From NCBI GenBank assembly GCA_038209015.1, contig JBBQYC010000001.1:18974-82973 (forward strand): 64,000 nucleotides of DNA, written 5' to 3'. This stretch comes from Candidatus Saccharimonadales bacterium (lineage in GTDB: Bacteria > Patescibacteriota > Saccharimonadia > Saccharimonadales > JBBQYC01). Below are positions 1-64,000 of the stretch, piece after piece (positions within the stretch are counted from its first letter, which is position 1; each line of letters opens with the position of its first letter). The notes beneath the pieces are model-generated. The model worked only from the letters and a program-made list of their open reading frames with translations. It ran no database searches and had not been told where the DNA came from. The position numbers and the translations under genes were made by a program.

Positions 1-1376
1 ACATACCCTGTCCAAGCATGTTAGTGAAAATTATAAGGAACTGACATATCTGATAAGAAAATGCTATAAAAATGGTCGCTAAAAATAAACGAGGAAACGC
101 TTTCTTAACTGTGTAGGCGCTTACAAACTCAAAACCAAGAGCTGTGCTGATAACCATGATAAGCATGACTGGGATGAGAATAATATACGCAAGGTTACGC
201 AAGCGACCCCAAGTGCCTGCTATGCCATCATTTGCAATGTAAGCATCCGGGGTGTTAAGGAGGTCGGATATTTTATTGTCTAAGAATACAAATGTACTGT
301 CCGCAAAACGTAGAAATGGACAAAGCAACCACGATAGGTCACTTGTTTCGCACGACTGTTGCTCACCCTCCCCGACCGCATTACTACTACCAGTAATTGC
401 CGCAGCTGTTGCCTCGGCAGATTCCGAATCGGCGCCTGCGACTGTTACTTCGACCGTCTGGTTTGAGCCATCCTTTTTAATATCAAACGTCCCAGTGTTA
501 GTGCCAAGGGCATCTATTTGGGCCTGCGTAGCCTGTATATATAAGTCGCCGGTACAATCCTCGCTGCGGAACTGGTTTCGGCTTTCGCACCATACGAATG
601 TTCGTGTGTCTTGTTCGCTCGTAGAAACGTGCTGGATGGCACCGTCGTCAGTAACGTTATAGGTAATATTAAAATTACTAAGACTACCCTGCTGTAGATC
701 TTTGTAGACCTTAACGCCTTTTAGACCGGCGCTAATACTATCAAAACATTCCCAAATCGGTCCCTTGTCATCATTGTTTTTGTTATGGAAAACAAAGTTT
801 CCATTCTGCGACGTACAGGTTACCTGTTCAACCTCATCCTCTTCGATACCCATAACCAGCTCTATATTTGCCAAAAGTCCTTGTAGGTCGCTAGCGGACA
901 CGGCTTTATCATTTCCGCCGAATGCGTCCCCCACCTTACTTCCAAGATCACCACTGAATTCATCTAATACGGATTCATCATTATCATCTCCATTGCTGTC
1001 CCCGCGCGCGTAGTTGAAGGTGTTATCGCCGGTGTTGCGGTCATAATATTTTCCGCCTATAGCATCCTGAAATTTAATATCGTCGATTATATACTGCTGA
1101 TTTGCCCCTGTTGGACTGGCACAGTCACCCGCACCAATATAGGTAATTTCAAATACTGCTCGGTTGATAATTTTAATTCGGAAGATACCGTCAGTTTCGT
1201 GATTGTCATTGCTACCAAGATCATTGGTTTGAATCACGCACAAATCATCGAGGTTTTCATCAGCATATACTGTTCTGGATTGTTCAGGTAATGGGATGGC
1301 AGAAAAAAGACTCACAAAAAGCGTGAATGTAAGAAACCACAGGGAGATCCCTGCTTTATTTATTTTGAAACCCATA
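1..1376 (-). CDS. large secreted/integral membrane protein, N-terminal 458 codons only (start ATG at 1376..1374, continues past window start); signal peptide, ~400-aa ectodomain, then multi-TM region; possible T4SS channel (VirB6/TrbL-like) component
   Basis: Hand translation of minus strand from ATG 1376 down to position 1 gives 458 sense codons without a stop (MGFKINKAGISLWFLTFTLFVSLFSAIPLPEQ...). It is absent from the ORF track only because no stop lies in the window. Hydrophobic helices sit at the window-proximal end (NLAYIILIPVMLIMVISTALGF; LFLATIFIAFSYQICQFLIIF). Confidence 0.7.
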
Positions 1377-1463
1377 AAATTATTCTAACATTACTAGTGA
1401 AGAAACTGCTAACGCTGGTCAAACATACATTTAATACCTATAATATGATATACCTTTATATAT

Positions 1464-2150
1464 ATGACTAAAAAACAAACATTATTTCTCGGCTTGACTC
1501 AACTAGTCCTACTAGCAGCTACTTTTTTGGTATTTTCTGCACCAAAAGTAAGTGCACAAACACCACCACAATGCCAGGGTGCGGGTTCAGCGGATGCAAT
1601 GGAAGCATGTTCGCGAAATGCTATTGAAGACGAGTGTGGAGAAGCCCCAAGTGCTGGGACGCCTATTCGGCAAGCTGAGGCTTATGAAGAGTGTAGGCGC
1701 AGTACTACTTCAGGTGATAGCGATAATGATGGTATCTCCGACGAAATTGAGGAAATATGTGGAACGCCCACGAATGACTCCCAGTCCCAAGGCTTCGATG
1801 CATGTCGACAACAAGTTGAAGCAGGTACCCACCCATCACAACAACAATCAACAGGAGGATCGAACGAAACTGTTCAAAGTACTGGCAGTCTAGACGGCGA
1901 CTGCAAGGATATTAATGACTGCAAGATAATCGGATATCTGCGTGACTTCATCAATCTCTTATCCGTAGTTGTAGGTATAGTCGTTGCGATAATGATAGTG
2001 GTGGGCGGTATTCAGTACAGCGCTTCACGGGATAATCCACAGGCAACGGCAGCGGCGAAACAACGGGTCACAAACGCTGTCATAGCACTTGTTGTCTACG
2101 TGTTTATATTCGCTATACTTGAATACTTGGTCCCTGGAGGTGTGTTCTAA
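1464..2150 (+). CDS. VirB2/TrbC-like pilin-type protein A: signal peptide, 10-Cys acidic ectodomain, C-terminal helix-loop-helix module
   Basis: N-terminal signal peptide (MTKKQTLFLGLTQLVLLAATFLVFSAPKVSA). C-terminal LLSVVVGIVVAIMIVVGGIQY-loop-VTNAVIALVVYVFIFAIL, shared with the five downstream paralogs. Confidence 0.6.
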   Translation: MTKKQTLFLGLTQLVLLAATFLVFSAPKVSAQTPPQCQGAGSADAMEACSRNAIEDECGEAPSAGTPIRQAEAYEECRRSTTSGDSDNDGISDEIEEICGTPTNDSQSQGFDACRQQVEAGTHPSQQQSTGGSNETVQSTGSLDGDCKDINDCKIIGYLRDFINLLSVVVGIVVAIMIVVGGIQYSASRDNPQATAAAKQRVTNAVIALVVYVFIFAILEYLVPGGVF

Positions 2151-2536
2151 TGCTACAGACTCTTACTCGATTTGCAGCCACCTGTCAGGATCTCGGCGGC
2201 AGCTTACCAGATAGAATATATGGTATCCCAACATGGTATAAGTATTTGCCATCGGAAGATGTTGCGGGTAAATGCTCACCTGTCATAGATTTGAGTGGCG
2301 ATGGTCAAGCGTCGGTGATTGCAATATTGTTAGCCGTATTCGATATACTGATATTTTTTGCAGGTCTCATTGCTGTAGGGTACGTTATATTCGGGGCTAT
2401 TCAGTTTATGGTGAGCCAGGGTGAGCCAGATAAAATCAAGAACGCTCGAAACACTGTTATGAATGCGCTCGTCGGACTTGTGCTTGTTCTGGTCTCAACC
2501 GTCGTCGTTAATCTAATAGGAAACACTCTTACATGA
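2150..2536 (+). CDS. VirB2/TrbC-like two-TM paralog B (no signal peptide)
   Basis: Overlaps the upstream stop (TAATG). Two hydrophobic helices separated by SQGEPDKIKNARNTV, the same loop motif as the paralogs. Confidence 0.55.
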   Translation: MLQTLTRFAATCQDLGGSLPDRIYGIPTWYKYLPSEDVAGKCSPVIDLSGDGQASVIAILLAVFDILIFFAGLIAVGYVIFGAIQFMVSQGEPDKIKNARNTVMNALVGLVLVLVSTVVVNLIGNTLT

Positions 2537-2820
2537 AATTTTTAGCGCAGTTTACAAAAGACGATTTCCCATCCATTCCAGACGCACCCGACCCAACCAA
2601 AGGCTTACCTCTAGCTGACGCTATGCAACTCATCTTTGGAATAATTGGAGTGATTGCAGTCGTGATGATAATGGTCGGCGGCTTTAAGTACATTGCATCA
2701 CAGGGTAATCCGCAAGAAACAGCCAAAGCAAAAAATACTATTTTGTACGCGGTCATAGGTCTTGTGCTCGCAGCCAGCGCATTTACCATTGTTTCGTTCA
2801 TAGTGGAGACAGCCAAATGA
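2533..2820 (+). CDS. VirB2/TrbC-like two-TM paralog C (short, no signal peptide)
   Basis: ATGA overlap with B. Contains IGVIAVVMIMVGGFKYIASQGNPQETAKAKNTILYAVIGLVLAASAF. Confidence 0.55.
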   Translation: MKFLAQFTKDDFPSIPDAPDPTKGLPLADAMQLIFGIIGVIAVVMIMVGGFKYIASQGNPQETAKAKNTILYAVIGLVLAASAFTIVSFIVETAK

Positions 2821-3230
2821 TTCGGTTAGCGCTAATGGCGACATTTATGGCATTATTTTGCGTGTTTCAGTTTGCGACTGTACCTGCTGCGGCAGAAGTG
2901 CTTGATCCTGCATGCGACATTACCACCACTGACGAGAACGGTAAGCAGATAAAGTCCCCTTTGTGTCCCGATGAAAACGAAACCATAGATGATAATTCCC
3001 TGTTCGGCCCAGGCGGTATAGCCACGCGACTCGTTAACCTGTTCTCATACATTATTGCTATTGCTGGCGTGATAGTAATCATCATCGGTGGATTCAAATA
3101 TGTTATATCGTCGGGCGACCAACAAAACATAAATAATGCCAAAAACACCATTTTGTACGCAGTCATAGGACTGGCAATAGCCGCTGTTGCCCAATTATTT
3201 GTCAGATTTGTGTTGTATAATATTAAGTAA
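2817..3230 (+). CDS. VirB2/TrbC-like pilin-type protein D (signal peptide + small Cys ectodomain)
   Basis: ATGA overlap with C. Signal peptide MIRLALMATFMALFCVFQFATVPAAA. Contains IAIAGVIVIIIGGFKYVISSGDQQNINNAKNTILYAVIGLAIAAVAQL. Confidence 0.6.
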   Translation: MIRLALMATFMALFCVFQFATVPAAAEVLDPACDITTTDENGKQIKSPLCPDENETIDDNSLFGPGGIATRLVNLFSYIIAIAGVIVIIIGGFKYVISSGDQQNINNAKNTILYAVIGLAIAAVAQLFVRFVLYNIK

Positions 3231-3250
3231 GCAATTAAAAGGATATCTAT

Positions 3251-3673
3251 ATGCAAAAAATAAAACAGTTTTTATCAACATCATTGAACGCGAGCCTAAT
3301 AGCTATGCTGCTTGCTTTTGGAGTTATCGCAATGGCAAGCGTGCCAGTAAATGCGCAAGCCGATGAAATATGTAAAGGTGTCGGTTACGTTGACAATGAC
3401 CCTAATAAAACCGAATGTGACGCAAGTGCGGACGGTACGGTTCGGAAAGTCGTCAAACTAGTCATAAATGTGTTTAGCTGGATAGTTGGAATTATCTCTG
3501 TCATCATGATTATCATCGGTGGACTTAAGTACATTACTTCGACTGGTGAAAGCAGCAATATTAATAGTGCCAAGAACACGATACTCTATGCCATCATCGG
3601 TTTAGTAGTGGTTGCCTTAGCTCAGATTATTGTTCTATTCGTTCTTGGTAGCGTGGACAGTCAGACTTCATAG
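3251..3673 (+). CDS. VirB2/TrbC-like pilin-type protein E
   Basis: Signal peptide ending VNAQA. Contains IISVIMIIIGGLKYITSTGESSNINSAKNTILYAIIGLVVVALAQI. Preceded by RBS-like aaagga. Confidence 0.6.
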   Translation: MQKIKQFLSTSLNASLIAMLLAFGVIAMASVPVNAQADEICKGVGYVDNDPNKTECDASADGTVRKVVKLVINVFSWIVGIISVIMIIIGGLKYITSTGESSNINSAKNTILYAIIGLVVVALAQIIVLFVLGSVDSQTS

Positions 3674-3745
3674 CGGATAGCTAAGAGTTGTCATCAGAGT
3701 TCTATCTGTGATATAACACCTATAAATCAATAAGAAAGGTTTTCA

Positions 3746-4162
3746 ATGTTAAAACGAATTAAATCAACGCTCACCAGCTTGTTGCTCAGTTCTATGTTCT
3801 TCCTACCAATGGCCGTACCAGCGACTGTTGCCGCCCAGGATCTCGTAGACTGTGAAGGAATTCAGGGCTGTTTAACTGAAGGTGCAGATAAAACTGGCGA
3901 TGCCACAGCTGACGAGGCTGGCACGCAGGTAAACAATATTGTGCGTTTAGTCATTAACACCTTTTCATGGGTTGTTGGAATCATCTCTGTCATCATGATT
4001 ATCATCGGTGGACTTAAGTACATTACCTCCGGTGGTGAAGGTAGCAATATCTCCGCAGCCAAAAACACGATACTCTACGCCATCATCGGTTTAGTCATTG
4101 TGGCACTTGCTCAGATTGTAGTTCAGTTCGTACTAAAGAACGTTACTGATTCCTCTGTCTAA
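3746..4162 (+). CDS. VirB2/TrbC-like pilin-type protein F (recent duplicate of E in the C-terminal half)
   Basis: Signal peptide ending TVAAQ. C-terminal module nearly identical to E at both protein and nucleotide level. Confidence 0.6.
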   Translation: MLKRIKSTLTSLLLSSMFFLPMAVPATVAAQDLVDCEGIQGCLTEGADKTGDATADEAGTQVNNIVRLVINTFSWVVGIISVIMIIIGGLKYITSGGEGSNISAAKNTILYAIIGLVIVALAQIVVQFVLKNVTDSSV

Positions 4163-4184
4163 CACTAGCTAGAAGATTCAAAAA

Positions 4185-4214
4185 GACTCCCTTTCCAGGG
4201 AGCCTTTTGTTTTA
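4185..4214 (+). terminator. rho-independent terminator after the pilin-like array
   Basis: CTCCC-TTTCCA-GGGAG hairpin (4187..4202) followed by CCTTTTGTTTT. Confidence 0.6.
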
Positions 4215-4218
4215 TATT

Positions 4219-4247
4219 AAAAACTCCTCGGTAGCGAGGAGTTTTTA
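4219..4247 (-). terminator. bidirectional rho-independent terminator (serves the minus-strand hsp20 gene)
   Basis: AAAAA-CTCCTCG-GTAG-CGAGGAG-TTTTT perfect hairpin flanked by A and T runs. Confidence 0.65.
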
Positions 4248-4265
4248 ATTACTAAGACTAGGGCC

Positions 4266-4778
4266 TTAGAGGACTTGGATTTTCTTTACCGTGTCTTGTT
4301 TGACCTTAGTGAAAGAAATAGTCAGCACACCGTCTTTAAGAACAGCTTCAATCTCTTCTTCTTTAACGGGAACTGGTAAGGCAATACTGCGGCTAAATTC
4401 ACCCCAGTAACATTCCTGAACAAAGTAATTCTCTACATTCTCATCGTTACCAGCGCTCAATGTACCACGGATACTAAGCGTATTGTCGGCAATACTTACA
4501 TCTAGATCCGCCTTGTTAACACCGGCTACCCTGCCCTTTACGACAAGTCGTTCTTTGGTTTCGTATACGTCTACGGCGAGCTGTCCTGGGACTGCTTCAT
4601 CTTCAGTCCAGTCATCTTCAGTAATTGGCGCACTCTGTGGCATAGCTGGTTGTTGTTGCCCTTGGTCTGTCGGCACGTCGAATTCTTCCTCACCTAGAAA
4701 CGCTGCTGTCAGCTCATCTTCCATCAATAAATCGTCGTCACGGCCTTTACGTGCCATTGTTGTTACCCTCCGCGTCAA
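4266..4778 (-). CDS. small heat-shock protein, Hsp20/alpha-crystallin family
   Basis: C-terminal alpha-crystallin-like domain (AVDVYETKERLVVKGRVAGVNKADLDVSIADNTLSIRG...GVLTISF). The probable true start is the internal MARKGRDD (~4757). Confidence 0.75.
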   Translation of the reverse strand: MTRRVTTMARKGRDDDLLMEDELTAAFLGEEEFDVPTDQGQQQPAMPQSAPITEDDWTEDEAVPGQLAVDVYETKERLVVKGRVAGVNKADLDVSIADNTLSIRGTLSAGNDENVENYFVQECYWGEFSRSIALPVPVKEEEIEAVLKDGVLTISFTKVKQDTVKKIQVL

Positions 4779-4934
4779 AAGACGTTAAAAACTAAGTATT
4801 TTTGGCTTTTTGTTAAATCTAGTATATCCGTGTATATCCAGAGGTGCAACAGCTAGGTCGTTTTATTACAACACAATAATCACAACATGCACTCCACTCA
4901 TGGTTAAATGAGGCAACAATTATAATATATACCA

Positions 4935-5603
4935 ATGCAATTACTCGATAGGATCTTATCGATAGTGGCACCGCTAGAGTGTATGGGGTGCTCGAGTGAG
5001 GAAGGCGTACTCTGCACAATGTGCTTGAATACCCTGCCTCTTGTTCCTAGCCGGTGCTATCGCTGCCAGGCTGCCACCAATAACTTTGAAGTCTGTGGAA
5101 GCTGCCGTAAATACACCAAGCTCGGACATGTCTGGGTTGCAACTGTATATGAAGGGCTTATTAAAGAAGTAATCCATGCCTACAAATATGAGCGAGTACT
5201 ATCGGCGCATAAACAGCTGAGTATGATGCTAGTTGATGCGCTGCCACTAGTCAGTGATATGATTGTGGTGTCTGTGCCAACCGCAACATCAAGGGTAAGA
5301 CAGCGAGGCTACGATCACACTTTGCTGATAGCCAAGGATGTAGCTTTCCAAAAAAACTTGATTAGGAAGCGACCGATGGTTCGGTTTTCTCAATCACGTC
5401 AGGTTGGATCAAGCAGAAAGGCACGTTTTGAACAGTTATCGAACAGTTTTTTTGTCACCCGCCCCCAGGATATTATCGGCAAAAAAGTACTAATTATTGA
5501 CGATGTCATAACAACGGGCGCAACCGTCGAAACCATTGCCGCTCTGTTGAAATCTACAGGAGCGAAAGAAGTGAATGCATTGGTTTGTTCTCAAAAACTC
5601 TGA
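4935..5603 (+). CDS. comF: ComF family protein (competence protein F-like phosphoribosyltransferase)
   Basis: N-terminal Cys4 cluster (CxxC...CxxC) and a C-terminal PRTase motif (VLIIDDVITTGATV). Confidence 0.7.
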   Translation: MQLLDRILSIVAPLECMGCSSEEGVLCTMCLNTLPLVPSRCYRCQAATNNFEVCGSCRKYTKLGHVWVATVYEGLIKEVIHAYKYERVLSAHKQLSMMLVDALPLVSDMIVVSVPTATSRVRQRGYDHTLLIAKDVAFQKNLIRKRPMVRFSQSRQVGSSRKARFEQLSNSFFVTRPQDIIGKKVLIIDDVITTGATVETIAALLKSTGAKEVNALVCSQKL

Positions 5604-5777
5604 TTTGTACCAAAGATAAAAGCTGATATAATCACCCCTGTTACAATTTACAGCTGTTTCAGGATTGCAATTAGCGATACGCTGACTGTAGTTTTGATAA
5701 AAGTGATCGGTGTGGGTATGCCTTTTTGTCGATAATATGTTTACCGACAGATAGTATACCCACCTACGCTTTACCTT

Positions 5778-5870
5778 GGAGAGGTACCCAAGTGGCTGAA
5801 GGGGCGGCTTTGCTAAAGCTGTAGGGGGGCGCAAGTCCCCGCGAGGGTTCGAATCCCTCTCTCTCCGCCA
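5778..5870 (+). tRNA. tRNA-Ser (anticodon GCT), long variable arm, CCA encoded
   Basis: GGAGAGG acceptor stem. Anticodon stem-loop CGGCT-TTGCTAA-AGCTG. Long extra arm. T-arm GAGGGTTCGAATCCCTC. Confidence 0.85.
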
Positions 5871-6024
5871 GGAAAGGAGTGGTCATGGGTAGTATGGCCC
5901 TTCTTTCCTAGAGAATTTTGAACACAAGGTTCGATAATCGAATGATATTTATACTGAAGTCAAAATTGCCAATTTTCTAAGATAAAACAGTTTTGGCTTG
6001 AAGTATTAGCCCTCTCTGCCGATG

Positions 6025-6378
6025 CTAGTCCATATTTATTCTATGTATTTCTTTCGGTATTACTGATCTACGATTAGCCAAACACATTTTTATGAGAAAT
6101 TCTTCGTCTTTCGGCTTATAAATATATAACCAGTCATACTCGTTGATAGCTGACTTCTTGATAACATACCCTTTTGAATTTGAATGAATTTTCCGTAGGT
6201 CTACTTCTTTGCCTCCAAAATACTTAACCTGCACCCGCCATAAACCCAATGAGTCATCAACGATAAGATCATAGGCTGCAGATTCCGTAAGGGGTAGCGA
6301 AATATCGAAACCCATTTTAGTAAATGTAGCAATAGCTTGTGTTACGGCTATATCCCCTTTTCGTTGAGTCGGTCTCAT
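6025..6378 (-). CDS. small PD-(D/E)XK-like nuclease-fold hypothetical protein
   Basis: Motif AYDLIVDD...LWRVQVKY fits the D-x(n)-(E/Q)-x-K nuclease core. Sits between two tRNA-Ser genes. Confidence 0.4.
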   Translation of the reverse strand: MRPTQRKGDIAVTQAIATFTKMGFDISLPLTESAAYDLIVDDSLGLWRVQVKYFGGKEVDLRKIHSNSKGYVIKKSAINEYDWLYIYKPKDEEFLIKMCLANRRSVIPKEIHRINMD

Positions 6379-6444
6379 AGGTAAATAGTAACATTAAACG
6401 GTTTAGTATACCGTTGATTTTTTATGATATAATTTTACGCTATT

Positions 6445-6534
6445 GGAGAGATGACCGAGTGGTTGAAGGTACTTGTCTTGAAAACAAGCGTGCCCGCAAG
6501 GGTACCGTGGGTTCGAATCCCACTCTCTCCGCCA
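6445..6534 (+). tRNA. tRNA-Ser (anticodon TGA), CCA encoded
   Basis: GGAGAGA acceptor. Anticodon stem-loop CTTGT-CTTGAAA-ACAAG. Long variable arm. T-arm GTGGGTTCGAATCCCAC. Confidence 0.85.
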
Positions 6535-6543
6535 AGAAGAAAA

Positions 6544-6565
6544 ACTCACTCCAGTGAGTTTTTTA
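6544..6565 (+). terminator. rho-independent terminator after tRNA-Ser(TGA)
   Basis: ACTCACT-CC-AGTGAGT hairpin followed by TTTTTT. Confidence 0.6.
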
Positions 6566-6614
6566 ATTTCGTTACTTATGCATCGTAGGGGTTTTGTAGT
6601 CAACTTGGTACAAT

Positions 6615-6932
6615 ATGCTTATGTCCAGTAGTGAGCTCTCTGCAATGTTCTGTTATGTATATCTCCTTCGATCTGAGATGAGCAATAATTGGTATGTCGG
6701 TTTTACTAACGATTTACGCAAAAGATTAACAGAACACAACAATGGCTTGAATCGTTCAATAGCCCATGGTAAACCGTGGGTATTTGAATACTACGAGGCG
6801 CATCGGAATGAGACTGATGCACGAAGGCGAGAGAATTATCTTAAAACCAGCGCTGGTCATCAGACACTACGTAGAACGTTACGCGAACAACTAAGCCGCC
6901 GCGATTCAAGCCGGCAGAAAGTCTACTACTAG
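6615..6932 (+). CDS. GIY-YIG nuclease family protein (UPF0213-like)
   Basis: YVYLLRSEMSNNWYVGFTNDLRKRLTEHN matches the GIY-YIG core (Y..Y..G...NL..R...H). The probable start is the internal ATG (MFCYVYLL, ~6645). Confidence 0.7.
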   Translation: MLMSSSELSAMFCYVYLLRSEMSNNWYVGFTNDLRKRLTEHNNGLNRSIAHGKPWVFEYYEAHRNETDARRRENYLKTSAGHQTLRRTLREQLSRRDSSRQKVYY

Positions 6933-6934
6933 GT

Positions 6935-7555
6935 ATGCAACCAGGGGAAACAATCACACCGGGACAGACAACTGAACCATCTGGCGAAACCGAACAGAAG
7001 TTTCGCTACAGTGCAGAACCTGCTAACCCGCAACCATCCCCTACTCCAGTGCCTCCTACACAAAGCCCAGCACAACCAGAAGCGATATATGAACAAGCTA
7101 CTTTAGCCGAGTGGAGTGCTTCAGAATATATAGATCATCATAAATCCATAGAATGGTACGCGGTTCTAGTCTTAGCTTCGGTATTACTAGGCGGGTTGCT
7201 GTATCTTGTAACGCGTGACTGGATAAGCGTCGTCGTGGTTCTGCTAGCTGCTGGCATGTTCGGAATCAGTGGCGCCAAAAAGCCACGAACTCTCACATAT
7301 AGGATTACGGAGAGTGGCGTCCAGGTAGCGGGAAAACTGTATCCATATGAAGATATAAAAGTGTTCTCTGTGGTTAATGAGGGTGGTGTTAGCTCAATTC
7401 AACTCCTACCTCTCCGTAGATTTATGCCACCACTAAGTATTTACTATCCACCAGATATGGAAGAGCCTATATTTAATGCTTTAGCTAACTATCTCCCACA
7501 CGAAGAGAATAAACATGACCCCGTAGACCGTCTCATGAAGCGTTTGCGATTCTAG
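6935..7555 (+). CDS. hypothetical membrane protein, Pro-rich N-terminus, two TM helices
   Basis: ORF with PTPVPPTQSPAQP low-complexity and TM segments (WYAVLVLASVLLGGLLYLV; SVVVVLLAAGMFGI). Confidence 0.5.
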   Translation: MQPGETITPGQTTEPSGETEQKFRYSAEPANPQPSPTPVPPTQSPAQPEAIYEQATLAEWSASEYIDHHKSIEWYAVLVLASVLLGGLLYLVTRDWISVVVVLLAAGMFGISGAKKPRTLTYRITESGVQVAGKLYPYEDIKVFSVVNEGGVSSIQLLPLRRFMPPLSIYYPPDMEEPIFNALANYLPHEENKHDPVDRLMKRLRF

Positions 7556-7558
7556 TAG

Positions 7559-7996
7559 TTATTTCTTTTTTGGAAGTTTGAGCAATGTACGGAACGAGTT
7601 ACTTTTGAGTCTATTACCGTAATCATTCGCGCCCTTCGTTCCTGGTGCGACCAGTAAGTACACAGCGGCCAAGAAGTTAATAATAGGTACAACCGCAAAA
7701 ATAATGAGCCACCATGGCTGGTTTAGGTCGTGAAGCCTGCGCACAATTGTGCTGGTTTCTATAATTACCGCGATGAGCTGAAACATCCCTAACAGCAAAA
7801 GTCCAGCCCCGACTACCACCAGTTGATACAGGACTGAATCGGTACCATATTTTTCGAGGTATGTTCCTAGAACAATTGCCGGAGCCACTACGACTAACAC
7901 GATTGCCGCTAGGATGAGCGAAAAATATATCGACGTTAGAAGGAATTGTATGCGTGACAACCGCCCCTGGAAAAGAGATGTTATGTATTCAATCAT
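7559..7996 (-). CDS. DUF805-family inner membrane protein
   Basis: GRLSRIQF N-terminal motif and RRLHDLNQPWW motif typical of DUF805 (YhaH-like). Multiple TM helices. Confidence 0.65.
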   Translation of the reverse strand: MIEYITSLFQGRLSRIQFLLTSIYFSLILAAIVLVVVAPAIVLGTYLEKYGTDSVLYQLVVVGAGLLLLGMFQLIAVIIETSTIVRRLHDLNQPWWLIIFAVVPIINFLAAVYLLVAPGTKGANDYGNRLKSNSFRTLLKLPKKK

Positions 7997-8083
7997 TTAT
8001 TCAATAGTAGCACGACAAAATAAAAAGCCATCTTTCGACAGCTTTTGAATACATTTGGTACAGCATTATATACGAAGTTAGAA

Positions 8084-8320
8084 CTATTTTGGCTCTTGAA
8101 TGTCGCCTTCTAGAATGTATGTAGTTTCTACCTGGGCTTGTCGCATAAAAGGCTTTTCAGCTTGTGGCAGTACGGTCTCTAGTAGCTGTCTAGCAGCACT
8201 CAATTTTCTCGCAACTTCTATAACTTGGTCGGGTGGAGTATCAATAGGAACTCTAAGAGGGTCTCTACCGACTTCTTGAACCACATTTAGACCTTCTCTT
8301 GATTTCCTGAACATACTCAC
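8084..8320 (-). CDS. hypothetical protein (78 aa)
   Basis: ORF only. Located 45 nt downstream (minus sense) of repeat copy 1. Confidence 0.35.
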   Translation of the reverse strand: MSMFRKSREGLNVVQEVGRDPLRVPIDTPPDQVIEVARKLSAARQLLETVLPQAEKPFMRQAQVETTYILEGDIQEPK

Positions 8321-8367
8321 AGTTTAGCACTAAGCATCCAATCAAATGCGAACAAAACACCAAACAA

Positions 8368-8460
8368 GATTCAAACTCGTTTCAAGATGATAAAAAACAG
8401 CTAACAAAAAAGAGATTGAAACTGACTTCAATCTCTATCTGTAATTTCACTCTGGTACAC
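8368..8460. repeat. ~93-bp direct repeat copy 1; contains a minus-strand rho-independent terminator hairpin and an 8-10-nt fragment identical to the tRNA-Arg 3' end
   Basis: gattcaaactcgtttcaa...acaaaaaagagattgaa-actgac-ttcaatctctatctgtaatttcactctggtacac aligns to 9269..9360. The 3' 50 nt are nearly identical. GAGATTGAA/TTCAATCTC is a perfect 9-bp inverted repeat followed (minus sense) by TTTTTT. Confidence 0.8.
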
Positions 8461-8511
8461 GGTAATAAAGGAAGTTCAAACTGCTATAAACAGCTTGGTA
8501 GTTGCCTGAAA

Positions 8512-9216
8512 TTATTTTTTAGCTTTATGCCTTATATCATTCTTTGTTTCTTTTTGGGTAACTGCATCAGCAAGATTAACATTCAACCTATTGGCTAAAT
8601 GCACGAGGTATAGTTGCACATCTGCAAGCTCGTCTAATACAGAAACGTTTTCATAGCCTTCATCACGATTAAGCCCTTCGTTTTTACGAATTGCACGTGC
8701 TAACTCACCAATCTCCTCTGTAAGAAGCAACATTGTGTCTCTTGCGGATTCTTCTGCCCAGCCCCTACGTTTAGATATTCTTGCATAGTAGCTTTGCAGA
8801 CCATTTATTCCGTGTCCTGGTTTGTGAACTCTTTCCTGTACATCAGTGGGGCTTTTAACAACTTCTGTAATCATTTTTTCTATCAAAGGGTCAACAGGCT
8901 TTTCATCTGTATAAACGGGTATGCCAAGGGAGTGAGCATTGCCGATTTCAAAAGCCGCACTTAAGCCGACGTAACCAGAAGGAGCAAACAGCCACACGAA
9001 ATCTGCGTCACGCATTGCAGCAAGCAGCCGTTCTTCAATGGTGACAATATCATCATCTAGCTCGTGCTGTGCTCTCACAAAGTCTGCTTTTGGCTCAGTA
9101 AAATCTATGCTCTTAGGGCAAAGAATATCAAAATCAACAGACAAGCTTTCGTATAGCCGCCTAAGCTTCTCTTGTTCCTTTCGGAAGGTACCTATTAAAA
9201 CGACGCTTTTTCGCAT
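8512..9216 (-). CDS. fusion protein: N-terminal nucleoside 2-deoxyribosyltransferase-like (Rossmann-like) domain + C-terminal MazG-like nucleotide pyrophosphohydrolase domain
   Basis: N-terminal half FVWLFAPSGYVGLSAAFEIGNAHSLGIPVY (deoxyribosyltransferase-like). C-terminal half LLLTEEIGELARAIRK...DELADVQLYLVHLANRLNVNLADAV (MazG/NTP-PPase helices with EExxE/D motifs). Confidence 0.6.
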   Translation of the reverse strand: MRKSVVLIGTFRKEQEKLRRLYESLSVDFDILCPKSIDFTEPKADFVRAQHELDDDIVTIEERLLAAMRDADFVWLFAPSGYVGLSAAFEIGNAHSLGIPVYTDEKPVDPLIEKMITEVVKSPTDVQERVHKPGHGINGLQSYYARISKRRGWAEESARDTMLLLTEEIGELARAIRKNEGLNRDEGYENVSVLDELADVQLYLVHLANRLNVNLADAVTQKETKNDIRHKAKK

Positions 9217-9268
9217 AGTTCTATAGTAGCAGTTCAGCCATGACCCTCATGCACTCAGACACCAGGCA

Positions 9269-9360
9269 GGATTCAAACTCATTTCAAAGTGTTAATCTCT
9301 GACCAACAAAAAAGAGATTGAATAGGGCTTCAATCTCTATCTATAATTTCACTCTGGTAC
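9269..9360. repeat. ~92-bp direct repeat copy 2; overlaps the 3' terminal 6 nt of tRNA-Arg and contains its downstream terminator hairpin
   Basis: See copy 1. GAGATTGAA-TAGGGC-TTCAATCTC hairpin at 9314..9337 with a T-run on the minus strand. Confidence 0.8.
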
Positions 9361-9431
9361 ACCCGGCAGGATTTGAACCTACGACCTTCTGTACCGCAAA
9401 CAGACGCTCTATCCAGCTGAGCTACGGGTGC
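9355..9431 (-). tRNA. tRNA-Arg (anticodon GCG by my folding; CCA encoded)
   Basis: The reverse complement GCACCCGTAGCTCAGCTGGATAGAGCGTCTGTTTGCGGTACAGAAGGTCGTAGGTTCAAATCCTGCCGGGTGTACCA folds as a 77-nt cloverleaf. Acceptor GCACCCG/CGGGTGT. Anticodon loop TTGCGGT. Confidence 0.8.
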
Positions 9432-9929
9432 GCGTCAGAGTGAGGCTTTTGACTCGCTCTGACGCGCCAAGCACGCAGAGTCTCATCTTGTAGCTCTCCC
9501 TCCTCCTTTCTAGTTTTTTTAAACAGCCGAGCCCGCAAAGCCGACTCCTTGGTTTAAAAAAACTGATTCAGGGCAGTTAGACTGCCAGAAACAGGGGTGA
9601 TTGTAGCATATGGCTGAGTATAGTGCCAGAGGCAGCGTAAAACTGTTGGTTTTGTGTCTCAGTCACCATTAATAACCATAATAGTGTTAGATTGATTATA
9701 GAACTTATAAAAAATATAGGGTATCGTGCTAATTGAAGGGAGACTTCGGGTTATGGTACACAAAAAATTTATTCCGCGTTATTACGTGCGAGATAGCGAA
9801 ACGCAAGAACTGTGGTGTTTTACTGCGCCAGCCATCGCTGGGAAATAACGGAAGTTATAATTATTGGCTTTTGATGGTTCAGTACTTTGTGCTGAACTCG
9901 GTTTGGTCTGCTGCTACTATGTATTGCAT

Positions 9930-10023
9930 GGAAGAGTGGCCGAGCCCGGTTGAAGGCGCACGACTCGAAATCGTGTAAGTACGGCAACGTGCTTCGAGGG
10001 TTCGAATCCCTCCTCTTCCGCCA
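9930..10023 (+). tRNA. tRNA-Ser (anticodon CGA), CCA encoded
   Basis: GGAAGAG acceptor. Anticodon stem-loop CACGA-CTCGAAA-TCGTG. Long variable arm. T-arm GAGGGTTCGAATCCCTC. Confidence 0.85.
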
Positions 10024-10024
10024 G

Positions 10025-11029
10025 TTACTTTGGGTTCACCTGCGGTCTGATAATATTCTGTCTGTTTCGTGTCAGTCTGAGCACAATGAATAATAAAATC
10101 GCAATGAGTATTACAGCGCCACTATAAATGAGCGTTCGCTGTACCGCTAAATCAATTGCCTGAAAGACAATGTTATTGAGTATGTTGGCAAAGGAGCCAT
10201 CTTTGAACTGGGCTTTGAGGTTAGGTGATAGGGCCGGAAGAAGTTTACCGAATACAAGAGCCGATATTGCTAAAAACAACCCTGTTGAAAGGAGCGATTT
10301 TGCAACTCGGTCTAGACCAATACGCTTTGATTTTGCCAAAAATACTATAGCAATTGATGAGATAACTGCCAAAACTGCCATGGTTAGAGGGAGTGTTTGT
10401 AGCCTTTGAAAGCTATCTGAGATTCTATCCAAATCTTGTTGTTGCACATCCCCGATATCATCAAATGTAATAGTGGTATCAGGCAGAAAACCATCACTTG
10501 CAAGCAGTTCTCGCTCTATCTTCTGTGCTTCAGCATCCAGATTGATACCGGGGGGTTGGCAGTCAAGTTCAAACGGATCTGTTGTAGTAGGCAGCGAGGA
10601 GCACATTGGCAGGCCTTGGACACGCTGCTTTGCGTACTGGCTGACCCCTTTCGCAATTTCTCGCTTTTCATCTGCCAGGTTCAGAACATAATCCGGTTTG
10701 GGGACTTCCCCATTCAGCCACCTATACGTTCCATCTGAAATATCCTTGAATAATTCTTTTAAACGTTCCGGAGGAAACGTATCATTGGCGAGCTTCCGAA
10801 TCTTGGGGTCGTTCACGGGTACGGTATTTTCCGAGTCGTCCAGCTTGGCGGATTCATCGAGTATGCGGTTGATTATCGAATCATATGCGCCGCTATTTTC
10901 AACAAACGATTGGGTGGTCGAAGGTGAGCCTATGAGTGCAACGAGTACTGCAGCTGTAATTGCCAGCAGCACGGATACCCTTAGGGTTATCCGGCTTATC
11001 CAATAGAGAGCGTTTTGCCACCAATGCAT
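10025..11029 (-). CDS. hypothetical integral membrane protein (N-terminal TM, extracytoplasmic middle region, C-terminal TM bundle)
   Basis: Long ORF with hydrophobic helices (VSVLLAITAAVLVALIG; LTMAVLAVISSIAIVFL; AVILIAILLFIVLRL). No recognised domain. Confidence 0.55.
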   Translation of the reverse strand: MHWWQNALYWISRITLRVSVLLAITAAVLVALIGSPSTTQSFVENSGAYDSIINRILDESAKLDDSENTVPVNDPKIRKLANDTFPPERLKELFKDISDGTYRWLNGEVPKPDYVLNLADEKREIAKGVSQYAKQRVQGLPMCSSLPTTTDPFELDCQPPGINLDAEAQKIERELLASDGFLPDTTITFDDIGDVQQQDLDRISDSFQRLQTLPLTMAVLAVISSIAIVFLAKSKRIGLDRVAKSLLSTGLFLAISALVFGKLLPALSPNLKAQFKDGSFANILNNIVFQAIDLAVQRTLIYSGAVILIAILLFIVLRLTRNRQNIIRPQVNPK

Positions 11030-11045
11030 GAGGGTATTGTATCAG

Positions 11046-12635
11046 TTAGTCACTGTTATGTGCGTTCAGTAGAGACGGCAGGTAGTGGTTTCGCCGTCCA
11101 ACCGTCACCGAAGCATCTGGATGAACAGTGAGAATCTGATATCCAAGCAGGTCGTGCGTTTGTTTATGGACGCTCAGTAGCACCATAGATGCATCGTCGT
11201 AAAGCGGACCAAACGTTGGCATATCACCACCTGCTCCACCGGAGCTAGCGCCGACTATTAGCAGACCTGCAGTATTAGTAGACGAAGTAATGTCTTCAAC
11301 TTGGTGTTTATGCATATGCCCAGACAATGCTACCTTGGCGCATCCGCGTTGTAGTGCGGTGTAGGCAGCATCGTGATCGTGAACTAAAAGGAAATCAACC
11401 GGCTCTGGTTGTGCGCAAGCTTCATGTGCCAGACGTTCGCCAATATCTACAACAGATTCTTCGCCAACTTGACGGATATTTACTCCAAACTGACTACGAC
11501 GTGGATCGCTATCACCGAGTATCGTTATTCCTTGTAGGGTGGTAGGCTGGCCGGTGAGCACGGAGAATCCTGCGCGGCTCATCTGCGGTCCTGTCACTGC
11601 TAGGTCATCATGGTTACCTAGGCTGGTCGCTTTATCGATTCCCTCAAGCGCTTTTCCTAGCGGCCCAATACACAACTCTTCATATTCCGTACCACTTGCG
11701 GTTACATCCCCACCATCCAATGCAAAGTCTATGGACTGTTGTTCTGCTACGGTTTCGATGACTCTACTCATCCCCGTATTACAGTGATAATCCGTTATAA
11801 ATAAGCCCGTTACTGATCTGTTTGTCGGCTGGAATGTCGGATGATCCTCAAGAGCTGCCTGCATATTGACGGCGGCTTGCTTATAAAATTGATCGTTACT
11901 GTTGATGTAGTCGAGTACTTCTACACCGGCTGTATTGACGGCCAGCTGCATCCACCTCCCTTTCACGAGCGCTCCTTCGAGCGGCGTATTCTCAAATAGT
12001 TCACTCACAGGTATGAACCCATCAGGTAGCTGTATTTCATGTGAAGCAGTTGGCATCTGTATTCCCAGCAAGCTAACGACGGCAGCGGCGGGAGCTAGTT
12101 TTCTCACTGCCGGCATTACGCGGGTTTCATACACTTGCCTTCGCGCATCACGACCCACAAATGTATACAGGGCAACGGTACCAGCCATAGCTATGAGTCC
12201 ATTGCGCGCTGCTTGCTTCCCTGTCTCTTTCGCAGTGTTCTGTAGATCGTCTTCTATGGTGGTGAGCATACGGGCATAGGATTGGAGTTCTTCAGGGCTG
12301 AGTTCAGATGGGTCAGAACCCAGTGATACATCAGCTGGCATTTCTTTGATGGTTATATGTGCCCCTACCCCGAACATATTTTTTTGAGGGAAGGCTATGG
12401 CGCCTGGCATACCCACGTCAAATGTCGCCAAACTATCGTACGAGACAGTGGTTACCGCTCGGTGACCACCTATGGTTGTTTCTGTGCCGATATGCTCTGC
12501 TGACAGTAGCGCCGACCCAACGCCGATGCCAAGAAGTGCTGCACTTTTTGCGATCTTAGGTAGAAGCCGCCGTTCCGGGGCGAATTGTAGTGTGTGTTGC
12601 GGCGCGACCGCTACCTCGGGGTTCGCCATATCCAT
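11046..12635 (-). CDS. membrane-associated calcineurin-like metallophosphoesterase
   Basis: Metallophosphoesterase motifs (LFITDYHCN; GGD; GNHD; GHMH). N-terminal hydrophobic segments. Confidence 0.65.
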   Translation of the reverse strand: MDMANPEVAVAPQHTLQFAPERRLLPKIAKSAALLGIGVGSALLSAEHIGTETTIGGHRAVTTVSYDSLATFDVGMPGAIAFPQKNMFGVGAHITIKEMPADVSLGSDPSELSPEELQSYARMLTTIEDDLQNTAKETGKQAARNGLIAMAGTVALYTFVGRDARRQVYETRVMPAVRKLAPAAAVVSLLGIQMPTASHEIQLPDGFIPVSELFENTPLEGALVKGRWMQLAVNTAGVEVLDYINSNDQFYKQAAVNMQAALEDHPTFQPTNRSVTGLFITDYHCNTGMSRVIETVAEQQSIDFALDGGDVTASGTEYEELCIGPLGKALEGIDKATSLGNHDDLAVTGPQMSRAGFSVLTGQPTTLQGITILGDSDPRRSQFGVNIRQVGEESVVDIGERLAHEACAQPEPVDFLLVHDHDAAYTALQRGCAKVALSGHMHKHQVEDITSSTNTAGLLIVGASSGGAGGDMPTFGPLYDDASMVLLSVHKQTHDLLGYQILTVHPDASVTVGRRNHYLPSLLNAHNSD

Positions 12636-12706
12636 TCCTACCAGTATGGCAAATTATGACCCGAAGTTGAAGATAACTATTACAACGCGCCTGCTACACT
12701 GGATGT

Positions 12707-13105
12707 ATGAGCGATACGATTTTTACTAAAATTATCAAAGGCGAAATCCCAAGTCATAAAATCTACGAAGATGCATTGACACTGGCCTTCCTCGACATTC
12801 ACCCTCTTCAGCCTGGTCACACGCTCGTTATACCAAAATCTCAGATTGAGTTCGTTTGGGATTTATCAGATGCAGATTATCAGGCGGTAATGGCAACCAC
12901 TAAGCTAGTTGCGCTCCATATGAGGCATGTACTGCAGGTGCCGTATATTCACTCACGAGTTGTTGGTATAGATGTACCTCACGCGCATGTTCAACTTATT
13001 CCCTTCTCTGATGTTTCGGAGCTGCGTGTTCAGCAGGATATGTCGGTTGAACCGGACCATGATGAGCTCGCTCGACTTGCGGACCGTTTGCGAATAAGCC
13101 AGTAG
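12707..13105 (+). CDS. HIT (histidine triad) family hydrolase
   Basis: HAHVQLIPF is the HxHxHxx triad. Typical HIT N-terminus IFTKIIKGEIP. Confidence 0.75.
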   Translation: MSDTIFTKIIKGEIPSHKIYEDALTLAFLDIHPLQPGHTLVIPKSQIEFVWDLSDADYQAVMATTKLVALHMRHVLQVPYIHSRVVGIDVPHAHVQLIPFSDVSELRVQQDMSVEPDHDELARLADRLRISQ

Positions 13106-13137
13106 CGAAATCGTATCCACCACGCTATACTTAACAT

Positions 13138-13314
13138 ATGTTTTCCACAGGATTAATCGGCTTATTCGCCGGGCTCGGCGTAGCTGCATATGTATACAAC
13201 ATGATGTATAAAAACACTGGTGGTAATACCCAGTCTGCTCTCATTGTGGCTGCTATTGCTGGCGGATTTGTATGGATCGGCTTAGCAGTCGGTCTTAGTA
13301 TGCTTTCTAGTTAG
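13138..13314 (+). CDS. possible small two-TM membrane protein (58 aa; below the ORF-track size cutoff)
   Basis: ATG..TAG open frame MFSTGLIGLFAGLGVAAYVYNMMYKNTGGNTQSALIVAAIAGGFVWIGLAVGLSMLSS found by reading the intergenic sequence. No homology evidence. Confidence 0.3.
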   Translation: MFSTGLIGLFAGLGVAAYVYNMMYKNTGGNTQSALIVAAIAGGFVWIGLAVGLSMLSS

Positions 13315-13454
13315 TACTAAACGGCTAGTTTCTATTGCTTAGACTGACCATAACTAGTACTATACTGTTATATGATCCCGTTAGAAATTGCGGGAAAAAG
13401 GGTGGTAAATGAATCATATTCAGTCAGATAACAGTTGGAAGGGTTTCTAACGGG

Positions 13455-14354
13455 ATGACACAGGTGGGAGCCAGGCCAAAGAAGGCCTCAGGTGGTGCTG
13501 AAGCACAGACGAGTTCCGAGAAAGCACTCGGAGCGGCCTTGCAGGCTGCCCGAAAGGCAGCCGGACTGACTCAGCAAGAGCTCTGTCAGCGTTCAGGACT
13601 TAGTTACTCAACGCTTGCCAAGATTGAACGTGGCGCCATTAAGTCCCCTTCTATCTTTACTATTCAGTCTATTGCTGGTGCACTTGGAACTGATCTCAAC
13701 GGGCTAATGGGCGTTAGCTCACCGCTCAAACCAGCTAAAAAAATAACCAAGAACGGTGTCAGTTTCATCTATTTTGATATCAACGGCTGCTTGGTAAGGT
13801 TTTTCCACCGGGCGTTCACCAAGCTGGCACATGACACAGGCGCATCACCAGATACGATTGAAACGACATTTTGGCACTACAACGATGCGGTTTGCCGCGG
13901 CGAAATGTCTATGGATGAGTTCAATGCGATTATGGCCAAGCAACTTAAATCCGATTCTATCGACTGGATGCAGTATTATCTGGCATCTGTTGATCCCATC
14001 ATGGAGATGCACGAGTTGGTTACCTGGGCTTCCGGCCAGTACGCAATTGGTCTTCTAAGTAATATTATGCCCGGATTTATTGACGCTATGCTGAAACAAG
14101 GTATCCTGCCTAAAGCCGATTACCAACATATTATTGATTCGTCTCAAGTTGGTGCTATTAAGCCAGAAAACACCATTTATGAAATTGCTGCTCAAAAAGC
14201 AGGCGTCTCACCCCAGGAAATATTGCTGATAGATGACTCCAGAACAAACCTTATGGCAGCAGAACGAATGGGCTGGCGGGTACTTTGGTTCGACGATTAT
14301 CGCCCAGATGAGTCTGCAGCTCGCGTTCGCGCCTCTATAGAACCAGCAAATTAG
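13455..14354 (+). CDS. XRE-family HTH domain fused to HAD-superfamily hydrolase domain
   Basis: HTH LTQQELCQRSGLSYSTLAKIERGAIKSPSIFTIQSIAGALG. HAD motifs (FIYFDINGCL; LLSN; LIDDSRTNLMAAERMGW). Confidence 0.65.
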   Translation: MTQVGARPKKASGGAEAQTSSEKALGAALQAARKAAGLTQQELCQRSGLSYSTLAKIERGAIKSPSIFTIQSIAGALGTDLNGLMGVSSPLKPAKKITKNGVSFIYFDINGCLVRFFHRAFTKLAHDTGASPDTIETTFWHYNDAVCRGEMSMDEFNAIMAKQLKSDSIDWMQYYLASVDPIMEMHELVTWASGQYAIGLLSNIMPGFIDAMLKQGILPKADYQHIIDSSQVGAIKPENTIYEIAAQKAGVSPQEILLIDDSRTNLMAAERMGWRVLWFDDYRPDESAARVRASIEPAN

Positions 14355-14496
14355 CCCAGATAATACCAGATAAAGTAACCCATCAAGACCATTGGTATGC
14401 CAACTATTATCGCTGGTCTCCATATCAAGCCTAGAAAATTCAGTAGAAGACCGATACCTATGAGGCTGAAACCAAATTTTTCGACTTTGTTTAATT

Positions 14497-17043
14497 TCAT
14501 ACGAACTGTGTTTGTGTGTGCTGTAGGGTTTTTAATGCTTCTTTAGTATCAGTTAGTTGCTGTTTCGTCTCATCTACGAGACTCTTCGGTGCATTTGCTA
14601 CATATGATGTATTCGACAACCGTTTTTCAAGATTTTTGATGTGCTGCTGGGCGGTATCTATCTGCGCTTGCAGCTTGTTTCGGTATGCTTGGATGGTTTT
14701 ATCGTCTAAATCCAGCCATGCTTCTGCAGATGTAAGCCTAATACCGCCACTAATTTCACCGCGCTCTACGCTGTTAAGACGCCCTAGCGATGCAATCAGA
14801 TGCTCATGAGCCGCTATCACTGGACTGCTGCTGAATACCAATCTTGATTTACTCACCCCAAGACTGGATTGGATGAAACGGATCTCACTAACCACGTCTT
14901 TTACTGCCTCAAACTGGTCAGCTTCATCGGCGTACGAATCTTCTAAGGCTCGCGGCCACGCACTCGTAATCAGTAAGTTTTCATCTTCCCATCTTAGGGT
15001 TTGCCAGATAGTTTCAGTGACGAATGGGACTAATGGATGCGCGAGCTTTAGAATTGTCTCAAGTGCATAGGCTAGCACGCTAGGGTTAGGCTGAACTTTG
15101 CTGGCTTCGATATACCAGTCTGCCAAATCATCCCAAACTAAATGGTAGATATATTCTGCGGCTTCAGAAAATCGATAGGTTTCGTACAAACGCGCCATAT
15201 CGGTCACAGATAGTTGTAATTTACGCAACATCCAGGCATCTGCATCTGTATGCACGGTTGGGTTGGAACGCAAATGGTACTCATCACCAATCTTATCTTC
15301 TATATAGCGTGCAATATTCCACAGTTTGTTGCAGAAGTTGCGTGCATCCTCTACCTTACGGGGGTCATAGCCTCTGTTTACAGCTGGAGCTCTGCCGGTA
15401 GTGAGTCCAAGCCGCAGCGCATCTGAACCGTACGCGTCTATTACTTCTATAGGGTTAATAACGTTGCCCTTGCTCTTACTCATTTTAGAGCCGTCTTCGG
15501 CCATGACGTAGCCATGAATATACACTTCCTTAAATGGAATGTCCCCTGTTACGTAGAGTCCGAGCATTATCATTCTTGATACCCATGGGTAGAGAATCTC
15601 GCCACCGGTTTCCATCAGGCTGTTTGGGTAGAAATCTTTGAATAGGTCGCCATCAGGATAGTTCATTGTTGCATATGGCCAACTGCTGCTGCTAAACCAG
15701 GTATCAAATACATCTGGATCTCGGCGGTATGTTTTTCCGTCAATTTCAATCAACTCTTGATCTATCGTGTCGTTATACATCCATTCATCTTCATCATCTA
15801 TGTTTTGGAACGCCGGGATTGGGATACCCCAGATGATTTGTCGACTAATATTCCAATCGCGCAGATTTTCGAGGTAGGTTATCAGCTGGGTTCGCTTGCT
15901 ATCTGGATAAAATGTAATTTGTTTCTGTTCGAGCGCCTTAATTGCCGGCTTCGCTAGAGGTTGCATATCAACAAACCATTGCTTCATAAGCATCGGTTCT
16001 ATAACTGTTTTACAGCGGTAGCATTTACCAACACGGTTTTTGTATTTTTTATCAATTTTAATGAGTAAACCTTTTGCTTCTAGTGCATCAGCTACCGCTT
16101 GGCGTGCTTCGAGCACGGGCATATCGCGGAAACGCCCTGCCCTCTCGTTCATAGTCCCGTCATGGTTAATAACGCGAACAGCAGGTAAATTATGACGCTG
16201 CGCGACCTCCCAGTCATTCGGATCATGGGCAGGAGTTATCTTTACGACCCCTGTTCCAAAGTCTCTGTCTACCATTTCATCAGCAATTACGTCGACTTCA
16301 AACGGGCCTTCCACGCCCTCTATAGTCAGGCGCTGGCCAACATATTTCTGATAACGAGTATCATCTGGGTGCACAGCTACAGCCGTATCACCGAACTTTG
16401 TTTCTGGTCGGGTAGTAGCTAGCTCAAAAGGTCCGTACTTTATGTAGTACAACGGCGTCACGGCATCCTCATATTCAACCTCAACATCAGCAAAGCCTGT
16501 GCGATGGAAGGTACAGTAATTTACCAGCCTTTCACCTCTGTAAATGAGTCCTTCATCCCACATTTTTTTAAATGTAGCGTGGGCCTGTTTGGTGACTTTC
16601 GGATCGAGCGTGTAGGTATAACTCTGCCAGTCCACGCTGGCTCCAAGACGTCGGTATTGGGATTCATACACCCCCTTATTCTCTGCTACAAATTCCCATA
16701 TCTGCTTGTATAAATCGTTGCGCTTAAAATCGAACCGGCTCTTCCCTTCCTTGTTCAGGTGTTTTTCATACACGTCTTGTGTTTCAAACCCCGCATGATC
16801 TGAACCGGGCAGCCATAGCGTTTTATCACCTTTCATACGGTGATAACGGATGGCGGTATCCTGAAGTGCAAACATAAGGCTGTGTCCGACATGTAAGTTC
16901 CCGTTTGCATTCGGGGGTGGCAGCACTATAGAGTAGGTTTCACCTGTTCCCCGATCTTTTGGCGTAAATGCGCCACTCTTTTCCCAGAGAGAGTAGATAT
17001 CAGATTCGTAGGCGTGCGGATCATACGTTTTGGGTAAATTCAT
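14497..17043 (-). CDS. valS: valine--tRNA ligase
   Basis: Class I HIGH (PPPNANGNLHVGHS) and KMSKS (KMSKSKGN) motifs. 848 aa with a C-terminal coiled coil. Confidence 0.9.
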   Translation of the reverse strand: MNLPKTYDPHAYESDIYSLWEKSGAFTPKDRGTGETYSIVLPPPNANGNLHVGHSLMFALQDTAIRYHRMKGDKTLWLPGSDHAGFETQDVYEKHLNKEGKSRFDFKRNDLYKQIWEFVAENKGVYESQYRRLGASVDWQSYTYTLDPKVTKQAHATFKKMWDEGLIYRGERLVNYCTFHRTGFADVEVEYEDAVTPLYYIKYGPFELATTRPETKFGDTAVAVHPDDTRYQKYVGQRLTIEGVEGPFEVDVIADEMVDRDFGTGVVKITPAHDPNDWEVAQRHNLPAVRVINHDGTMNERAGRFRDMPVLEARQAVADALEAKGLLIKIDKKYKNRVGKCYRCKTVIEPMLMKQWFVDMQPLAKPAIKALEQKQITFYPDSKRTQLITYLENLRDWNISRQIIWGIPIPAFQNIDDEDEWMYNDTIDQELIEIDGKTYRRDPDVFDTWFSSSSWPYATMNYPDGDLFKDFYPNSLMETGGEILYPWVSRMIMLGLYVTGDIPFKEVYIHGYVMAEDGSKMSKSKGNVINPIEVIDAYGSDALRLGLTTGRAPAVNRGYDPRKVEDARNFCNKLWNIARYIEDKIGDEYHLRSNPTVHTDADAWMLRKLQLSVTDMARLYETYRFSEAAEYIYHLVWDDLADWYIEASKVQPNPSVLAYALETILKLAHPLVPFVTETIWQTLRWEDENLLITSAWPRALEDSYADEADQFEAVKDVVSEIRFIQSSLGVSKSRLVFSSSPVIAAHEHLIASLGRLNSVERGEISGGIRLTSAEAWLDLDDKTIQAYRNKLQAQIDTAQQHIKNLEKRLSNTSYVANAPKSLVDETKQQLTDTKEALKTLQHTQTQFV

Positions 17044-17331
17044 CGTGTTAGAAACCCCTTCCAGTTAAGTTCAAAGTGTTAAGTATATCTGTTTCTAATT
17101 TGGGGTAATTTCTAACTTGATTCATCCCACCACTATAACAAGCAGCTAACAGAAATGCCACCCCTGTTAATTTTCATGTGAAAAGTTAGCAATAAGAACC
17201 AAAGGTTTTCACGTGAAACCTTATGTGCTTACTTCCAACCGTTTTCCTACGTGCAATTCTGATGGTCTTCAGAACAATACCGTTTTTATTTTCATAAGCA
17301 GTATACCAGATGAATTAACAGGGAAGCAATA

Positions 17332-17360
17332 TTGACCTAGTCACTAAAAACTGCTATAAT
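17332..17360 (+). promoter_or_regulatory. near-consensus sigma-70 promoter TTGACC-17-TATAAT (extended TGcTATAAT)
   Basis: TTGACC 17332..17337, 17-nt spacer, TATAAT 17355..17360. The 97-aa ORF begins at 17368. Confidence 0.55.
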
Positions 17361-17367
17361 CAGTCTA

Positions 17368-17661
17368 ATGAAATCGTATGAAGCCGGACAACCGGAACTA
17401 GTTATAATTGCTGAAATGACCGGTGAAGAATTATGTGCACCTTCTGGTATTTATGACCCAAATCTCGACAAAGATCTTACTAATTTTTCTGCAATCGAGC
17501 TCATAGAGCAAGCACAGGGCAGTCAAGGGGTGTGCTTAAATAGTAATGGGTATTTGTCTCCAGAGGCGGCGGCTTACAATTCTCAGCTCCACCGGAATAG
17601 GGAGCTAACCGTTGAGCGAATGCTATTTGCGGTTATCTCAAAGCGTCCACCAAAACAATAG
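17368..17661 (+). CDS. hypothetical protein (97 aa)
   Basis: ORF directly downstream of a consensus promoter. No SD and no recognisable domain. Confidence 0.4.
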   Translation: MKSYEAGQPELVIIAEMTGEELCAPSGIYDPNLDKDLTNFSAIELIEQAQGSQGVCLNSNGYLSPEAAAYNSQLHRNRELTVERMLFAVISKRPPKQ

Positions 17662-18723
17662 TTACATAGTTAGGTTTGGCGCTATATCCAGCTTATAGGG
17701 GTCTGCAGTGACTTGGTTGAGGTTCATATGAAAACAGCCCAGCGTGGCTACCATGGCGCCGTTATCCGTCATTAGTTTGGCATCCTGATACTCGACTGGA
17801 ATTGGAATCCGTTCGGCCAGTTGTCGACGCAGTTCGGGGCTGGCGGCTACGCCACCGCCAATTACTACAGATGTAGGCTGGAATTCTTCATATGCCTGGA
17901 ATGTCTTATCTACCACGGTTTCAACTGCTATTCGTTGGAAGCTGGCGGCAATATCGGCCTTCTGAGCCTCAGAGAGGCGTTCTGCCAGCATATGGGATGC
18001 GAATTCGTGTGTTTCACCGACTTCACTCTGAGCAAGCCTTAGAACGGCTGTTTTTAAGCCGCTGAAACTATAGTTATATTTATCCTTGAGTTTTGCTTTG
18101 GGCAGGTCGTATTTGTAAGCGTCTCCTTCGGCAGCTTTTTTACCAATATTCGGACCACCAGGGTAGGGAAGACCAAGTATCTTGGCGACTTTATCAAACG
18201 CTTCACCTATGGCATCATCTTGAGTTTGTCCCAAGAGGCGATAGTCAAAGTGGTCACGCCATAGCACTAACTGGCTGTGCCCGCCGCTAACAATGAGCCC
18301 AAGCATAGGAAATGTCGGCTGTTTTTGACGCATAACGTACTGCTGAAGCGGGCTTTCAATCAGGAAGTTAGCGTAGATATGGGCTTCGACGTGATTGATA
18401 GCGTACAGGGGCTTTTGTTTAGTAATGGCCAGGGTCCGCGCAGTTAATACTCCGACCAACAGGGAACCGCCAAGCCCTGCGCCGTAGGTTACGGCAATCC
18501 CATCAATATCTTTCCACGTGCATTGTGCCGTCTTTAACGCCTGGTCTATGACCGGTATGATGGCTTCAATATGACTTCTGGCGGCAATCTCCGGCACGAC
18601 GCCACCGTACGCGGCGTGCAAATCCATGCTAGACAATACTTCGTTACTGAGTAGCCGCTCGCCGTCTTCCACGACTGCGGCGGCTGTTTCGTCACAGCTT
18701 GTTTCTATCCCAAGAATTTTCAT
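17662..18723 (-). CDS. tsaD: tRNA N6-adenosine threonylcarbamoyltransferase TsaD (Kae1/Gcp family)
   Basis: MKILGIETSCDETAAAV N-terminus and ASKH-fold motifs (GVVPEIAARSH; VSGGH). Confidence 0.9.
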   Translation of the reverse strand: MKILGIETSCDETAAAVVEDGERLLSNEVLSSMDLHAAYGGVVPEIAARSHIEAIIPVIDQALKTAQCTWKDIDGIAVTYGAGLGGSLLVGVLTARTLAITKQKPLYAINHVEAHIYANFLIESPLQQYVMRQKQPTFPMLGLIVSGGHSQLVLWRDHFDYRLLGQTQDDAIGEAFDKVAKILGLPYPGGPNIGKKAAEGDAYKYDLPKAKLKDKYNYSFSGLKTAVLRLAQSEVGETHEFASHMLAERLSEAQKADIAASFQRIAVETVVDKTFQAYEEFQPTSVVIGGGVAASPELRRQLAERIPIPVEYQDAKLMTDNGAMVATLGCFHMNLNQVTADPYKLDIAPNLTM

Positions 18724-18747
18724 TACAAACCAAGTATACTGAGGGCA

Positions 18748-20055
18748 ATGAATTTTAGAAAATTATTGAAGTTTTTTATTCCGCGCGGATTGTTCAAGCG
18801 CATAGAGCCTGCCGGCCATCTTGCAGAGGCGGTGTTGTTCAATCTCATTAATGGATTTCCGGCCCGCGGGATGAAGGTTATTGGTGTGACCGGTACCAAT
18901 GGTAAAACAACCACTAGCTACATGATCTATACTATGTTAAATACCGCCGGGTATAAAGTAGGACTTAACACCACCGTTGCCTATGGGGTAGATGGTGATA
19001 TCCGCCCGCAGCTGCACCATATGACCAATGTTAGTGCGCCAGAACTTATGAAACGGCTGAAGTGGTTTAAGCGCCAAGGTGTTGAATGGCTGGTGCTTGA
19101 AACAACCAGTCATGCACTGGCTCAGAACCGGGTGTGGGGTGTTCCGTACAGCGTAGCCGTACTCACAAATCTGACCCACGAACACCTCAGTTATCATGGT
19201 ACTTTCGAACGTTACCGCGACGCGAAGCTCAAATTATTCAAGCTTACCGCTAAAAACAAGCGCGGGTTACAAACCGGCATTGTCAACCAGGAAGACGAAA
19301 ACGCGGATATATTTGCCCAAGCGGTCCCAAACAGTGTGAGGTACGGCAGTGGCGGCGATATCATAGCGAAAGACGTTCAGTTACAGCCAAACGGATTCAG
19401 TTATACAGCTGTCGCCGGTGAAGATTCATATAATATAACCAGTTCGTTGCCTGGTAGTTTCAATGTTAGTAATACCTTGGCGGCGGTTGGCGTTGGGCGC
19501 ACACTGGGCTTTAGCAAAGAGCAGATAGAGCAGGGAATAGCGGCACTGGAATCGGTTGAGGGACGCATGACTCGGGTAAACGAAGGCCAGGACTTTGATG
19601 TAATCGTTGACTATGCGCACAGTCCCGACAGCTTCCAAAAGTTATTCAGTGATGTCCGGCCTGTTGTGAAGGGAAAAATCATTGCTGTCTTTGGGTCGCT
19701 GGGTGGTGGTGACGTTGCAAAACGACCAGAACAGGGGAGAATCGCTGGTGAGTTTGCCGACGAAGTTATCCTTACCCAGGAGGATGATCGCCAGGAAGAC
19801 CCGACAAAGATTATGCAGGATATTGCTCAAGGAGCTGCGGCTACCGGTATGCAGCGGGATGCAAACCTGTTTTTTATTCATGACCGTACAGAAGCAATTA
19901 ACTTCGCTGTAAAACGCGCCAAAACGGGCGATATGGTATTGCTGCTGGGCAAGGGGCACGAGAAAACACAGGAAGATGCAACGGGAGAACACCCCTGGGA
20001 TGAAATAGCCACCGCCCGTACCGCACTCCTCGAGTTGACAAAACACTCAAAATAA
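18748..20055 (+). CDS. murE: Mur ligase family protein, MurE-like (UDP-MurNAc-tripeptide synthetase)
   Basis: P-loop VIGVTGTNGKTTT, DYAHSPDSF motif, and a C-terminal Mur ligase domain. Short N-terminal domain. Confidence 0.7.
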   Translation: MNFRKLLKFFIPRGLFKRIEPAGHLAEAVLFNLINGFPARGMKVIGVTGTNGKTTTSYMIYTMLNTAGYKVGLNTTVAYGVDGDIRPQLHHMTNVSAPELMKRLKWFKRQGVEWLVLETTSHALAQNRVWGVPYSVAVLTNLTHEHLSYHGTFERYRDAKLKLFKLTAKNKRGLQTGIVNQEDENADIFAQAVPNSVRYGSGGDIIAKDVQLQPNGFSYTAVAGEDSYNITSSLPGSFNVSNTLAAVGVGRTLGFSKEQIEQGIAALESVEGRMTRVNEGQDFDVIVDYAHSPDSFQKLFSDVRPVVKGKIIAVFGSLGGGDVAKRPEQGRIAGEFADEVILTQEDDRQEDPTKIMQDIAQGAAATGMQRDANLFFIHDRTEAINFAVKRAKTGDMVLLLGKGHEKTQEDATGEHPWDEIATARTALLELTKHSK

Positions 20056-20084
20056 TATAGAATAGTTTAATTCTAAAGGAGATT

Positions 20085-20867
20085 TTGATGAGTCAACGAG
20101 AACCATCTCAAGAAGTAATGCGTTCACGCGTACAGGAGTTAGAGCTGTTCCAAGCTTCTCTGACGAGTGTAGTAGACGAAGTAGTAGATCAGCTTGCTAT
20201 TCGCGATTTTGATATTGAAAAAGATTTCAGAGTGCTTTGGGCGGAAGGTAATAATGCCCGAGAAGTGCCTGTCAAACACCAGACATACCGTCAACGCACA
20301 CTTAGTCATATGACAAAAGTACTGCCGGCTATGCGCAAAGCTATAGGTGAAGGTCTTATTACTAATCCAAACGACGCTGGTGACCTTGCTGGTACCCTAA
20401 TGGCATTCGAGGGCAGCCCCTCAGCTTGTTTGCGCTATCTACGCGGTACTTCAAACAGCTTGGTCAGTGAACCTATTCGCCCCCGTGAACTCATCAATAT
20501 CCTTGGCGCATACCAAGCAATACTTGATGTTACGCCTACCGAAGGTGAAGCTAAACTGCCGAAACCAACACTAGCTAGCGCTATCTCATCTGCGCAGGAC
20601 TGGGGCTTTGACCTCATGCATCCGTTAACTGAAGCAGATATAGACAATGTTCACGCATCGATTGATGAGTACCAGTTCGTCGAAACGGTATCGCGTGCTA
20701 GCAGGGAAGGTCAACCGTACCAAACGATACACTTGATAGATGCAACTTCACAGCGCCGGAATCCGATTGGTTTTACTGCTGTTTCCTCTGATGATATGCG
20801 ACGAGACAGTACTCTTGAAGACTACATGCTCAGGGATGTGCTTCAAGATGACATGGCTACCAGCTAG
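20085..20867 (+). CDS. hypothetical cytoplasmic protein (operon gene 1 of 5)
   Basis: ORF with RBS aaggag 8 nt upstream. No recognisable domain. Confidence 0.55.
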   Translation: MMSQREPSQEVMRSRVQELELFQASLTSVVDEVVDQLAIRDFDIEKDFRVLWAEGNNAREVPVKHQTYRQRTLSHMTKVLPAMRKAIGEGLITNPNDAGDLAGTLMAFEGSPSACLRYLRGTSNSLVSEPIRPRELINILGAYQAILDVTPTEGEAKLPKPTLASAISSAQDWGFDLMHPLTEADIDNVHASIDEYQFVETVSRASREGQPYQTIHLIDATSQRRNPIGFTAVSSDDMRRDSTLEDYMLRDVLQDDMATS

Positions 20868-20875
20868 GAGTCGCT

Positions 20876-22150
20876 ATGCCGAAAAATTTTGACGAACTCA
20901 TGGGCGAACAAGCTCGTAACCCATTCGAAACTAGCGGGCTGACGCCAGAAGCCGTTAAGGCGCTGCACGAATCCGGTGATCCGGAGCTGCTGCAAACCGC
21001 GGTAAACGGGGTTATGCGGGCGCTGTCCCGAGGTATGCACCCAGATGCCACGGGCAAGCAAGCCGGTGATTTTTTTATGCAACTGGTTGAATCAAACAAG
21101 CTTATCCAGGGATATGACACAGGAGCAGTCCAGCAGTTAGCCACCGATTACACTAGAAAAAAACGCGGTACGAAAGCGGCCAAGCCGGAGGTTGTACAAG
21201 TCCATCAGGACCGCAGCCATGAGTTACTTCTAAACATTGCAGGGCAGCCACTTGGTGAATTAGGCCCAAGTTTTAACCCGAACACCGGTATTGAGTTCAC
21301 GAGCCTTCAGAAGGAGTTCATAAATATACCTAATCGACTATTAATGCACCGCACCGATGAAGATCGTTGGCAACTCAGTGAGTACCACTATGCGGAAATT
21401 GAAGAGCGTGAACTCGATGAAAACGGGAAGCTTCAGCGTGATAATTCGCTTGGTCATGAAATGGTCGGCAATATGGATTGGCAACGGTTAGTTACTGCAC
21501 GTCATGTAAAAAATTTGCAACGCGGGTTTATGTATATCAATAGGGAAACAAACCAAAAATTAGCAATAGATGCTGTACATGTATCAGGCATGGTGCACCG
21601 GTTGGGCGACAGCCTTGTGCTGTTTGATGAAAGCGGTAATAAAGTTGATACGTACCCTAATGACCTTACTGAGACCGATGACGCTACTGACGATAGCTTC
21701 TATCGCTTGTCACTAACGGTAGCTGGTACCAATGAGGACGATTTAACCGTACAGACTGCGACGGCGCGACGGTATATGTACCGGGATGACGAACCTGAAA
21801 TATACGATTTCCGACTACTCGGCACAACTGATGAAGTATTTGCACAACAAGTCGTAGCTGATTTGCGCAGATCGGTCCGTGGTGACGAGCCGCGCCGTTT
21901 CAATGAACAGGTAACGATTAGTGAATTAAATGTCGGTATCTCGCGTTCTAACCAGCTTTCCAGCCTCGGATTTTCACTCCAATCCGAACAAATAAAAAAA
22001 ATAGGCGAGCATTTTACGCCCGCGATTGTTCCTGAAAATCATTTAGTGGTGTCAGACGGTGAGAAACTATATTTGTTAGGGGTGGCTCAGCGGCTCTACA
22101 AAAATATGTTTGCGAACCACCCACTGTCCGTACCGCTCTCCGGTTATTGA
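20876..22150 (+). CDS. hypothetical cytoplasmic protein, 424 aa (operon gene 2 of 5)
   Basis: ORF 9 nt after gene 1. No recognisable domain. Confidence 0.55.
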   Translation: MPKNFDELMGEQARNPFETSGLTPEAVKALHESGDPELLQTAVNGVMRALSRGMHPDATGKQAGDFFMQLVESNKLIQGYDTGAVQQLATDYTRKKRGTKAAKPEVVQVHQDRSHELLLNIAGQPLGELGPSFNPNTGIEFTSLQKEFINIPNRLLMHRTDEDRWQLSEYHYAEIEERELDENGKLQRDNSLGHEMVGNMDWQRLVTARHVKNLQRGFMYINRETNQKLAIDAVHVSGMVHRLGDSLVLFDESGNKVDTYPNDLTETDDATDDSFYRLSLTVAGTNEDDLTVQTATARRYMYRDDEPEIYDFRLLGTTDEVFAQQVVADLRRSVRGDEPRRFNEQVTISELNVGISRSNQLSSLGFSLQSEQIKKIGEHFTPAIVPENHLVVSDGEKLYLLGVAQRLYKNMFANHPLSVPLSGY

Positions 22151-22196
22151 CAAAATACACATAAAAATGTTATAATCTTCCATAATAAGGAGTGTT

Positions 22197-22841
22197 ATGT
22201 CTGGACTGAGTTTAGAGCAGCTGGAACGAGTACGTGATGAGGCCAATGGTATAGTCACTAAATATAATGTCCTCAAGGACGACCCCTTGCACGCCCTGGA
22301 AACCGGAGAAGGTAATTGTTTCGCCAAGGCTATTTTGGCCGCGGGGATTATTTCGGTGCGTCACAGCCTCGGTGATGATGTGCCGGCCGGCGTATTTAGT
22401 GCCCGACTTCATGCCACAGAAAAACCGTCTTCTTTCGGAATGCCGCCCAAGGCAAACCGTGGACATTACACCTTACTCGTTCCGGATAGTGAACGACTTG
22501 CTCGTGATGACGAATGGGGTATTTTTAGTCTCGATTTCGGCATAGACGGCCGTGAAGATTCCGGCGATATCATGGACTATAACGAAGTCGGTGACTGTGT
22601 GTACTACGCCGGGCTATCGAATAAAATTAAAGCAACTCCACTTTTTGCTGAACAAAATCATATGTTTGTAACTGGCTGGAAGGAAAGCGCTAACACCTAC
22701 CTCAAACTCATAGCCGACGGTCCGCGCGATATGAATGATCCAATCCCGGAGCTGCCGTTTAATCCCGCACTCCAAGACCAGGTGAATTATGATCAGATGC
22801 TGGAAATGTTGGCGCAGAAACCACACCTAGAACTTTTATGA
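22197..22841 (+). CDS. hypothetical protein with possible transglutaminase-like/papain-like Cys-His-Asp arrangement (operon gene 3 of 5)
   Basis: GEGNCFAKAILAAGI (G-x-C-F-A), downstream RGHYTL and DFGID. RBS aaggag upstream. Confidence 0.5.
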   Translation: MSGLSLEQLERVRDEANGIVTKYNVLKDDPLHALETGEGNCFAKAILAAGIISVRHSLGDDVPAGVFSARLHATEKPSSFGMPPKANRGHYTLLVPDSERLARDDEWGIFSLDFGIDGREDSGDIMDYNEVGDCVYYAGLSNKIKATPLFAEQNHMFVTGWKESANTYLKLIADGPRDMNDPIPELPFNPALQDQVNYDQMLEMLAQKPHLELL

Positions 22842-23221
22842 ACACATTCCCGCTAGGATATACTGGTCGTATGAGTGAAGAAACTCCAGAAACGTATTCG
22901 TTCGGGCACGGCAACGCTATTGTAGAGCCAAAACAGTTGCAGCTGGATTTGGGAATCACTCCAGAAGACCAGCAGGAACAAAACTACGCTCGCCAATCTA
23001 TGAAAAAAGAAATGGGAGGCTTTGCATTAACAGCTTATTTGCAATCGCTTGATTCGAATCTCACTGGTGATCTTTTAGGATTAGTAGAGGGAGAAACACG
23101 CTTTATTAAAAGTAATGAACAGCGTCTCAATGATATTATTGAGGCTGCAAAACTTACCGGCAAGAGAGAGCTTATCACTGAGCTGTTACATAGGTATGAG
23201 CAGACACGAGACTTGCAATAA
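22838..23221 (+). CDS. hypothetical protein, 127 aa (operon gene 4 of 5)
   Basis: ATGA overlap with gene 3. Confidence 0.5.
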   Translation: MNTFPLGYTGRMSEETPETYSFGHGNAIVEPKQLQLDLGITPEDQQEQNYARQSMKKEMGGFALTAYLQSLDSNLTGDLLGLVEGETRFIKSNEQRLNDIIEAAKLTGKRELITELLHRYEQTRDLQ

Positions 23222-23250
23222 TAGCAACAATGTGCTAATATACTATAGTT

Positions 23251-24033
23251 ATGTTACAAACAAAAATTGATAATCCCTACGAAACACTTGAACTCTTTAT
23301 TACAGATTTTCATGAAAGCCAGCACTCGCCAGACGTCACCGTAGAAGATAAAAGTCAGTTATTAAACACTATCGGTCGCTTTGGGCTGCAGCATGGCCTC
23401 CCGATTGATTACATCGCGCATCGATTAGAGATGCCTACGGATAGTTTGTTGCAAGAGCTTGAAGTTGATGAAGCGCTAAGCAAAGCCTTTCATAAGACGA
23501 CCACAGAGGGTTTGAATATGGGTGGTAGTCCTGAAAAAACCGATACTTCCGTCTATACGACTGATCCTGAAGCGCTTGGTTGGTTAAACGGTAAGCCTGC
23601 CGTGAAGTTGCCGGCAGTCCTTGTTGAAACCGAAGATCTAACCTACCGCTTGGTGGATTTAGTTGGTCTTCACCGCGTGCCGAAGAAGCTCAGGCAAAAA
23701 TTACTTGATCAGCATGAATACGAAAGTCTACATGAAAAACTAACTCATGAAGCGATTCCGAAGCTCTATAAGGATGTAAAGACACTTGATGGTAAGCTGC
23801 GTCCCGTTGCTATGGGCAATCGTACAAAAAAAGAAGCAGAAGCCGTTGCCAGTTTCAAATGTAAGCTTCCAGCTTACAAAGTTGATGCCCACGGTACAAA
23901 TAATAGGGCAATCATCGTGTTTTTAGGTAATAGTAGCGATAAGGAGCCGGTTCCTCAGTTTGGGCTTGCGGCGTTATATGATCATGATGACGATGAGGCA
24001 ATTCACTCAGCGTTATTTGCTAAGCAGAAATAA
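23251..24033 (+). CDS. hypothetical protein, 260 aa (operon gene 5 of 5)
   Basis: ORF 30 nt after gene 4. No recognisable domain. Confidence 0.5.
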   Translation: MLQTKIDNPYETLELFITDFHESQHSPDVTVEDKSQLLNTIGRFGLQHGLPIDYIAHRLEMPTDSLLQELEVDEALSKAFHKTTTEGLNMGGSPEKTDTSVYTTDPEALGWLNGKPAVKLPAVLVETEDLTYRLVDLVGLHRVPKKLRQKLLDQHEYESLHEKLTHEAIPKLYKDVKTLDGKLRPVAMGNRTKKEAEAVASFKCKLPAYKVDAHGTNNRAIIVFLGNSSDKEPVPQFGLAALYDHDDDEAIHSALFAKQK

Positions 24034-24034
24034 T

Positions 24035-24892
24035 CTAAATTGTTAGGGTGGTGCAGCGTATAAAGCCGCCGCCTTTTTGCAGCTCGACTACATCAGGGTG
24101 TATAAGCGTGTACCCATGGTTCTCAAGCTGCGCAGCAAGGAGCGGGGCATGTGAACTCATAATAACTGTTTCTGAGGTTGAAACGAGGTTGCAGGCCAGT
24201 CCTTGCATGGCCTCTTCAAGGGTGACTTCTATAGTATCTAACGCCAGGGCGCGGACTTTTTCCTGGCTTTCCTGCGTAAAAGCTTCCGGGCACCAAGCGA
24301 TTAAGTCATCTGAGATAATCGAAACCGCTAAGTCGATGTCATAGAAAAAGCTATCCGGCCAGTTGGTTACTTTGTTGATAACCGCTTTTCCAGTGGTATC
24401 AAGTTGCGGAATGGCCTGTAGACTAATTACTTCTAATCCCGTCTGTTCTGCTAAAAAGGGGTGTACTTCGGCATCGGTGCGGTAAGTACTACCGCACAGT
24501 AGATATGGCCCGCAGGGCAGTGCATCGCCTTGGCCGCTGAAGCGTAGATTGCCTGGTACCTGGACAATTTCTTTACCAAGAGTTCGCAATACGTCTTGAG
24601 CATACGACTGTTCTGCTTGCCGCGGACCTGGCAAGTTAGACATAATTGCCTTGTTCCCGACGCAGAGCGCCCAGTTGGCGGTATACACTCCGTCTTGGCA
24701 GTTATCAGGAGCGTCAACTTTATGTATTTCTACCCCTGCGCTACGAAGCGCAGCTTGTATGTTAGTGTGATCTGTTACGGCGCGATCAATATCGACTGCA
24801 ACTGATGCATCCATGTAGGCATTAATTGCGAAACCGTCATTAAAATATTCGGCTCCGCTCATCAATACACTACTGTTCATTTTTTGTGGCAT
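24035..24892 (-). CDS. pentein-fold amidinotransferase/DDAH/arginine-deiminase superfamily enzyme (short, 285 aa)
   Basis: C-terminal GGGFIRCTTL, the catalytic Cys motif of guanidino-group-modifying enzymes. Length is DDAH-like rather than ArcA-like. Confidence 0.6.
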   Translation of the reverse strand: MPQKMNSSVLMSGAEYFNDGFAINAYMDASVAVDIDRAVTDHTNIQAALRSAGVEIHKVDAPDNCQDGVYTANWALCVGNKAIMSNLPGPRQAEQSYAQDVLRTLGKEIVQVPGNLRFSGQGDALPCGPYLLCGSTYRTDAEVHPFLAEQTGLEVISLQAIPQLDTTGKAVINKVTNWPDSFFYDIDLAVSIISDDLIAWCPEAFTQESQEKVRALALDTIEVTLEEAMQGLACNLVSTSETVIMSSHAPLLAAQLENHGYTLIHPDVVELQKGGGFIRCTTLTI

Positions 24893-24937
24893 TAGCGTCT
24901 AGTATACCAGGCAAAAACCATTGACAAAACAGCTTGG

Positions 24938-25516
24938 TTGTGGTATTTTATATCGACTATGGAGAAAGATCCGTTTCGGTGGGCTGCAAACGCACCCTTA
25001 CTACCGAAGAAATACTGTATTGCTGATTATTACCATGCGTCCAGCAAAGAGCATCGGTTGATTGTTGATGCACGGCAAGATTATAAAACAGATCAATACA
25101 CTCGGGCCAAGCTTGAGAACAAAGGAATGGTTCTGCGATTGGCAGGGGTACAGCATCCTTCAGGAAGTATGGAATACATAATTCCTGATGGGGTAACTTC
25201 ACTGGGGGCATTTTTAAATTCAACCTCTGCTGATCAAAACAGGGCCTGGAAACGACGCTACATGTTCAATCGTATAACTGAATTTCTGAGTGAATTCACT
25301 GCAATGGGACTCGGCCTCAGCGCAGAACCGTCTGCCAGCCGCCACAATATAGGCCAAAATCTGTTAAGCGATCCGGTATTGTTACCGGCGCTTCCAGTGA
25401 GCATAGAGGAGATGGATAATCACCAAGCTCATATTCAGAATCAAGCATTTTATGTGCAGATTCAGCAGGACATAATAGAGGTTGCGCCGCCCGACGAGCG
25501 TGATTTCCCCTTCTAG
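24938..25516 (+). CDS. hypothetical protein (192 aa), probably co-transcribed with the kinase-like gene
   Basis: ORF 9 nt upstream of 25525. Confidence 0.45.
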   Translation: MWYFISTMEKDPFRWAANAPLLPKKYCIADYYHASSKEHRLIVDARQDYKTDQYTRAKLENKGMVLRLAGVQHPSGSMEYIIPDGVTSLGAFLNSTSADQNRAWKRRYMFNRITEFLSEFTAMGLGLSAEPSASRHNIGQNLLSDPVLLPALPVSIEEMDNHQAHIQNQAFYVQIQQDIIEVAPPDERDFPF

Positions 25517-25524
25517 GATTTACT

Positions 25525-26340
25525 ATGGGCTACGAACACACGGAATCATTACCCAGCTTTGAAATTGCTGAGTCTTTGCAGATGACGCCACACCTTGGCG
25601 CCACCGCCCAGCTTGGCGACTCAGCTCATAAAGTCTGCGTTGCAGAGGATGATGACTATAACTTATGGGTGATTAAACCAGCATCACATGCAAAAGCTCG
25701 CAATGAAGTTTCTATGCTTTCAGCGGTACAGAAGGCGGGTATACCGACGTTGGTATTTGACCCGGGCAAAGAACCAAGGTTGGTTCCCTATGACGCTGAC
25801 ACAACAGCTATAGTTATGCAGTTTAGGCGACTTCAGCCACTGACTCGTCTCGATTGGGGCGCTAATGTCTATGATCAACCGACGCACGACGTTTTAGACA
25901 TGCACACCATTCGATCGATGCATGCGATAGCTAAGATGCATAAGCGCGGCATGTACCACGGTGACTTCCAGGCGAAGAATACCGGTCTTATGACTATGAA
26001 TAATGGTTACAAGCGACAAATCTGTTTTGATTTCGAGGGAGCAGGCCGGCTTGGCAAATGGACCGAAGAAGATACTGAGCACCGTGTCATGGCAGATGAT
26101 ATTGTCCAGTTTTTCAAATCCATTCTTATTAATCGCTACCTAGAAGAGCTACCTGCCGAGCTGAAGATGCAGCGGCTTGGATCATTCGCCTTACTGTACG
26201 CACAGAAACTGTCCAACAGGAATGAGCAAGCCGTCGAAGCGGCTACAAATATTGCGGTTGAAATCGAATTACAGACTGAAGATTGGGTATCCCAACCGAG
26301 TTCTATAAAACGCGCCCGCCAACGATTTAAAAATTCTTGA
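25525..26340 (+). CDS. protein-kinase-like fold protein (Kdo/RIO/aminoglycoside-phosphotransferase-like)
   Basis: VIKPAS...ARNEV (beta3 Lys / alphaC Glu). HGDFQAKN (catalytic loop HxD...N). CFDFEGAG (DFG-like). Confidence 0.55.
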   Translation: MGYEHTESLPSFEIAESLQMTPHLGATAQLGDSAHKVCVAEDDDYNLWVIKPASHAKARNEVSMLSAVQKAGIPTLVFDPGKEPRLVPYDADTTAIVMQFRRLQPLTRLDWGANVYDQPTHDVLDMHTIRSMHAIAKMHKRGMYHGDFQAKNTGLMTMNNGYKRQICFDFEGAGRLGKWTEEDTEHRVMADDIVQFFKSILINRYLEELPAELKMQRLGSFALLYAQKLSNRNEQAVEAATNIAVEIELQTEDWVSQPSSIKRARQRFKNS

Positions 26341-26347
26341 CGGCAAG

Positions 26348-26374
26348 TTAGCACTCCATTATATTGAGTGCTAG
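26348..26374 (+). promoter_or_regulatory. CIRCE element (HrcA operator) upstream of groES
   Basis: TTAGCACTC-CATTATATT-GAGTGCTAG. 17/18 match to TTAGCACTC-N9-GAGTGCTAA. Confidence 0.8.
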
Positions 26375-26409
26375 AGATTTGGCACTCGTTTGCGAGAAGT
26401 GCCAAATCT
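26375..26409 (+). promoter_or_regulatory. perfect 12-bp-arm palindrome (AGATTTGGCACT-N11-AGTGCCAAATCT) between CIRCE and the groES RBS
   Basis: Arms are exact reverse complements. The function (second operator or 5'UTR hairpin) is unknown. Confidence 0.5.
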
Positions 26410-26435
26410 ATGACAAGTAAACAGGAGAATCTATA

Positions 26436-26705
26436 GTGGCAGTAAACATACACCCACAAGCCGATTATGTGGTTGCTAAGCATGAAGCACCAGAAACCAA
26501 GACCGCCAGCGGCATATATCTACCGGATAATGCGAAAGAAAAGCCGAAAGAAGCTGTAGTAGTAGCTGTTGGCAGTGATGTCAAAGGCGTATCTGTCGGT
26601 GACAAAATTCTGTATAAGAATAGTTATGAAGCAACAGAAGTTACTCAAGGGAAAGACGAGTACATCGTAGTAGAGAAGAAAAATATCGTAGCAACCGTAA
26701 AGTAA
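26436..26705 (+). CDS. groES: co-chaperonin GroES (GTG start)
   Basis: GroES fold sequence (IYLPDNAKEKPKEAVVVAVGS...GDKILY). Upstream of groEL with a CIRCE element. Confidence 0.9.
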   Translation: MAVNIHPQADYVVAKHEAPETKTASGIYLPDNAKEKPKEAVVVAVGSDVKGVSVGDKILYKNSYEATEVTQGKDEYIVVEKKNIVATVK

Positions 26706-26816
26706 TTTATATTTTTCAATTAGTTCACTTTTCTCATTCGCCAAATGGCAAATAGTAAAATGATTGAAAACTGGTTAATGAATAATGATAAATCAAACGA
26801 CTACAAGGAGTAAGTA

Positions 26817-28460
26817 ATGGCTAAAAAAGTATTTTATGATGATGACGCGCGCCGTCGTGTGCTAGGTGGGGCAGAACTTTTATATAACGCAGTGAAAACA
26901 ACCATGGGGCCTAAGGGTCGCAACGTAGTAATTGATAAAAGCTACGGCAGCCCAACTGTCACGCATGACGGTGTTACCGTCGCAAAGGGCGTGGACATCG
27001 CTGATGTCGACGATGAAACACTAGGATACAAAGTTGGCGCTGAGCTTATCAAGCAAGCTGCTAATAAGATGAATGATGTTGCCGGTGACGGTACAACCAC
27101 AGTTACGGTGTTAACTTACAATATATTGAACGAAGCCAACAAGCTGATTGCTGCCGGCCACAATCCGATGCAGCTGCGAAAAGGTCTGGAAGCTGCAGCT
27201 CAAGATGTTATGAAGCAACTTGGCAGTATGGCCGAGGACATCAAGGCGAATAAGAAACGCGTGGCTGAAGTCGCGACTATCAGCGCTGGCGACGCTGAAA
27301 TCGGTGAGCTGATTGCTGATGTCATCGATAAGGTTGGTAAAGACGGCGTTGTTACTGTTGAAGAAGGCCAGGGACTTGAGCTGGAGAGCGAAGTCGTTGA
27401 AGGCTTCACCTTTGATAATGGCTTTGTCAGCCCGTACATGGTAACTGATAGCGCACGCATGGAAGCAATAGCTAACAAGCCGGCTATCGTTATCACTGAT
27501 AAGAAAATTAGCTCAATTCAAGAGTTCCTTCCCTTGATGGAAAAACTAGCACAGGCTGGTAAGAAAGACGTCGTTCTAATAGCCGAAGATGTCGAAGGCG
27601 AAGCACTCGGCACGCTTATACTGAACAAGCTTAAGGGCGTATTCAATACCATTGCGGTTAAGGCACCGGCATTTGGTGACCGCCGTAAGGATATCTTGAA
27701 TGACATCGCTATTTTGACCGGCGCACAAGTTATTACCGAAGACCGCGGTATGACGTTTGAAAACGTTGAACTCGATGTAGTTGGTACGGCCCGCAAAGTC
27801 ATAACTACCAAAGACAGCACGACAATTATCGAAGGTGCTGGAATGGTAACTGAGCTAGAGGCGCGGATTGATCAAATCATGAGCCAATCAAAACTTGCTA
27901 CCAGTGAATATGACAAAGAAAACCTTGATAAACGGGCTGCTGCACTGCGAGGTAAGGTTGCTGTTATTAAGGTAGGAGGCGCTACCGAAACTGAAATTGA
28001 AGAGAAGAAGTTCCGTGTTGATGATGCCGTAGCAGCTACCAAAGCGGCGCTGGACGAAGGTATCGTACCAGGCGGTGGAGTGACGCTCATTAACCTCAGC
28101 GATAGCATCAAGAGCGAAGGTGCGAGCAGTGAGTCTGCTGGTAAGCAGTTGCTGAAAACCGCACTGACACGTCCGTTTTACGAACTAATGAAAAACTCTG
28201 GCCTAAACCCTGACGAATGGTTACCTAAGATTCGTGAAGCTGGCGAGGGGCAGGGCGTAGATGTAAATGACCCGACCGGTTTAGTCGACATGAAAAAAGC
28301 CGGTATTGTTGACCCAGCTCGCGTTACTAAAGAAGCCATCCAGAATTCTGTGAGTATTGCTGGAACCAGCATGACCATGGGCGCGCTTGTGGTTGATGTT
28401 CCTGAAAAGGAAAGCAACGCTGGTGGTGGCGGTGGTATGCCTGGCATGGGCATGATGTAA
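26817..28460 (+). CDS. groEL: chaperonin GroEL
   Basis: AKKVFYDDDARRRVLGGAELLYNAVKTTMGPKGRNVV... and a C-terminal GGM repeat tail (GGGGGMPGMGMM). Confidence 0.95.
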   Translation: MAKKVFYDDDARRRVLGGAELLYNAVKTTMGPKGRNVVIDKSYGSPTVTHDGVTVAKGVDIADVDDETLGYKVGAELIKQAANKMNDVAGDGTTTVTVLTYNILNEANKLIAAGHNPMQLRKGLEAAAQDVMKQLGSMAEDIKANKKRVAEVATISAGDAEIGELIADVIDKVGKDGVVTVEEGQGLELESEVVEGFTFDNGFVSPYMVTDSARMEAIANKPAIVITDKKISSIQEFLPLMEKLAQAGKKDVVLIAEDVEGEALGTLILNKLKGVFNTIAVKAPAFGDRRKDILNDIAILTGAQVITEDRGMTFENVELDVVGTARKVITTKDSTTIIEGAGMVTELEARIDQIMSQSKLATSEYDKENLDKRAAALRGKVAVIKVGGATETEIEEKKFRVDDAVAATKAALDEGIVPGGGVTLINLSDSIKSEGASSESAGKQLLKTALTRPFYELMKNSGLNPDEWLPKIREAGEGQGVDVNDPTGLVDMKKAGIVDPARVTKEAIQNSVSIAGTSMTMGALVVDVPEKESNAGGGGGMPGMGMM

Positions 28461-28483
28461 ACCAAGCCAATGCATCACAAACA

Positions 28484-28515
28484 GGAGCCGGGCAAAGCCC
28501 GGCTTTTCTGTTTGT
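28484..28515 (+). terminator. rho-independent terminator after groEL
   Basis: AGCCGGGC-AAA-GCCCGGCT hairpin followed by TTTCTGTTTGTTT. Confidence 0.65.
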
Positions 28516-28729
28516 TTCTGGCGCTGATACTAATTTTTTCTTTACGATTCTCATTCACCGTACCGTCTGTACGGCTCATTCCGATTCGCTGAAAGAAATA
28601 AGCATCAGCATCCAGATGCATTACCTTGGCGGGCTTAGTTGGTGCTGCTTCCTCTCTGACCAACTGAGCTGGTCTGCTCACCACCCAATAGGAAATAAAA
28701 AACTCAGAGTGAATCCGAGTTTTTTACAT

Positions 28730-28999
28730 TTACAAAATAATATATGACAACAAGGGTAGTAAAAAAAGTACAAAGAATGTAACGGTTACAATGAATGCCA
28801 CAAGTCGGATAGCGGTATGTACATCTAATGCTCTTAGGACAAACCAGTAAGTCAGCAAAATTATTATAAGAGTTGCACCCAACCCTATTATGTAAATTAG
28901 ATCATTTCCTGTAGTGATATACAAAAAAACCATTGAACCAATAAAAATTGTAGATAATTGGTAAAAACGTTTTGGTATTAGGTACTTCTTATCATTCAT
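28730..28999 (-). CDS. small hypothetical membrane protein (3 TM)
   Basis: Hydrophobic ORF overlapping the upstream gene by 8 nt. Confidence 0.45.
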   Translation of the reverse strand: MNDKKYLIPKRFYQLSTIFIGSMVFLYITTGNDLIYIIGLGATLIIILLTYWFVLRALDVHTAIRLVAFIVTVTFFVLFLLPLLSYIIL

Positions 29000-29195
29000 C
29001 GTTAACTACCACACTGTGGAATATGGCTTGCCAACCGCGGTCGGTTTTTTCGTAGAGAACGCAACCACTGATGCCGGTATCTATACCAGATTCAAGGTCA
29101 TCTGATTCAATGATTATTCCACGTTCAATTTGTTGGCTGACAAAATTATTACCGGACTCAGGGTGCCTGTTCGGGCAAGCTTCAAAATCAGTCAT
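28992..29195 (-). CDS. hypothetical protein (67 aa)
   Basis: ORF overlapping 28730..28999 by 8 nt (coupled). Confidence 0.35.
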   Translation of the reverse strand: MTDFEACPNRHPESGNNFVSQQIERGIIIESDDLESGIDTGISGCVLYEKTDRGWQAIFHSVVVNDE

Positions 29196-29290
29196 ATACT
29201 CAGTATAGCAACAAACCTACTTATGGTTACGACAAACTTGATATTTATGCCACTATGTAGTATTCTAGGCATACGAAACGGGAGAATTGT

Positions 29291-29812
29291 ATGGCTAAAT
29301 GGTCACTTAAGAATCGTAACTCAGAGAGTAAACCACCAGATATGCCGCCTGCGGCAGAAAACTATTATCGTGCAGAAAAACGCGATCGTATGGTTGGTGT
29401 ATGGCTGCTTGGCCTAGCGACACTTGCGGTTACCGCAGTGCTTGCATTTTTACTATTCCTAGGTGGTCGTTGGGTGTACCGACAATTCACAGATAATGAA
29501 GCAAATGCACCAGAAACATCTCAAACCGAAGAGTCGAGCGAAGTTACTGGCGTTCCCGAAGCTCCTGCTGATAGTACACAGAATGATTCTGGTGACGAAA
29601 ACCAGAACAGTGGGACAGCCGACGTTGCTGGTACGAATGAAGATTCAGAAAATGATACTGACGCAAATAACGATGAAGGTACGGTGAGCGAAGAAGCTGC
29701 TACAACTGACCTGCCGAATACGGGTCCGGCTGATACTCTAGCACTTTTCCTTGGCGTAACTGTCATTGCGGCACTATTACACCGTACGGTGATTGCCAAA
29801 GAATCTCACTAA
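29291..29812 (+). CDS. LPXTG-type cell-wall-anchored acidic low-complexity surface protein (sortase substrate)
   Basis: N-terminal signal-anchor TM. D/E/S/T/N-rich linker. C-terminal LPNTG + hydrophobic stretch + basic tail (LPNTGPADTLALFLGVTVIAALLHRTVIAKESH). Confidence 0.7.
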   Translation: MAKWSLKNRNSESKPPDMPPAAENYYRAEKRDRMVGVWLLGLATLAVTAVLAFLLFLGGRWVYRQFTDNEANAPETSQTEESSEVTGVPEAPADSTQNDSGDENQNSGTADVAGTNEDSENDTDANNDEGTVSEEAATTDLPNTGPADTLALFLGVTVIAALLHRTVIAKESH

Positions 29813-29825
29813 AGTAGCCGTATAC

Positions 29826-29852
29826 AAAAAAAGGGGCACTAGCCCCTTTTTT
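29826..29852. terminator. bidirectional rho-independent terminator between convergent genes
   Basis: AAAAAAA-GGGGC-ACTA-GCCCC-TTTTTT. Confidence 0.65.
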
Positions 29853-29866
29853 AATTTCGAAATATA

Positions 29867-30292
29867 TTAGCTCTGATGTTTCTGTGAAAAATAGTTGATT
29901 TCGTTGATTACGTCCAGCAGTGCTTGGGCTTTCGATTTCTCATCTTCGATACCGTTAGCAGCTTCATAAGCGACCGGAATCAAACTGTCATCATCACTTG
30001 CCTGGATCATCATCATGGTTGTTCTGAATTTCTCCTCTGGCGTCTGTTCCAGGTGGCTCACAAGCGGGCTGAGCTGAGCAAGCGCTTGTTGCTTAATAGC
30101 CAATATATCAGTTGATGATGTCTGTGGAGACGTAGTGTCTTGTTGCGGCTGCGATGCGTGATCGCTAATCTGATGGTCCGGTAACTGATACGGATCTGTT
30201 TGTTGTGCTTGCGGGGGAACGCTACTGCCAGGCAAACTTATACTGCTCACATCACCCATTGGCTGAGCCTGTGTGTTATTCCTATCGAACAT
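29867..30292 (-). CDS. hypothetical protein, Q/S/T/P-rich disordered N-terminus
   Basis: ORF only. Confidence 0.45.
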   Translation of the reverse strand: MFDRNNTQAQPMGDVSSISLPGSSVPPQAQQTDPYQLPDHQISDHASQPQQDTTSPQTSSTDILAIKQQALAQLSPLVSHLEQTPEEKFRTTMMMIQASDDDSLIPVAYEAANGIEDEKSKAQALLDVINEINYFSQKHQS

Positions 30293-30367
30293 ATCTAACC
30301 ACCCCCTTGAATAGCATTATGAAATTACTCTACAATAAGCATAACAATAAATGACTGGAGAAAAAAG

Positions 30368-31405
30368 ATGTCGGTGCTAGATGATTTGAAGTTAATCCAC
30401 CACCGAGACGCCCAAGACGCTCTAGGAATTGCCATGAACCAGTGGAAACAGCTGGAAACAGATGTTGTATTTGACTGGAAAACAGATAAAAAAATAACCT
30501 CTATCGTATTAGCGGGGATGGGAGGCTCTGCGCTGGCTGGACTCTTGAGTACTACCTGGCCGGATTACCACGTTCCGTTTGAGTTGTGCAGGGAGTACGA
30601 TATACCGTCGCACGTCAATGACCATACATTGTTCATTGCTTCCAGCTATTCTGGAAATACTGAAGAAGTGCTTTCGGCGCTCGCGCAAGCTGAAGAGCGC
30701 GGCGCGATTATTGTATGCATGTCATCGGGTGGGAAGCTCCAAGAAATTGCTCAGCAGAAAAACCATCCATTTATATTGCTGCCGACGGCCAGCCAGCCAC
30801 GCTTCGCAGTCTTAGGCGGTCTAAAGGCGTATGTAGCGGTCTTGGAGCGAGCAGGATGCGTTAAAACGAGCGATGCAGAGCAAGCTATGCATGCATCAGC
30901 TGCATTTCTGCGGGAAGCGGTCAGCGCCTGGGCTCCGGAGGTTCCAACCAAGGATAATCCTGCCAAACAGCTAGCCTTGGAGCTCATGGGCAAATCAGTT
31001 GTTATATATGCCGGTCCAAAACTGTATCCAGCCGCATATAAGTGGAAGATTAGCTTTAATGAAAACGCTAAGAACGTGGCGTGGTGCAATACTATCCCCG
31101 AATTCAATCACAATGAATTTTTGGGATGGACAAGCCACCCAGTCAAAAAGCCGTATGCTGTTATTGATTTACGTTCCAGCCGCGAACATCCGCGGGTACA
31201 AAAACGATTCGAGGTTACCGAACGTCTGCTTTCCGGGCAGCGTCCCGCACCTGAGGTAGTAGACGTACAGGGGGCAGATGACTTACAACAGCTATTGTGG
31301 GCTGTCGCGTTTGGTGATTTCGTGAGCTTGTACCTGGCTATTTTGAATGGGCTTAATCCCACTCCGGTTGATGCGATTGAGAAGTTCAAAAAGCTACTCA
31401 ATTAG
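30368..31405 (+). CDS. bifunctional phosphoglucose/phosphomannose isomerase family (SIS domain)
   Basis: SIS motif VLAGMGGSALAG. Size and domain order typical of archaeal-type PGI/PMI. Confidence 0.7.
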   Translation: MSVLDDLKLIHHRDAQDALGIAMNQWKQLETDVVFDWKTDKKITSIVLAGMGGSALAGLLSTTWPDYHVPFELCREYDIPSHVNDHTLFIASSYSGNTEEVLSALAQAEERGAIIVCMSSGGKLQEIAQQKNHPFILLPTASQPRFAVLGGLKAYVAVLERAGCVKTSDAEQAMHASAAFLREAVSAWAPEVPTKDNPAKQLALELMGKSVVIYAGPKLYPAAYKWKISFNENAKNVAWCNTIPEFNHNEFLGWTSHPVKKPYAVIDLRSSREHPRVQKRFEVTERLLSGQRPAPEVVDVQGADDLQQLLWAVAFGDFVSLYLAILNGLNPTPVDAIEKFKKLLN

Positions 31406-31447
31406 ATCATGCTTGTAGTCGAACGCCAATAAGCGCATTATGAAAAC

Positions 31448-32173
31448 ATGAAAATCGTCTCAACAGATGATATCAAAAACCTAGGCACGATTTTATGTCT
31501 TGGTGCGCATCCGGATGATGAAACATATACGGCCGGTGGCATATTGGCTGCAGCAGCAGCGAATGGTCAGCAAGTAGTGTGTATAACAGCAACGAGGGGA
31601 GAGCAAGGCGTACAGGATGAACGACGTTGGCCGCGTGCCAGCCTGGCGGCTACACGGGAAGCTGAACTTGCATCAGCTCTGGCCGTTCTCGGTGTTAAGA
31701 ACCATCACTGGCTTTCCTACAAAGATGGATGTTGCGGCGATGTTTCATCAGCTGATGCCGTAGATGCACTGCGACCGCTCTTATTACGCTATCAACCAGA
31801 CACTATCCTGACATTCGGGCCTGATGGAATGACGGGGCATGAAGACCATTCGGCGGTATCGAACTGGGCAGCGGCAGCCAAGCAGGAGCTAGGATTAAAA
31901 GCGAATATGTATCATGCGGTTATAGCTCAGGATATATATGACGATTACTTACAGGAACTCGATAAGCACTTGAATATGTTTTTTAATATCGATAAGCCCC
32001 CACTTCGGCAGGCATCGGTATGTGATATTTCGTTCCAGTTGACTGATGACATATGTGTGCAAAAATGCAATGCGCTTCGAGCTATGCCATCTCAAACCAG
32101 CGGACTGTTTAAGCGTTTTACTACTGAATGGATCTGCAGGGCATGGGCCAAAGAAACTTTCGTAAAGACGTAG
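31448..32173 (+). CDS. PIG-L/LmbE family N-acetylglucosaminyl deacetylase
   Basis: LCLGAHPDDE and HEDH motifs. Confidence 0.75.
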   Translation: MKIVSTDDIKNLGTILCLGAHPDDETYTAGGILAAAAANGQQVVCITATRGEQGVQDERRWPRASLAATREAELASALAVLGVKNHHWLSYKDGCCGDVSSADAVDALRPLLLRYQPDTILTFGPDGMTGHEDHSAVSNWAAAAKQELGLKANMYHAVIAQDIYDDYLQELDKHLNMFFNIDKPPLRQASVCDISFQLTDDICVQKCNALRAMPSQTSGLFKRFTTEWICRAWAKETFVKT

Positions 32174-32213
32174 TAGCATTGACTTATAACTAGTAAAATG
32201 TTAATATATACAA

Positions 32214-32696
32214 ATGAAGGAATCATTTCCATCAAACAAAAATTACGAATTACAACAAGCATATCTTAGGCAAAAACAAGCAGACATCAGTCAAAAGCTG
32301 TTTGAGGCTGGAGTAAGCCCACGTATCTTAGAGGTTCAAGAAGGCCATGGTGCTAAGATTGCTTCGCGTGGGCTGGATATGTTGAATGTACAATGTTTCC
32401 CAGTTAGAAAAAAACGCACGACTTCGTTAGGCGATGAACTCACCGTAATAAATTTATGCGTGAAACAAGAAGATACCGAACGATCCGCAGCTTCATACAA
32501 ATACATTCCTGTCGGTACGCTTGATCGTTCGGGAGTGATTATATATCCCTCCAAGGGAATAATCCCGGAAGATGCCGAAGCAGTCCTTATGGCAGGGCTC
32601 GATCTTGCGGCTGCCAGGGATTCAGGCGAACTACCGGATCTAGACTGGTCACTTCAATCTGTACGAAACCCAAACACTGCTATCAAGAAAGCCTAA
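32214..32696 (+). CDS. hypothetical protein (160 aa)
   Basis: ORF only. Confidence 0.4.
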   Translation: MKESFPSNKNYELQQAYLRQKQADISQKLFEAGVSPRILEVQEGHGAKIASRGLDMLNVQCFPVRKKRTTSLGDELTVINLCVKQEDTERSAASYKYIPVGTLDRSGVIIYPSKGIIPEDAEAVLMAGLDLAAARDSGELPDLDWSLQSVRNPNTAIKKA

Positions 32697-33214
32697 ATAG
32701 GCTGTTTTTTATACCCGATCTTGTAGCCGATGTATGAGATTGCCAGGTGTAATCCGAAGTACACTACAAAAATAGTTACAATCACCCACAGTGGAACAGA
32801 TACGACCAGGCTAACTGCTAGCAATCCTCCAATGATGTAATCTATTTGATCAAAAGGGAACCAGCTTGAGCCGGGGTTTATATTGAGCTGGCGCTTGACC
32901 ATGCTTTCCAGAGCGTCGCCGGCTAATGCGCCGAAACCAAGCAATCCACCAATGATATACAGCGGGGCGGGGCCAACCGCATTTGGCACAATCATCCCGA
33001 TTACTACCGCCGATAGCGCGCCTACAACCGTACCCATAATGAGGCCACGCCAGGTTTTATTGGCTCCAAACAGCGGTCTACCACGTAGTTTCAAGCCGAA
33101 GTCTATTGGCGTGTTCCACTGGTCTAGTAATGGTAAACGGCTGGCGAAAACTGGCGCCATATTGGCAAGGCCCGCTGGTAGAAAAAACAGTATTGCAGCT
33201 ATGTAATCGTTCAT
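32693..33214 (-). CDS. CTP-transferase family integral membrane protein (CdsA/CarS-like, short CarS-sized form)
   Basis: KTWRG and GDALESMVKRQ motifs and a C-terminal FPFDQIDYIIGG. 173 aa with 5 TM. Confidence 0.55.
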   Translation of the reverse strand: MNDYIAAILFFLPAGLANMAPVFASRLPLLDQWNTPIDFGLKLRGRPLFGANKTWRGLIMGTVVGALSAVVIGMIVPNAVGPAPLYIIGGLLGFGALAGDALESMVKRQLNINPGSSWFPFDQIDYIIGGLLAVSLVVSVPLWVIVTIFVVYFGLHLAISYIGYKIGYKKQPI

Positions 33215-33873
33215 TTTTTGAGCTTCTTTTTGAGCTTATTAAATTTTGGATAGAGCAGTGCTCGTGCGCTTGGGCGCATAGTAAATGGTATCCCAGCTGC
33301 TAACTGACTGACAAGATTTGTTTGGTCGATCGGTTTTAATACAGTGGTATAGGTACGACCTAGTCCCATAAACCCGTGCGCATCACTACTCGCGACCCCA
33401 GGTATTCTATTAAGCTTGGCATACACGGCCGCTTGCTGACTGCGGTTTTGTAAGAATGCACGGCCATTCACGACTTCAAAAATATCAATATCACTGATAC
33501 AAGCATCTAAATCTTTGGGGTGCAGCCCCTGGCGGACCGTTTCAAATGGGTGTGGAATATATACCAAACCACCCTGGCGTTTGATTGCATGAATGGTGGC
33601 TTTCAGCGACTGGTTGGGTGCTATAACCTCTGATAAAAATAGCCCGATTATCTCACCGGACTCAGTTAGGATTTCCTCGCCTACTATAACCTGGTGACCG
33701 AGGGCGTCCCGTAGATGCAGCGCAAAATCTATGCTGTTATGATCTGTTACTGCTACAAAATCAAGCAACTGCGAACTGAGCGCTTTACGATATTGGTCTA
33801 TAGTGATGCCGCCGTCAGGGCTGGCAGACGAATGCGTGTGCAAGTCAATCTTATACACTCGATAACCGCCCAA
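33211..33873 (-). CDS. PHP-domain metal-dependent phosphoesterase
   Basis: IDLHTHSSASPDG and VTDHN motifs. Confidence 0.7.
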   Translation of the reverse strand: MGGYRVYKIDLHTHSSASPDGGITIDQYRKALSSQLLDFVAVTDHNSIDFALHLRDALGHQVIVGEEILTESGEIIGLFLSEVIAPNQSLKATIHAIKRQGGLVYIPHPFETVRQGLHPKDLDACISDIDIFEVVNGRAFLQNRSQQAAVYAKLNRIPGVASSDAHGFMGLGRTYTTVLKPIDQTNLVSQLAAGIPFTMRPSARALLYPKFNKLKKKLKK

Positions 33874-34555
33874 GGATATTAGCTAGACGGGTTAGTATTG
33901 TGATTATGCCTAAGACCAGGATGATTGCTAATACATACGGTATCTGGCTGAATAAAAAGCCAACAACCAGCAAAAACATTCGTACTTCAAAGCCGAGAAC
34001 ACCGCCACGGAATGTTTTGTTTACCGGATGGGCAGTATCAGACTGAGTCGAGAGGACAGCTTCACCCCACGCATTTAGATAGCTAATGAGGATGGAAACA
34101 CCTACGCAAGCCAGTGCTAAAACCGCTAAGTAAGGACTATCTGTAAAATATATCGTCCACCAGCCAATGCCAACGTACAGCACAACTTCTTTTATGCGGT
34201 CGGTAAAAGAATCAAGAAACATACCGCTGGCACTTGTCGATTTCTGCAATCGTGCCAGTTCGCCGTCCAGCGTATCGAATAATCCAAAAATGATCAGTAA
34301 AATCCCTGAAACGAACAAGTAATCGCTGGCCACTAAATAGGCAATAGGGATATGAGCTGCCAGCCCCGCGAGGGTGATACTGGTCGGTGTTAGTGTACCG
34401 CGCGATAGCGAATTCAGAGCCTTTGCGAGTGTGTGCATAAGACTACGGACCACTGTTTTAATAGTCTGCATAGCCACATTATACGGTGTTATTGCTTTAT
34501 ATCGGAATGATGGGAAAACAGTTAGCAGCCCAAAGTGTTTAGTTTTATCGCACAT
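33851..34555 (-). CDS. CDP-alcohol phosphatidyltransferase family protein
   Basis: DTLDGELARLQKSTSASGMFLDSFTDRIKE matches D-G-x2-A-R-x8-G-x3-D-x3-D. Confidence 0.75.
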   Translation of the reverse strand: MCDKTKHFGLLTVFPSFRYKAITPYNVAMQTIKTVVRSLMHTLAKALNSLSRGTLTPTSITLAGLAAHIPIAYLVASDYLFVSGILLIIFGLFDTLDGELARLQKSTSASGMFLDSFTDRIKEVVLYVGIGWWTIYFTDSPYLAVLALACVGVSILISYLNAWGEAVLSTQSDTAHPVNKTFRGGVLGFEVRMFLLVVGFLFSQIPYVLAIILVLGIITILTRLANILGRLSSV

Positions 34556-36226
34556 AGTTCATCTATCTGTGCATCTGGTATAGTTTTAGGGATGAGACAG
34601 CAGTTGCGACAAAATATTATTGGTGTATGCCAACGTCTATTTAATCAAGAAGTTGATGTGGTCCTTACTAGGCCTGATTCACAGTTTGGTGACTTTGCCT
34701 GTAATGTCGCCCTTCAGCTGGCGAAACCCCTGGGTAAAAATCCGAGGGAAGTTGCTCAGATGATTGCTGATGAGCTCGCTCAAGATGAGCTATTGCAATC
34801 GGTTTCAGTAGCCGGCCCAGGATTTATAAATATGTTCTTGACTGATGAAGCGCTACTGAAACTAGCAGGTAGCCATTACGAAGGAGGCGCTGGCCAGACA
34901 GTCGTAATTGAAACCAATAATCCAAATCCATTTAAGGCGATGCATATAGGACACGCCTACAATGCGATTACTGCAGATACAATGGCTAATCTTCTGCAGT
35001 ACGAGGGAAACGACGTGCACCGAGTAAGCTATCACGGCGATGTTGGTGCCCATGTTGGCAAGAGTATGTATTCTATTCTTGAATGGCTCGATGGCGACAC
35101 ATCAAAGCTGGAGACAATTGCTATCGACGAGCGCAATAGCTTCATGTCAGAGCATTATGCTCGCGGAGCTGCAGCATACGATAAAGATGAAACTACAAAA
35201 CAGAAAATCAATGAACTTGCTAAGCAATCCTTTAAGCTCGATGACCAAACATATAAGACAGTCTATGAAATTTGTATTGCCTGGAGTTTTGAAGAAATCG
35301 ACAGGATCATTGATCGGCTTGGGAATAATCGGGTTGAAAAACGGTATTTAGAAAGTCAGGCAAACGCACTTGGTGTAGCCACGGTCCAAGACCATGTCGG
35401 GACGGTTTTTCGTGAAAGTGACGGCGCCGTAGTGTTTGATGGTGAACAATACGGTAGTTTCACGAATGTATTTGTGGCTAGTAACGGTGAAGGCTTATAT
35501 GCCGCCCGCGACCTCGGTCTCATGCAGCTCAAGCATCAGGACTTCCAAGCTGACAAAAGCTATATTGTAACCGGCGGGGAACAGAGAGATTACTTCAAAG
35601 GTGTCATTGCCGCTGCCGAACAATGCCTACCGGATCTAAAAGGTGTCACTGTGAACGTTTCAACCGGACTCGTCAAACTGTCGACTGGTAAAATGAGTTC
35701 GCGTACCGGCGACGTGCTTGACATACATTGGTTATTTGAACAGATGGAGGAGGCGGTAGAAGCTCGGGGTAGCGCAGCCGATCACATACTGCTCGGCGCT
35801 ATACGGTACGAATTCCTAAAAGTAAAAATAGGCAGTGATGTTGTGTTCGATGTTGGCGAAGCGGTTAGTATCAAGGGAAATACCGGCCCATATTTACAAT
35901 ACGCTCACGCCCGTGCACGAAGTATTCTGCGCAAGAGTGAAATTCAGTCTGAAAATATCATGAATCTTGAGGAAGATGAGCGTTCGCTGGTTCGAAAATT
36001 AGGGGAGTATGAACAGACGGTTGAACTGGCCGTTTCCGAATTGCTCCCCCACTATGTCTGCACGTATTTATACGAGCTTGCACAAGTATTCAACCGGTTC
36101 TATGAGTCCAACACGGTCATCGGCCATGAACGTGAAGCCCAGCGGTTGCAGCTGGTGGATATGTACTCACAGACACTTAGAAATGGCCTGGATATCCTCA
36201 ATATCACCGCTCCGGAGCAGATGTAA
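34535..36226 (+). CDS. argS: arginine--tRNA ligase
   Basis: Class I HIGH (MHIGHAYN) and an anticodon-binding C-terminal domain. The true start is probably the internal ATG at ~34592 (MRQQLRQNIIG). Confidence 0.85.
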   Translation: MFSFIAHSSSICASGIVLGMRQQLRQNIIGVCQRLFNQEVDVVLTRPDSQFGDFACNVALQLAKPLGKNPREVAQMIADELAQDELLQSVSVAGPGFINMFLTDEALLKLAGSHYEGGAGQTVVIETNNPNPFKAMHIGHAYNAITADTMANLLQYEGNDVHRVSYHGDVGAHVGKSMYSILEWLDGDTSKLETIAIDERNSFMSEHYARGAAAYDKDETTKQKINELAKQSFKLDDQTYKTVYEICIAWSFEEIDRIIDRLGNNRVEKRYLESQANALGVATVQDHVGTVFRESDGAVVFDGEQYGSFTNVFVASNGEGLYAARDLGLMQLKHQDFQADKSYIVTGGEQRDYFKGVIAAAEQCLPDLKGVTVNVSTGLVKLSTGKMSSRTGDVLDIHWLFEQMEEAVEARGSAADHILLGAIRYEFLKVKIGSDVVFDVGEAVSIKGNTGPYLQYAHARARSILRKSEIQSENIMNLEEDERSLVRKLGEYEQTVELAVSELLPHYVCTYLYELAQVFNRFYESNTVIGHEREAQRLQLVDMYSQTLRNGLDILNITAPEQM

Positions 36227-36858
36227 TGTGCGCAAAAATTGTATTCGATTTCGACGGCACGCTCGCCGATAGTTTATCTGTGGCGCTTAGGGTATACAAC
36301 CAGTTGGCCGTACCGAAAAATCTACGGACAATCGACCTAGTTGAATGGCAAAAAGTACGAACCATGAGCGTACCGCAAGGGTTAAAGTATGTTGGAGTCC
36401 GCTCGTACCAATTACCCGGCTTATTATCAAAAGGTCGCCGCGAACTACAAGCACATGCTGGAGATATACGTTTGTTTGCAGGTATTAAGCCGCTTGCTAA
36501 GCAACTCGTAAAAGATGGTCACCAGTTGTACGTATTAAGTACCAACTCACGGATTGTCGTCCAGACAGTTCTGGAAAAAGAAGCGCTCGATACCATGTTT
36601 GATATCTTAAATAGCGCACCAGTGTTTGGAAAAGCTGCCGCGCTTAAAAAACTCATAAAACTGACGCATTCAGACCCAAACGACATATGGATGATTGGTG
36701 ATGAGCTTCGAGATGGCCAGGGGGCTCGTAAGGCCGGGGTAAAATTCATAGGCGTTAACTGGGGGTATCAACCAGCGCAAGTCCTGCACGCAGCATTGCC
36801 GGTTGCAATCGTTCAGAAGCCGGCTGAAATCAAGCAAATTATAGATTCATATGAGTGA
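36226..36858 (+). CDS. HAD-superfamily hydrolase (phosphoglycolate-phosphatase-like)
   Basis: VFDFDGTLADS motif I. ATGA-type overlap with argS. Confidence 0.7.
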   Translation: MCAKIVFDFDGTLADSLSVALRVYNQLAVPKNLRTIDLVEWQKVRTMSVPQGLKYVGVRSYQLPGLLSKGRRELQAHAGDIRLFAGIKPLAKQLVKDGHQLYVLSTNSRIVVQTVLEKEALDTMFDILNSAPVFGKAAALKKLIKLTHSDPNDIWMIGDELRDGQGARKAGVKFIGVNWGYQPAQVLHAALPVAIVQKPAEIKQIIDSYE

Positions 36859-37552
36859 TCAAATTACCGCGGTGCAAACCATGCTGCGGGAACACGCCGA
36901 CCCAAGCAGGCCTGATTTTTTGTCTAATTGGTTCAAAAACCGTCCAGGGTATCCGCCCGACGATTCGTTCCTCGGTGTGCGTGTGCCCGTCCAGCGTGCC
37001 ACTGCCAAGAAAAATTATCAGCGTATATCACTACACGATACGCAAAAACTGTTGCAAAGCGTATGGCATGAAGAGCGTCTGACGGCGCTGTTTATTCTGC
37101 TGCTGAAATACCAGAAATTCGACTTCAATCGTCAAACAATTTTTGATATGTATATGAGTAATCTACTGCACATAAATAACTGGGATTTGGTCGATTCCAG
37201 TGCGCCCGGGATTGTCGGCAGGCACTTATCTGGCTCACCATATAAAATGCGAGTTTTGAAAAAAATGGCCACATCGAGCCGGGTATGGGAACGGCGCATC
37301 GCAATAATTTCAACGCTGTATAACATAAAACAGGGGAGCGGAACGGAGACACTGGAACTTGCGGCACAATTAAGCGATGATACTGATGCTTATATTCACA
37401 AGGCTACTGGACGGATGCTACGTGAAATGGGCAAGCGTATAGATGAAGAGCTGTTGATCGACTATCTGAATCAGCACGCCGCATATATGCCAAGGACAAT
37501 GGTGCGATATGCAATAGAAAAGTTACCACCACAAGTCCGCTCACAGTACTAA
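36851..37552 (+). CDS. DNA alkylation repair enzyme (AlkD/AlkC-like HEAT-repeat glycosylase family)
   Basis: FLGVRVPVQR and NNWDLVDSSAP motifs characteristic of the family. Confidence 0.6.
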   Translation: MSDQITAVQTMLREHADPSRPDFLSNWFKNRPGYPPDDSFLGVRVPVQRATAKKNYQRISLHDTQKLLQSVWHEERLTALFILLLKYQKFDFNRQTIFDMYMSNLLHINNWDLVDSSAPGIVGRHLSGSPYKMRVLKKMATSSRVWERRIAIISTLYNIKQGSGTETLELAAQLSDDTDAYIHKATGRMLREMGKRIDEELLIDYLNQHAAYMPRTMVRYAIEKLPPQVRSQY

Positions 37553-37564
37553 AGAAGGAGTCAT

Positions 37565-38776
37565 ATGCTCAAAAGTACCCACGATAATATTCGACGAGTA
37601 GCCCAGAATATTGGCCTCACTGACAGCGACATTGATTTTTTATTGAGCATTGATAAAGAGCACATATTTGAAATTGAGTTAGAAAATGGAAAATCATATC
37701 CTGCATATCGGATGCAGCATAAAAACATCCATGGACCGTACAAAGGCGGAATACGGTTTCATCCTGACGTTAATGTAGATGAAGTCAGGGCGTTATCTAT
37801 ACTCATGTCCCTAAAAACGGCAGCAGTTGGGCTGCCGCTAGGAGGGGGGAAGGGCGGTGTCACCGTTGACCCTCGGCAGCTAAACCCTCATGAGTTAGAG
37901 GAATTATCCCGGGCATACGCTAGGCACCTTCACAAACATATTGGTCCAGATACTGACATTCCGGCACCGGATGTAAATACAGACAGCAAGATTATCGACT
38001 GGATGGTTGACGAGTTTGAGCAATTAACCGGTGATACTTCAGGCGCATCATTTACTGGAAAATCTCTCAAAAACAGAGGCAGTCAAGGTCGCGAAGCAGC
38101 TACCGGGAGGGGCGGCGTCTTAGCGCTGCGTGAAGTATTGAGCGATCAAATGCAGGACAATAGAAAAATGACCGTCGGCGTTCAAGGATTCGGCAATGTT
38201 GGACAATATTTCTGCCTGCTACTGCAGCAGTTGCTGCCCAATAGTGTTGTTGTGGCTGTTACTGACAGTTCAGGCGGAGTCTACAATCCCAACGGGTTGA
38301 ATCTAACGGAGTTAATTGATTATAAGAATAATAGCGGGCGGCTAGCAGATTTTTCCTCTTTGCAGACAAAAAACATCACAGCAGAACAGATTGTTCCAGT
38401 AGAAGTAGATGTATTGGTTCTTGCGGCGCTAGGTGATGTCATTACGCCAGATAACGTACATACCGTTAAAGCTTCATATGTTCTGGAGCTGGCAAATGGC
38501 CCAGTACAAGAACCAGCCGAAGCAATATTGGCTGAAAAGAATATCTTTGTGATTCCAGATGTGCTCGCTAATGCCGGAGGGGTCATAGTCAGCTACTTAG
38601 AGTGGTTACAAAACAAGGAACGAAACCACTGGTCAAAAGCAGAGGTTGAGCAGAAGCTCGAATCTATTCTTGTGCCCCCGCTACGGGAGACGCTGCAATA
38701 TATGCGAACGCATTCAGTAACAATGCGTGAAGCCGCATTAGCTCGGGCAATGAAAAGCCTGTTAAAAGCACGTTAA
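37565..38776 (+). CDS. gdh: Glu/Leu/Phe/Val dehydrogenase family (glutamate dehydrogenase-like)
   Basis: KGGIRFHPDVNVDEVRALSILMSLKTAAVGLPLGGGKGGV signature. GFGNVG Rossmann motif. Confidence 0.85.
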   Translation: MLKSTHDNIRRVAQNIGLTDSDIDFLLSIDKEHIFEIELENGKSYPAYRMQHKNIHGPYKGGIRFHPDVNVDEVRALSILMSLKTAAVGLPLGGGKGGVTVDPRQLNPHELEELSRAYARHLHKHIGPDTDIPAPDVNTDSKIIDWMVDEFEQLTGDTSGASFTGKSLKNRGSQGREAATGRGGVLALREVLSDQMQDNRKMTVGVQGFGNVGQYFCLLLQQLLPNSVVVAVTDSSGGVYNPNGLNLTELIDYKNNSGRLADFSSLQTKNITAEQIVPVEVDVLVLAALGDVITPDNVHTVKASYVLELANGPVQEPAEAILAEKNIFVIPDVLANAGGVIVSYLEWLQNKERNHWSKAEVEQKLESILVPPLRETLQYMRTHSVTMREAALARAMKSLLKAR

Positions 38777-38819
38777 CACTAGGGCCCATGATAGAATAGA
38801 CGCATGAAGATGAGGGTTT

Positions 38820-39149
38820 ATGGCGCGTAGGGCAGTGAGTGGTTTTATAGAGTTTGTACGGACCCAGGGCGTTGTCGGACTGGCGGTTGGTTTGGCCATT
38901 GGAGCGGCTTCTGCGGAATTTGTAAAAAACATTGTCGCGAGTATTATCACGCCAATCGTAGACCTGCTAGTCGGTCCGGGAGGCTTGGATAATTTGACGT
39001 ACACAATGATGATCGGTGACCGTCGAGGAGTTTTCAATTTTGGTTTACTCATTGATAGTCTTTTGAAGTTTCTAGCTGTAGCATTCGTTATTTATTTTGT
39101 TGTCAAAGGCTTCCGCCTTGATAAGCTTGATAAGAAAAAGGATGCGTAA
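38820..39149 (+). CDS. mscL: large-conductance mechanosensitive channel
   Basis: FIEFVRTQGVVGLAVGLAIGAA...IITPIV typical of MscL. Confidence 0.85.
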   Translation: MARRAVSGFIEFVRTQGVVGLAVGLAIGAASAEFVKNIVASIITPIVDLLVGPGGLDNLTYTMMIGDRRGVFNFGLLIDSLLKFLAVAFVIYFVVKGFRLDKLDKKKDA

Positions 39150-39152
39150 TTC

Positions 39153-39548
39153 ATGCAATTAAGCGACACGCAGTGGCAAGATAAACTATCAGAAAAGCAA
39201 TATAGCGTTCTGCGCCAGAAGGCCACCGAACAACCTTTTACCGGTGATCTGCTTAAAGAAAAACGTTCCGGTATGTTTGTATGCGCGGGATGCGGGAGTG
39301 AATTATTTACAAGCCATACTAAGTTTGAAAGCGGGTCCGGCTGGCCTAGTTTCTACGATGTCGCAGAAACCGGTGCCGTGAAGCTTATCGATGATAAAAC
39401 GCTTGGAATGGTCCGAGTAGAAGCGGTGTGCGCATCGTGTGGAGGGCATTTAGGACATGTATTTGATGATGCTCACGACCAGCCGACAGGTAAACGCTAC
39501 TGTATAAATTCAGTCGCTTTAGAATTTAAGCCAGAGGATAAATCATAA
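39153..39548 (+). CDS. msrB: peptide-methionine (R)-S-oxide reductase
   Basis: Two CxxC pairs and GWPSF and HLGHVF motifs. Confidence 0.9.
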   Translation: MQLSDTQWQDKLSEKQYSVLRQKATEQPFTGDLLKEKRSGMFVCAGCGSELFTSHTKFESGSGWPSFYDVAETGAVKLIDDKTLGMVRVEAVCASCGGHLGHVFDDAHDQPTGKRYCINSVALEFKPEDKS

Positions 39549-39638
39549 TGAATCCTGTTAGAACCTATTCACTTTTGGTACAAGAACACCAATATGCCAC
39601 TATCGAATGTATGAATAAACTGGAAGGCTTCTAACGGG

Positions 39639-41165
39639 ATGGATGATATTCGAGATAGATTTCGAGCAAACGGAGCGCCAAGTACTGGTGGACGCCGTGA
39701 TTTTGTAGGACCTTTGCGGCCCGAACGACCCTTGCAGCCACAACGTACGCCACAGCCCGCGCCAACACCCAAGCCTCAGTCGAATGCGCCATCCTCATGG
39801 ATGCAGCAACCGAGTCAGTCGCAACCTGCCATGAGTCCGCGACCGCGACCACGTCCGATAGCTGCTCAGCCAAATCAGTTTGGACCAATCCCGCAGCGAT
39901 CGGCCGCAGCTCCTGCTGCCGCCAAAGCGCGTAAAGCGCGTAAAAAAAGTAGGAAGAAGCCAATCATAGCCGTACTAGCTTTGCTTGTTTTATTAGCCGG
40001 CGGCGGTGGCGCATACGCATTCCTTGGTCGCACACCTACTGAACAAGCATCTCAAACTCCTGTGGCCGATACGGCAGGCGCATCGACAGCTGCTGCGGAT
40101 TCTGAACCGCAATTACAGCAGGGCACAATCAGGCTGATGGCTACCGGAACATTCGCTGCCTATGATTCCATCCACCAGATGGCAAGAAAAGGTGACAAAT
40201 ATGACTATCTACCTTTGATGCAAAACATCAAACCCGCGTTAGATACTGCTGATATCAGCGTCTGCCATCAGGAGACGTTAGCCGGTGGGGCCGATAAGGG
40301 AGTGAGCGGATATCCTGAATTCAATGCTCCTTTCGAGTGGTCGGCTGCTATGGCGGGTATCGGCTGTAGCGTAATGAACGTTGCTTCACTAAACACCAAT
40401 GACAAGGGCCAGGCAGCCATAGACGCTGCATTAAAATATTTTGAGAGTCAACAGTCTATCGTAGCCGTTTCTGGAGCAAACCGAAGCCAAGACGAACAAG
40501 ATAAAATTCGCTACTTCGAAGTGAAAGGGCTGCAGTTCGCCTATCTTTCCTACACGACCCAATCACTGAAAGCTCCCGCAAACAAATACAGCGTTAATGT
40601 TTACAGTGAGCCACTCGCTAAGAAACATATTACTGAAGCTCAAAAAAATGCAGATTTTGTGATTGTGGGAATGACATGGGGTGAACCTGATAAAGCTGAA
40701 GTCACAGCTCAGCAGAATCAAATCGCAGCGTTTTTAGCCAAGCAAGATGTCGATTTGGTAATCGGGAATGGACCTCATATCTTGCAGCCGGCAAAAGTAT
40801 TAGATGGTACCGAAGGGCACCAAACGCTGGTATGGTTTAGTCTTGGAAATGCAGTCAACTCACAGCTACCGATGGAAAATCTTATTGGCGGTATCGCAGT
40901 TGTTGATATAGATATTCAGACTCAAGATATGTTAAATCCTGGGCTCCTGCCTGTCTACCAGCACTATGAGTGGACCGCAGCTGAAAAGGCTAACAGTAAG
41001 TTTGATGCCCGTAAAAACTTTAGCTTGTATATGCTGGATAAAGCCGCGGAAGTACTCGCAAAATCCCAAAACGGGACTACCGTTGAAGCCCAGAACAAGC
41101 GGGTGAATGACATTATCACTCGTGATGCACCTATTAATGTCTTAAGCTCCAAAGACCTCGAATAA
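39639..41165 (+). CDS. CapA/PGA_cap family protein with Pro-rich N-terminal region and TM anchor
   Basis: Alignment-level resemblance to CapA (LMATGTFAAYD; ADISVCHQE; CSVMNVASLNTND; RYFEVKGLQFAYLSYT). Confidence 0.6.
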   Translation: MDDIRDRFRANGAPSTGGRRDFVGPLRPERPLQPQRTPQPAPTPKPQSNAPSSWMQQPSQSQPAMSPRPRPRPIAAQPNQFGPIPQRSAAAPAAAKARKARKKSRKKPIIAVLALLVLLAGGGGAYAFLGRTPTEQASQTPVADTAGASTAAADSEPQLQQGTIRLMATGTFAAYDSIHQMARKGDKYDYLPLMQNIKPALDTADISVCHQETLAGGADKGVSGYPEFNAPFEWSAAMAGIGCSVMNVASLNTNDKGQAAIDAALKYFESQQSIVAVSGANRSQDEQDKIRYFEVKGLQFAYLSYTTQSLKAPANKYSVNVYSEPLAKKHITEAQKNADFVIVGMTWGEPDKAEVTAQQNQIAAFLAKQDVDLVIGNGPHILQPAKVLDGTEGHQTLVWFSLGNAVNSQLPMENLIGGIAVVDIDIQTQDMLNPGLLPVYQHYEWTAAEKANSKFDARKNFSLYMLDKAAEVLAKSQNGTTVEAQNKRVNDIITRDAPINVLSSKDLE

Positions 41166-41203
41166 TCTCTGCTTTATTCCAAGAAGTTATAGACGAGTAC
41201 TTT

Positions 41204-41965
41204 TTACCAAGGTTGAGAGGCGGGAACGACATCGAAAAATTCTTCGAGTGTTTCAATATGTTTTGTATGCATTTCGGTCGCTAAATCTTTACCGACATAC
41301 CGCCAGTGCCATGGTTCCGCGCGGTACCCTGTGATAGCTTGCTTGTCTGGAGTATACCGTTGAATATACCCATACTTGTGTGCGTTCTTTTGTAGCCATT
41401 TGTATGGTTCGGTTCCACCAAAGCAGTCCTCAATTCCGCAGCCACCACCACCGACATCAATACCAAGTCCTGTTTGGTGTTCACTGTGTCCCGGCCGAGC
41501 GCTTTGCGCATCTGCTGCAGCTTGGCCATATCGTTGCACTTCCGAGGCATATACAGCTTGTTGGGTTTGGTAGGAGCGGTACCCACTAAGCGGAATGATT
41601 TCCACATTCTCACTTCGAGCATCAGCTAATAGCTTAGTAAATGCTTTGGCGGCTTCGGTTCGCAGCTGCTGGCCACCACCTACATCAGTTAAGTCAGACG
41701 GTGCATATTCTACCGGTTGCAGCGGCTGAACCTTGCTGGCTATAACCCAAATACTATTCGGATCGTTCAACGAGTACTTTTTTTTATCAAATTCAGGTTC
41801 TGATGGCTGCTTCGAAGCAGGTTGTGGCGCTTGAGGCCTGCTGGTTAGCTCCGGTGAAAAAACACGGCTTGGGAAGGCAACCAGGGCTACCGCTACCAGC
41901 AAAGCTATGACGAGGAGGCCGATAATTCGCTTGTTCATACCTGAGCAGTATATACTAGGTGCCAA
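41204..41965 (-). CDS. D-alanyl-D-alanine carboxypeptidase, VanY/peptidase M15B family (secreted)
   Basis: SGYRSYQTQ, SEHQTGLGIDV and EPWHWRYVG motifs. The probable start is MNKRIIGLLV (~41938). Confidence 0.75.
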   Translation of the reverse strand: MAPSIYCSGMNKRIIGLLVIALLVAVALVAFPSRVFSPELTSRPQAPQPASKQPSEPEFDKKKYSLNDPNSIWVIASKVQPLQPVEYAPSDLTDVGGGQQLRTEAAKAFTKLLADARSENVEIIPLSGYRSYQTQQAVYASEVQRYGQAAADAQSARPGHSEHQTGLGIDVGGGGCGIEDCFGGTEPYKWLQKNAHKYGYIQRYTPDKQAITGYRAEPWHWRYVGKDLATEMHTKHIETLEEFFDVVPASQPW

Positions 41966-42528
41966 TGAGTAGTCCTAACAAGCACCAGTTGCCAACAAAA
42001 TTATTGTGGGTCGATTTAGAGATGACCGGTTTGGATTCGACAAAAGACGTGCTTTTAGAAATTGCCGCCGAAGTAACTGACTTCAATTTCAAAACCCTTG
42101 GCAGTTATGAGGCCCGAATAAAACAAAATAAAAAAACAGTACTCAGTCGTATGCAGGCCAATATTTGGTGGCGTGATTTTCCTGAAAACCGCGATGAGTT
42201 TGTCAATAAATTAGACGAAGGCAAGCCGCTACAGCAAGTCGAAGGAGAAATGATTCAGCTTGTTGAAGAGCATTTTAATGATGAGCACGCGGTGCTGGCA
42301 GGGAACTCTATCTATAATGACCGCAATTTTATTAAGTTTTGGATGCCTTCGCTAGACCTCAAGCTTCATTACCGAATGCTTGATGTGAGTGCTTGGAAAG
42401 TATTTATGCAAGGCCGCTACAACGAGGTTTTTGAGAAGCGTGAAGTACACCGCGCCTTCGATGATATTCAGGCATCAATAGCTGAACTCGAACATTACTT
42501 GGAGTATTTCAAGAAAAATGGATCATAA
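41959..42528 (+). CDS. orn: oligoribonuclease (DEDDh 3'-5' exonuclease)
   Basis: LLWVDLEMTGLD exo I motif and HRAFDDIQASI exo III motif. Confidence 0.85.
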   Translation: MPMSSPNKHQLPTKLLWVDLEMTGLDSTKDVLLEIAAEVTDFNFKTLGSYEARIKQNKKTVLSRMQANIWWRDFPENRDEFVNKLDEGKPLQQVEGEMIQLVEEHFNDEHAVLAGNSIYNDRNFIKFWMPSLDLKLHYRMLDVSAWKVFMQGRYNEVFEKREVHRAFDDIQASIAELEHYLEYFKKNGS

Positions 42529-42862
42529 AACTGTCGAAACGTTTTTGTTAAGTTTGCCGAACGCAAAGTTGGACTATCCATTCGGAGAAGGTGTAGCTGT
42601 TTATAAAATTGACGACAAAATGTTCGCCATTATTCAGGAGCAAAAAGAACCAGTCAATATTAGCCTGAAATGCGACCCGCAGTTAGCGGTAGTGTTACGT
42701 GATACATACGAAACGGTTATGGCGGGATATCATTTGAATAAAAAACATTGGAATACCATTGTGCTAACCGGACAACTGCCATGGGAAGAGGTGCAAGCGC
42801 TCATTCAGCATAGCTATAGTCTTGTTACGAACGATGGTGACCCAACACCTTTATTTGACTGA
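42518..42862 (+). CDS. MmcQ/YjbR family protein
   Basis: LDYPFGEGVAVYKIDDKMFAII N-terminal motif. Confidence 0.65.
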   Translation: MDHKTVETFLLSLPNAKLDYPFGEGVAVYKIDDKMFAIIQEQKEPVNISLKCDPQLAVVLRDTYETVMAGYHLNKKHWNTIVLTGQLPWEEVQALIQHSYSLVTNDGDPTPLFD

Positions 42863-43510
42863 TTCGGCTTCTTCTATTAGTACTTGAGCGCTATCGTACA
42901 TGCCACTGAGGATTTGTTTATTGTCAACGTTTTCTGAGCTCTTATGAACGCGCTGCAGACTCACCTGATATTCTTTTAATAGCGAAATAATAACTTCGGT
43001 AAATGCTTGGTCAAACTGGTTATTTTGAAGAGCGTTTTCCAAAATGGAATTGGTCGCCGGATTACTACCCCCTGACAGTGTCTTTTTATCGGATTTCATG
43101 CCCGCTTTTTGCGCAAGGTCTGCTAGCTTTGCACCATCGGATACCATCGTAAAATTGATTGTCGAGGCCAGATTCTTCGTAGCAGGGGAGGAGGCTTGTT
43201 TGATTCCGATTTCGCTAACTCTTTGTAGTTCAACCTGCTGCTGCTGCGTCTTGAGGATATCTTTTTTGACTTCATCCCCAAGGCTGGCTATAAAAGACGA
43301 TATGCCGCTGCCTACAATCACTAGGGTTATTATCCCTGCAACGACCAGGAGAATTCGTTTTTGTTTAGACATACCGCTACCTAGTGGCTGTTTTGGCTGC
43401 TTAGGATCATTTATAAAGTCATAAGGGTTAGCACCGCTTTTCATTGGCGGCGGTACATTCGGAGCTTGTTCCATAAGCATAAGCATACAGTTCTGGTAGC
43501 GTGCCGGCAA
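42851..43510 (-). CDS. hypothetical membrane-anchored protein
   Basis: Single TM (ILLVVAGIITLVIVG) after a basic N-terminus. Confidence 0.45.
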   Translation of the reverse strand: MPARYQNCMLMLMEQAPNVPPPMKSGANPYDFINDPKQPKQPLGSGMSKQKRILLVVAGIITLVIVGSGISSFIASLGDEVKKDILKTQQQQVELQRVSEIGIKQASSPATKNLASTINFTMVSDGAKLADLAQKAGMKSDKKTLSGGSNPATNSILENALQNNQFDQAFTEVIISLLKEYQVSLQRVHKSSENVDNKQILSGMYDSAQVLIEEAESVK

Positions 43511-43557
43511 TAGATAAATTTTGACAAACTATAATAAAAGTGTATTGTAATTTTATT

Positions 43558-43719
43558 ATGACAACATACGAACAGGATCCATATTTTCATCGTAACAGTG
43601 AAGATATTCAAGCCGAGCTCAGTGCTGAAGCAGCAGACAGGGCGGGTAAGTGGGATGAATTCATAGGCTACGCTGAAGGTAGTAATCCTACATACCTCAT
43701 CGAAAACTGGTACGAATAA
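43558..43719 (+). CDS. possible small acidic protein (53 aa; below the ORF-track cutoff)
   Basis: ATG..TAA frame found by reading. Candidate TTGACA ~35 nt upstream. No SD. Confidence 0.2.
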   Translation: MTTYEQDPYFHRNSEDIQAELSAEAADRAGKWDEFIGYAEGSNPTYLIENWYE

Positions 43720-43782
43720 AAATCGTAACCACAAGCAAGTAGTTATTACCTGATTAGCGTGGAACAGTTCAATTCAAGCTAG

Positions 43783-43811
43783 TTGACAAAAACACAATAA
43801 ACTGCTATTAT
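43783..43811 (+). promoter_or_regulatory. sigma-70-like promoter TTGACA-17-TATTAT for the 43868..45920 operon
   Basis: TTGACA 43783..43788, 17-nt spacer, TATTAT 43806..43811. Shares AAACTGCTAT(A/T)AT with the 17355 promoter. Confidence 0.5.
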
Positions 43812-43867
43812 TCATGTAAGTTTTAAAAACTAAAAAGTATAAAACAAAACAAAATCGGAAAGCAAAA

Positions 43868-44404
43868 ATGAGTGAAAAACTAAAGAACAAAATCATCGAT
43901 AGGTACCAAAAGAAGCGTACTGATAAAACTCGTGTTCACGATAAAGCATTAGCAGAAGACATGGCATACGCAGAAAAACCCTATCGTGACGCTGCGCTTG
44001 CTCAGAAAGAAATCGGTATGGCCGCAGTCGGGGAAGTGTGGTCCCGCTATCCGGACACTACAGGTACTGAGCGTGTGTCTGTTTCGGATGTTGCACAACG
44101 GACTGACCATAACGAGGACGACATAGCTCACGTCCTAACTAGGGGTAGTCGGAGTTTAGCACATGATTTGTATGTAAAAGCAGACAAGACTCACCCCTAT
44201 AGAAAGCTTAAAAAAGTACGTAACCAGGCCGCTGAAATCTTTTCAGTTGATCCTGATGATATGAGTATGAGTCAGGCGCAGCAAATCGGACACCATTTAG
44301 TAGATAAAGTCTCTCAAACAACCGTAGAATCAGGAATTAAAGCCGCAGAAATAGTCCAGCAGAGACAAGAACGAAGTGCCGAAAGCAGAGAAGAGAGGGT
44401 TTGA
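43868..44404 (+). CDS. hypothetical protein (178 aa)
   Basis: ORF. First of three overlapping genes. Confidence 0.5.
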   Translation: MSEKLKNKIIDRYQKKRTDKTRVHDKALAEDMAYAEKPYRDAALAQKEIGMAAVGEVWSRYPDTTGTERVSVSDVAQRTDHNEDDIAHVLTRGSRSLAHDLYVKADKTHPYRKLKKVRNQAAEIFSVDPDDMSMSQAQQIGHHLVDKVSQTTVESGIKAAEIVQQRQERSAESREERV

Positions 44405-44979
44405 AAATGAGTGAACAGTTAGTTACTAAATCGGAAAAGCAGAAGACCAATAAAGAAATTGCTCAGCAGATTGGTAGAATCACAGGTAAGTTAGTAGACC
44501 GCGCCCATAAGCTACCGGTTACCGAGTGGAATGGCAGCGATTTCCGTCAAGCCGAAGGGGCTGACGGCACCAAGATTACGTCGGTTAAACACGATCTTGC
44601 GCCTCGCACATTCGGCAAATCGACTGAACAGAAAATGTTATATATAGATGAGCTATTATCAGACAAAACCAGAAAAAAAACTTCTCTATCAACGACAGAA
44701 GAATTAGACGGTACGCACAGTATGTCCACTGTACGTAAATCTGAAGACTATGGAGACGTTACGCCACGAGTAGACGTATCGCGTCAAGTAACAGCGATGC
44801 CTGAGGCCGCTGAAAAAAATCAATTGCACAGTAGGCAGAGAGTTGAAATCAATAGCCAAGTTGTGAATGAAATAGATCAGATATCAACAAACAGCCCAGA
44901 ACATGTAGTTTCAGAGAGTGCCCAAATGTTGATGGAAGCCCGCAACCATATCGCTAAAGCAGAAGGACAGCAAAAATGA
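44401..44979 (+). CDS. hypothetical protein (192 aa)
   Basis: ATGA overlap. Confidence 0.5.
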   Translation: MKMSEQLVTKSEKQKTNKEIAQQIGRITGKLVDRAHKLPVTEWNGSDFRQAEGADGTKITSVKHDLAPRTFGKSTEQKMLYIDELLSDKTRKKTSLSTTEELDGTHSMSTVRKSEDYGDVTPRVDVSRQVTAMPEAAEKNQLHSRQRVEINSQVVNEIDQISTNSPEHVVSESAQMLMEARNHIAKAEGQQK

Positions 44980-45920
44980 GTAGGCATAACAACCATTCCC
45001 AGAATGAAGGCCCCATAACTCAAATAGCAGAGAAAATACCACACGCAGCGCTTGCGGCTGGAATTATTGCAACAGGATTAATGTCTCATGCAGATTCGCA
45101 TGAGACAGTGAATAAGTTTCAGGCGGAAGTCGAAGAAATAGCCGAGTCTGCTCTCAGTGAGTCACTGCGGGTTGTAGATAGTGCTGCACACAGCAAACTC
45201 TCCAATCACCAGATAGGGGAGCTTAGCGACAGGGGTCTGTTGATAGTAGACGGGGAAGACCTGCAAGATTTATCAGAAACTAAACATGCTGAGATGCTTT
45301 TTCTTCCAGGTGGTGGTAAATTCACCGGTACCATTGCAGGTACGGCGACGCTTGAAGAAGTTATCGCAGGTAATCACCGTGATGAATCTACTACTGGCAT
45401 TAAGTATGATAAAACAGCAGATAACAATGAACAGGATGCTACTGATCAACAGATAACACGCGATTTTGATTCAGTTATGGTTGTAGAATCAGACGACGGC
45501 GGACAGCTCGCGCTGATTGAAACCGGTTCTTCGACAGTGCAATTCATTGATGTCAACGAGCCTGCTTCTTGGAAGATTGGTGAAGATACGGTGGATGTGA
45601 TGCCACTTGCCCAAGTAAAAACACCGGGTATCAGTTTCGGTCCGCTGAATGACGTACTGTACCACTCTAGTATTGAGCGTGATACGCGCGTCCCAGACTT
45701 TGAAATATTCGATACAGATGAGAACGGCAAGACCGACATTGACCGACTATCCGCAGCAATCAAGGCAAATAGCGTACCCATAACGGGCATATTCGAACAG
45801 CCGAAAGGTACTATGATTGATGCCGAAGGCGCCAAACTCCCTACAGTGAAGCGATTTGTGCAGCTGAGCAGTACCGCAGAAACACCACAATACTTAGAAA
45901 TAAATACGCAAGTAACTTAG
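44976..45920 (+). CDS. hypothetical protein (314 aa), one predicted TM near the N-terminus
   Basis: ATGA overlap. IPHAALAAGIIATGLM hydrophobic segment. Confidence 0.5.
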   Translation: MSRHNNHSQNEGPITQIAEKIPHAALAAGIIATGLMSHADSHETVNKFQAEVEEIAESALSESLRVVDSAAHSKLSNHQIGELSDRGLLIVDGEDLQDLSETKHAEMLFLPGGGKFTGTIAGTATLEEVIAGNHRDESTTGIKYDKTADNNEQDATDQQITRDFDSVMVVESDDGGQLALIETGSSTVQFIDVNEPASWKIGEDTVDVMPLAQVKTPGISFGPLNDVLYHSSIERDTRVPDFEIFDTDENGKTDIDRLSAAIKANSVPITGIFEQPKGTMIDAEGAKLPTVKRFVQLSSTAETPQYLEINTQVT

Positions 45921-46035
45921 CGTATAGAGTCCAATGGTTTATTCAGCAGTCTGGCAGCCGTCGCACCAAAATTCAATTGCATAGATAAGCGTTAGTAAGT
46001 AGTAGGTAACAGAGTAGCGTACAATATCATCAGAT

Positions 46036-47790
46036 ATGGATGCGAAGGATGAGGTTAAACAGCGTTTGAGCATAGAAGACGTAATAGGCGAATACGTTCA
46101 GCTTAAGCGTGCCGGGCGTAATTTTAAGGGTTTGAGTCCGTTTGCAAACGAGAAAACACCGAGTTTTATTGTTAGTCCTGAGAAACAAATCTGGCATGAC
46201 TTCAGCACCAACCGTGGCGGCGATATATTTAGTTTTGTTATGCAGATGGAAGGGCTCGATTTTAAGGGCACACTTGAAATGCTAGCCCGCAAAGCTGGTG
46301 TTGAACTCGAACAATACCGGAGCGATACCAGCAACACACAGGTCAAAGAACGGCTGTATGCTGCGCTTGAACTTGCGACTAAGTTCTACCAAGTTCAATT
46401 CAAAAATAATAAAATAGCCCTGGATTATGTATTTAGGAATCGTCAATTCACCAAACAAGTTGTATTGGATTTTCGTCTAGGCTACGCTCCCAATACGGGT
46501 AATGCTCTCGGTAAGTTTTTAGTCGATAAAGGGTTTACGACCAAGGAATTGCAGCAAGCCGGTTTATTATCTCGGACTTCACGAGCCGGCGACATGTTCC
46601 GAAATCGTCTGATGGTGCCGCTCATGGACGGGCAGGGTCGCGTAATCGGATTTACGGCCCGTTTGCTGGCCGATGATCCGAATGCTCCGAAATACATCAA
46701 CACGCCGCAGACGATGTTATATGACAAAAGTCGGCACGTTTTTGGACTGCACCTCGCTAAAGAGTCGATGCGTAAAGAAAAATTCACCGTTGTTGTTGAG
46801 GGAAACTTAGATGTTATTGCGAGTCATCAGGTAGATGTAAAAAATGTCGTGGCCACCGCTGGTACGGCGATGACCGAACAACATCTGAAAACCGTCGGAC
46901 GGTTCGCGGATGACGTGCGACTAAGCTTTGATAGTGACAGCGCTGGCCTGGCGGCAACCGAACGGGCGATTCCTATAGCTAGTAAAGTCGGGGTCACCCT
47001 CAGTATCATTACCTTACCCGGCGCAAAAGACCCCGATGAACTAATCAAACAAGATGTTGGTGCCTGGAAAAAGGCATTAGAAAAGCGGCAGTACGCTATG
47101 GATTGGCTGATAAGTCATTATGCACATCAATTAGATTTAGACAGTGGGCAGGGAAAGCGGAGTTTTAGCGACGCAATGTTGCCGACATTACGCGAGCTAA
47201 GTGATCCGGTAGAACAGGACCACTACTTAACTGAAGTCGCCAAGCGCATGCAAGTTAGTCCAGCGGCTCTCAAGGATAAACTGCAAACTGATACACCTCA
47301 ACCAAAACTGAAAAAACGAACTCCATCAGATAACATGGTAAGCCAGCAGCAACTTGAACATGCCAAGGTCCAAGATCATTTTATGTCTATGATGCTGATG
47401 AGACCGCATCTGCGGCACATGATAGATATTGTCGATAGCTCAATGCTGCTGCAAGAACAAGCCCAGCAGTTGTTGGATTTTTTGATAGGTCATCCAGATT
47501 TTGAAGGTGATATGCGTCAGGTACCGGTGTTGCAAAGTATTAGTGACTATGTCAAAATACTGTCATTACAGTACGAGGCACTGTTTTCTAAGCTCGATGA
47601 AGTCGAAGGACGCTATGAAGCTCGCCGACTCAGAGCCCGCCTCATTGAACTATATGTAAAATCCAAAAAAGCACAGTTGGCCCAAGCATTGGACTCAGCT
47701 GATGATGAAACAGCCCAAAAACTCCTCACAAGAGTAAAAGAACTCGATCAATTACTAAAGGTTAGTCAAGGAAAGGACACCCATGCCTAA
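46036..47790 (+). CDS. dnaG: DNA primase
   Basis: CHC2 zinc finger region ([11 protein letters not shown]) and TOPRIM motifs (EGNLDV; DSDSAG). Confidence 0.9.
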
Positions 47791-48904
47791 GAAGAAAGCA
47801 GCGAAAGCTGTCGAAGCGGAAACGAAAGCAAACCCAGCAGATATTAAAGAGCAACTGCTAAAACGAGCAAAAAAAGACAAGAAAATATCTCAAAAAGATA
47901 TTCTCACCGCTCTGCCAGAAAACTCTGATAACGCGGAAGCGCTTGATGAGCTGTATACGGACCTAGCAGATTTGAATATTGACGTCGTTGAAGGCAAGGC
48001 CGGCAAAGATGACGGCTGGTCAAATGAAGACGACGATGAAGTTACCATAGACGAAAACACCTATCTTGATGATATTGCAGACGACTCGGTTCGTTTGTAC
48101 TTGCGTGAAATCGGTAAAATCCCACTACTGACAGCTGAAGAAGAATTGGCGCTGGCTCAAAAAGTTGTATCCGGCGACAAGCGCGCAAAAGACCAAATGG
48201 CAGAGGCTAATATGCGGCTGGTGGTAAGTATTGCAAAGCGTTACGTTGGACGTGGACTTGACCTGCTGGATTTGATTCAAGAGGGGAACACTGGCTTACT
48301 CCGCGCTGTTGAAAAGTTTGATCCGGATAAAGGATTTAAGTTCAGTACCTATGCAACATGGTGGATTCGCCAGGCTATCACGCGTGCGATTGCCGACCAA
48401 GCACGAACTATTCGTATCCCGGTGCACATGGTAGAAACAATCAACAAACTACTACGAACACAGCGCCGTCTGACTCAGGATCTCAACCGCGAACCAACCA
48501 ATGAAGAAATCGCAGCCGAAATGGAGATTGAAGTCGATAAAGTTGAACACATCATGAAGATTAAGCAAGATATTTCTAGTCTTGATGCCAGTGTTCGTGA
48601 TGACGAAGAAGATTCTGTATTGGCAGATTTCATCGAAGATGAAGATACAATTACGCCTGAAGAATCGGCGACTGGTCAGCTGCTAAAAGAACACGTCAAA
48701 GAAATGCTGAGCGCACTGACAGAACGTGAGCAAAAAATATTAAAGCTCCGTTTTGGTCTTGAGGACGGTAAAAGCCATACACTTGAAGAAGTCGGGCAGG
48801 AGTTCATGGTAACCCGCGAACGAATTCGTCAGATAGAAGCGAAAGCACTTGCTAAACTGCGCAAACACAAAGACAGCCGCAAACTCCACGACTATATTAA
48901 ATAA
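47783..48904 (+). CDS. rpoD: RNA polymerase sigma factor RpoD (primary sigma-70)
   Basis: Regions 1.2-4 ([16 protein letters not shown]; [18 protein letters not shown]; rpoD box). 8-nt overlap with dnaG. Confidence 0.9.
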
Positions 48905-48968
48905 AATCACGCTCAACTTGAATATAGGTAATCGATTATGTGCCCTGTAAGTAGTGGTAGGTTAAACT

Positions 48969-50444
48969 ATGGCAGTGAGTAAAGACATCATTATTATTGG
49001 TGCCGGGTTTGGTGGATTAAGCGCAGCAGCGTATTTGGCGCGCGCCGGACATAATGTAACGGTGCTTGAGAAAAACGATCGCCCGGGTGGGCGAGCGATG
49101 GTATTTTCTGCGCGCGGTTACGTCTTTGATCAAGGTCCATCCTGGTACCTTATGCCGGATGTGTTTGATGAATTCTTCGCTGATTTTGAAAAAGTAACCA
49201 GCGACTACTATGAGCTAGAAACACTTGAGCCATCATATAAAGTCTTTGAGAAGGATGATTCCTACAATGTAACGACTGCACCGTCAGTATTTACATTATT
49301 CGAAAAACTAGAACCCGGTTCCACCAAGTCAATTACTCGATTACTGGAAAAAACCAAATCAGAGTACGATGCGGTAAGAGCCGGGCTACTGATAAACTCG
49401 CAATTGAGCCCTCTCAGTTTGTTAAGAGAACCAAAGGTTCGAAAACTTCTGAAAAACACCGAATTAGTTCGATCATATCATTCACGTATTTCTAAATATG
49501 CAAAAACCGACAAGCTCCAACATATTCTAGAATTTATGACGGTATTTTTAGGCGGGAGTCCCGGTAATGTTCCCGCAATGTATAGTTTGCTTACTCATGT
49601 CGATCTAGGTTTGGGTGTGAGGTATCCAGCCGGCGGTATCGGGAGTGTGGTATCGGCATTTGTTAGGCTTGTCCAAGAGCAGGGAGCACGTATCCGCTAC
49701 GAATCACCGGTTGCTCGCATTACGACTCATAACGGTAAAACAACCGGGGTTATATTGGAAAACGGCACAGAATTACCAGCTGATATAGTGGTCGCTAATG
49801 CAGATTACCATCATGTTGAAACAACTATGCTCGGTAGTAAAGATAGAACATACGATGAAACGTACTGGCGCAAAAAAACTGTTTCGCCATCAGGTCTTCT
49901 GATATATCTTGGCGTGAATAAAAAAATACCAAGTCTGCAGCATCACAATTTGTTTTTTGATACAGACTGGGACCATCACTTCAGAGAAGTATTCAATCGT
50001 AAAAAATGGTCGTCGGAACCATTATTTTATGTATGCATGCCATCCCGGAGTGATAAAACTGTCGCTCCAAAAGGGAAAGAAAACTTGTTTGTGTTGGCAC
50101 CTATGGCTAGTGGAGTCCAACCAACTCAGACCGAAATTGATACAACCGTCAAGAGCATTTTAAGGCGAATTGAACGGCATAGTGGTACAGTTTTTCAGGA
50201 TAAAATCGAGGTACAAGAAGTTCGAACACAAGCATACTTCGAGGAAGCATTTAATGCGTACCAAGGTAATGCATTTGGGCTTGCTCATACACTCAGTCAA
50301 TCGGGGCCATTACGGCCACGTATGAAAAGTAAAAAAGTAGCCGGACTGTACTATGTTGGCCAGTACACAAACCCAGGAACTGGAGTACCACTGGTTGTAC
50401 TGTCCGGCAAAGCTGTGAGTAATCTGATTCAAACTCATGAGTAA
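48969..50444 (+). CDS. crtN: phytoene/diapophytoene desaturase family FAD oxidoreductase (CrtI/CrtN-like)
   Basis: IIIGAGFGGLSAA...GGR dinucleotide motif. Pattern DQGPSWYLMPDVF as in CrtN/CrtI. Confidence 0.75.
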   Translation: MAVSKDIIIIGAGFGGLSAAAYLARAGHNVTVLEKNDRPGGRAMVFSARGYVFDQGPSWYLMPDVFDEFFADFEKVTSDYYELETLEPSYKVFEKDDSYNVTTAPSVFTLFEKLEPGSTKSITRLLEKTKSEYDAVRAGLLINSQLSPLSLLREPKVRKLLKNTELVRSYHSRISKYAKTDKLQHILEFMTVFLGGSPGNVPAMYSLLTHVDLGLGVRYPAGGIGSVVSAFVRLVQEQGARIRYESPVARITTHNGKTTGVILENGTELPADIVVANADYHHVETTMLGSKDRTYDETYWRKKTVSPSGLLIYLGVNKKIPSLQHHNLFFDTDWDHHFREVFNRKKWSSEPLFYVCMPSRSDKTVAPKGKENLFVLAPMASGVQPTQTEIDTTVKSILRRIERHSGTVFQDKIEVQEVRTQAYFEEAFNAYQGNAFGLAHTLSQSGPLRPRMKSKKVAGLYYVGQYTNPGTGVPLVVLSGKAVSNLIQTHE

Positions 50445-51285
50445 GCAGCTTGAAAAACAAATATTTCGCAACGGTAGTACAACGTACTACTGGAGCAGTG
50501 TATTTTTCCCAAAACAGGAGCGGTCTGATATTTTTCGTTTGTATAGTTTTGTTCGGGTTGCTGATGATTACGTAGATGCAATCCCGCAGCAAAAAGAACA
50601 GTTTAACGATCTGGTGCGGTTATGGCAAACGGTTTCAGCAGATACGACATATACACTTACGCCAAATGATGGTGACTCAATCGATTTGAGAGTGGTCAAA
50701 AATATAGTTTATTTGCAGCGCAATAAAGGCATTAAAAAAGAGTGGGTCGAGGCATTCATAAAAGCTATGCAATCCGATACTAAGCTGCATACATATAAAA
50801 CGATCGACGATTCACTGGCATATGTATATGGCTCTGCCGAGGTCATCGGTTTAATGATGTGCCAGGTTCTCGGTATTCCAAAGCAAGCTCACAAAGCAGC
50901 TATGATGCAGGGGAGGGCAATGCAGTGGATTAATTTTATTCGTGATATTGACGAAGACAATCGACTTGGCCGCCAGTATTTTCCGCAATTCAGTTTAAAT
51001 GAGCACGGCCTCGAAAATCTTACCTCACCTGATCAGGAAGAACGTATAAATACATTTATTCGCTCGGAAATTACACGCTACAGTGAATGGCAAGAGCGGG
51101 CTTACGAAGGCTACAGATATATCCCAAGACGTTACCAAATACCTATTGCGACAGCAGCCGATATGTACAACTGGACTGCGCATCAGATTAATAAAAATCC
51201 ATCAATCGTTTTTACTAAAAAACTTAAACCAAGTCGGTTTCGAGTCCTCATTACCGTCTTAAAACATAGTTTGCGAGCTATATAG
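50437..51285 (+). CDS. crtM: squalene/phytoene synthase family (CrtM/CrtB-like)
   Basis: YSFVRVADDYVD and IRDIDEDNRLGRQYFP Asp-rich motifs. 8-nt overlap with the desaturase. Confidence 0.75.
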   Translation: MSKQLEKQIFRNGSTTYYWSSVFFPKQERSDIFRLYSFVRVADDYVDAIPQQKEQFNDLVRLWQTVSADTTYTLTPNDGDSIDLRVVKNIVYLQRNKGIKKEWVEAFIKAMQSDTKLHTYKTIDDSLAYVYGSAEVIGLMMCQVLGIPKQAHKAAMMQGRAMQWINFIRDIDEDNRLGRQYFPQFSLNEHGLENLTSPDQEERINTFIRSEITRYSEWQERAYEGYRYIPRRYQIPIATAADMYNWTAHQINKNPSIVFTKKLKPSRFRVLITVLKHSLRAI

Positions 51286-51315
51286 CCGTTCGCTTATTTT
51301 CAGGTAGTCTACAGG

Positions 51316-51903
51316 TTACTTCTGTTCTATGTCGAGTTTTGCTAGCAATGTATCTAATGATCTCAAGAGTGTATCAACAGAACCATCATTAACGAATGTA
51401 TAATCAGCGAATGCAATCGGTCCGCCTTGCTCCAGGTTTTCAATCTGAGCAATATCGCGATTCATAATTTGTTCCGCCGAGGTGTATTTGCGGTGGCTAT
51501 CTACTCGATTTAAAATCCGTTGATATCGCTCTAAACGAGGTGCAGTAACGGCGATAAGCAGTAAATCGTCACCAATTTTGTTATGCAGATAGTTCCGCTC
51601 GCTCCAGCTATACAGGCCGTCGAACACAACCGTTGTGTGTCCCTCATTAAAATATTTATTTGCTTTTCGTAAAGCGTGTTTGGCAAGCACGGCTGTACCA
51701 TCTTGCTTGCGCATGTCTTCGCGAACAAAAGCTTCATCGGCAACGTTATCTAATCCGCGGCGTTGCACTTCTTCGTATACCATAGTCCCGAAATGGACCA
51801 CCGGAAGCTTATAGGCAGTTTCAATATGATTAGTACAGGTTCCTTTTCCTGAACCCGGCATCCCCACAAAAGCTATTATTCTATTCCTCTTCACGCAAGT
51901 CAT
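51316..51903 (-). CDS. P-loop nucleoside/nucleotide kinase-like protein
   Basis: Walker A GMPGSGKGT. Size ~195 aa. Confidence 0.5.
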   Translation of the reverse strand: MTCVKRNRIIAFVGMPGSGKGTCTNHIETAYKLPVVHFGTMVYEEVQRRGLDNVADEAFVREDMRKQDGTAVLAKHALRKANKYFNEGHTTVVFDGLYSWSERNYLHNKIGDDLLLIAVTAPRLERYQRILNRVDSHRKYTSAEQIMNRDIAQIENLEQGGPIAFADYTFVNDGSVDTLLRSLDTLLAKLDIEQK

Positions 51904-51963
51904 TGTAACGCGACTTCAAAAAAAGTGAGAACATTTGTAACCGGCGTATACTAGAAGCCACGT

Positions 51964-53073
51964 ATGACTAAAAAAATTGATACTGCAAACCCGGATATTG
52001 CCGTTTTTACGCGCAAACTTAACGAATTTAAACAGTTGATAGACGCTGATATTTCCACTTACAGCCGTCAGATTACTAAAAACACAAGAAAACAGTACGG
52101 CCCATATGCCCAGATTGAAATAGACGCATTCTTGAGTATTTTAGGACGCGGTGGTAAACGCATTCGCGGAGCACTCGTCATGCTGGGTTATGAGATGAGT
52201 GGTGGTACGAACAAAGCTATGATTATTGAAGCAGCTCGGGTGGTCGAAATGATTCATGCGTATATTCTAATCATTGATGATATCCAGGACCGTTCTAGGA
52301 TACGCCGCGGAGGTCCGGCTGCACATATGCTTTTGAGCGAATACCATAGTCAGCACAGCCTATCTAGTAATAGTGATCACTTTGGTATTTCTATTGCTAT
52401 GAACAGTGCACTTGCCGGAGCCCACGCTGCTCAAATGCTACTCACTAACTTGGACGTCGATCAGCAGCTGCGCCTGAATACAATAGCTATACTCAACCGA
52501 ACTATGCTGGTAACGGCACACGGACAGACCAATGACATCATGAACGAGGTGTTAGCAGAAGTGAGCCAAAAAGATATCGAAACAGTTTTAGAGTGGAAGA
52601 CTGCGCACTATACGTTTTTAAATCCACTGCACATGGGTATGGTGCTAGCTGGTGCGGATTGTGATGCTACTGATGCCATAAGCAACTATGCAATTCATGC
52701 CGGGAAAGCATTTCAAATTACCGACGATATCCTAGGTGTTTTTGGGAATGAATTTGAAAGTGGCAAATCACCACTGGATGATATACGCGAAGGCAAGCGT
52801 ACCGTGTTGACTGTCAATGCTCTTGAAAACACTGATGACGGGAATAAAAACTTTCTTATTCAAATGTTAGGGAACGACCATTTAACACGCGCTGAATTTG
52901 ACCGTTGCAAAGACATAATTATAGAAGCCGGGTCGCTCGATTATGCAAAGAAACGAGCCATACATCACATTAATCAGGCTGTTGAATCGCTGGATGGTGT
53001 GGACTATTGGTCAGAGGACGGATTGGCATTTTTACGCGGCTTAGCAGTATCACTGCTCAATCGTCATAGCTAG
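51964..53073 (+). CDS. polyprenyl diphosphate synthase (FPP/GGPP synthase family)
   Basis: First DDxxD (LIIDDIQD) and second (FQITDDILG) Asp-rich motifs. Confidence 0.8.
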   Translation: MTKKIDTANPDIAVFTRKLNEFKQLIDADISTYSRQITKNTRKQYGPYAQIEIDAFLSILGRGGKRIRGALVMLGYEMSGGTNKAMIIEAARVVEMIHAYILIIDDIQDRSRIRRGGPAAHMLLSEYHSQHSLSSNSDHFGISIAMNSALAGAHAAQMLLTNLDVDQQLRLNTIAILNRTMLVTAHGQTNDIMNEVLAEVSQKDIETVLEWKTAHYTFLNPLHMGMVLAGADCDATDAISNYAIHAGKAFQITDDILGVFGNEFESGKSPLDDIREGKRTVLTVNALENTDDGNKNFLIQMLGNDHLTRAEFDRCKDIIIEAGSLDYAKKRAIHHINQAVESLDGVDYWSEDGLAFLRGLAVSLLNRHS

Positions 53074-53094
53074 TCTTTCATCTTTGACCTAGAT

Positions 53095-54255
53095 GTGTTT
53101 AACTTTGCGTTGATGAATAGAGATACGGAAATATTTGAACAGCTGCCCGACTTCGAGCGGGGTATTGAAATTGAACAACCGCCAGTTAAATCGGTAACTC
53201 TTGAAGAGGTGCAAACCTTGCTGCGCGAACGTCATAAGTTAGGCTCACGTCAGGGTCATATTCTGACATTAGAGCAAGAATGTACTCTCGCTCAAGCTAT
53301 AGAAAAAGGTTCGGCGGCATCTGAATGGCTAACTGATGAAACGATGGAGTTACCTGAAGAAGAGACTGAAGTGCTCCAAAAGTGGGTGAAAGCACGAGAA
53401 GAATCAGTCGCTGAATTCATTGCATCCAATCAAGGACTCGTGACCATGATAGCCAAGCGTTACATGAACCGAGGTTTACCGTTAGAAGATCTCATACAAG
53501 AAGGAAATATTGGCCTATTAACTGCGGTCGAGAAATACGACTGGAGGCGAGGGTTTCGTTTCAATACAATGGCGTTTTGGTGGATTCGCCAAGCAATTCC
53601 TAGAAAATTAACCCTTGCTGGCAATGTAAATATCCCACCCCGTGCAAATGATTTGAAACGCCAGGTAAAACGATTTATGGCTGATTATCCAACCAGCAGC
53701 CAGCAGGATGCCTATGAGTTTTTAGGTTTATCTGACTCTGACCAGGAATCTGTAGAGGCGGCTTTAGCAATGAGCAGTCTGGCATCACTGAACAAGCGAG
53801 TCGGTGATGACCTTTTCGGTAGTGAGCAGCAAGATTTTGTTGCAGACAGCAGTGCGTCAGTTGAACACATGGTGACTGATCTATACATGAATGATGAGAT
53901 TAATAGCTTACTCCATACTTTAGGCGAAAAACACAGGCAAGCGATTATTTTGCGTTTTGGTCTAGGAGAAGAACAAGGCAGAAGTTACGAGGCAGCGGCT
54001 GAAGTAATGGGGGTGGCGGCTAGCACGTTCAAGGGTATTGTAAACTCGGCACTGGATCAGCTCCAGGAAAAAGCCAAACAGGACCCTGATTTTACACCAG
54101 AAAAAAAGACAGAGCCGGTCTCGATGTACGAAATATCAGCCGATGAAGCTATGCGTATGGTACGTCAGTACAGTGAACTACTCGGATATTCTGCCCAGCA
54201 GATAGCTAGTATGCTGGATATCCCTCTGGAAGATGTTGAGAACTACTTAAGCTAA
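53095..54255 (+). CDS. sigma-70 family RNA polymerase sigma factor (second RpoD-like paralog)
   Basis: Region 2 (DLIQEGNIGLLTAVEKYD...FWWIRQAI) and region 4 HTH present. Confidence 0.75.
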   Translation: MFNFALMNRDTEIFEQLPDFERGIEIEQPPVKSVTLEEVQTLLRERHKLGSRQGHILTLEQECTLAQAIEKGSAASEWLTDETMELPEEETEVLQKWVKAREESVAEFIASNQGLVTMIAKRYMNRGLPLEDLIQEGNIGLLTAVEKYDWRRGFRFNTMAFWWIRQAIPRKLTLAGNVNIPPRANDLKRQVKRFMADYPTSSQQDAYEFLGLSDSDQESVEAALAMSSLASLNKRVGDDLFGSEQQDFVADSSASVEHMVTDLYMNDEINSLLHTLGEKHRQAIILRFGLGEEQGRSYEAAAEVMGVAASTFKGIVNSALDQLQEKAKQDPDFTPEKKTEPVSMYEISADEAMRMVRQYSELLGYSAQQIASMLDIPLEDVENYLS

Positions 54256-54287
54256 CTCCTTAGAATCTTTAGCGTATACTGTACCCA

Positions 54288-56927
54288 ATGGCAGTCGCGC
54301 GTAAAAAATTTGTAATTATCGACGGGAAATCGGTCTTTTACCGTGGGTACTACGCCATGCCCGGGTTGAGTACAAATGATGGCACGCCCACAGGAGGAGT
54401 TTATGGGTTTGCGGTTATGGCGCTCGAAGTCCTCAAGCGTCTCAAACCAGACTACGTCTGCGTTGCATGGGACAAGCCTAAAACGAATATTCGTAAACGG
54501 ACTGACTTATATCCAGAGTACAAGGCCGGTCGCAAATCACCACCGCAGGATTTTTATGATCAAATACCAATTCTTCACGAACTGCTAGATGCGTTCGGAT
54601 GGCCGCTGTATGAGCTTGACGACTATGAGGCCGACGACATCATGGCGACACTTGCCGATCAAGCCAAAGAGGAAGATATCGAAACAATGTTAATTACGAG
54701 CGATCTTGACGCTCTGCAGGCGGTAAATAGTCATACCCATGTTTACGCGCTTAAAAAAGGCTTGAGTAATATTGAATTATTTAAGCCAGAAAGTTTCAAA
54801 GAAAAGTATGGCTTAGAACCAAGTCAATTTCTAGATCTCAAGGCGCTCATGGGGGATAGCTCCGACAACATCCCGGGAGTTGCCGGAATTGGTAAAAAGG
54901 GTGCCACCGATTTACTTCAAGAATACGGCAGCCTGGATGCAATCTATGAAAACCTTGACCTGCTTAAAAATTCTGTGCGCAAAAAACTTGAAGACGGCCG
55001 CGACATGGCGTACTTGAGTAAACAATTAGCAACACTGTGGACTGACGCACCTATTAAACTCGATCTGAAGGCAGTTGACGGTAGTAAATGCGACCCGGTT
55101 AAGGTCAAGGAAGAGCTACAGAAGCTTGAATTTCGAACACTACTTCGTCAGTTGCCCGATGCGATGCAAATGAGCCAGGAGCAAGTTGAACAAAATAATA
55201 TTCAAGAATTCACGGTTTCAGAAACTGCCGCCCACGCAATTTCTAGCGACGCTGATCTAAAAAAGCTGGTTTCAAAAAAACCGACTGAACTCTATGTGTA
55301 TTCCCGGGCAGCAGGCACGTACGGCAATAAGCCGCTGGTGCTTCTCGTGAGTTTGGACGGCAAAAAAACCTATCATATTGATGTAACGAAGGTTTCGACG
55401 CCAGTTCTTAAAGAGCTATTTGCAGCCAAGCCGCAGCTGATTGGCTACGATATAAAATCTACACTCAAGGTACTTCTCGAACTTGGTATAGCCATGCCGC
55501 CAATTGGGCACGATGTCTTAATCGGTTCGTTCCTTATAAATAGCTTGCGGCGAGAAAAGACTTTGACTGAACTAGCGCAGGCAGACATAGGGTACCAAGG
55601 GGAGCTTGAAACCGTCGCCACAGATGAACTGATTGTAAAAGGCGCAGAAATAATTGAAGTTTTGCGAGCTCTTTATCTGCAACAGGCGACTGCTCTGGAA
55701 GAGCTTCCCAAGGTTCAGAAGCTGGCCGATGACATTGAGTGGCCAGTTATTCGAGTACTTGCTAGTATGGAGCACCGTGGTATCAAACTAGACACTGATT
55801 ACTTGGGTATGATGAGCGAACAATTGACTGATGCAGTTAGTGATCTAGAACAGCAAATTTACGGCTACGCAGACCAAGAATTCAATATCAGCAGCCCCAG
55901 CCAACTAGCTGAAATTTTATTCACCACGCTCAAGCTTCCAACCAATGGAATCAAAAAAGGTAAAACCGGGTACTCAACTGCCGCTTCAGAACTCGCAAAA
56001 TTACGGGGTGAACACGAAATTATTGATTTTATAAGTCAGTACCGGGAAGTTACGAAGCTGAAAAGCACTTACGTCGATACATTGCCGGAACTGGTAGATG
56101 ACAATTCACGCCTGCATACGACGTTTGCTTTAACAGTGGCGCAGACCGGCCGGCTCAGCAGCCATGATCCAAACCTGCAGAATATTCCTGTTCGCAGCGA
56201 GCTTGGCAAAAAAATTAGAACAGCATTTGTAGCAGGTGAGGGCAATGTATTTATTAGCGCAGATTATAGCCAGTTCGAACTCCGTTTGGCGGCGTACTTA
56301 TGTAATGACAAAGATTTGATAGATATGTTTAATCGGGATGTTGACGTACACGTTGCTACTGCTGCTGAGGTATATGAGCGCCGCCCTGAGGATATCACTA
56401 AGAATATGCGGCGTGATGCCAAGGTGGTAAATTTTGGGGTTATGTACGGACTGAGCTCGCACGGGCTAGTCCAGGCCACCGGTATGAGTTACGACCAAGC
56501 AACACACTTTATTAAGCGTTATTTTGAGGTCCGTCCCAAACTGCAGGGATATATTGATGAAATTAAAAAACAAGCCAAAGATGAGGGGTATGTAGAAACT
56601 ATTTTTGGTCGACGTCGCCCGACTCCAGATGTGCGCTCAAATGTATTTCCGATTCGCGAAGCCGCCTACCGGGCAGCCGTAAATATGCCGTTCCAGGGCA
56701 GTGCAGCCGATATTATGAAGCTTGCCATGGTGCAATTGCATGAGAAACTTCAGGGTACTGACTGTAATTTATTGCTGCAAATCCATGACAGCGTTATAGC
56801 TGAGTGTCCAGCCGGCCAAGCTGAAGTCTTCGCCACACTCATCAAAGAGACAATGGAGGGCGTTGTCAACTTACCAATCAAAATGACCGTAGACACCGAC
56901 ACAGGTAAAACTTGGGGTGAACTCTAG
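54288..56927 (+). CDS. polA: DNA polymerase I
   Basis: 5'-3' exonuclease N-terminus. Polymerase motifs A (DYSQFELR) and C (QIHDS) and O-helix region. Confidence 0.9.
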   Translation: MAVARKKFVIIDGKSVFYRGYYAMPGLSTNDGTPTGGVYGFAVMALEVLKRLKPDYVCVAWDKPKTNIRKRTDLYPEYKAGRKSPPQDFYDQIPILHELLDAFGWPLYELDDYEADDIMATLADQAKEEDIETMLITSDLDALQAVNSHTHVYALKKGLSNIELFKPESFKEKYGLEPSQFLDLKALMGDSSDNIPGVAGIGKKGATDLLQEYGSLDAIYENLDLLKNSVRKKLEDGRDMAYLSKQLATLWTDAPIKLDLKAVDGSKCDPVKVKEELQKLEFRTLLRQLPDAMQMSQEQVEQNNIQEFTVSETAAHAISSDADLKKLVSKKPTELYVYSRAAGTYGNKPLVLLVSLDGKKTYHIDVTKVSTPVLKELFAAKPQLIGYDIKSTLKVLLELGIAMPPIGHDVLIGSFLINSLRREKTLTELAQADIGYQGELETVATDELIVKGAEIIEVLRALYLQQATALEELPKVQKLADDIEWPVIRVLASMEHRGIKLDTDYLGMMSEQLTDAVSDLEQQIYGYADQEFNISSPSQLAEILFTTLKLPTNGIKKGKTGYSTAASELAKLRGEHEIIDFISQYREVTKLKSTYVDTLPELVDDNSRLHTTFALTVAQTGRLSSHDPNLQNIPVRSELGKKIRTAFVAGEGNVFISADYSQFELRLAAYLCNDKDLIDMFNRDVDVHVATAAEVYERRPEDITKNMRRDAKVVNFGVMYGLSSHGLVQATGMSYDQATHFIKRYFEVRPKLQGYIDEIKKQAKDEGYVETIFGRRRPTPDVRSNVFPIREAAYRAAVNMPFQGSAADIMKLAMVQLHEKLQGTDCNLLLQIHDSVIAECPAGQAEVFATLIKETMEGVVNLPIKMTVDTDTGKTWGEL

Positions 56928-56930
56928 ATT

Positions 56931-57497
56931 ATGAGTAAACCGGTACTGTTTATTACAGGGAAATCGCGAAAAATAATGCAGGCAGAAGCATGCCTAAAAA
57001 CATATGATATTGAAGTAGTATCCAAAGATGTTGAGGTTATTGAAATACAGTCCCACGATCCGCTAGACATCGTAAAGCATAAAGTCATTAGCGCCTATCA
57101 AATTACCCAAGAGCCTGTTGTGGTGTGTGATCATTTTTGGTCATTTCATGCTCTGAATGGATGGCCGGGCGGATACATGAAAGACATGAATCATTGGCTT
57201 GATGAAAAAGACTTTTTGAATCTTATGAAAGATAAAAAAGACAGACGAGTAACCTTCACAGAAGCAATTTCGTATACAGCGGACGGTATACGTACAGAAG
57301 TTTTCACGGCTCAATTCTCAGGAGCAGTGGTTACTGCTGCTAAAGGAACAGGCTATGTCCCAGCTGAGCGGGTGATTGTATTTGATGGTCAAACCAAGAC
57401 AATTGCAGAGCAAATTGACGCTGGTCATGATTCACGTAATATGAATGACTCAGCCTGGCATATGTTTGGTAGCTGGTACCAAGCGAACAAGGAGTAG
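56931..57497 (+). CDS. Ham1/RdgB-like non-canonical NTP pyrophosphatase family protein (divergent)
   Basis: Alignable to RdgB (LFITGKSRK vs LATGNVGK; NGWPGGYMK vs GGAPGIYSAR; GTGYVP vs GFGYDP). Starts 4 nt after polA. Confidence 0.5.
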   Translation: MSKPVLFITGKSRKIMQAEACLKTYDIEVVSKDVEVIEIQSHDPLDIVKHKVISAYQITQEPVVVCDHFWSFHALNGWPGGYMKDMNHWLDEKDFLNLMKDKKDRRVTFTEAISYTADGIRTEVFTAQFSGAVVTAAKGTGYVPAERVIVFDGQTKTIAEQIDAGHDSRNMNDSAWHMFGSWYQANKE

Positions 57498-58055
57498 CTA
57501 GCGCTGTTTTCGAGTGATCAAACGCTTTGCAGCGATTGCTGCGGCGCCTAATGCTAGAGCGGCTCCACCTACAACCGCCTCAGGTGAAATATCTGTACTC
57601 GTTTCAGCAAGTTCCTTGGGTTGGGATTGTACCTCTACTGTTGTTTCGGACTGAGATTCATCAAAAGCAGGGTTATGTACGATAACCCCTTCATCAGAAA
57701 TTTCAGTTCCCAGTGTCGCGGGTGGCGCTGACTCTACGGTGCTATCTTGGGTGGAATTATCAGATTGGGTGACTGGTTGTTCTGGGTCAACAATCGTTAC
57801 TGACTCGGTTGTGGGTGTTGTGTCAGGAGGAGGCACGTCATCTGGGCGTTCTTCTACATCAGGACCCTCGTCTTTATGCGCCGGATCAACATATTCATCA
57901 CTACTGGTGGTGTTCTCATTTGAAAACGCTTCTGGCTGGTTATTAACTTGTAGTTCGTCGTTGTTTTGATTGTTTGTTGTTTGTGCAGATTCCATATATG
58001 TAACCTTGATTAATGTACATATCATAACAAAATAACCACCAAATGTCAATACCAA
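57498..58055 (-). CDS. acidic Ser/Thr/Pro/Asp/Glu-rich low-complexity protein with C-terminal hydrophobic anchor and basic tail (no LPXTG)
   Basis: ORF. C-terminus VVGGAALALGAAAIAAKRLITRKQR. The likely true start is the internal MESAQ. Confidence 0.45.
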   Translation of the reverse strand: MVLTFGGYFVMICTLIKVTYMESAQTTNNQNNDELQVNNQPEAFSNENTTSSDEYVDPAHKDEGPDVEERPDDVPPPDTTPTTESVTIVDPEQPVTQSDNSTQDSTVESAPPATLGTEISDEGVIVHNPAFDESQSETTVEVQSQPKELAETSTDISPEAVVGGAALALGAAAIAAKRLITRKQR

Positions 58056-58077
58056 AGTTATTATGCTTTATTGACAC

Positions 58078-59994
58078 TTGGGAAAATTCCGCATACCATA
58101 CAGTAAAGAACACATACATACTATGAGCATCATACATACAGTATTACGTCCCATACAATCGATTTTCGGATTTTTGGGGCGCCTATCTCTTAAGATAAAA
58201 CTAGTGTTAACCGCCTTACTGGTGCTTGCAGGAGCCGCTTTCGTAGCTTTTGCATTTATATTGCCAGGTACACCGCCAGCCAGTAATCACGTTATTTTCT
58301 TATATAGTTCTGAAAACGGCTACAGTGAGACACAGTATGGCTTTGAACCGGTTAGGTACCCAACGGTGCTATATGACAATGGACTTTTTGTCTGTGGTTC
58401 TTCACATGTGGGTGAGGGAACGCCTAAGCAGCGTTATTTGGATAAGAAAACGCAGCAAACTTTCTTTGAGGAGCTTGGGGCTTCTGGCTTCCTTGGCCTG
58501 AAGAGCGGTGATTATTCTGAAGATTCAGAATTCCCCCAACCACTTGATTTAGAAACGACTATTTATGCAAATAAAGACGATCAACCCATTCACGTTACGT
58601 ATAGCAGCCCTGTATCACCTAAAAAACTTTCTAAAACAACAGCGTATATACAGACATTCTGCAACAAAGAGATACGAGACGATTTCCATACTGGCACCTA
58701 TCTGGTTCGAGCTATTAAGCTCGATGACGCCAAACAAGCTGGCCAGGAGTACCGTACCGTCCAAGTCGATCAGGCAACTGCTGATATGTTCGTGCGGACC
58801 AATGTTATTGAACCACAACAGTCAAAAACCGTAGACCAAAAATCATATGAAGAATTTCAATCAACCTTCAAAGCCGATACCGCGATACTTGCATATGAAG
58901 ACAAGCTGTTTCTCGTAAATATAACTCCTGCACTGCATCCATACGAACTAGCAGGCGGAAATATAGCTCATGCTCGCTCAGCAGATGTGGCAGGTGACAG
59001 CACTAACAAGCAAGTACTCGCTGATGCGACCCCGCACGTAGAATTCATTTGGCTTCATGGATCAAACCAAGCCCCTCCATCCGATGCCACTACTATTTTG
59101 CGTAGAACATCTCAGCGCGTCCGCGACTGGTATATGAGCAAAGCCGGCAAGACCCTGAAGTTTGGGGGAAACCGAGTATTAAAATCATCTCAAACAATCG
59201 GGCAGATCGAAACGTGTCCGAGCGAAACGGACTGCCAAGGCGATAAGTCCTTAGCGGCCTACTATAATTTGAAAAAAAGCGTATACCCCGATCTCACCGG
59301 ACGACAGGTCGTAGTGTTATACCAAGGAACACACGACCAATGTAACGGCTGGGGTGCGCCGAATAGCGGCGATTATGGTGGGGGGAGTTTGAACTCTGCG
59401 GGAACCTCGAACGGAGGCTTTGGTCTACTCAATATTATAGCTTGCAATTGGGATAATGGTAGGGAAAAGGTGGCAGGTCATGAGCTGGGGCATGCCTTAG
59501 GTTCAACTCATTGGTGCCAAGATAAAAATATTATGGTCGGTTCGGGATGTTCCAGTTCCGCTCGCTCCGACGGACTTCGCTATGCGAATATGAATGATAC
59601 GCAAAAAAACGCATTTTTGGGCAGTGAATTCTTTAAAAAGTCGAGTGATAGATTGTTACCAGGCCAACGTCTCTACTCTGGCGGGGTGATGCATTCAATA
59701 GATGGGAGTTACAGGCTTATTGTTCAACCAACAGATGGAAATGTCGTAGTTTACAGAAATGACAATGCATATAAGTGGGATTCAACCACGTACAATCCAG
59801 GGAACCCTCACATTATATTTGAGTTTGCAGAGGACGGTAACGTGCATGCATCAACAGATTATAGTTATGGCTGCCGCTCTGGTCCAAGGCCTGGGGCTAA
59901 TCGACTTATTATGCAACATGACGGTAATCTTGTCGCATATGATGCGGCGAATCAAGCAAAATGGGCAACCTCCTGGAATTATTGGTACTGTTAA
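58078..59994 (+). CDS. membrane-anchored metzincin-type zinc metalloprotease fused to C-terminal bulb-type (B-)lectin domain, paralog 1
   Basis: HELGHALGSTH (HExxHxxGxxH). C-terminal QxDxNxVxY-type repeats (VQPTDGNVVVY; MQHDGNLVAY). N-terminal signal-anchor TM. The first ATG is at 58123 (the track start at 58078 is TTG). Confidence 0.65.
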   Translation: MGKFRIPYSKEHIHTMSIIHTVLRPIQSIFGFLGRLSLKIKLVLTALLVLAGAAFVAFAFILPGTPPASNHVIFLYSSENGYSETQYGFEPVRYPTVLYDNGLFVCGSSHVGEGTPKQRYLDKKTQQTFFEELGASGFLGLKSGDYSEDSEFPQPLDLETTIYANKDDQPIHVTYSSPVSPKKLSKTTAYIQTFCNKEIRDDFHTGTYLVRAIKLDDAKQAGQEYRTVQVDQATADMFVRTNVIEPQQSKTVDQKSYEEFQSTFKADTAILAYEDKLFLVNITPALHPYELAGGNIAHARSADVAGDSTNKQVLADATPHVEFIWLHGSNQAPPSDATTILRRTSQRVRDWYMSKAGKTLKFGGNRVLKSSQTIGQIETCPSETDCQGDKSLAAYYNLKKSVYPDLTGRQVVVLYQGTHDQCNGWGAPNSGDYGGGSLNSAGTSNGGFGLLNIIACNWDNGREKVAGHELGHALGSTHWCQDKNIMVGSGCSSSARSDGLRYANMNDTQKNAFLGSEFFKKSSDRLLPGQRLYSGGVMHSIDGSYRLIVQPTDGNVVVYRNDNAYKWDSTTYNPGNPHIIFEFAEDGNVHASTDYSYGCRSGPRPGANRLIMQHDGNLVAYDAANQAKWATSWNYWYC

Positions 59995-60114
59995 TTCGAG
60001 ATTTTCCGTAAAAATCTATAAATAAGATCCAAGGTAATTCATTACCATTCTAAGTTGACAAACCGTATTGTATAAACATATGCTTCAATCAATACATTAT
60101 ATAAGGATTAAGCT

Positions 60115-62019
60115 ATGGCTGGCCGCACATTAAAACTCAAAACAAAAACAAAAACTTCTGTAAAAAAGTCTAATCGCAAAAAACAGCAAAGTAAATTGAA
60201 AGTATTCTTCAATATACTAAAACAAAGGAGGGCAATCCTTTTTGCGGTGTTTTTTGCAATCATTGGAGTAACCATACTGTATCTGGTGAATGCCCAGAAT
60301 ACGCCGAATACATATAATGAAGTAGCCTTTCTCTATAGCGAAGGCCATGGACATGAAGAATCACAATTTGACCTTAAACCGGTTGATTATCCATTAGTTT
60401 TATATAAGGATGGTTTATTGGTTTGTTCAGCACACGGTCATGGCAGTGAAGAATCCAGCCCAACACAGGCACAGCTTAACAAAGAGCAAATGAATGAGTT
60501 TCTATCTGCTGTCAGAACTAATGGGCTAGATAGTTTAGAAGAAAAACATTATGAATCAGCTGGTGGCCCGGCGGATCCTATAGCGTTATATACGACTGTT
60601 TTTGCCGACTTTGGCAGGAGCCAAAAATACGTAACATATAGTTCTGGTGATAGGCCAAGTGGGCTGAGTAGCATTACTTCATTTACGCACAATTACTGTG
60701 ATAATAAGGCAGTGGAAGCCTATGATGCCGACACCTATACTGTAGACAGTGTCATTATAGATAATCAAACGAATTCTAGAGTAACAGGACTCGCTAAAGC
60801 GCGAGAGGTGATTGGTGCCAAACTGAGCCGTAATGACCGCTTAGCTCAGGCTATCCGCAGCATAGACAACGCTAATAAAAAGCAGGCACAAAGTGTCAAC
60901 CGGCAGACTGCAAGTGAGATAAAAAAAGCGCTCAAAGGTAAGTCGGAGGGCGTCATGACGATAGAAGGTGCTGAAGTGCTAGTGCGGCTTACTCCGTTAC
61001 TAAGACCTTACGAATTAAAAGGGCAGAGTAATGTCAGCATAGAGAATGAGTCAGACAAAGTGTATGCCGCGACGGCAAAAAAAGTCGAATTTGTATGGTT
61101 CTATGCGTCCAATCAATCGTTACAAAGCGGATACACGACTAAATTAAACGGTACATCACAAAAAGTGCGCAGCTGGTACCGTAGTCAGGTGGGTGAAGAT
61201 GTTTTACATGCTAAGAACTACACCAAAAAAGGGGCAAAAACAGTAGCTCAATATGAAACCTGCCCGAGTGGTAAAAACTGTGCTGGTGATAAATTACTTG
61301 CTGCGTTTTATAATGTGCAGGCAGAGCTGGGGACACTAACTGATGCCCAGGTTGTCGTAATGTTTCAGGGCAGTGAAACCACCTGCAAAGGCTGGGGGAG
61401 TGTCGCTGGGTCGACCGCTAATAACTCTGTAACTGCAGCCAAATCAGGTACTGGTATAGTCAATGTGACGGGTTGTACGTGGGATGATGGACGTGAGAAA
61501 ATAGCAGGTCATGAGTTTGGCCATGGCCTAGGATCGGCACATTCATGCTACAACTATAATATTATGGCTAATAGTTCTTGCGCGACTACAGGCAATGGCT
61601 TACCACATTCAATACTGCACAGTACTCAGAAATCATCATGGGCAAATTACAGTCAGTTTTTCGGCGGAGTGCGTACTTACCTCAACGGCAACGAACATAT
61701 GTACCAAGGCCATACAACATATTCACCGCAGAAAAAATATCGATTAGTCATGCAAGGGGATGGTAACCTGGTCATATACAGCAGCAATAATTCAGCGGTA
61801 TGGAGTGCTAGAACTGGTGGTAACAGCGGTGCATTCTCTATATTCCAGACAGATGGCAATTTGGTACTCAGAAAACCAAGCGGTAAATATTGTCATGCTG
61901 CAAGCAACGGCAAGGGCGGGTATCGTCTCAATATGCAAGATGATGGCAACTTGGTTATCTACAAATCTGACCTAAAGACTGCCGTGTGGTCACGATACAA
62001 TGGTTGGTACTGCAACTAG
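60115..62019 (+). CDS. membrane-anchored metzincin-type zinc metalloprotease fused to C-terminal bulb-type lectin domain, paralog 2
   Basis: HEFGHGLGSAH. Three lectin repeats (MQGDGNLVIY; FQTDGNLVL; MQDDGNLVIY). Basic N-terminus + TM. Confidence 0.65.
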   Translation: MAGRTLKLKTKTKTSVKKSNRKKQQSKLKVFFNILKQRRAILFAVFFAIIGVTILYLVNAQNTPNTYNEVAFLYSEGHGHEESQFDLKPVDYPLVLYKDGLLVCSAHGHGSEESSPTQAQLNKEQMNEFLSAVRTNGLDSLEEKHYESAGGPADPIALYTTVFADFGRSQKYVTYSSGDRPSGLSSITSFTHNYCDNKAVEAYDADTYTVDSVIIDNQTNSRVTGLAKAREVIGAKLSRNDRLAQAIRSIDNANKKQAQSVNRQTASEIKKALKGKSEGVMTIEGAEVLVRLTPLLRPYELKGQSNVSIENESDKVYAATAKKVEFVWFYASNQSLQSGYTTKLNGTSQKVRSWYRSQVGEDVLHAKNYTKKGAKTVAQYETCPSGKNCAGDKLLAAFYNVQAELGTLTDAQVVVMFQGSETTCKGWGSVAGSTANNSVTAAKSGTGIVNVTGCTWDDGREKIAGHEFGHGLGSAHSCYNYNIMANSSCATTGNGLPHSILHSTQKSSWANYSQFFGGVRTYLNGNEHMYQGHTTYSPQKKYRLVMQGDGNLVIYSSNNSAVWSARTGGNSGAFSIFQTDGNLVLRKPSGKYCHAASNGKGGYRLNMQDDGNLVIYKSDLKTAVWSRYNGWYCN

Positions 62020-62023
62020 GCAT

Positions 62024-62051
62024 TGCAAATATATAGTGAATATGCTATAAT
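62024..62051 (+). promoter_or_regulatory. sigma-70-like promoter TTGCAA-16-TGcTATAAT upstream of 62073 gene
   Basis: TTGCAA 62024..62029. Extended -10 TGCTATAAT ending 62051. RBS GGAGAGG before the ATG. Confidence 0.45.
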
Positions 62052-62072
62052 ACTTTCATAATCGGAGAGGCT

Positions 62073-62636
62073 ATGAAGTATTTCATTGGTGTCCTAGTTA
62101 TATTGTTCTTCTTTATCGTTGGCGGCCTGTTGTTTTTTAACCGAGACAAAGCGCCAGAGGTTCTTAGTGATGCCAAAGATAATTCACTTGCACAACATGC
62201 CGAGAACTCTGACAGCAGCGTGAGCTGGACTAAAAAGGGTAAAATCGTTGCAAATGAAGACTTTTACGCAGTACGCGTTACCGTTACTTCATCTCAGCGC
62301 ACTATTGAGGTCCTAAAAGGGTATAACGAGACGCTTGTTAGACGAGAAACCTACCCAAACAATAAAGAGGCGTATAGCGTACTTCTGAAGGCTCTAGACA
62401 ATCTAGGATATAGCAAGACGAAAGATGCTACATATAGTGAAGCAGAAGGTGCATGCCCAACGGGATACCGCTATCTTTATAAGCTTGAATCAAGCATGGA
62501 GACGCCAGTAGATTCGTGGTCTACGTCATGTTCAACCAGGGATGGAACTTTTGATGGTACGGCTAGTACCGTGCGCCGTTTATTCCAGGAGCAAATTAGC
62601 GACTTCAACGAAATTACCAAACCAGCAAAGTTCTAA
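62073..62636 (+). CDS. hypothetical membrane-anchored/secreted protein (N-terminal TM)
   Basis: ORF with N-terminal hydrophobic helix YFIGVLVILFFFIVGGLLFF. Confidence 0.5.
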   Translation: MKYFIGVLVILFFFIVGGLLFFNRDKAPEVLSDAKDNSLAQHAENSDSSVSWTKKGKIVANEDFYAVRVTVTSSQRTIEVLKGYNETLVRRETYPNNKEAYSVLLKALDNLGYSKTKDATYSEAEGACPTGYRYLYKLESSMETPVDSWSTSCSTRDGTFDGTASTVRRLFQEQISDFNEITKPAKF

Positions 62637-62654
62637 ATCTGCTACAGTGGTTGT

Positions 62655-63227
62655 GTGATTAAAGCGATACTATTTGACTGCTTTGGAGTGTTAACCGCAG
62701 ATACCTGGCGTGAATTCCTCAATAGTCTGCCTGATACAGCAGATACCGGGCGGGCTCGTGAATTGAACCATCAATACGATGCCGGACTTATTACAATCGA
62801 TGAATTTTTAGGTCAAGTTGAAGAGGCTACGGGGCATCGCCCGGTAGAAGTAGAAAAACTGCTGGACAACGAAACAAGCAAGAACTCGGTCCTACTTACC
62901 TACATTAAAGATCTAAAACAAAACTATAAAATTGGCCTACTCAGCAATATAGGTACTAACTGGATTCGAGATGCTTTTTTGACCGAATCAGAACAAGATG
63001 TATTCGATGATATGGTATTTTCATTTGAAACAGGTACCACCAAACCAGACCCAGAAATATACAAATTAGCGTGCCAGCGACTCGGCGTAGAACCAGAAGA
63101 GGCAGTATTTATAGACGATATTGAAAGCTACTGTACAGCGGCGCAAGCCGTCGGCATGCAAGCAATCCATTACCGGGATTTCCAGCAACTCAAGCACGAT
63201 TTAGAGCTTCTTTTAGTTCACACATGA
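62655..63227 (+). CDS. HAD-superfamily hydrolase (subfamily IA-like)
   Basis: ILFDCFGVLT motif I. LLSN and DD motifs. Confidence 0.7.
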   Translation: MIKAILFDCFGVLTADTWREFLNSLPDTADTGRARELNHQYDAGLITIDEFLGQVEEATGHRPVEVEKLLDNETSKNSVLLTYIKDLKQNYKIGLLSNIGTNWIRDAFLTESEQDVFDDMVFSFETGTTKPDPEIYKLACQRLGVEPEEAVFIDDIESYCTAAQAVGMQAIHYRDFQQLKHDLELLLVHT

Positions 63228-63330
63228 TATAAAACCTACGTAATGCCGATTGTGTTTACTATCATATTGACTCATAGCTATAGCGGGTGTTAACTTAAAT
63301 TAGTTTTCCAAAACAAAGAAAGGAAACAGT

Positions 63331-63564
63331 ATGTCGACAATCGAGGTATTTGATGACCAAAATCTAGAGCGTGCCTTACATAACTACGCCGTTGGCGATG
63401 TCATGATGATGGCGTCCGTAATAGGCCGAATGGATTCGCTTAGTTCTGAGCAGCGCTCAGAGTTAGAGGCCAGTGATTTGTACCAGACCATGGCGCCATT
63501 TGTTGGCTCAACCGCACTTAGAATAGAGAATGGTACCCAACCATCGCTACGACTTATAGGTTAA
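63331..63564 (+). CDS. hypothetical protein (77 aa)
   Basis: ORF with an upstream aaaggaaac RBS-like sequence. Confidence 0.35.
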   Translation: MSTIEVFDDQNLERALHNYAVGDVMMMASVIGRMDSLSSEQRSELEASDLYQTMAPFVGSTALRIENGTQPSLRLIG

Positions 63565-63579
63565 ATCACACAGATTCAT

Positions 63580-63825
63580 TTAATGATTAATCTGAATTCG
63601 TAAGCTCTTTTTGGTATTTAGTTCTTCTTTCAAGACATGCAAGTGTTCACGTAGAGCGGCAGCAAGAGATGGATTTCCTACAGATATAACGATGCTATGT
63701 TCCCGAGCTTTTACCTCACATATTTCATCGAATACGTCCTTAATGTAAGCTTTAATCTGTTTAATTTCCGGTGCTTCCTCGGGCATTTTCCGCCGTGCCA
63801 ATATGTCGCCTAAACTATGTGTCAT
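63580..63825 (-). CDS. small DUF721-like protein
   Basis: Size and pattern (LGDIL...HSIVISVGNPSLAAALR) resemble DUF721 proteins. Confidence 0.4.
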   Translation of the reverse strand: MTHSLGDILARRKMPEEAPEIKQIKAYIKDVFDEICEVKAREHSIVISVGNPSLAAALREHLHVLKEELNTKKSLRIQINH

Positions 63826-63850
63826 TCAGCTATTGTACAATGATTGGACT

Positions 63851-64000
63851 ATGCCTGAACTACCAGAAGTCGAAACCGTCCGGATTGGTCTTGCGAAACT
63901 ACTACCTGGCAGAACAATTGCTTCTGTGACATCAGATTGGAAAAAATCTTTTCCCAATGCAAAAACCGATGTCGATACATTTCTCATTGGTGCTATGGTG
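63851..64000 (+). CDS. fpg: formamidopyrimidine-DNA glycosylase, N-terminal 50 codons (continues past window end)
   Basis: MPELPEVETVR catalytic N-terminus (Pro2/Glu3). Confidence 0.8.
   Translation, partial: MPELPEVETVRIGLAKLLPGRTIASVTSDWKKSFPNAKTDVDTFLIGAMV

Follow-up and report, generated by a model that had tools for sequence, protein, structure and literature searches.

Two adjacent genes of a Candidatus Saccharimonadales bacterium, here called par1 and par2, encode modular proteins in which an N-terminal module, a metzincin-type zinc peptidase and a C-terminal bulb-type lectin follow one another on a single chain. Both genes lie in a 64,000-nucleotide stretch of DNA (the window). We hold the domain identities alone with high confidence. 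Judged from their sequences, the two proteins are members of a rare, previously undescribed metzincin family with its own N-terminal module, and across this family the C-terminal binding module is swapped on a constant protease scaffold. We propose, with about an even chance of being right, that the cell exports par1 and par2 as modular zinc endopeptidases, which their lectins dock on a glycan-bearing surface, most likely the envelope of a host or neighboring cell.

The par1 gene (58123..59994, + strand) encodes 623 aa from the ATG at 58123, and par2 (60115..62019, + strand) encodes 634 aa. The two plus-strand open reading frames align over their full length with 32% identity (E 3e-107), far above chance, which bears out the original prediction of tandem paralogues; its zinc motifs, HELGHALGSTH and HEFGHGLGSAH, and all six of its lectin motifs are found verbatim in the translations. 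From N to C terminus, both proteins consist of a basic tail, one hydrophobic helix, an N-domain of ~250 aa, a metzincin domain of ~200 aa and a bulb-type (beta-prism II) lectin. Taken mechanically, the par1 reading frame spans 58078..59994 (638 aa from the TTG at 58078), and this TTG overlaps a promoter-like site upstream of the par1 ATG (TTGACA-17-TACCAT, 58071..58099, + strand), whose TTGACA occupies 58071-58076. The ATG at 58123 is likelier than the TTG to be the start; the identical 623-aa product is called by gene callers in metagenome copies (P0005) and is carried by each of three Logan contigs, which match window positions 57867-60302 at 99.96-100% identity. There is no exact copy of par2 on record. 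Upstream of par2 we located a second promoter-like site (TTGACA-18-TATGCT, 60055..60084, + strand) and a ribosome-binding site, AAGGA, at about 60104. Both promoter-like sites are consensus matches only, of a kind that shows no enrichment over shuffles.

In par1, a short basic n-region precedes a hydrophobic helix (residues 27-47 in ATG numbering; 58201..58263, + strand), an uncharged run of 21 residues with a mean Kyte-Doolittle hydrophobicity of 2.65 over 19 residues, and no clear signal-peptidase site follows this helix. The N terminus of par2 is a Lys/Arg-rich tail plus hydrophobic helix (60115..60294, + strand) that may be a signal anchor or a long signal peptide. Its residues 1-39 include 15 Lys or Arg and zero acidic residues, and the helix (residues 40-58; 60232-60288) is followed by VNA/QN. 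Small residues at positions -3/-1 (VNA, SNA, SSA, SKA) come after the helix in a clear majority of the family members examined, so a cleaved signal peptide is as possible as an anchor. Of the earlier description as membrane-anchored, what stands is a strongly basic tail with a hydrophobic stretch of 19-21 residues behind it; permanent anchoring is only one of two equally possible outcomes. The conserved Cys pairs would fit an extracellular protein. The region up to the zinc motif had been read as one domain of ~450 aa; it does contain the motif, but it is made of two modules, an N-domain (~61-320) and a catalytic domain (~321-517). The par2 N-domain (60295..61074, + strand) comprises an alpha/beta unit (~61-215) followed by a small alpha/beta unit and linker (216-320). 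The N-domains of both paralogues are without a Pfam match, and those of relatives match DUF6438 weakly. Known metzincins differ in this region: no relative of the par1/par2 N-domain is detectable in the PDB, its first unit recurs in front of CAP domains, and a direct reading of both proteins finds no PRCG and hence no cysteine-switch motif (PRCGxPD).

The metzincin-like catalytic domain of par1 (59029..59637, + strand) carries HELGHALGSTH at 59479-59511, followed by a Met-turn candidate in NIM. In the corresponding par2 domain (61075..61665, + strand), HEFGHGLGSAH spans His466 to His476 (61510-61542), and the Met-turn candidate, again in NIM, is Met484 (61564-61566), located 8 residues past the third His and aligned with the ALM of MMP-20. 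Nearly all of the ~100 family members that bear a catalytic domain have HExxHxxGxxH. Across 64 family sequences (par2 numbering), His466, Glu467 and His470 are invariant, and His476, Met484 and the cysteines Cys383, Cys389 and Cys489 are at least 90% conserved. An AlphaFold2 model calculated from the 64-sequence alignment (pLDDT 82.3, pTM 0.82), which replaced an earlier run on 6 sequences (pLDDT 53), predicts a metzincin fold: a five-stranded sheet, an active-site helix harboring the zinc motif, then the Met-turn candidate and, last, a C-terminal helix. The metzincin assignment made originally is supported by the motif, by the conserved Met and by this fold, and neither the predicted fold nor the motif conservation gives any sign of a non-protease fold or a disrupted zinc site in the HExxH region. 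In structural comparison the domain comes closest to OgpA and Amuc_1438, two glycoprotein-specific metzincins; CpaA and ADAM22 also match.

The nearest kind for the catalytic domain is formed by Reprolysin_5 / MEROPS M12-M11-like metzincins (adamalysins/ADAMs, OgpA, fragilysin). On Pfam Reprolysin_5 (PF13688), which 46 of the 64 family members match, par1 and par2 score 20.5 and 22.8 bits, both under the gathering threshold of 27 bits, while seven relatives (P0006, P0007, P0012, P0013, P0015, P0016 and P0017) reach 27.2-33.2 bits; the family therefore sits at the edge of this model. Peptidase_M10 (PF00413) gives 14.3-14.7 bits against a gathering threshold of 24 and covers only the zinc-motif segment. 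Unlike adamalysins, par1 and par2 fall under every Pfam peptidase threshold. Adamalysins have an Asp directly after the third zinc His (HExxHxxGxxHD), whereas our family has Ser, Trp, Tyr or Thr (HS in par2, HW in par1, consensus HT). Its His-to-Met spacing (+8) is matrixin-like, again unlike adamalysin-type relatives.

The C-terminal lectin domain of par1 (59638..59991, + strand) contains, from N to C, PTDGNVVVY, AEDGNVHAS and QHDGNLVAY, and that of par2 (61666..62016, + strand) contains QGDGNLVIY, QTDGNLVLR and QDDGNLVIY. Two of the par2 motifs are canonical and one has its Tyr replaced by Arg (QTDGNLVLR). In par1, one of the three sugar-binding motifs is intact (QHDGNLVAY); AEDGNVHAS is degenerate with a 3-residue deletion, and PTDGNVVVY carries a Gln-to-Pro exchange. 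The string VQPTDGNVVVY quoted for par1 is indeed present, but in the alignment Pro occupies the canonical Gln position. Such degenerate motifs are compatible with membership among bulb-type lectins, because partly degenerate sites are common in that family. The assignment as a bulb-type/MMBL lectin is supported by phmmer comparison with PDB lectins (E 5e-16) and by the predicted structure, which is a beta-prism II fold and not an unrelated one. On the Pfam model B_lectin (PF01453), par2 scores 30.7 bits, under the gathering threshold of 32.4, and par1 gives no match. LLB_putidacin (NCBIfam NF033557) is matched over part of the profile by par2 (73.2 bits) and par1 (40.6 bits; E 1.9e-10), with a cut-off of 275. 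LlpA/pyocin L1 and UmbA4 are the closest matches of the lectin domain, which was also the only domain matched in a viral fold library. The notion that bulb-type lectins are rare in bacteria looks overstated, as we obtained 155 matches at E ≤ 1e-5, many of them from Streptomyces, Burkholderia and soil metagenomes.

An exhaustive HMMER search of 1.84 billion proteins exposed ~130 family representatives; word-index homologue searches with the full protein and with an N-terminal profile had returned 4 relatives only. On the shared scaffold we find B_lectin, Ricin B, LGFP, FG-GAP, fn3 and PG_binding_1 modules as well as multi-B-lectin arrays, and a PQQ-like member (P0004) and a B-lectin member (P0008) occupy the same DnaJ-like...rpsJ locus. 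LGFP and PG_binding_1 are classic self-wall retention modules, which fit a cis-acting as well as a trans-acting protease. Our literature search found nothing joining Saccharibacteria or Patescibacteria with B_lectin, metzincin or Reprolysin.

Synteny is conserved at this chromosomal locus. Related genomes hold a single copy, the orthologue of par2, with par1 being the extra, more diverged one. A Candidatus Saccharimonadales MAG carries an orthologue whose protease is 44% identical, compared with 64% for PolA. Pattern scans of genomes and of metagenomes each recovered 2 loci. The divergent neighbor (57498..57995, - strand), syntenic in all four genomes of the par1/par2 subfamily, encodes an acidic, Pro-rich protein ending in ELAETS, a hydrophobic stretch and a basic tail. 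The downstream neighbor (62073..62636, + strand), syntenic in this subfamily only, encodes a protein of 187 aa that has a TM helix at its N terminus and conserves Cys128, Cys153 and WSTSC. The latter has no PDB or Pfam match and no detectable homology, and we rejected it as an N-domain relative or CpaB-like chaperone (hhalign probability 2%). We set aside a functional link between the proteases and the two flanking genes as unproven; the other subfamily resides elsewhere in the genome, with neither gene beside it. Housekeeping genes on the flanks led us to discard a mobile element or defence island. This setting, with no obvious host-interaction island, counts against host targeting.

Lectin-peptidase fusions are already known. 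Albusin B of Ruminococcus albus 7 is a bacteriocin composed of a B-lectin and a peptidase M15 (PMC6240691) and, like par1/par2, joins one bulb-type lectin to a zinc peptidase; its producer is a bacterium of Gram-positive type. Its domain order is reversed, with the lectin first rather than last, its M15 peptidase is of the cell-wall D-Ala-D-Ala type whereas par1 and par2 are metzincins with no M15 match in Pfam, and it lacks an N-terminal anchor and an N-domain. The closest solved sequence relatives of the lectin domain are LlpA, pyocin L1 and putidacin L1 (E 5e-16 to 2e-15). The QxDxNxVxY pockets of LlpA-type lectins bind D-rhamnose or mannose, and the same motif type occurs in par1/par2; LlpAs, however, have two MMBL domains, a peptide at the C terminus and no enzyme domain, whereas a single MMBL ends a protease here. 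With one MMBL and 73.2/40.6 bits against the cut-off of 275, we rejected membership among LlpA-type bacteriocins. UmbA4 (PDB 9oee), which also contains a bulb lectin, recognizes a teichuronic-acid polymer on Streptomyces through contacts mapped on its beta-propeller (PMC13274773) and not on the lectin. UmbA belongs to the multi-protein umbrella toxin particles of Streptomyces, and its protease-like domain is a trypsin-fold docking module, in contrast to the metzincin of par1/par2. In a protein from an Acidobacteria MAG (L002 7650-8654), one B-lectin bearing three motifs of the QxDxNxVxY type likewise sits C-terminal to a metzincin domain, but the 334 aa of this protein comprise a true matrixin domain (Peptidase_M10, 50 bits, above gathering) and an ordinary signal peptide without an N-domain. 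The fusion is independent and belongs to another phylum.

What follows on export topology, on activity, on sugar specificity and substrate, and on the owner of the targeted surface is inference. The basic tail and hydrophobic helix would direct Sec export, leaving the protein N-terminally anchored or released by signal-peptidase cleavage, with the N-domain and then the catalytic domain outside the cell. Zinc would be bound by His466, His470 and His476, with Glu467 as catalytic base and Met484 underneath the site. The par2 lectin, in which two to three pockets of the mannose/rhamnose type look intact, may dock the enzyme on a glycan-bearing surface and so raise its local concentration on surface protein substrates. 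For par1, an intact catalytic site and one canonical pocket suggest a diverged duplicate with altered or narrowed glycan specificity. These Saccharimonadales (CPR/Patescibacteria) are obligate episymbionts with minimal biosynthesis. Considering this lifestyle, and a scaffold that stays constant while its binding module is exchanged, we take the most likely target to be the envelope of a host or neighboring cell, coated with glycopolymer or glycoprotein; there the protease could serve surface remodeling, attachment or peptide acquisition. A glycosylated surface of another cell, as the original prediction had it, is plausible. UmbA4 and TM7x offer precedents for targeting guided by glycans: rhamnose and mannose inhibit binding of TM7x to its host, and the lectins behind this binding were not named (PMC11623550).

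A serious rival is retention on the producer's own wall, where the lectin would hold the enzyme to mature or turn over the cell's own pilins, adhesins or the acidic neighbor with its LAET[G/S/D]-type tail. The LGFP and PG_binding_1 modules, the housekeeping, syntenic context and the resemblance of the conserved divergent neighbor to a wall-sorted protein speak for such a self-directed role, which we regard as a real but minority possibility. An N-terminal anchor alone would already retain the protein, however, many C-terminal modules are of adhesin or lectin type (ricin B, FG-GAP, fn3, multi-B-lectin arrays), the other subfamily is not linked to these neighbors, and rapid module exchange together with fast divergence (44% versus 64% for PolA) resembles adaptation to a variable external target. 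Alternatively, the proteins could be nutritional exoproteases acting on free or particulate environmental glycoproteins, with the lectin as a substrate-binding module like the CBMs on mucinases and no specific partner cell. CPR bacteria rely on external amino acids, and the structural matches to OgpA, Amuc_1438 and CpaA point the same way, yet we consider this reading unlikely.

A released, lectin-guided protease might instead kill or inhibit competitors in the manner of albusin B, LlpA/pyocin L or umbrella-toxin lectins, with the small TM protein encoded directly downstream providing immunity. The closest matches of the lectin, the albusin B precedent, the possible signal-peptidase site and the conservation of that small protein are in line with such a bacteriocin. 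LlpAs, however, act on BamA in Gram-negatives, general endopeptidases are not known as bacteriocin warheads, and the single MMBL, the LLB_putidacin score and the absence of the homology-less downstream gene beside the other subfamily make this quite improbable. That the protease fold is kept as a mere scaffold for a catalytically dead adhesin has very little going for it: pseudo-proteases exist among ADAMs (ADAM22, a structural match, is one), but nothing specific indicates one here, and both paralogues, like the family at large, conserve all zinc ligands, the catalytic Glu and the Met.

Our preferred reading, glycan-guided action on a partner's surface, bears on the open question of how ultra-small Saccharibacteria/CPR episymbionts recognize and exploit host cells. 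par1 and par2, pairing a mannose/rhamnose-type lectin fold with an intact-looking protease in a family that shuffles its glycan-binding tip, are concrete, expressible candidates for it. Whatever their function, they define a rare, unannotated metzincin family barely detected by current Pfam models. A bolder and rather doubtful extension would see in the family a polymorphic protease system with which CPR episymbionts target their partners: swapped lectin/adhesin tips would aim the constant scaffold at different host-cell envelopes, and tip type, together with duplicates such as par1/par2, would help set host range. In its sharpest form the enzymes would be glycan-dependent and O-glycoprotein-specific like OgpA and Amuc_1438, and at the attachment site would cleave host surface proteins that carry mannose or rhamnose.

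The two neighbouring open reading frames, par1 (58078-59994, +; 638 amino acids) and par2 (60115-62019, +; 634 amino acids), are tandem as originally predicted, and all zinc and lectin motifs quoted for them were recovered as written. Their products align end to end with 32% identity (E 3e-107). The upstream TTG start of par1 at 58078 overlaps a promoter-like TTGACA at 58071. Starting from ATG 58123, par1 encodes 623 residues, and an identical product (family representative P0005) is called on three short metagenome contigs. These contigs match window positions 57867-60302 with 99.96-100% identity; an independent assembly thus shows the same tandem arrangement. Upstream of par2 lie another promoter-like site and a ribosome-binding site (AAGGA), the latter a consensus match only; both promoter-like sites are likewise consensus matches without enrichment over shuffles.

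The catalytic domain comprises par2 residues ~321-517. Metzincins are defined by HEXXHXXGXXH and a Met-turn, and OgpA is an M11/M12-like member (as cited in PMC7518263). Among 64 family sequences, His-466, Glu-467, and His-470 are invariant, and His-476, Met-484, Cys-383, Cys-389, and Cys-489 are at least 90% conserved. Met-484 is located 8 residues past the third histidine, the matrixin spacing, and its segment aligns to MMP-20 HEFGHALGLAHSTDPSALM. A second AlphaFold2 model, calculated with the 64-sequence alignment (pLDDT 82.3, pTM 0.82), has the metzincin order of secondary structure elements. Reprolysin_5 is matched by 46 of the 64 members, several of them above its threshold; the window proteins score 20.5 and 22.8 bits, below the gathering score of 27. 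Unlike M12B/Reprolysin_5 proteins, par1 and par2 lack the adamalysin Asp after the third histidine, and unlike M10 enzymes, for which they are also below threshold, they have no cysteine switch. The model indicates that the domain belongs structurally to the metzincins and would work like them.

The lectin domain (par2 residues 518-634) is recognized by phmmer against the PDB, with E values of 5e-16 for putidacin L1 and garlic lectin and 2e-15 for pyocin L1, and Foldseek superimposes it on monomeric bulb lectins with TM scores of 0.77-0.82. It is a bona fide MMBL fold. Together with the conserved zinc motif, Met-484 and the AlphaFold2 model, these matches support the interpretation of both proteins as metzincin proteases joined to bulb-type lectins. 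The accompanying statement that such lectins are rare in bacteria is unproven or overstated, and so is the proposal that they target the glycosylated surface of another cell. From N to C terminus, the sugar-pocket motifs read QGDGNLVIY, QTDGNLVLR, and QDDGNLVIY in par2, and PTDGNVVVY, AEDGNVHAS (with a three-residue deletion), and QHDGNLVAY in par1. Going by these motifs, par2 thus retains two pockets of canonical type and a third that is nearly so, and par1 retains one. Assignment to the LlpA bacteriocins was rejected (single MMBL domain; score 73 versus a cut-off of 275).

Residues 1-39 of par2 contain 15 Lys/Arg and no acidic residue and are followed by an uncharged run of 19 residues; AlphaFold places a helix at residues 36-60. 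The N termini of relatives are alike, with +9 to +17 charges and uncharged runs of 19-24 residues. Most family members examined have small -3/-1 residues after the helix (VNA|Q, SNA|I, SSA|R, VNA|R, SKA|S), and in par1 we found no clear cleavage site of this type. The predicted hydrophobic helix is present, but membrane anchoring itself is unproven or overstated, as the small residues equally allow for a signal peptide: the N terminus could be a type II signal anchor or a long Gram-positive-type signal peptide. The following N-domain (residues ~61-320) forms an alpha/beta module, for which the window proteins give no Pfam match and the PDB no sequence relative; DUF6438 is weakly matched by 8 of 64 relatives. 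It includes a conserved Ala-Ala at residues 317-318. Its first half, with the same tail and helix, also precedes CAP/PR-1 (PF00188) domains instead of the protease (P0080, P0089, P0093, P0094, and P0101 from the family search), and some homologues consist of a signal peptide and the catalytic domain alone. The N-domain is thus a separable module, which may act either as a stalk/anchor or as a prodomain. A CAP-domain gene is also found near the orthologous locus in L004.

Word-index searches returned only four relatives; an exhaustive profile search of 1.84 billion proteins returned 131 representatives at E<=1e-3, 44 of them at E<=1e-30. Rare as it is, the protease family is real. Its members share the tail, the helix, the N-domain, and the catalytic domain, and the C-terminal tips vary: among 64 members we found B_lectin in 9 (some of them 10-motif arrays), ricin B in 6, and LGFP in 3, with further FG-GAP, fn3, beta/gamma-crystallin-like, PG_binding_1, and PQQ-like repeat tips. 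A second subfamily occupies a conserved locus distinct from that of par1/par2, reading EF-Tu ... DnaJ-like ... protease ... rpsJ. Two representatives on separate contigs share this DnaJ-like...rpsJ locus and 49% scaffold identity, with a PQQ-like tip in P0004 (locus L009, 2183-4513) versus a B-lectin tip in P0008 (JGI 3300071358 contig). An exchange of tips has therefore taken place at an orthologous locus.

The window has the gene content of an ordinary chromosome (ValRS, TsaD, Mur ligase, GroEL, ArgRS, DnaG, RpoD, PolA, HAD hydrolase). A pattern scan of species-representative genomes located an orthologue with 44% identity in another Candidatus Saccharimonadales MAG (locus L001), whose PolA is 64% identical. 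The order PolA ... acidic protein (-), protease-lectin, 187-residue transmembrane protein, HAD hydrolase is kept in L001, L003 (GCA_038330375.1), and L004/L005, genomes that have one protease-lectin copy versus two in the window. Neighbour joining on 438 columns of the N-terminal and catalytic region places par2 among the single-copy orthologues, with par1 as sister to them; the clade of all five is recovered in 200/200 bootstrap replicates, par1 and par2 as sisters in 19/200. Given this placement, par1 either arose by an early duplication and was lost from the other genomes or is a recent copy that evolves fast. The catalytic, lectin, and N-domains of par2 are 44, 37, and 32% identical to par1, versus 59-68, 55-66, and 34-42% to its orthologues.

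Transcribed divergently from par1, 57498-57995 (-) encodes an acidic, proline-rich protein in which 'PAHxxEGPD'-like motifs recur (orthologues: L004 7304-7864, L003 7226-7876, L001 4416-5036). Its C terminus, an invariant ELAET[G/S/D], a hydrophobic stretch, and a basic tail, resembles a class-E-sortase LAxTG sorting signal; an N-terminal signal peptide is absent from 4/4 orthologues. Downstream, 62073-62636 (+) encodes the conserved 187-190-residue protein with an N-terminal transmembrane helix and invariant Cys-128, Cys-153, 'WSTSC', and 'GxCPxGxR' (orthologues: L004 9988-10551, L003 10983-11552, L001 7421-7993). It has no Pfam or PDB match, and kinship with the protease N-domain was dismissed (hhalign probability only 2%).

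In the most economical reading, par1 and par2 would be exported zinc endopeptidases, which the C-terminal lectin docks onto a glycan-bearing surface. We tentatively favour, at close to even chances, the surface of a partner or host cell, because the producers live as episymbionts, because the tips are of adhesin and lectin types and rapidly exchanged, and because the protease-lectin diverges faster than housekeeping proteins (44% versus 64% identity for PolA between window and L001). There is also precedent: bulb-lectin-containing UmbA proteins direct Streptomyces toxins to species-specific wall glycopolymers (PMC13274773), and TM7x-host binding is inhibited by rhamnose and mannose, the lectins behind it being still unidentified (PMC11623550). 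The LGFP and PG-binding tips of relatives and the housekeeping genomic setting speak for docking on the producer's own wall in self-directed maintenance, which we regard as distinctly less probable than a partner surface. It is unlikely that the enzymes scavenge environmental glycoproteins, and less likely still that they act in bacteriocin-like antagonism; an adhesin built on a dead protease seems very improbable.

Lectin-peptidase fusions are not new in principle, since albusin B combines a B-lectin with M15 (PMC6240691), and an Acidobacteria MAG (CANKJK010000003.1; L002 7650-8654, +) encodes a 334-residue secreted protein with Peptidase_M10 (50.4 bits) followed by B_lectin, an independent metzincin-bulb-lectin fusion in another phylum. 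We found no literature joining Saccharibacteria or Patescibacteria with B_lectin, metzincin, or Reprolysin. New here are a divergent family of metzincins that has an N-module of its own and an apparent home in Saccharimonadales, taxonomy being established for the Saccharimonadales loci only, as well as the tip-swapping pattern and a tandem pair with unequal lectin integrity.

Elsewhere in the window, positions 39639-41165 (+) hold the gene for a PGA_cap protein, of the type that synthesizes poly-gamma-glutamate capsules. Carotenoid/isoprenoid-type genes, unexpected for a reduced genome, lie at 48969-53073 (+): an amine-oxidase/desaturase-like gene (48969-50444, +), a squalene/phytoene synthase (50437-51285, +), and a polyprenyl synthetase (51964-53073, +), with an AAA_17 kinase-like gene (-) between the two latter. 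There are two sigma-70 family genes (47783-48904, + and 53095-54255, +), one RpoD-like with regions 1.1-4, the other with long N- and C-terminal extensions, no region 3 match, and a position directly upstream of polA.
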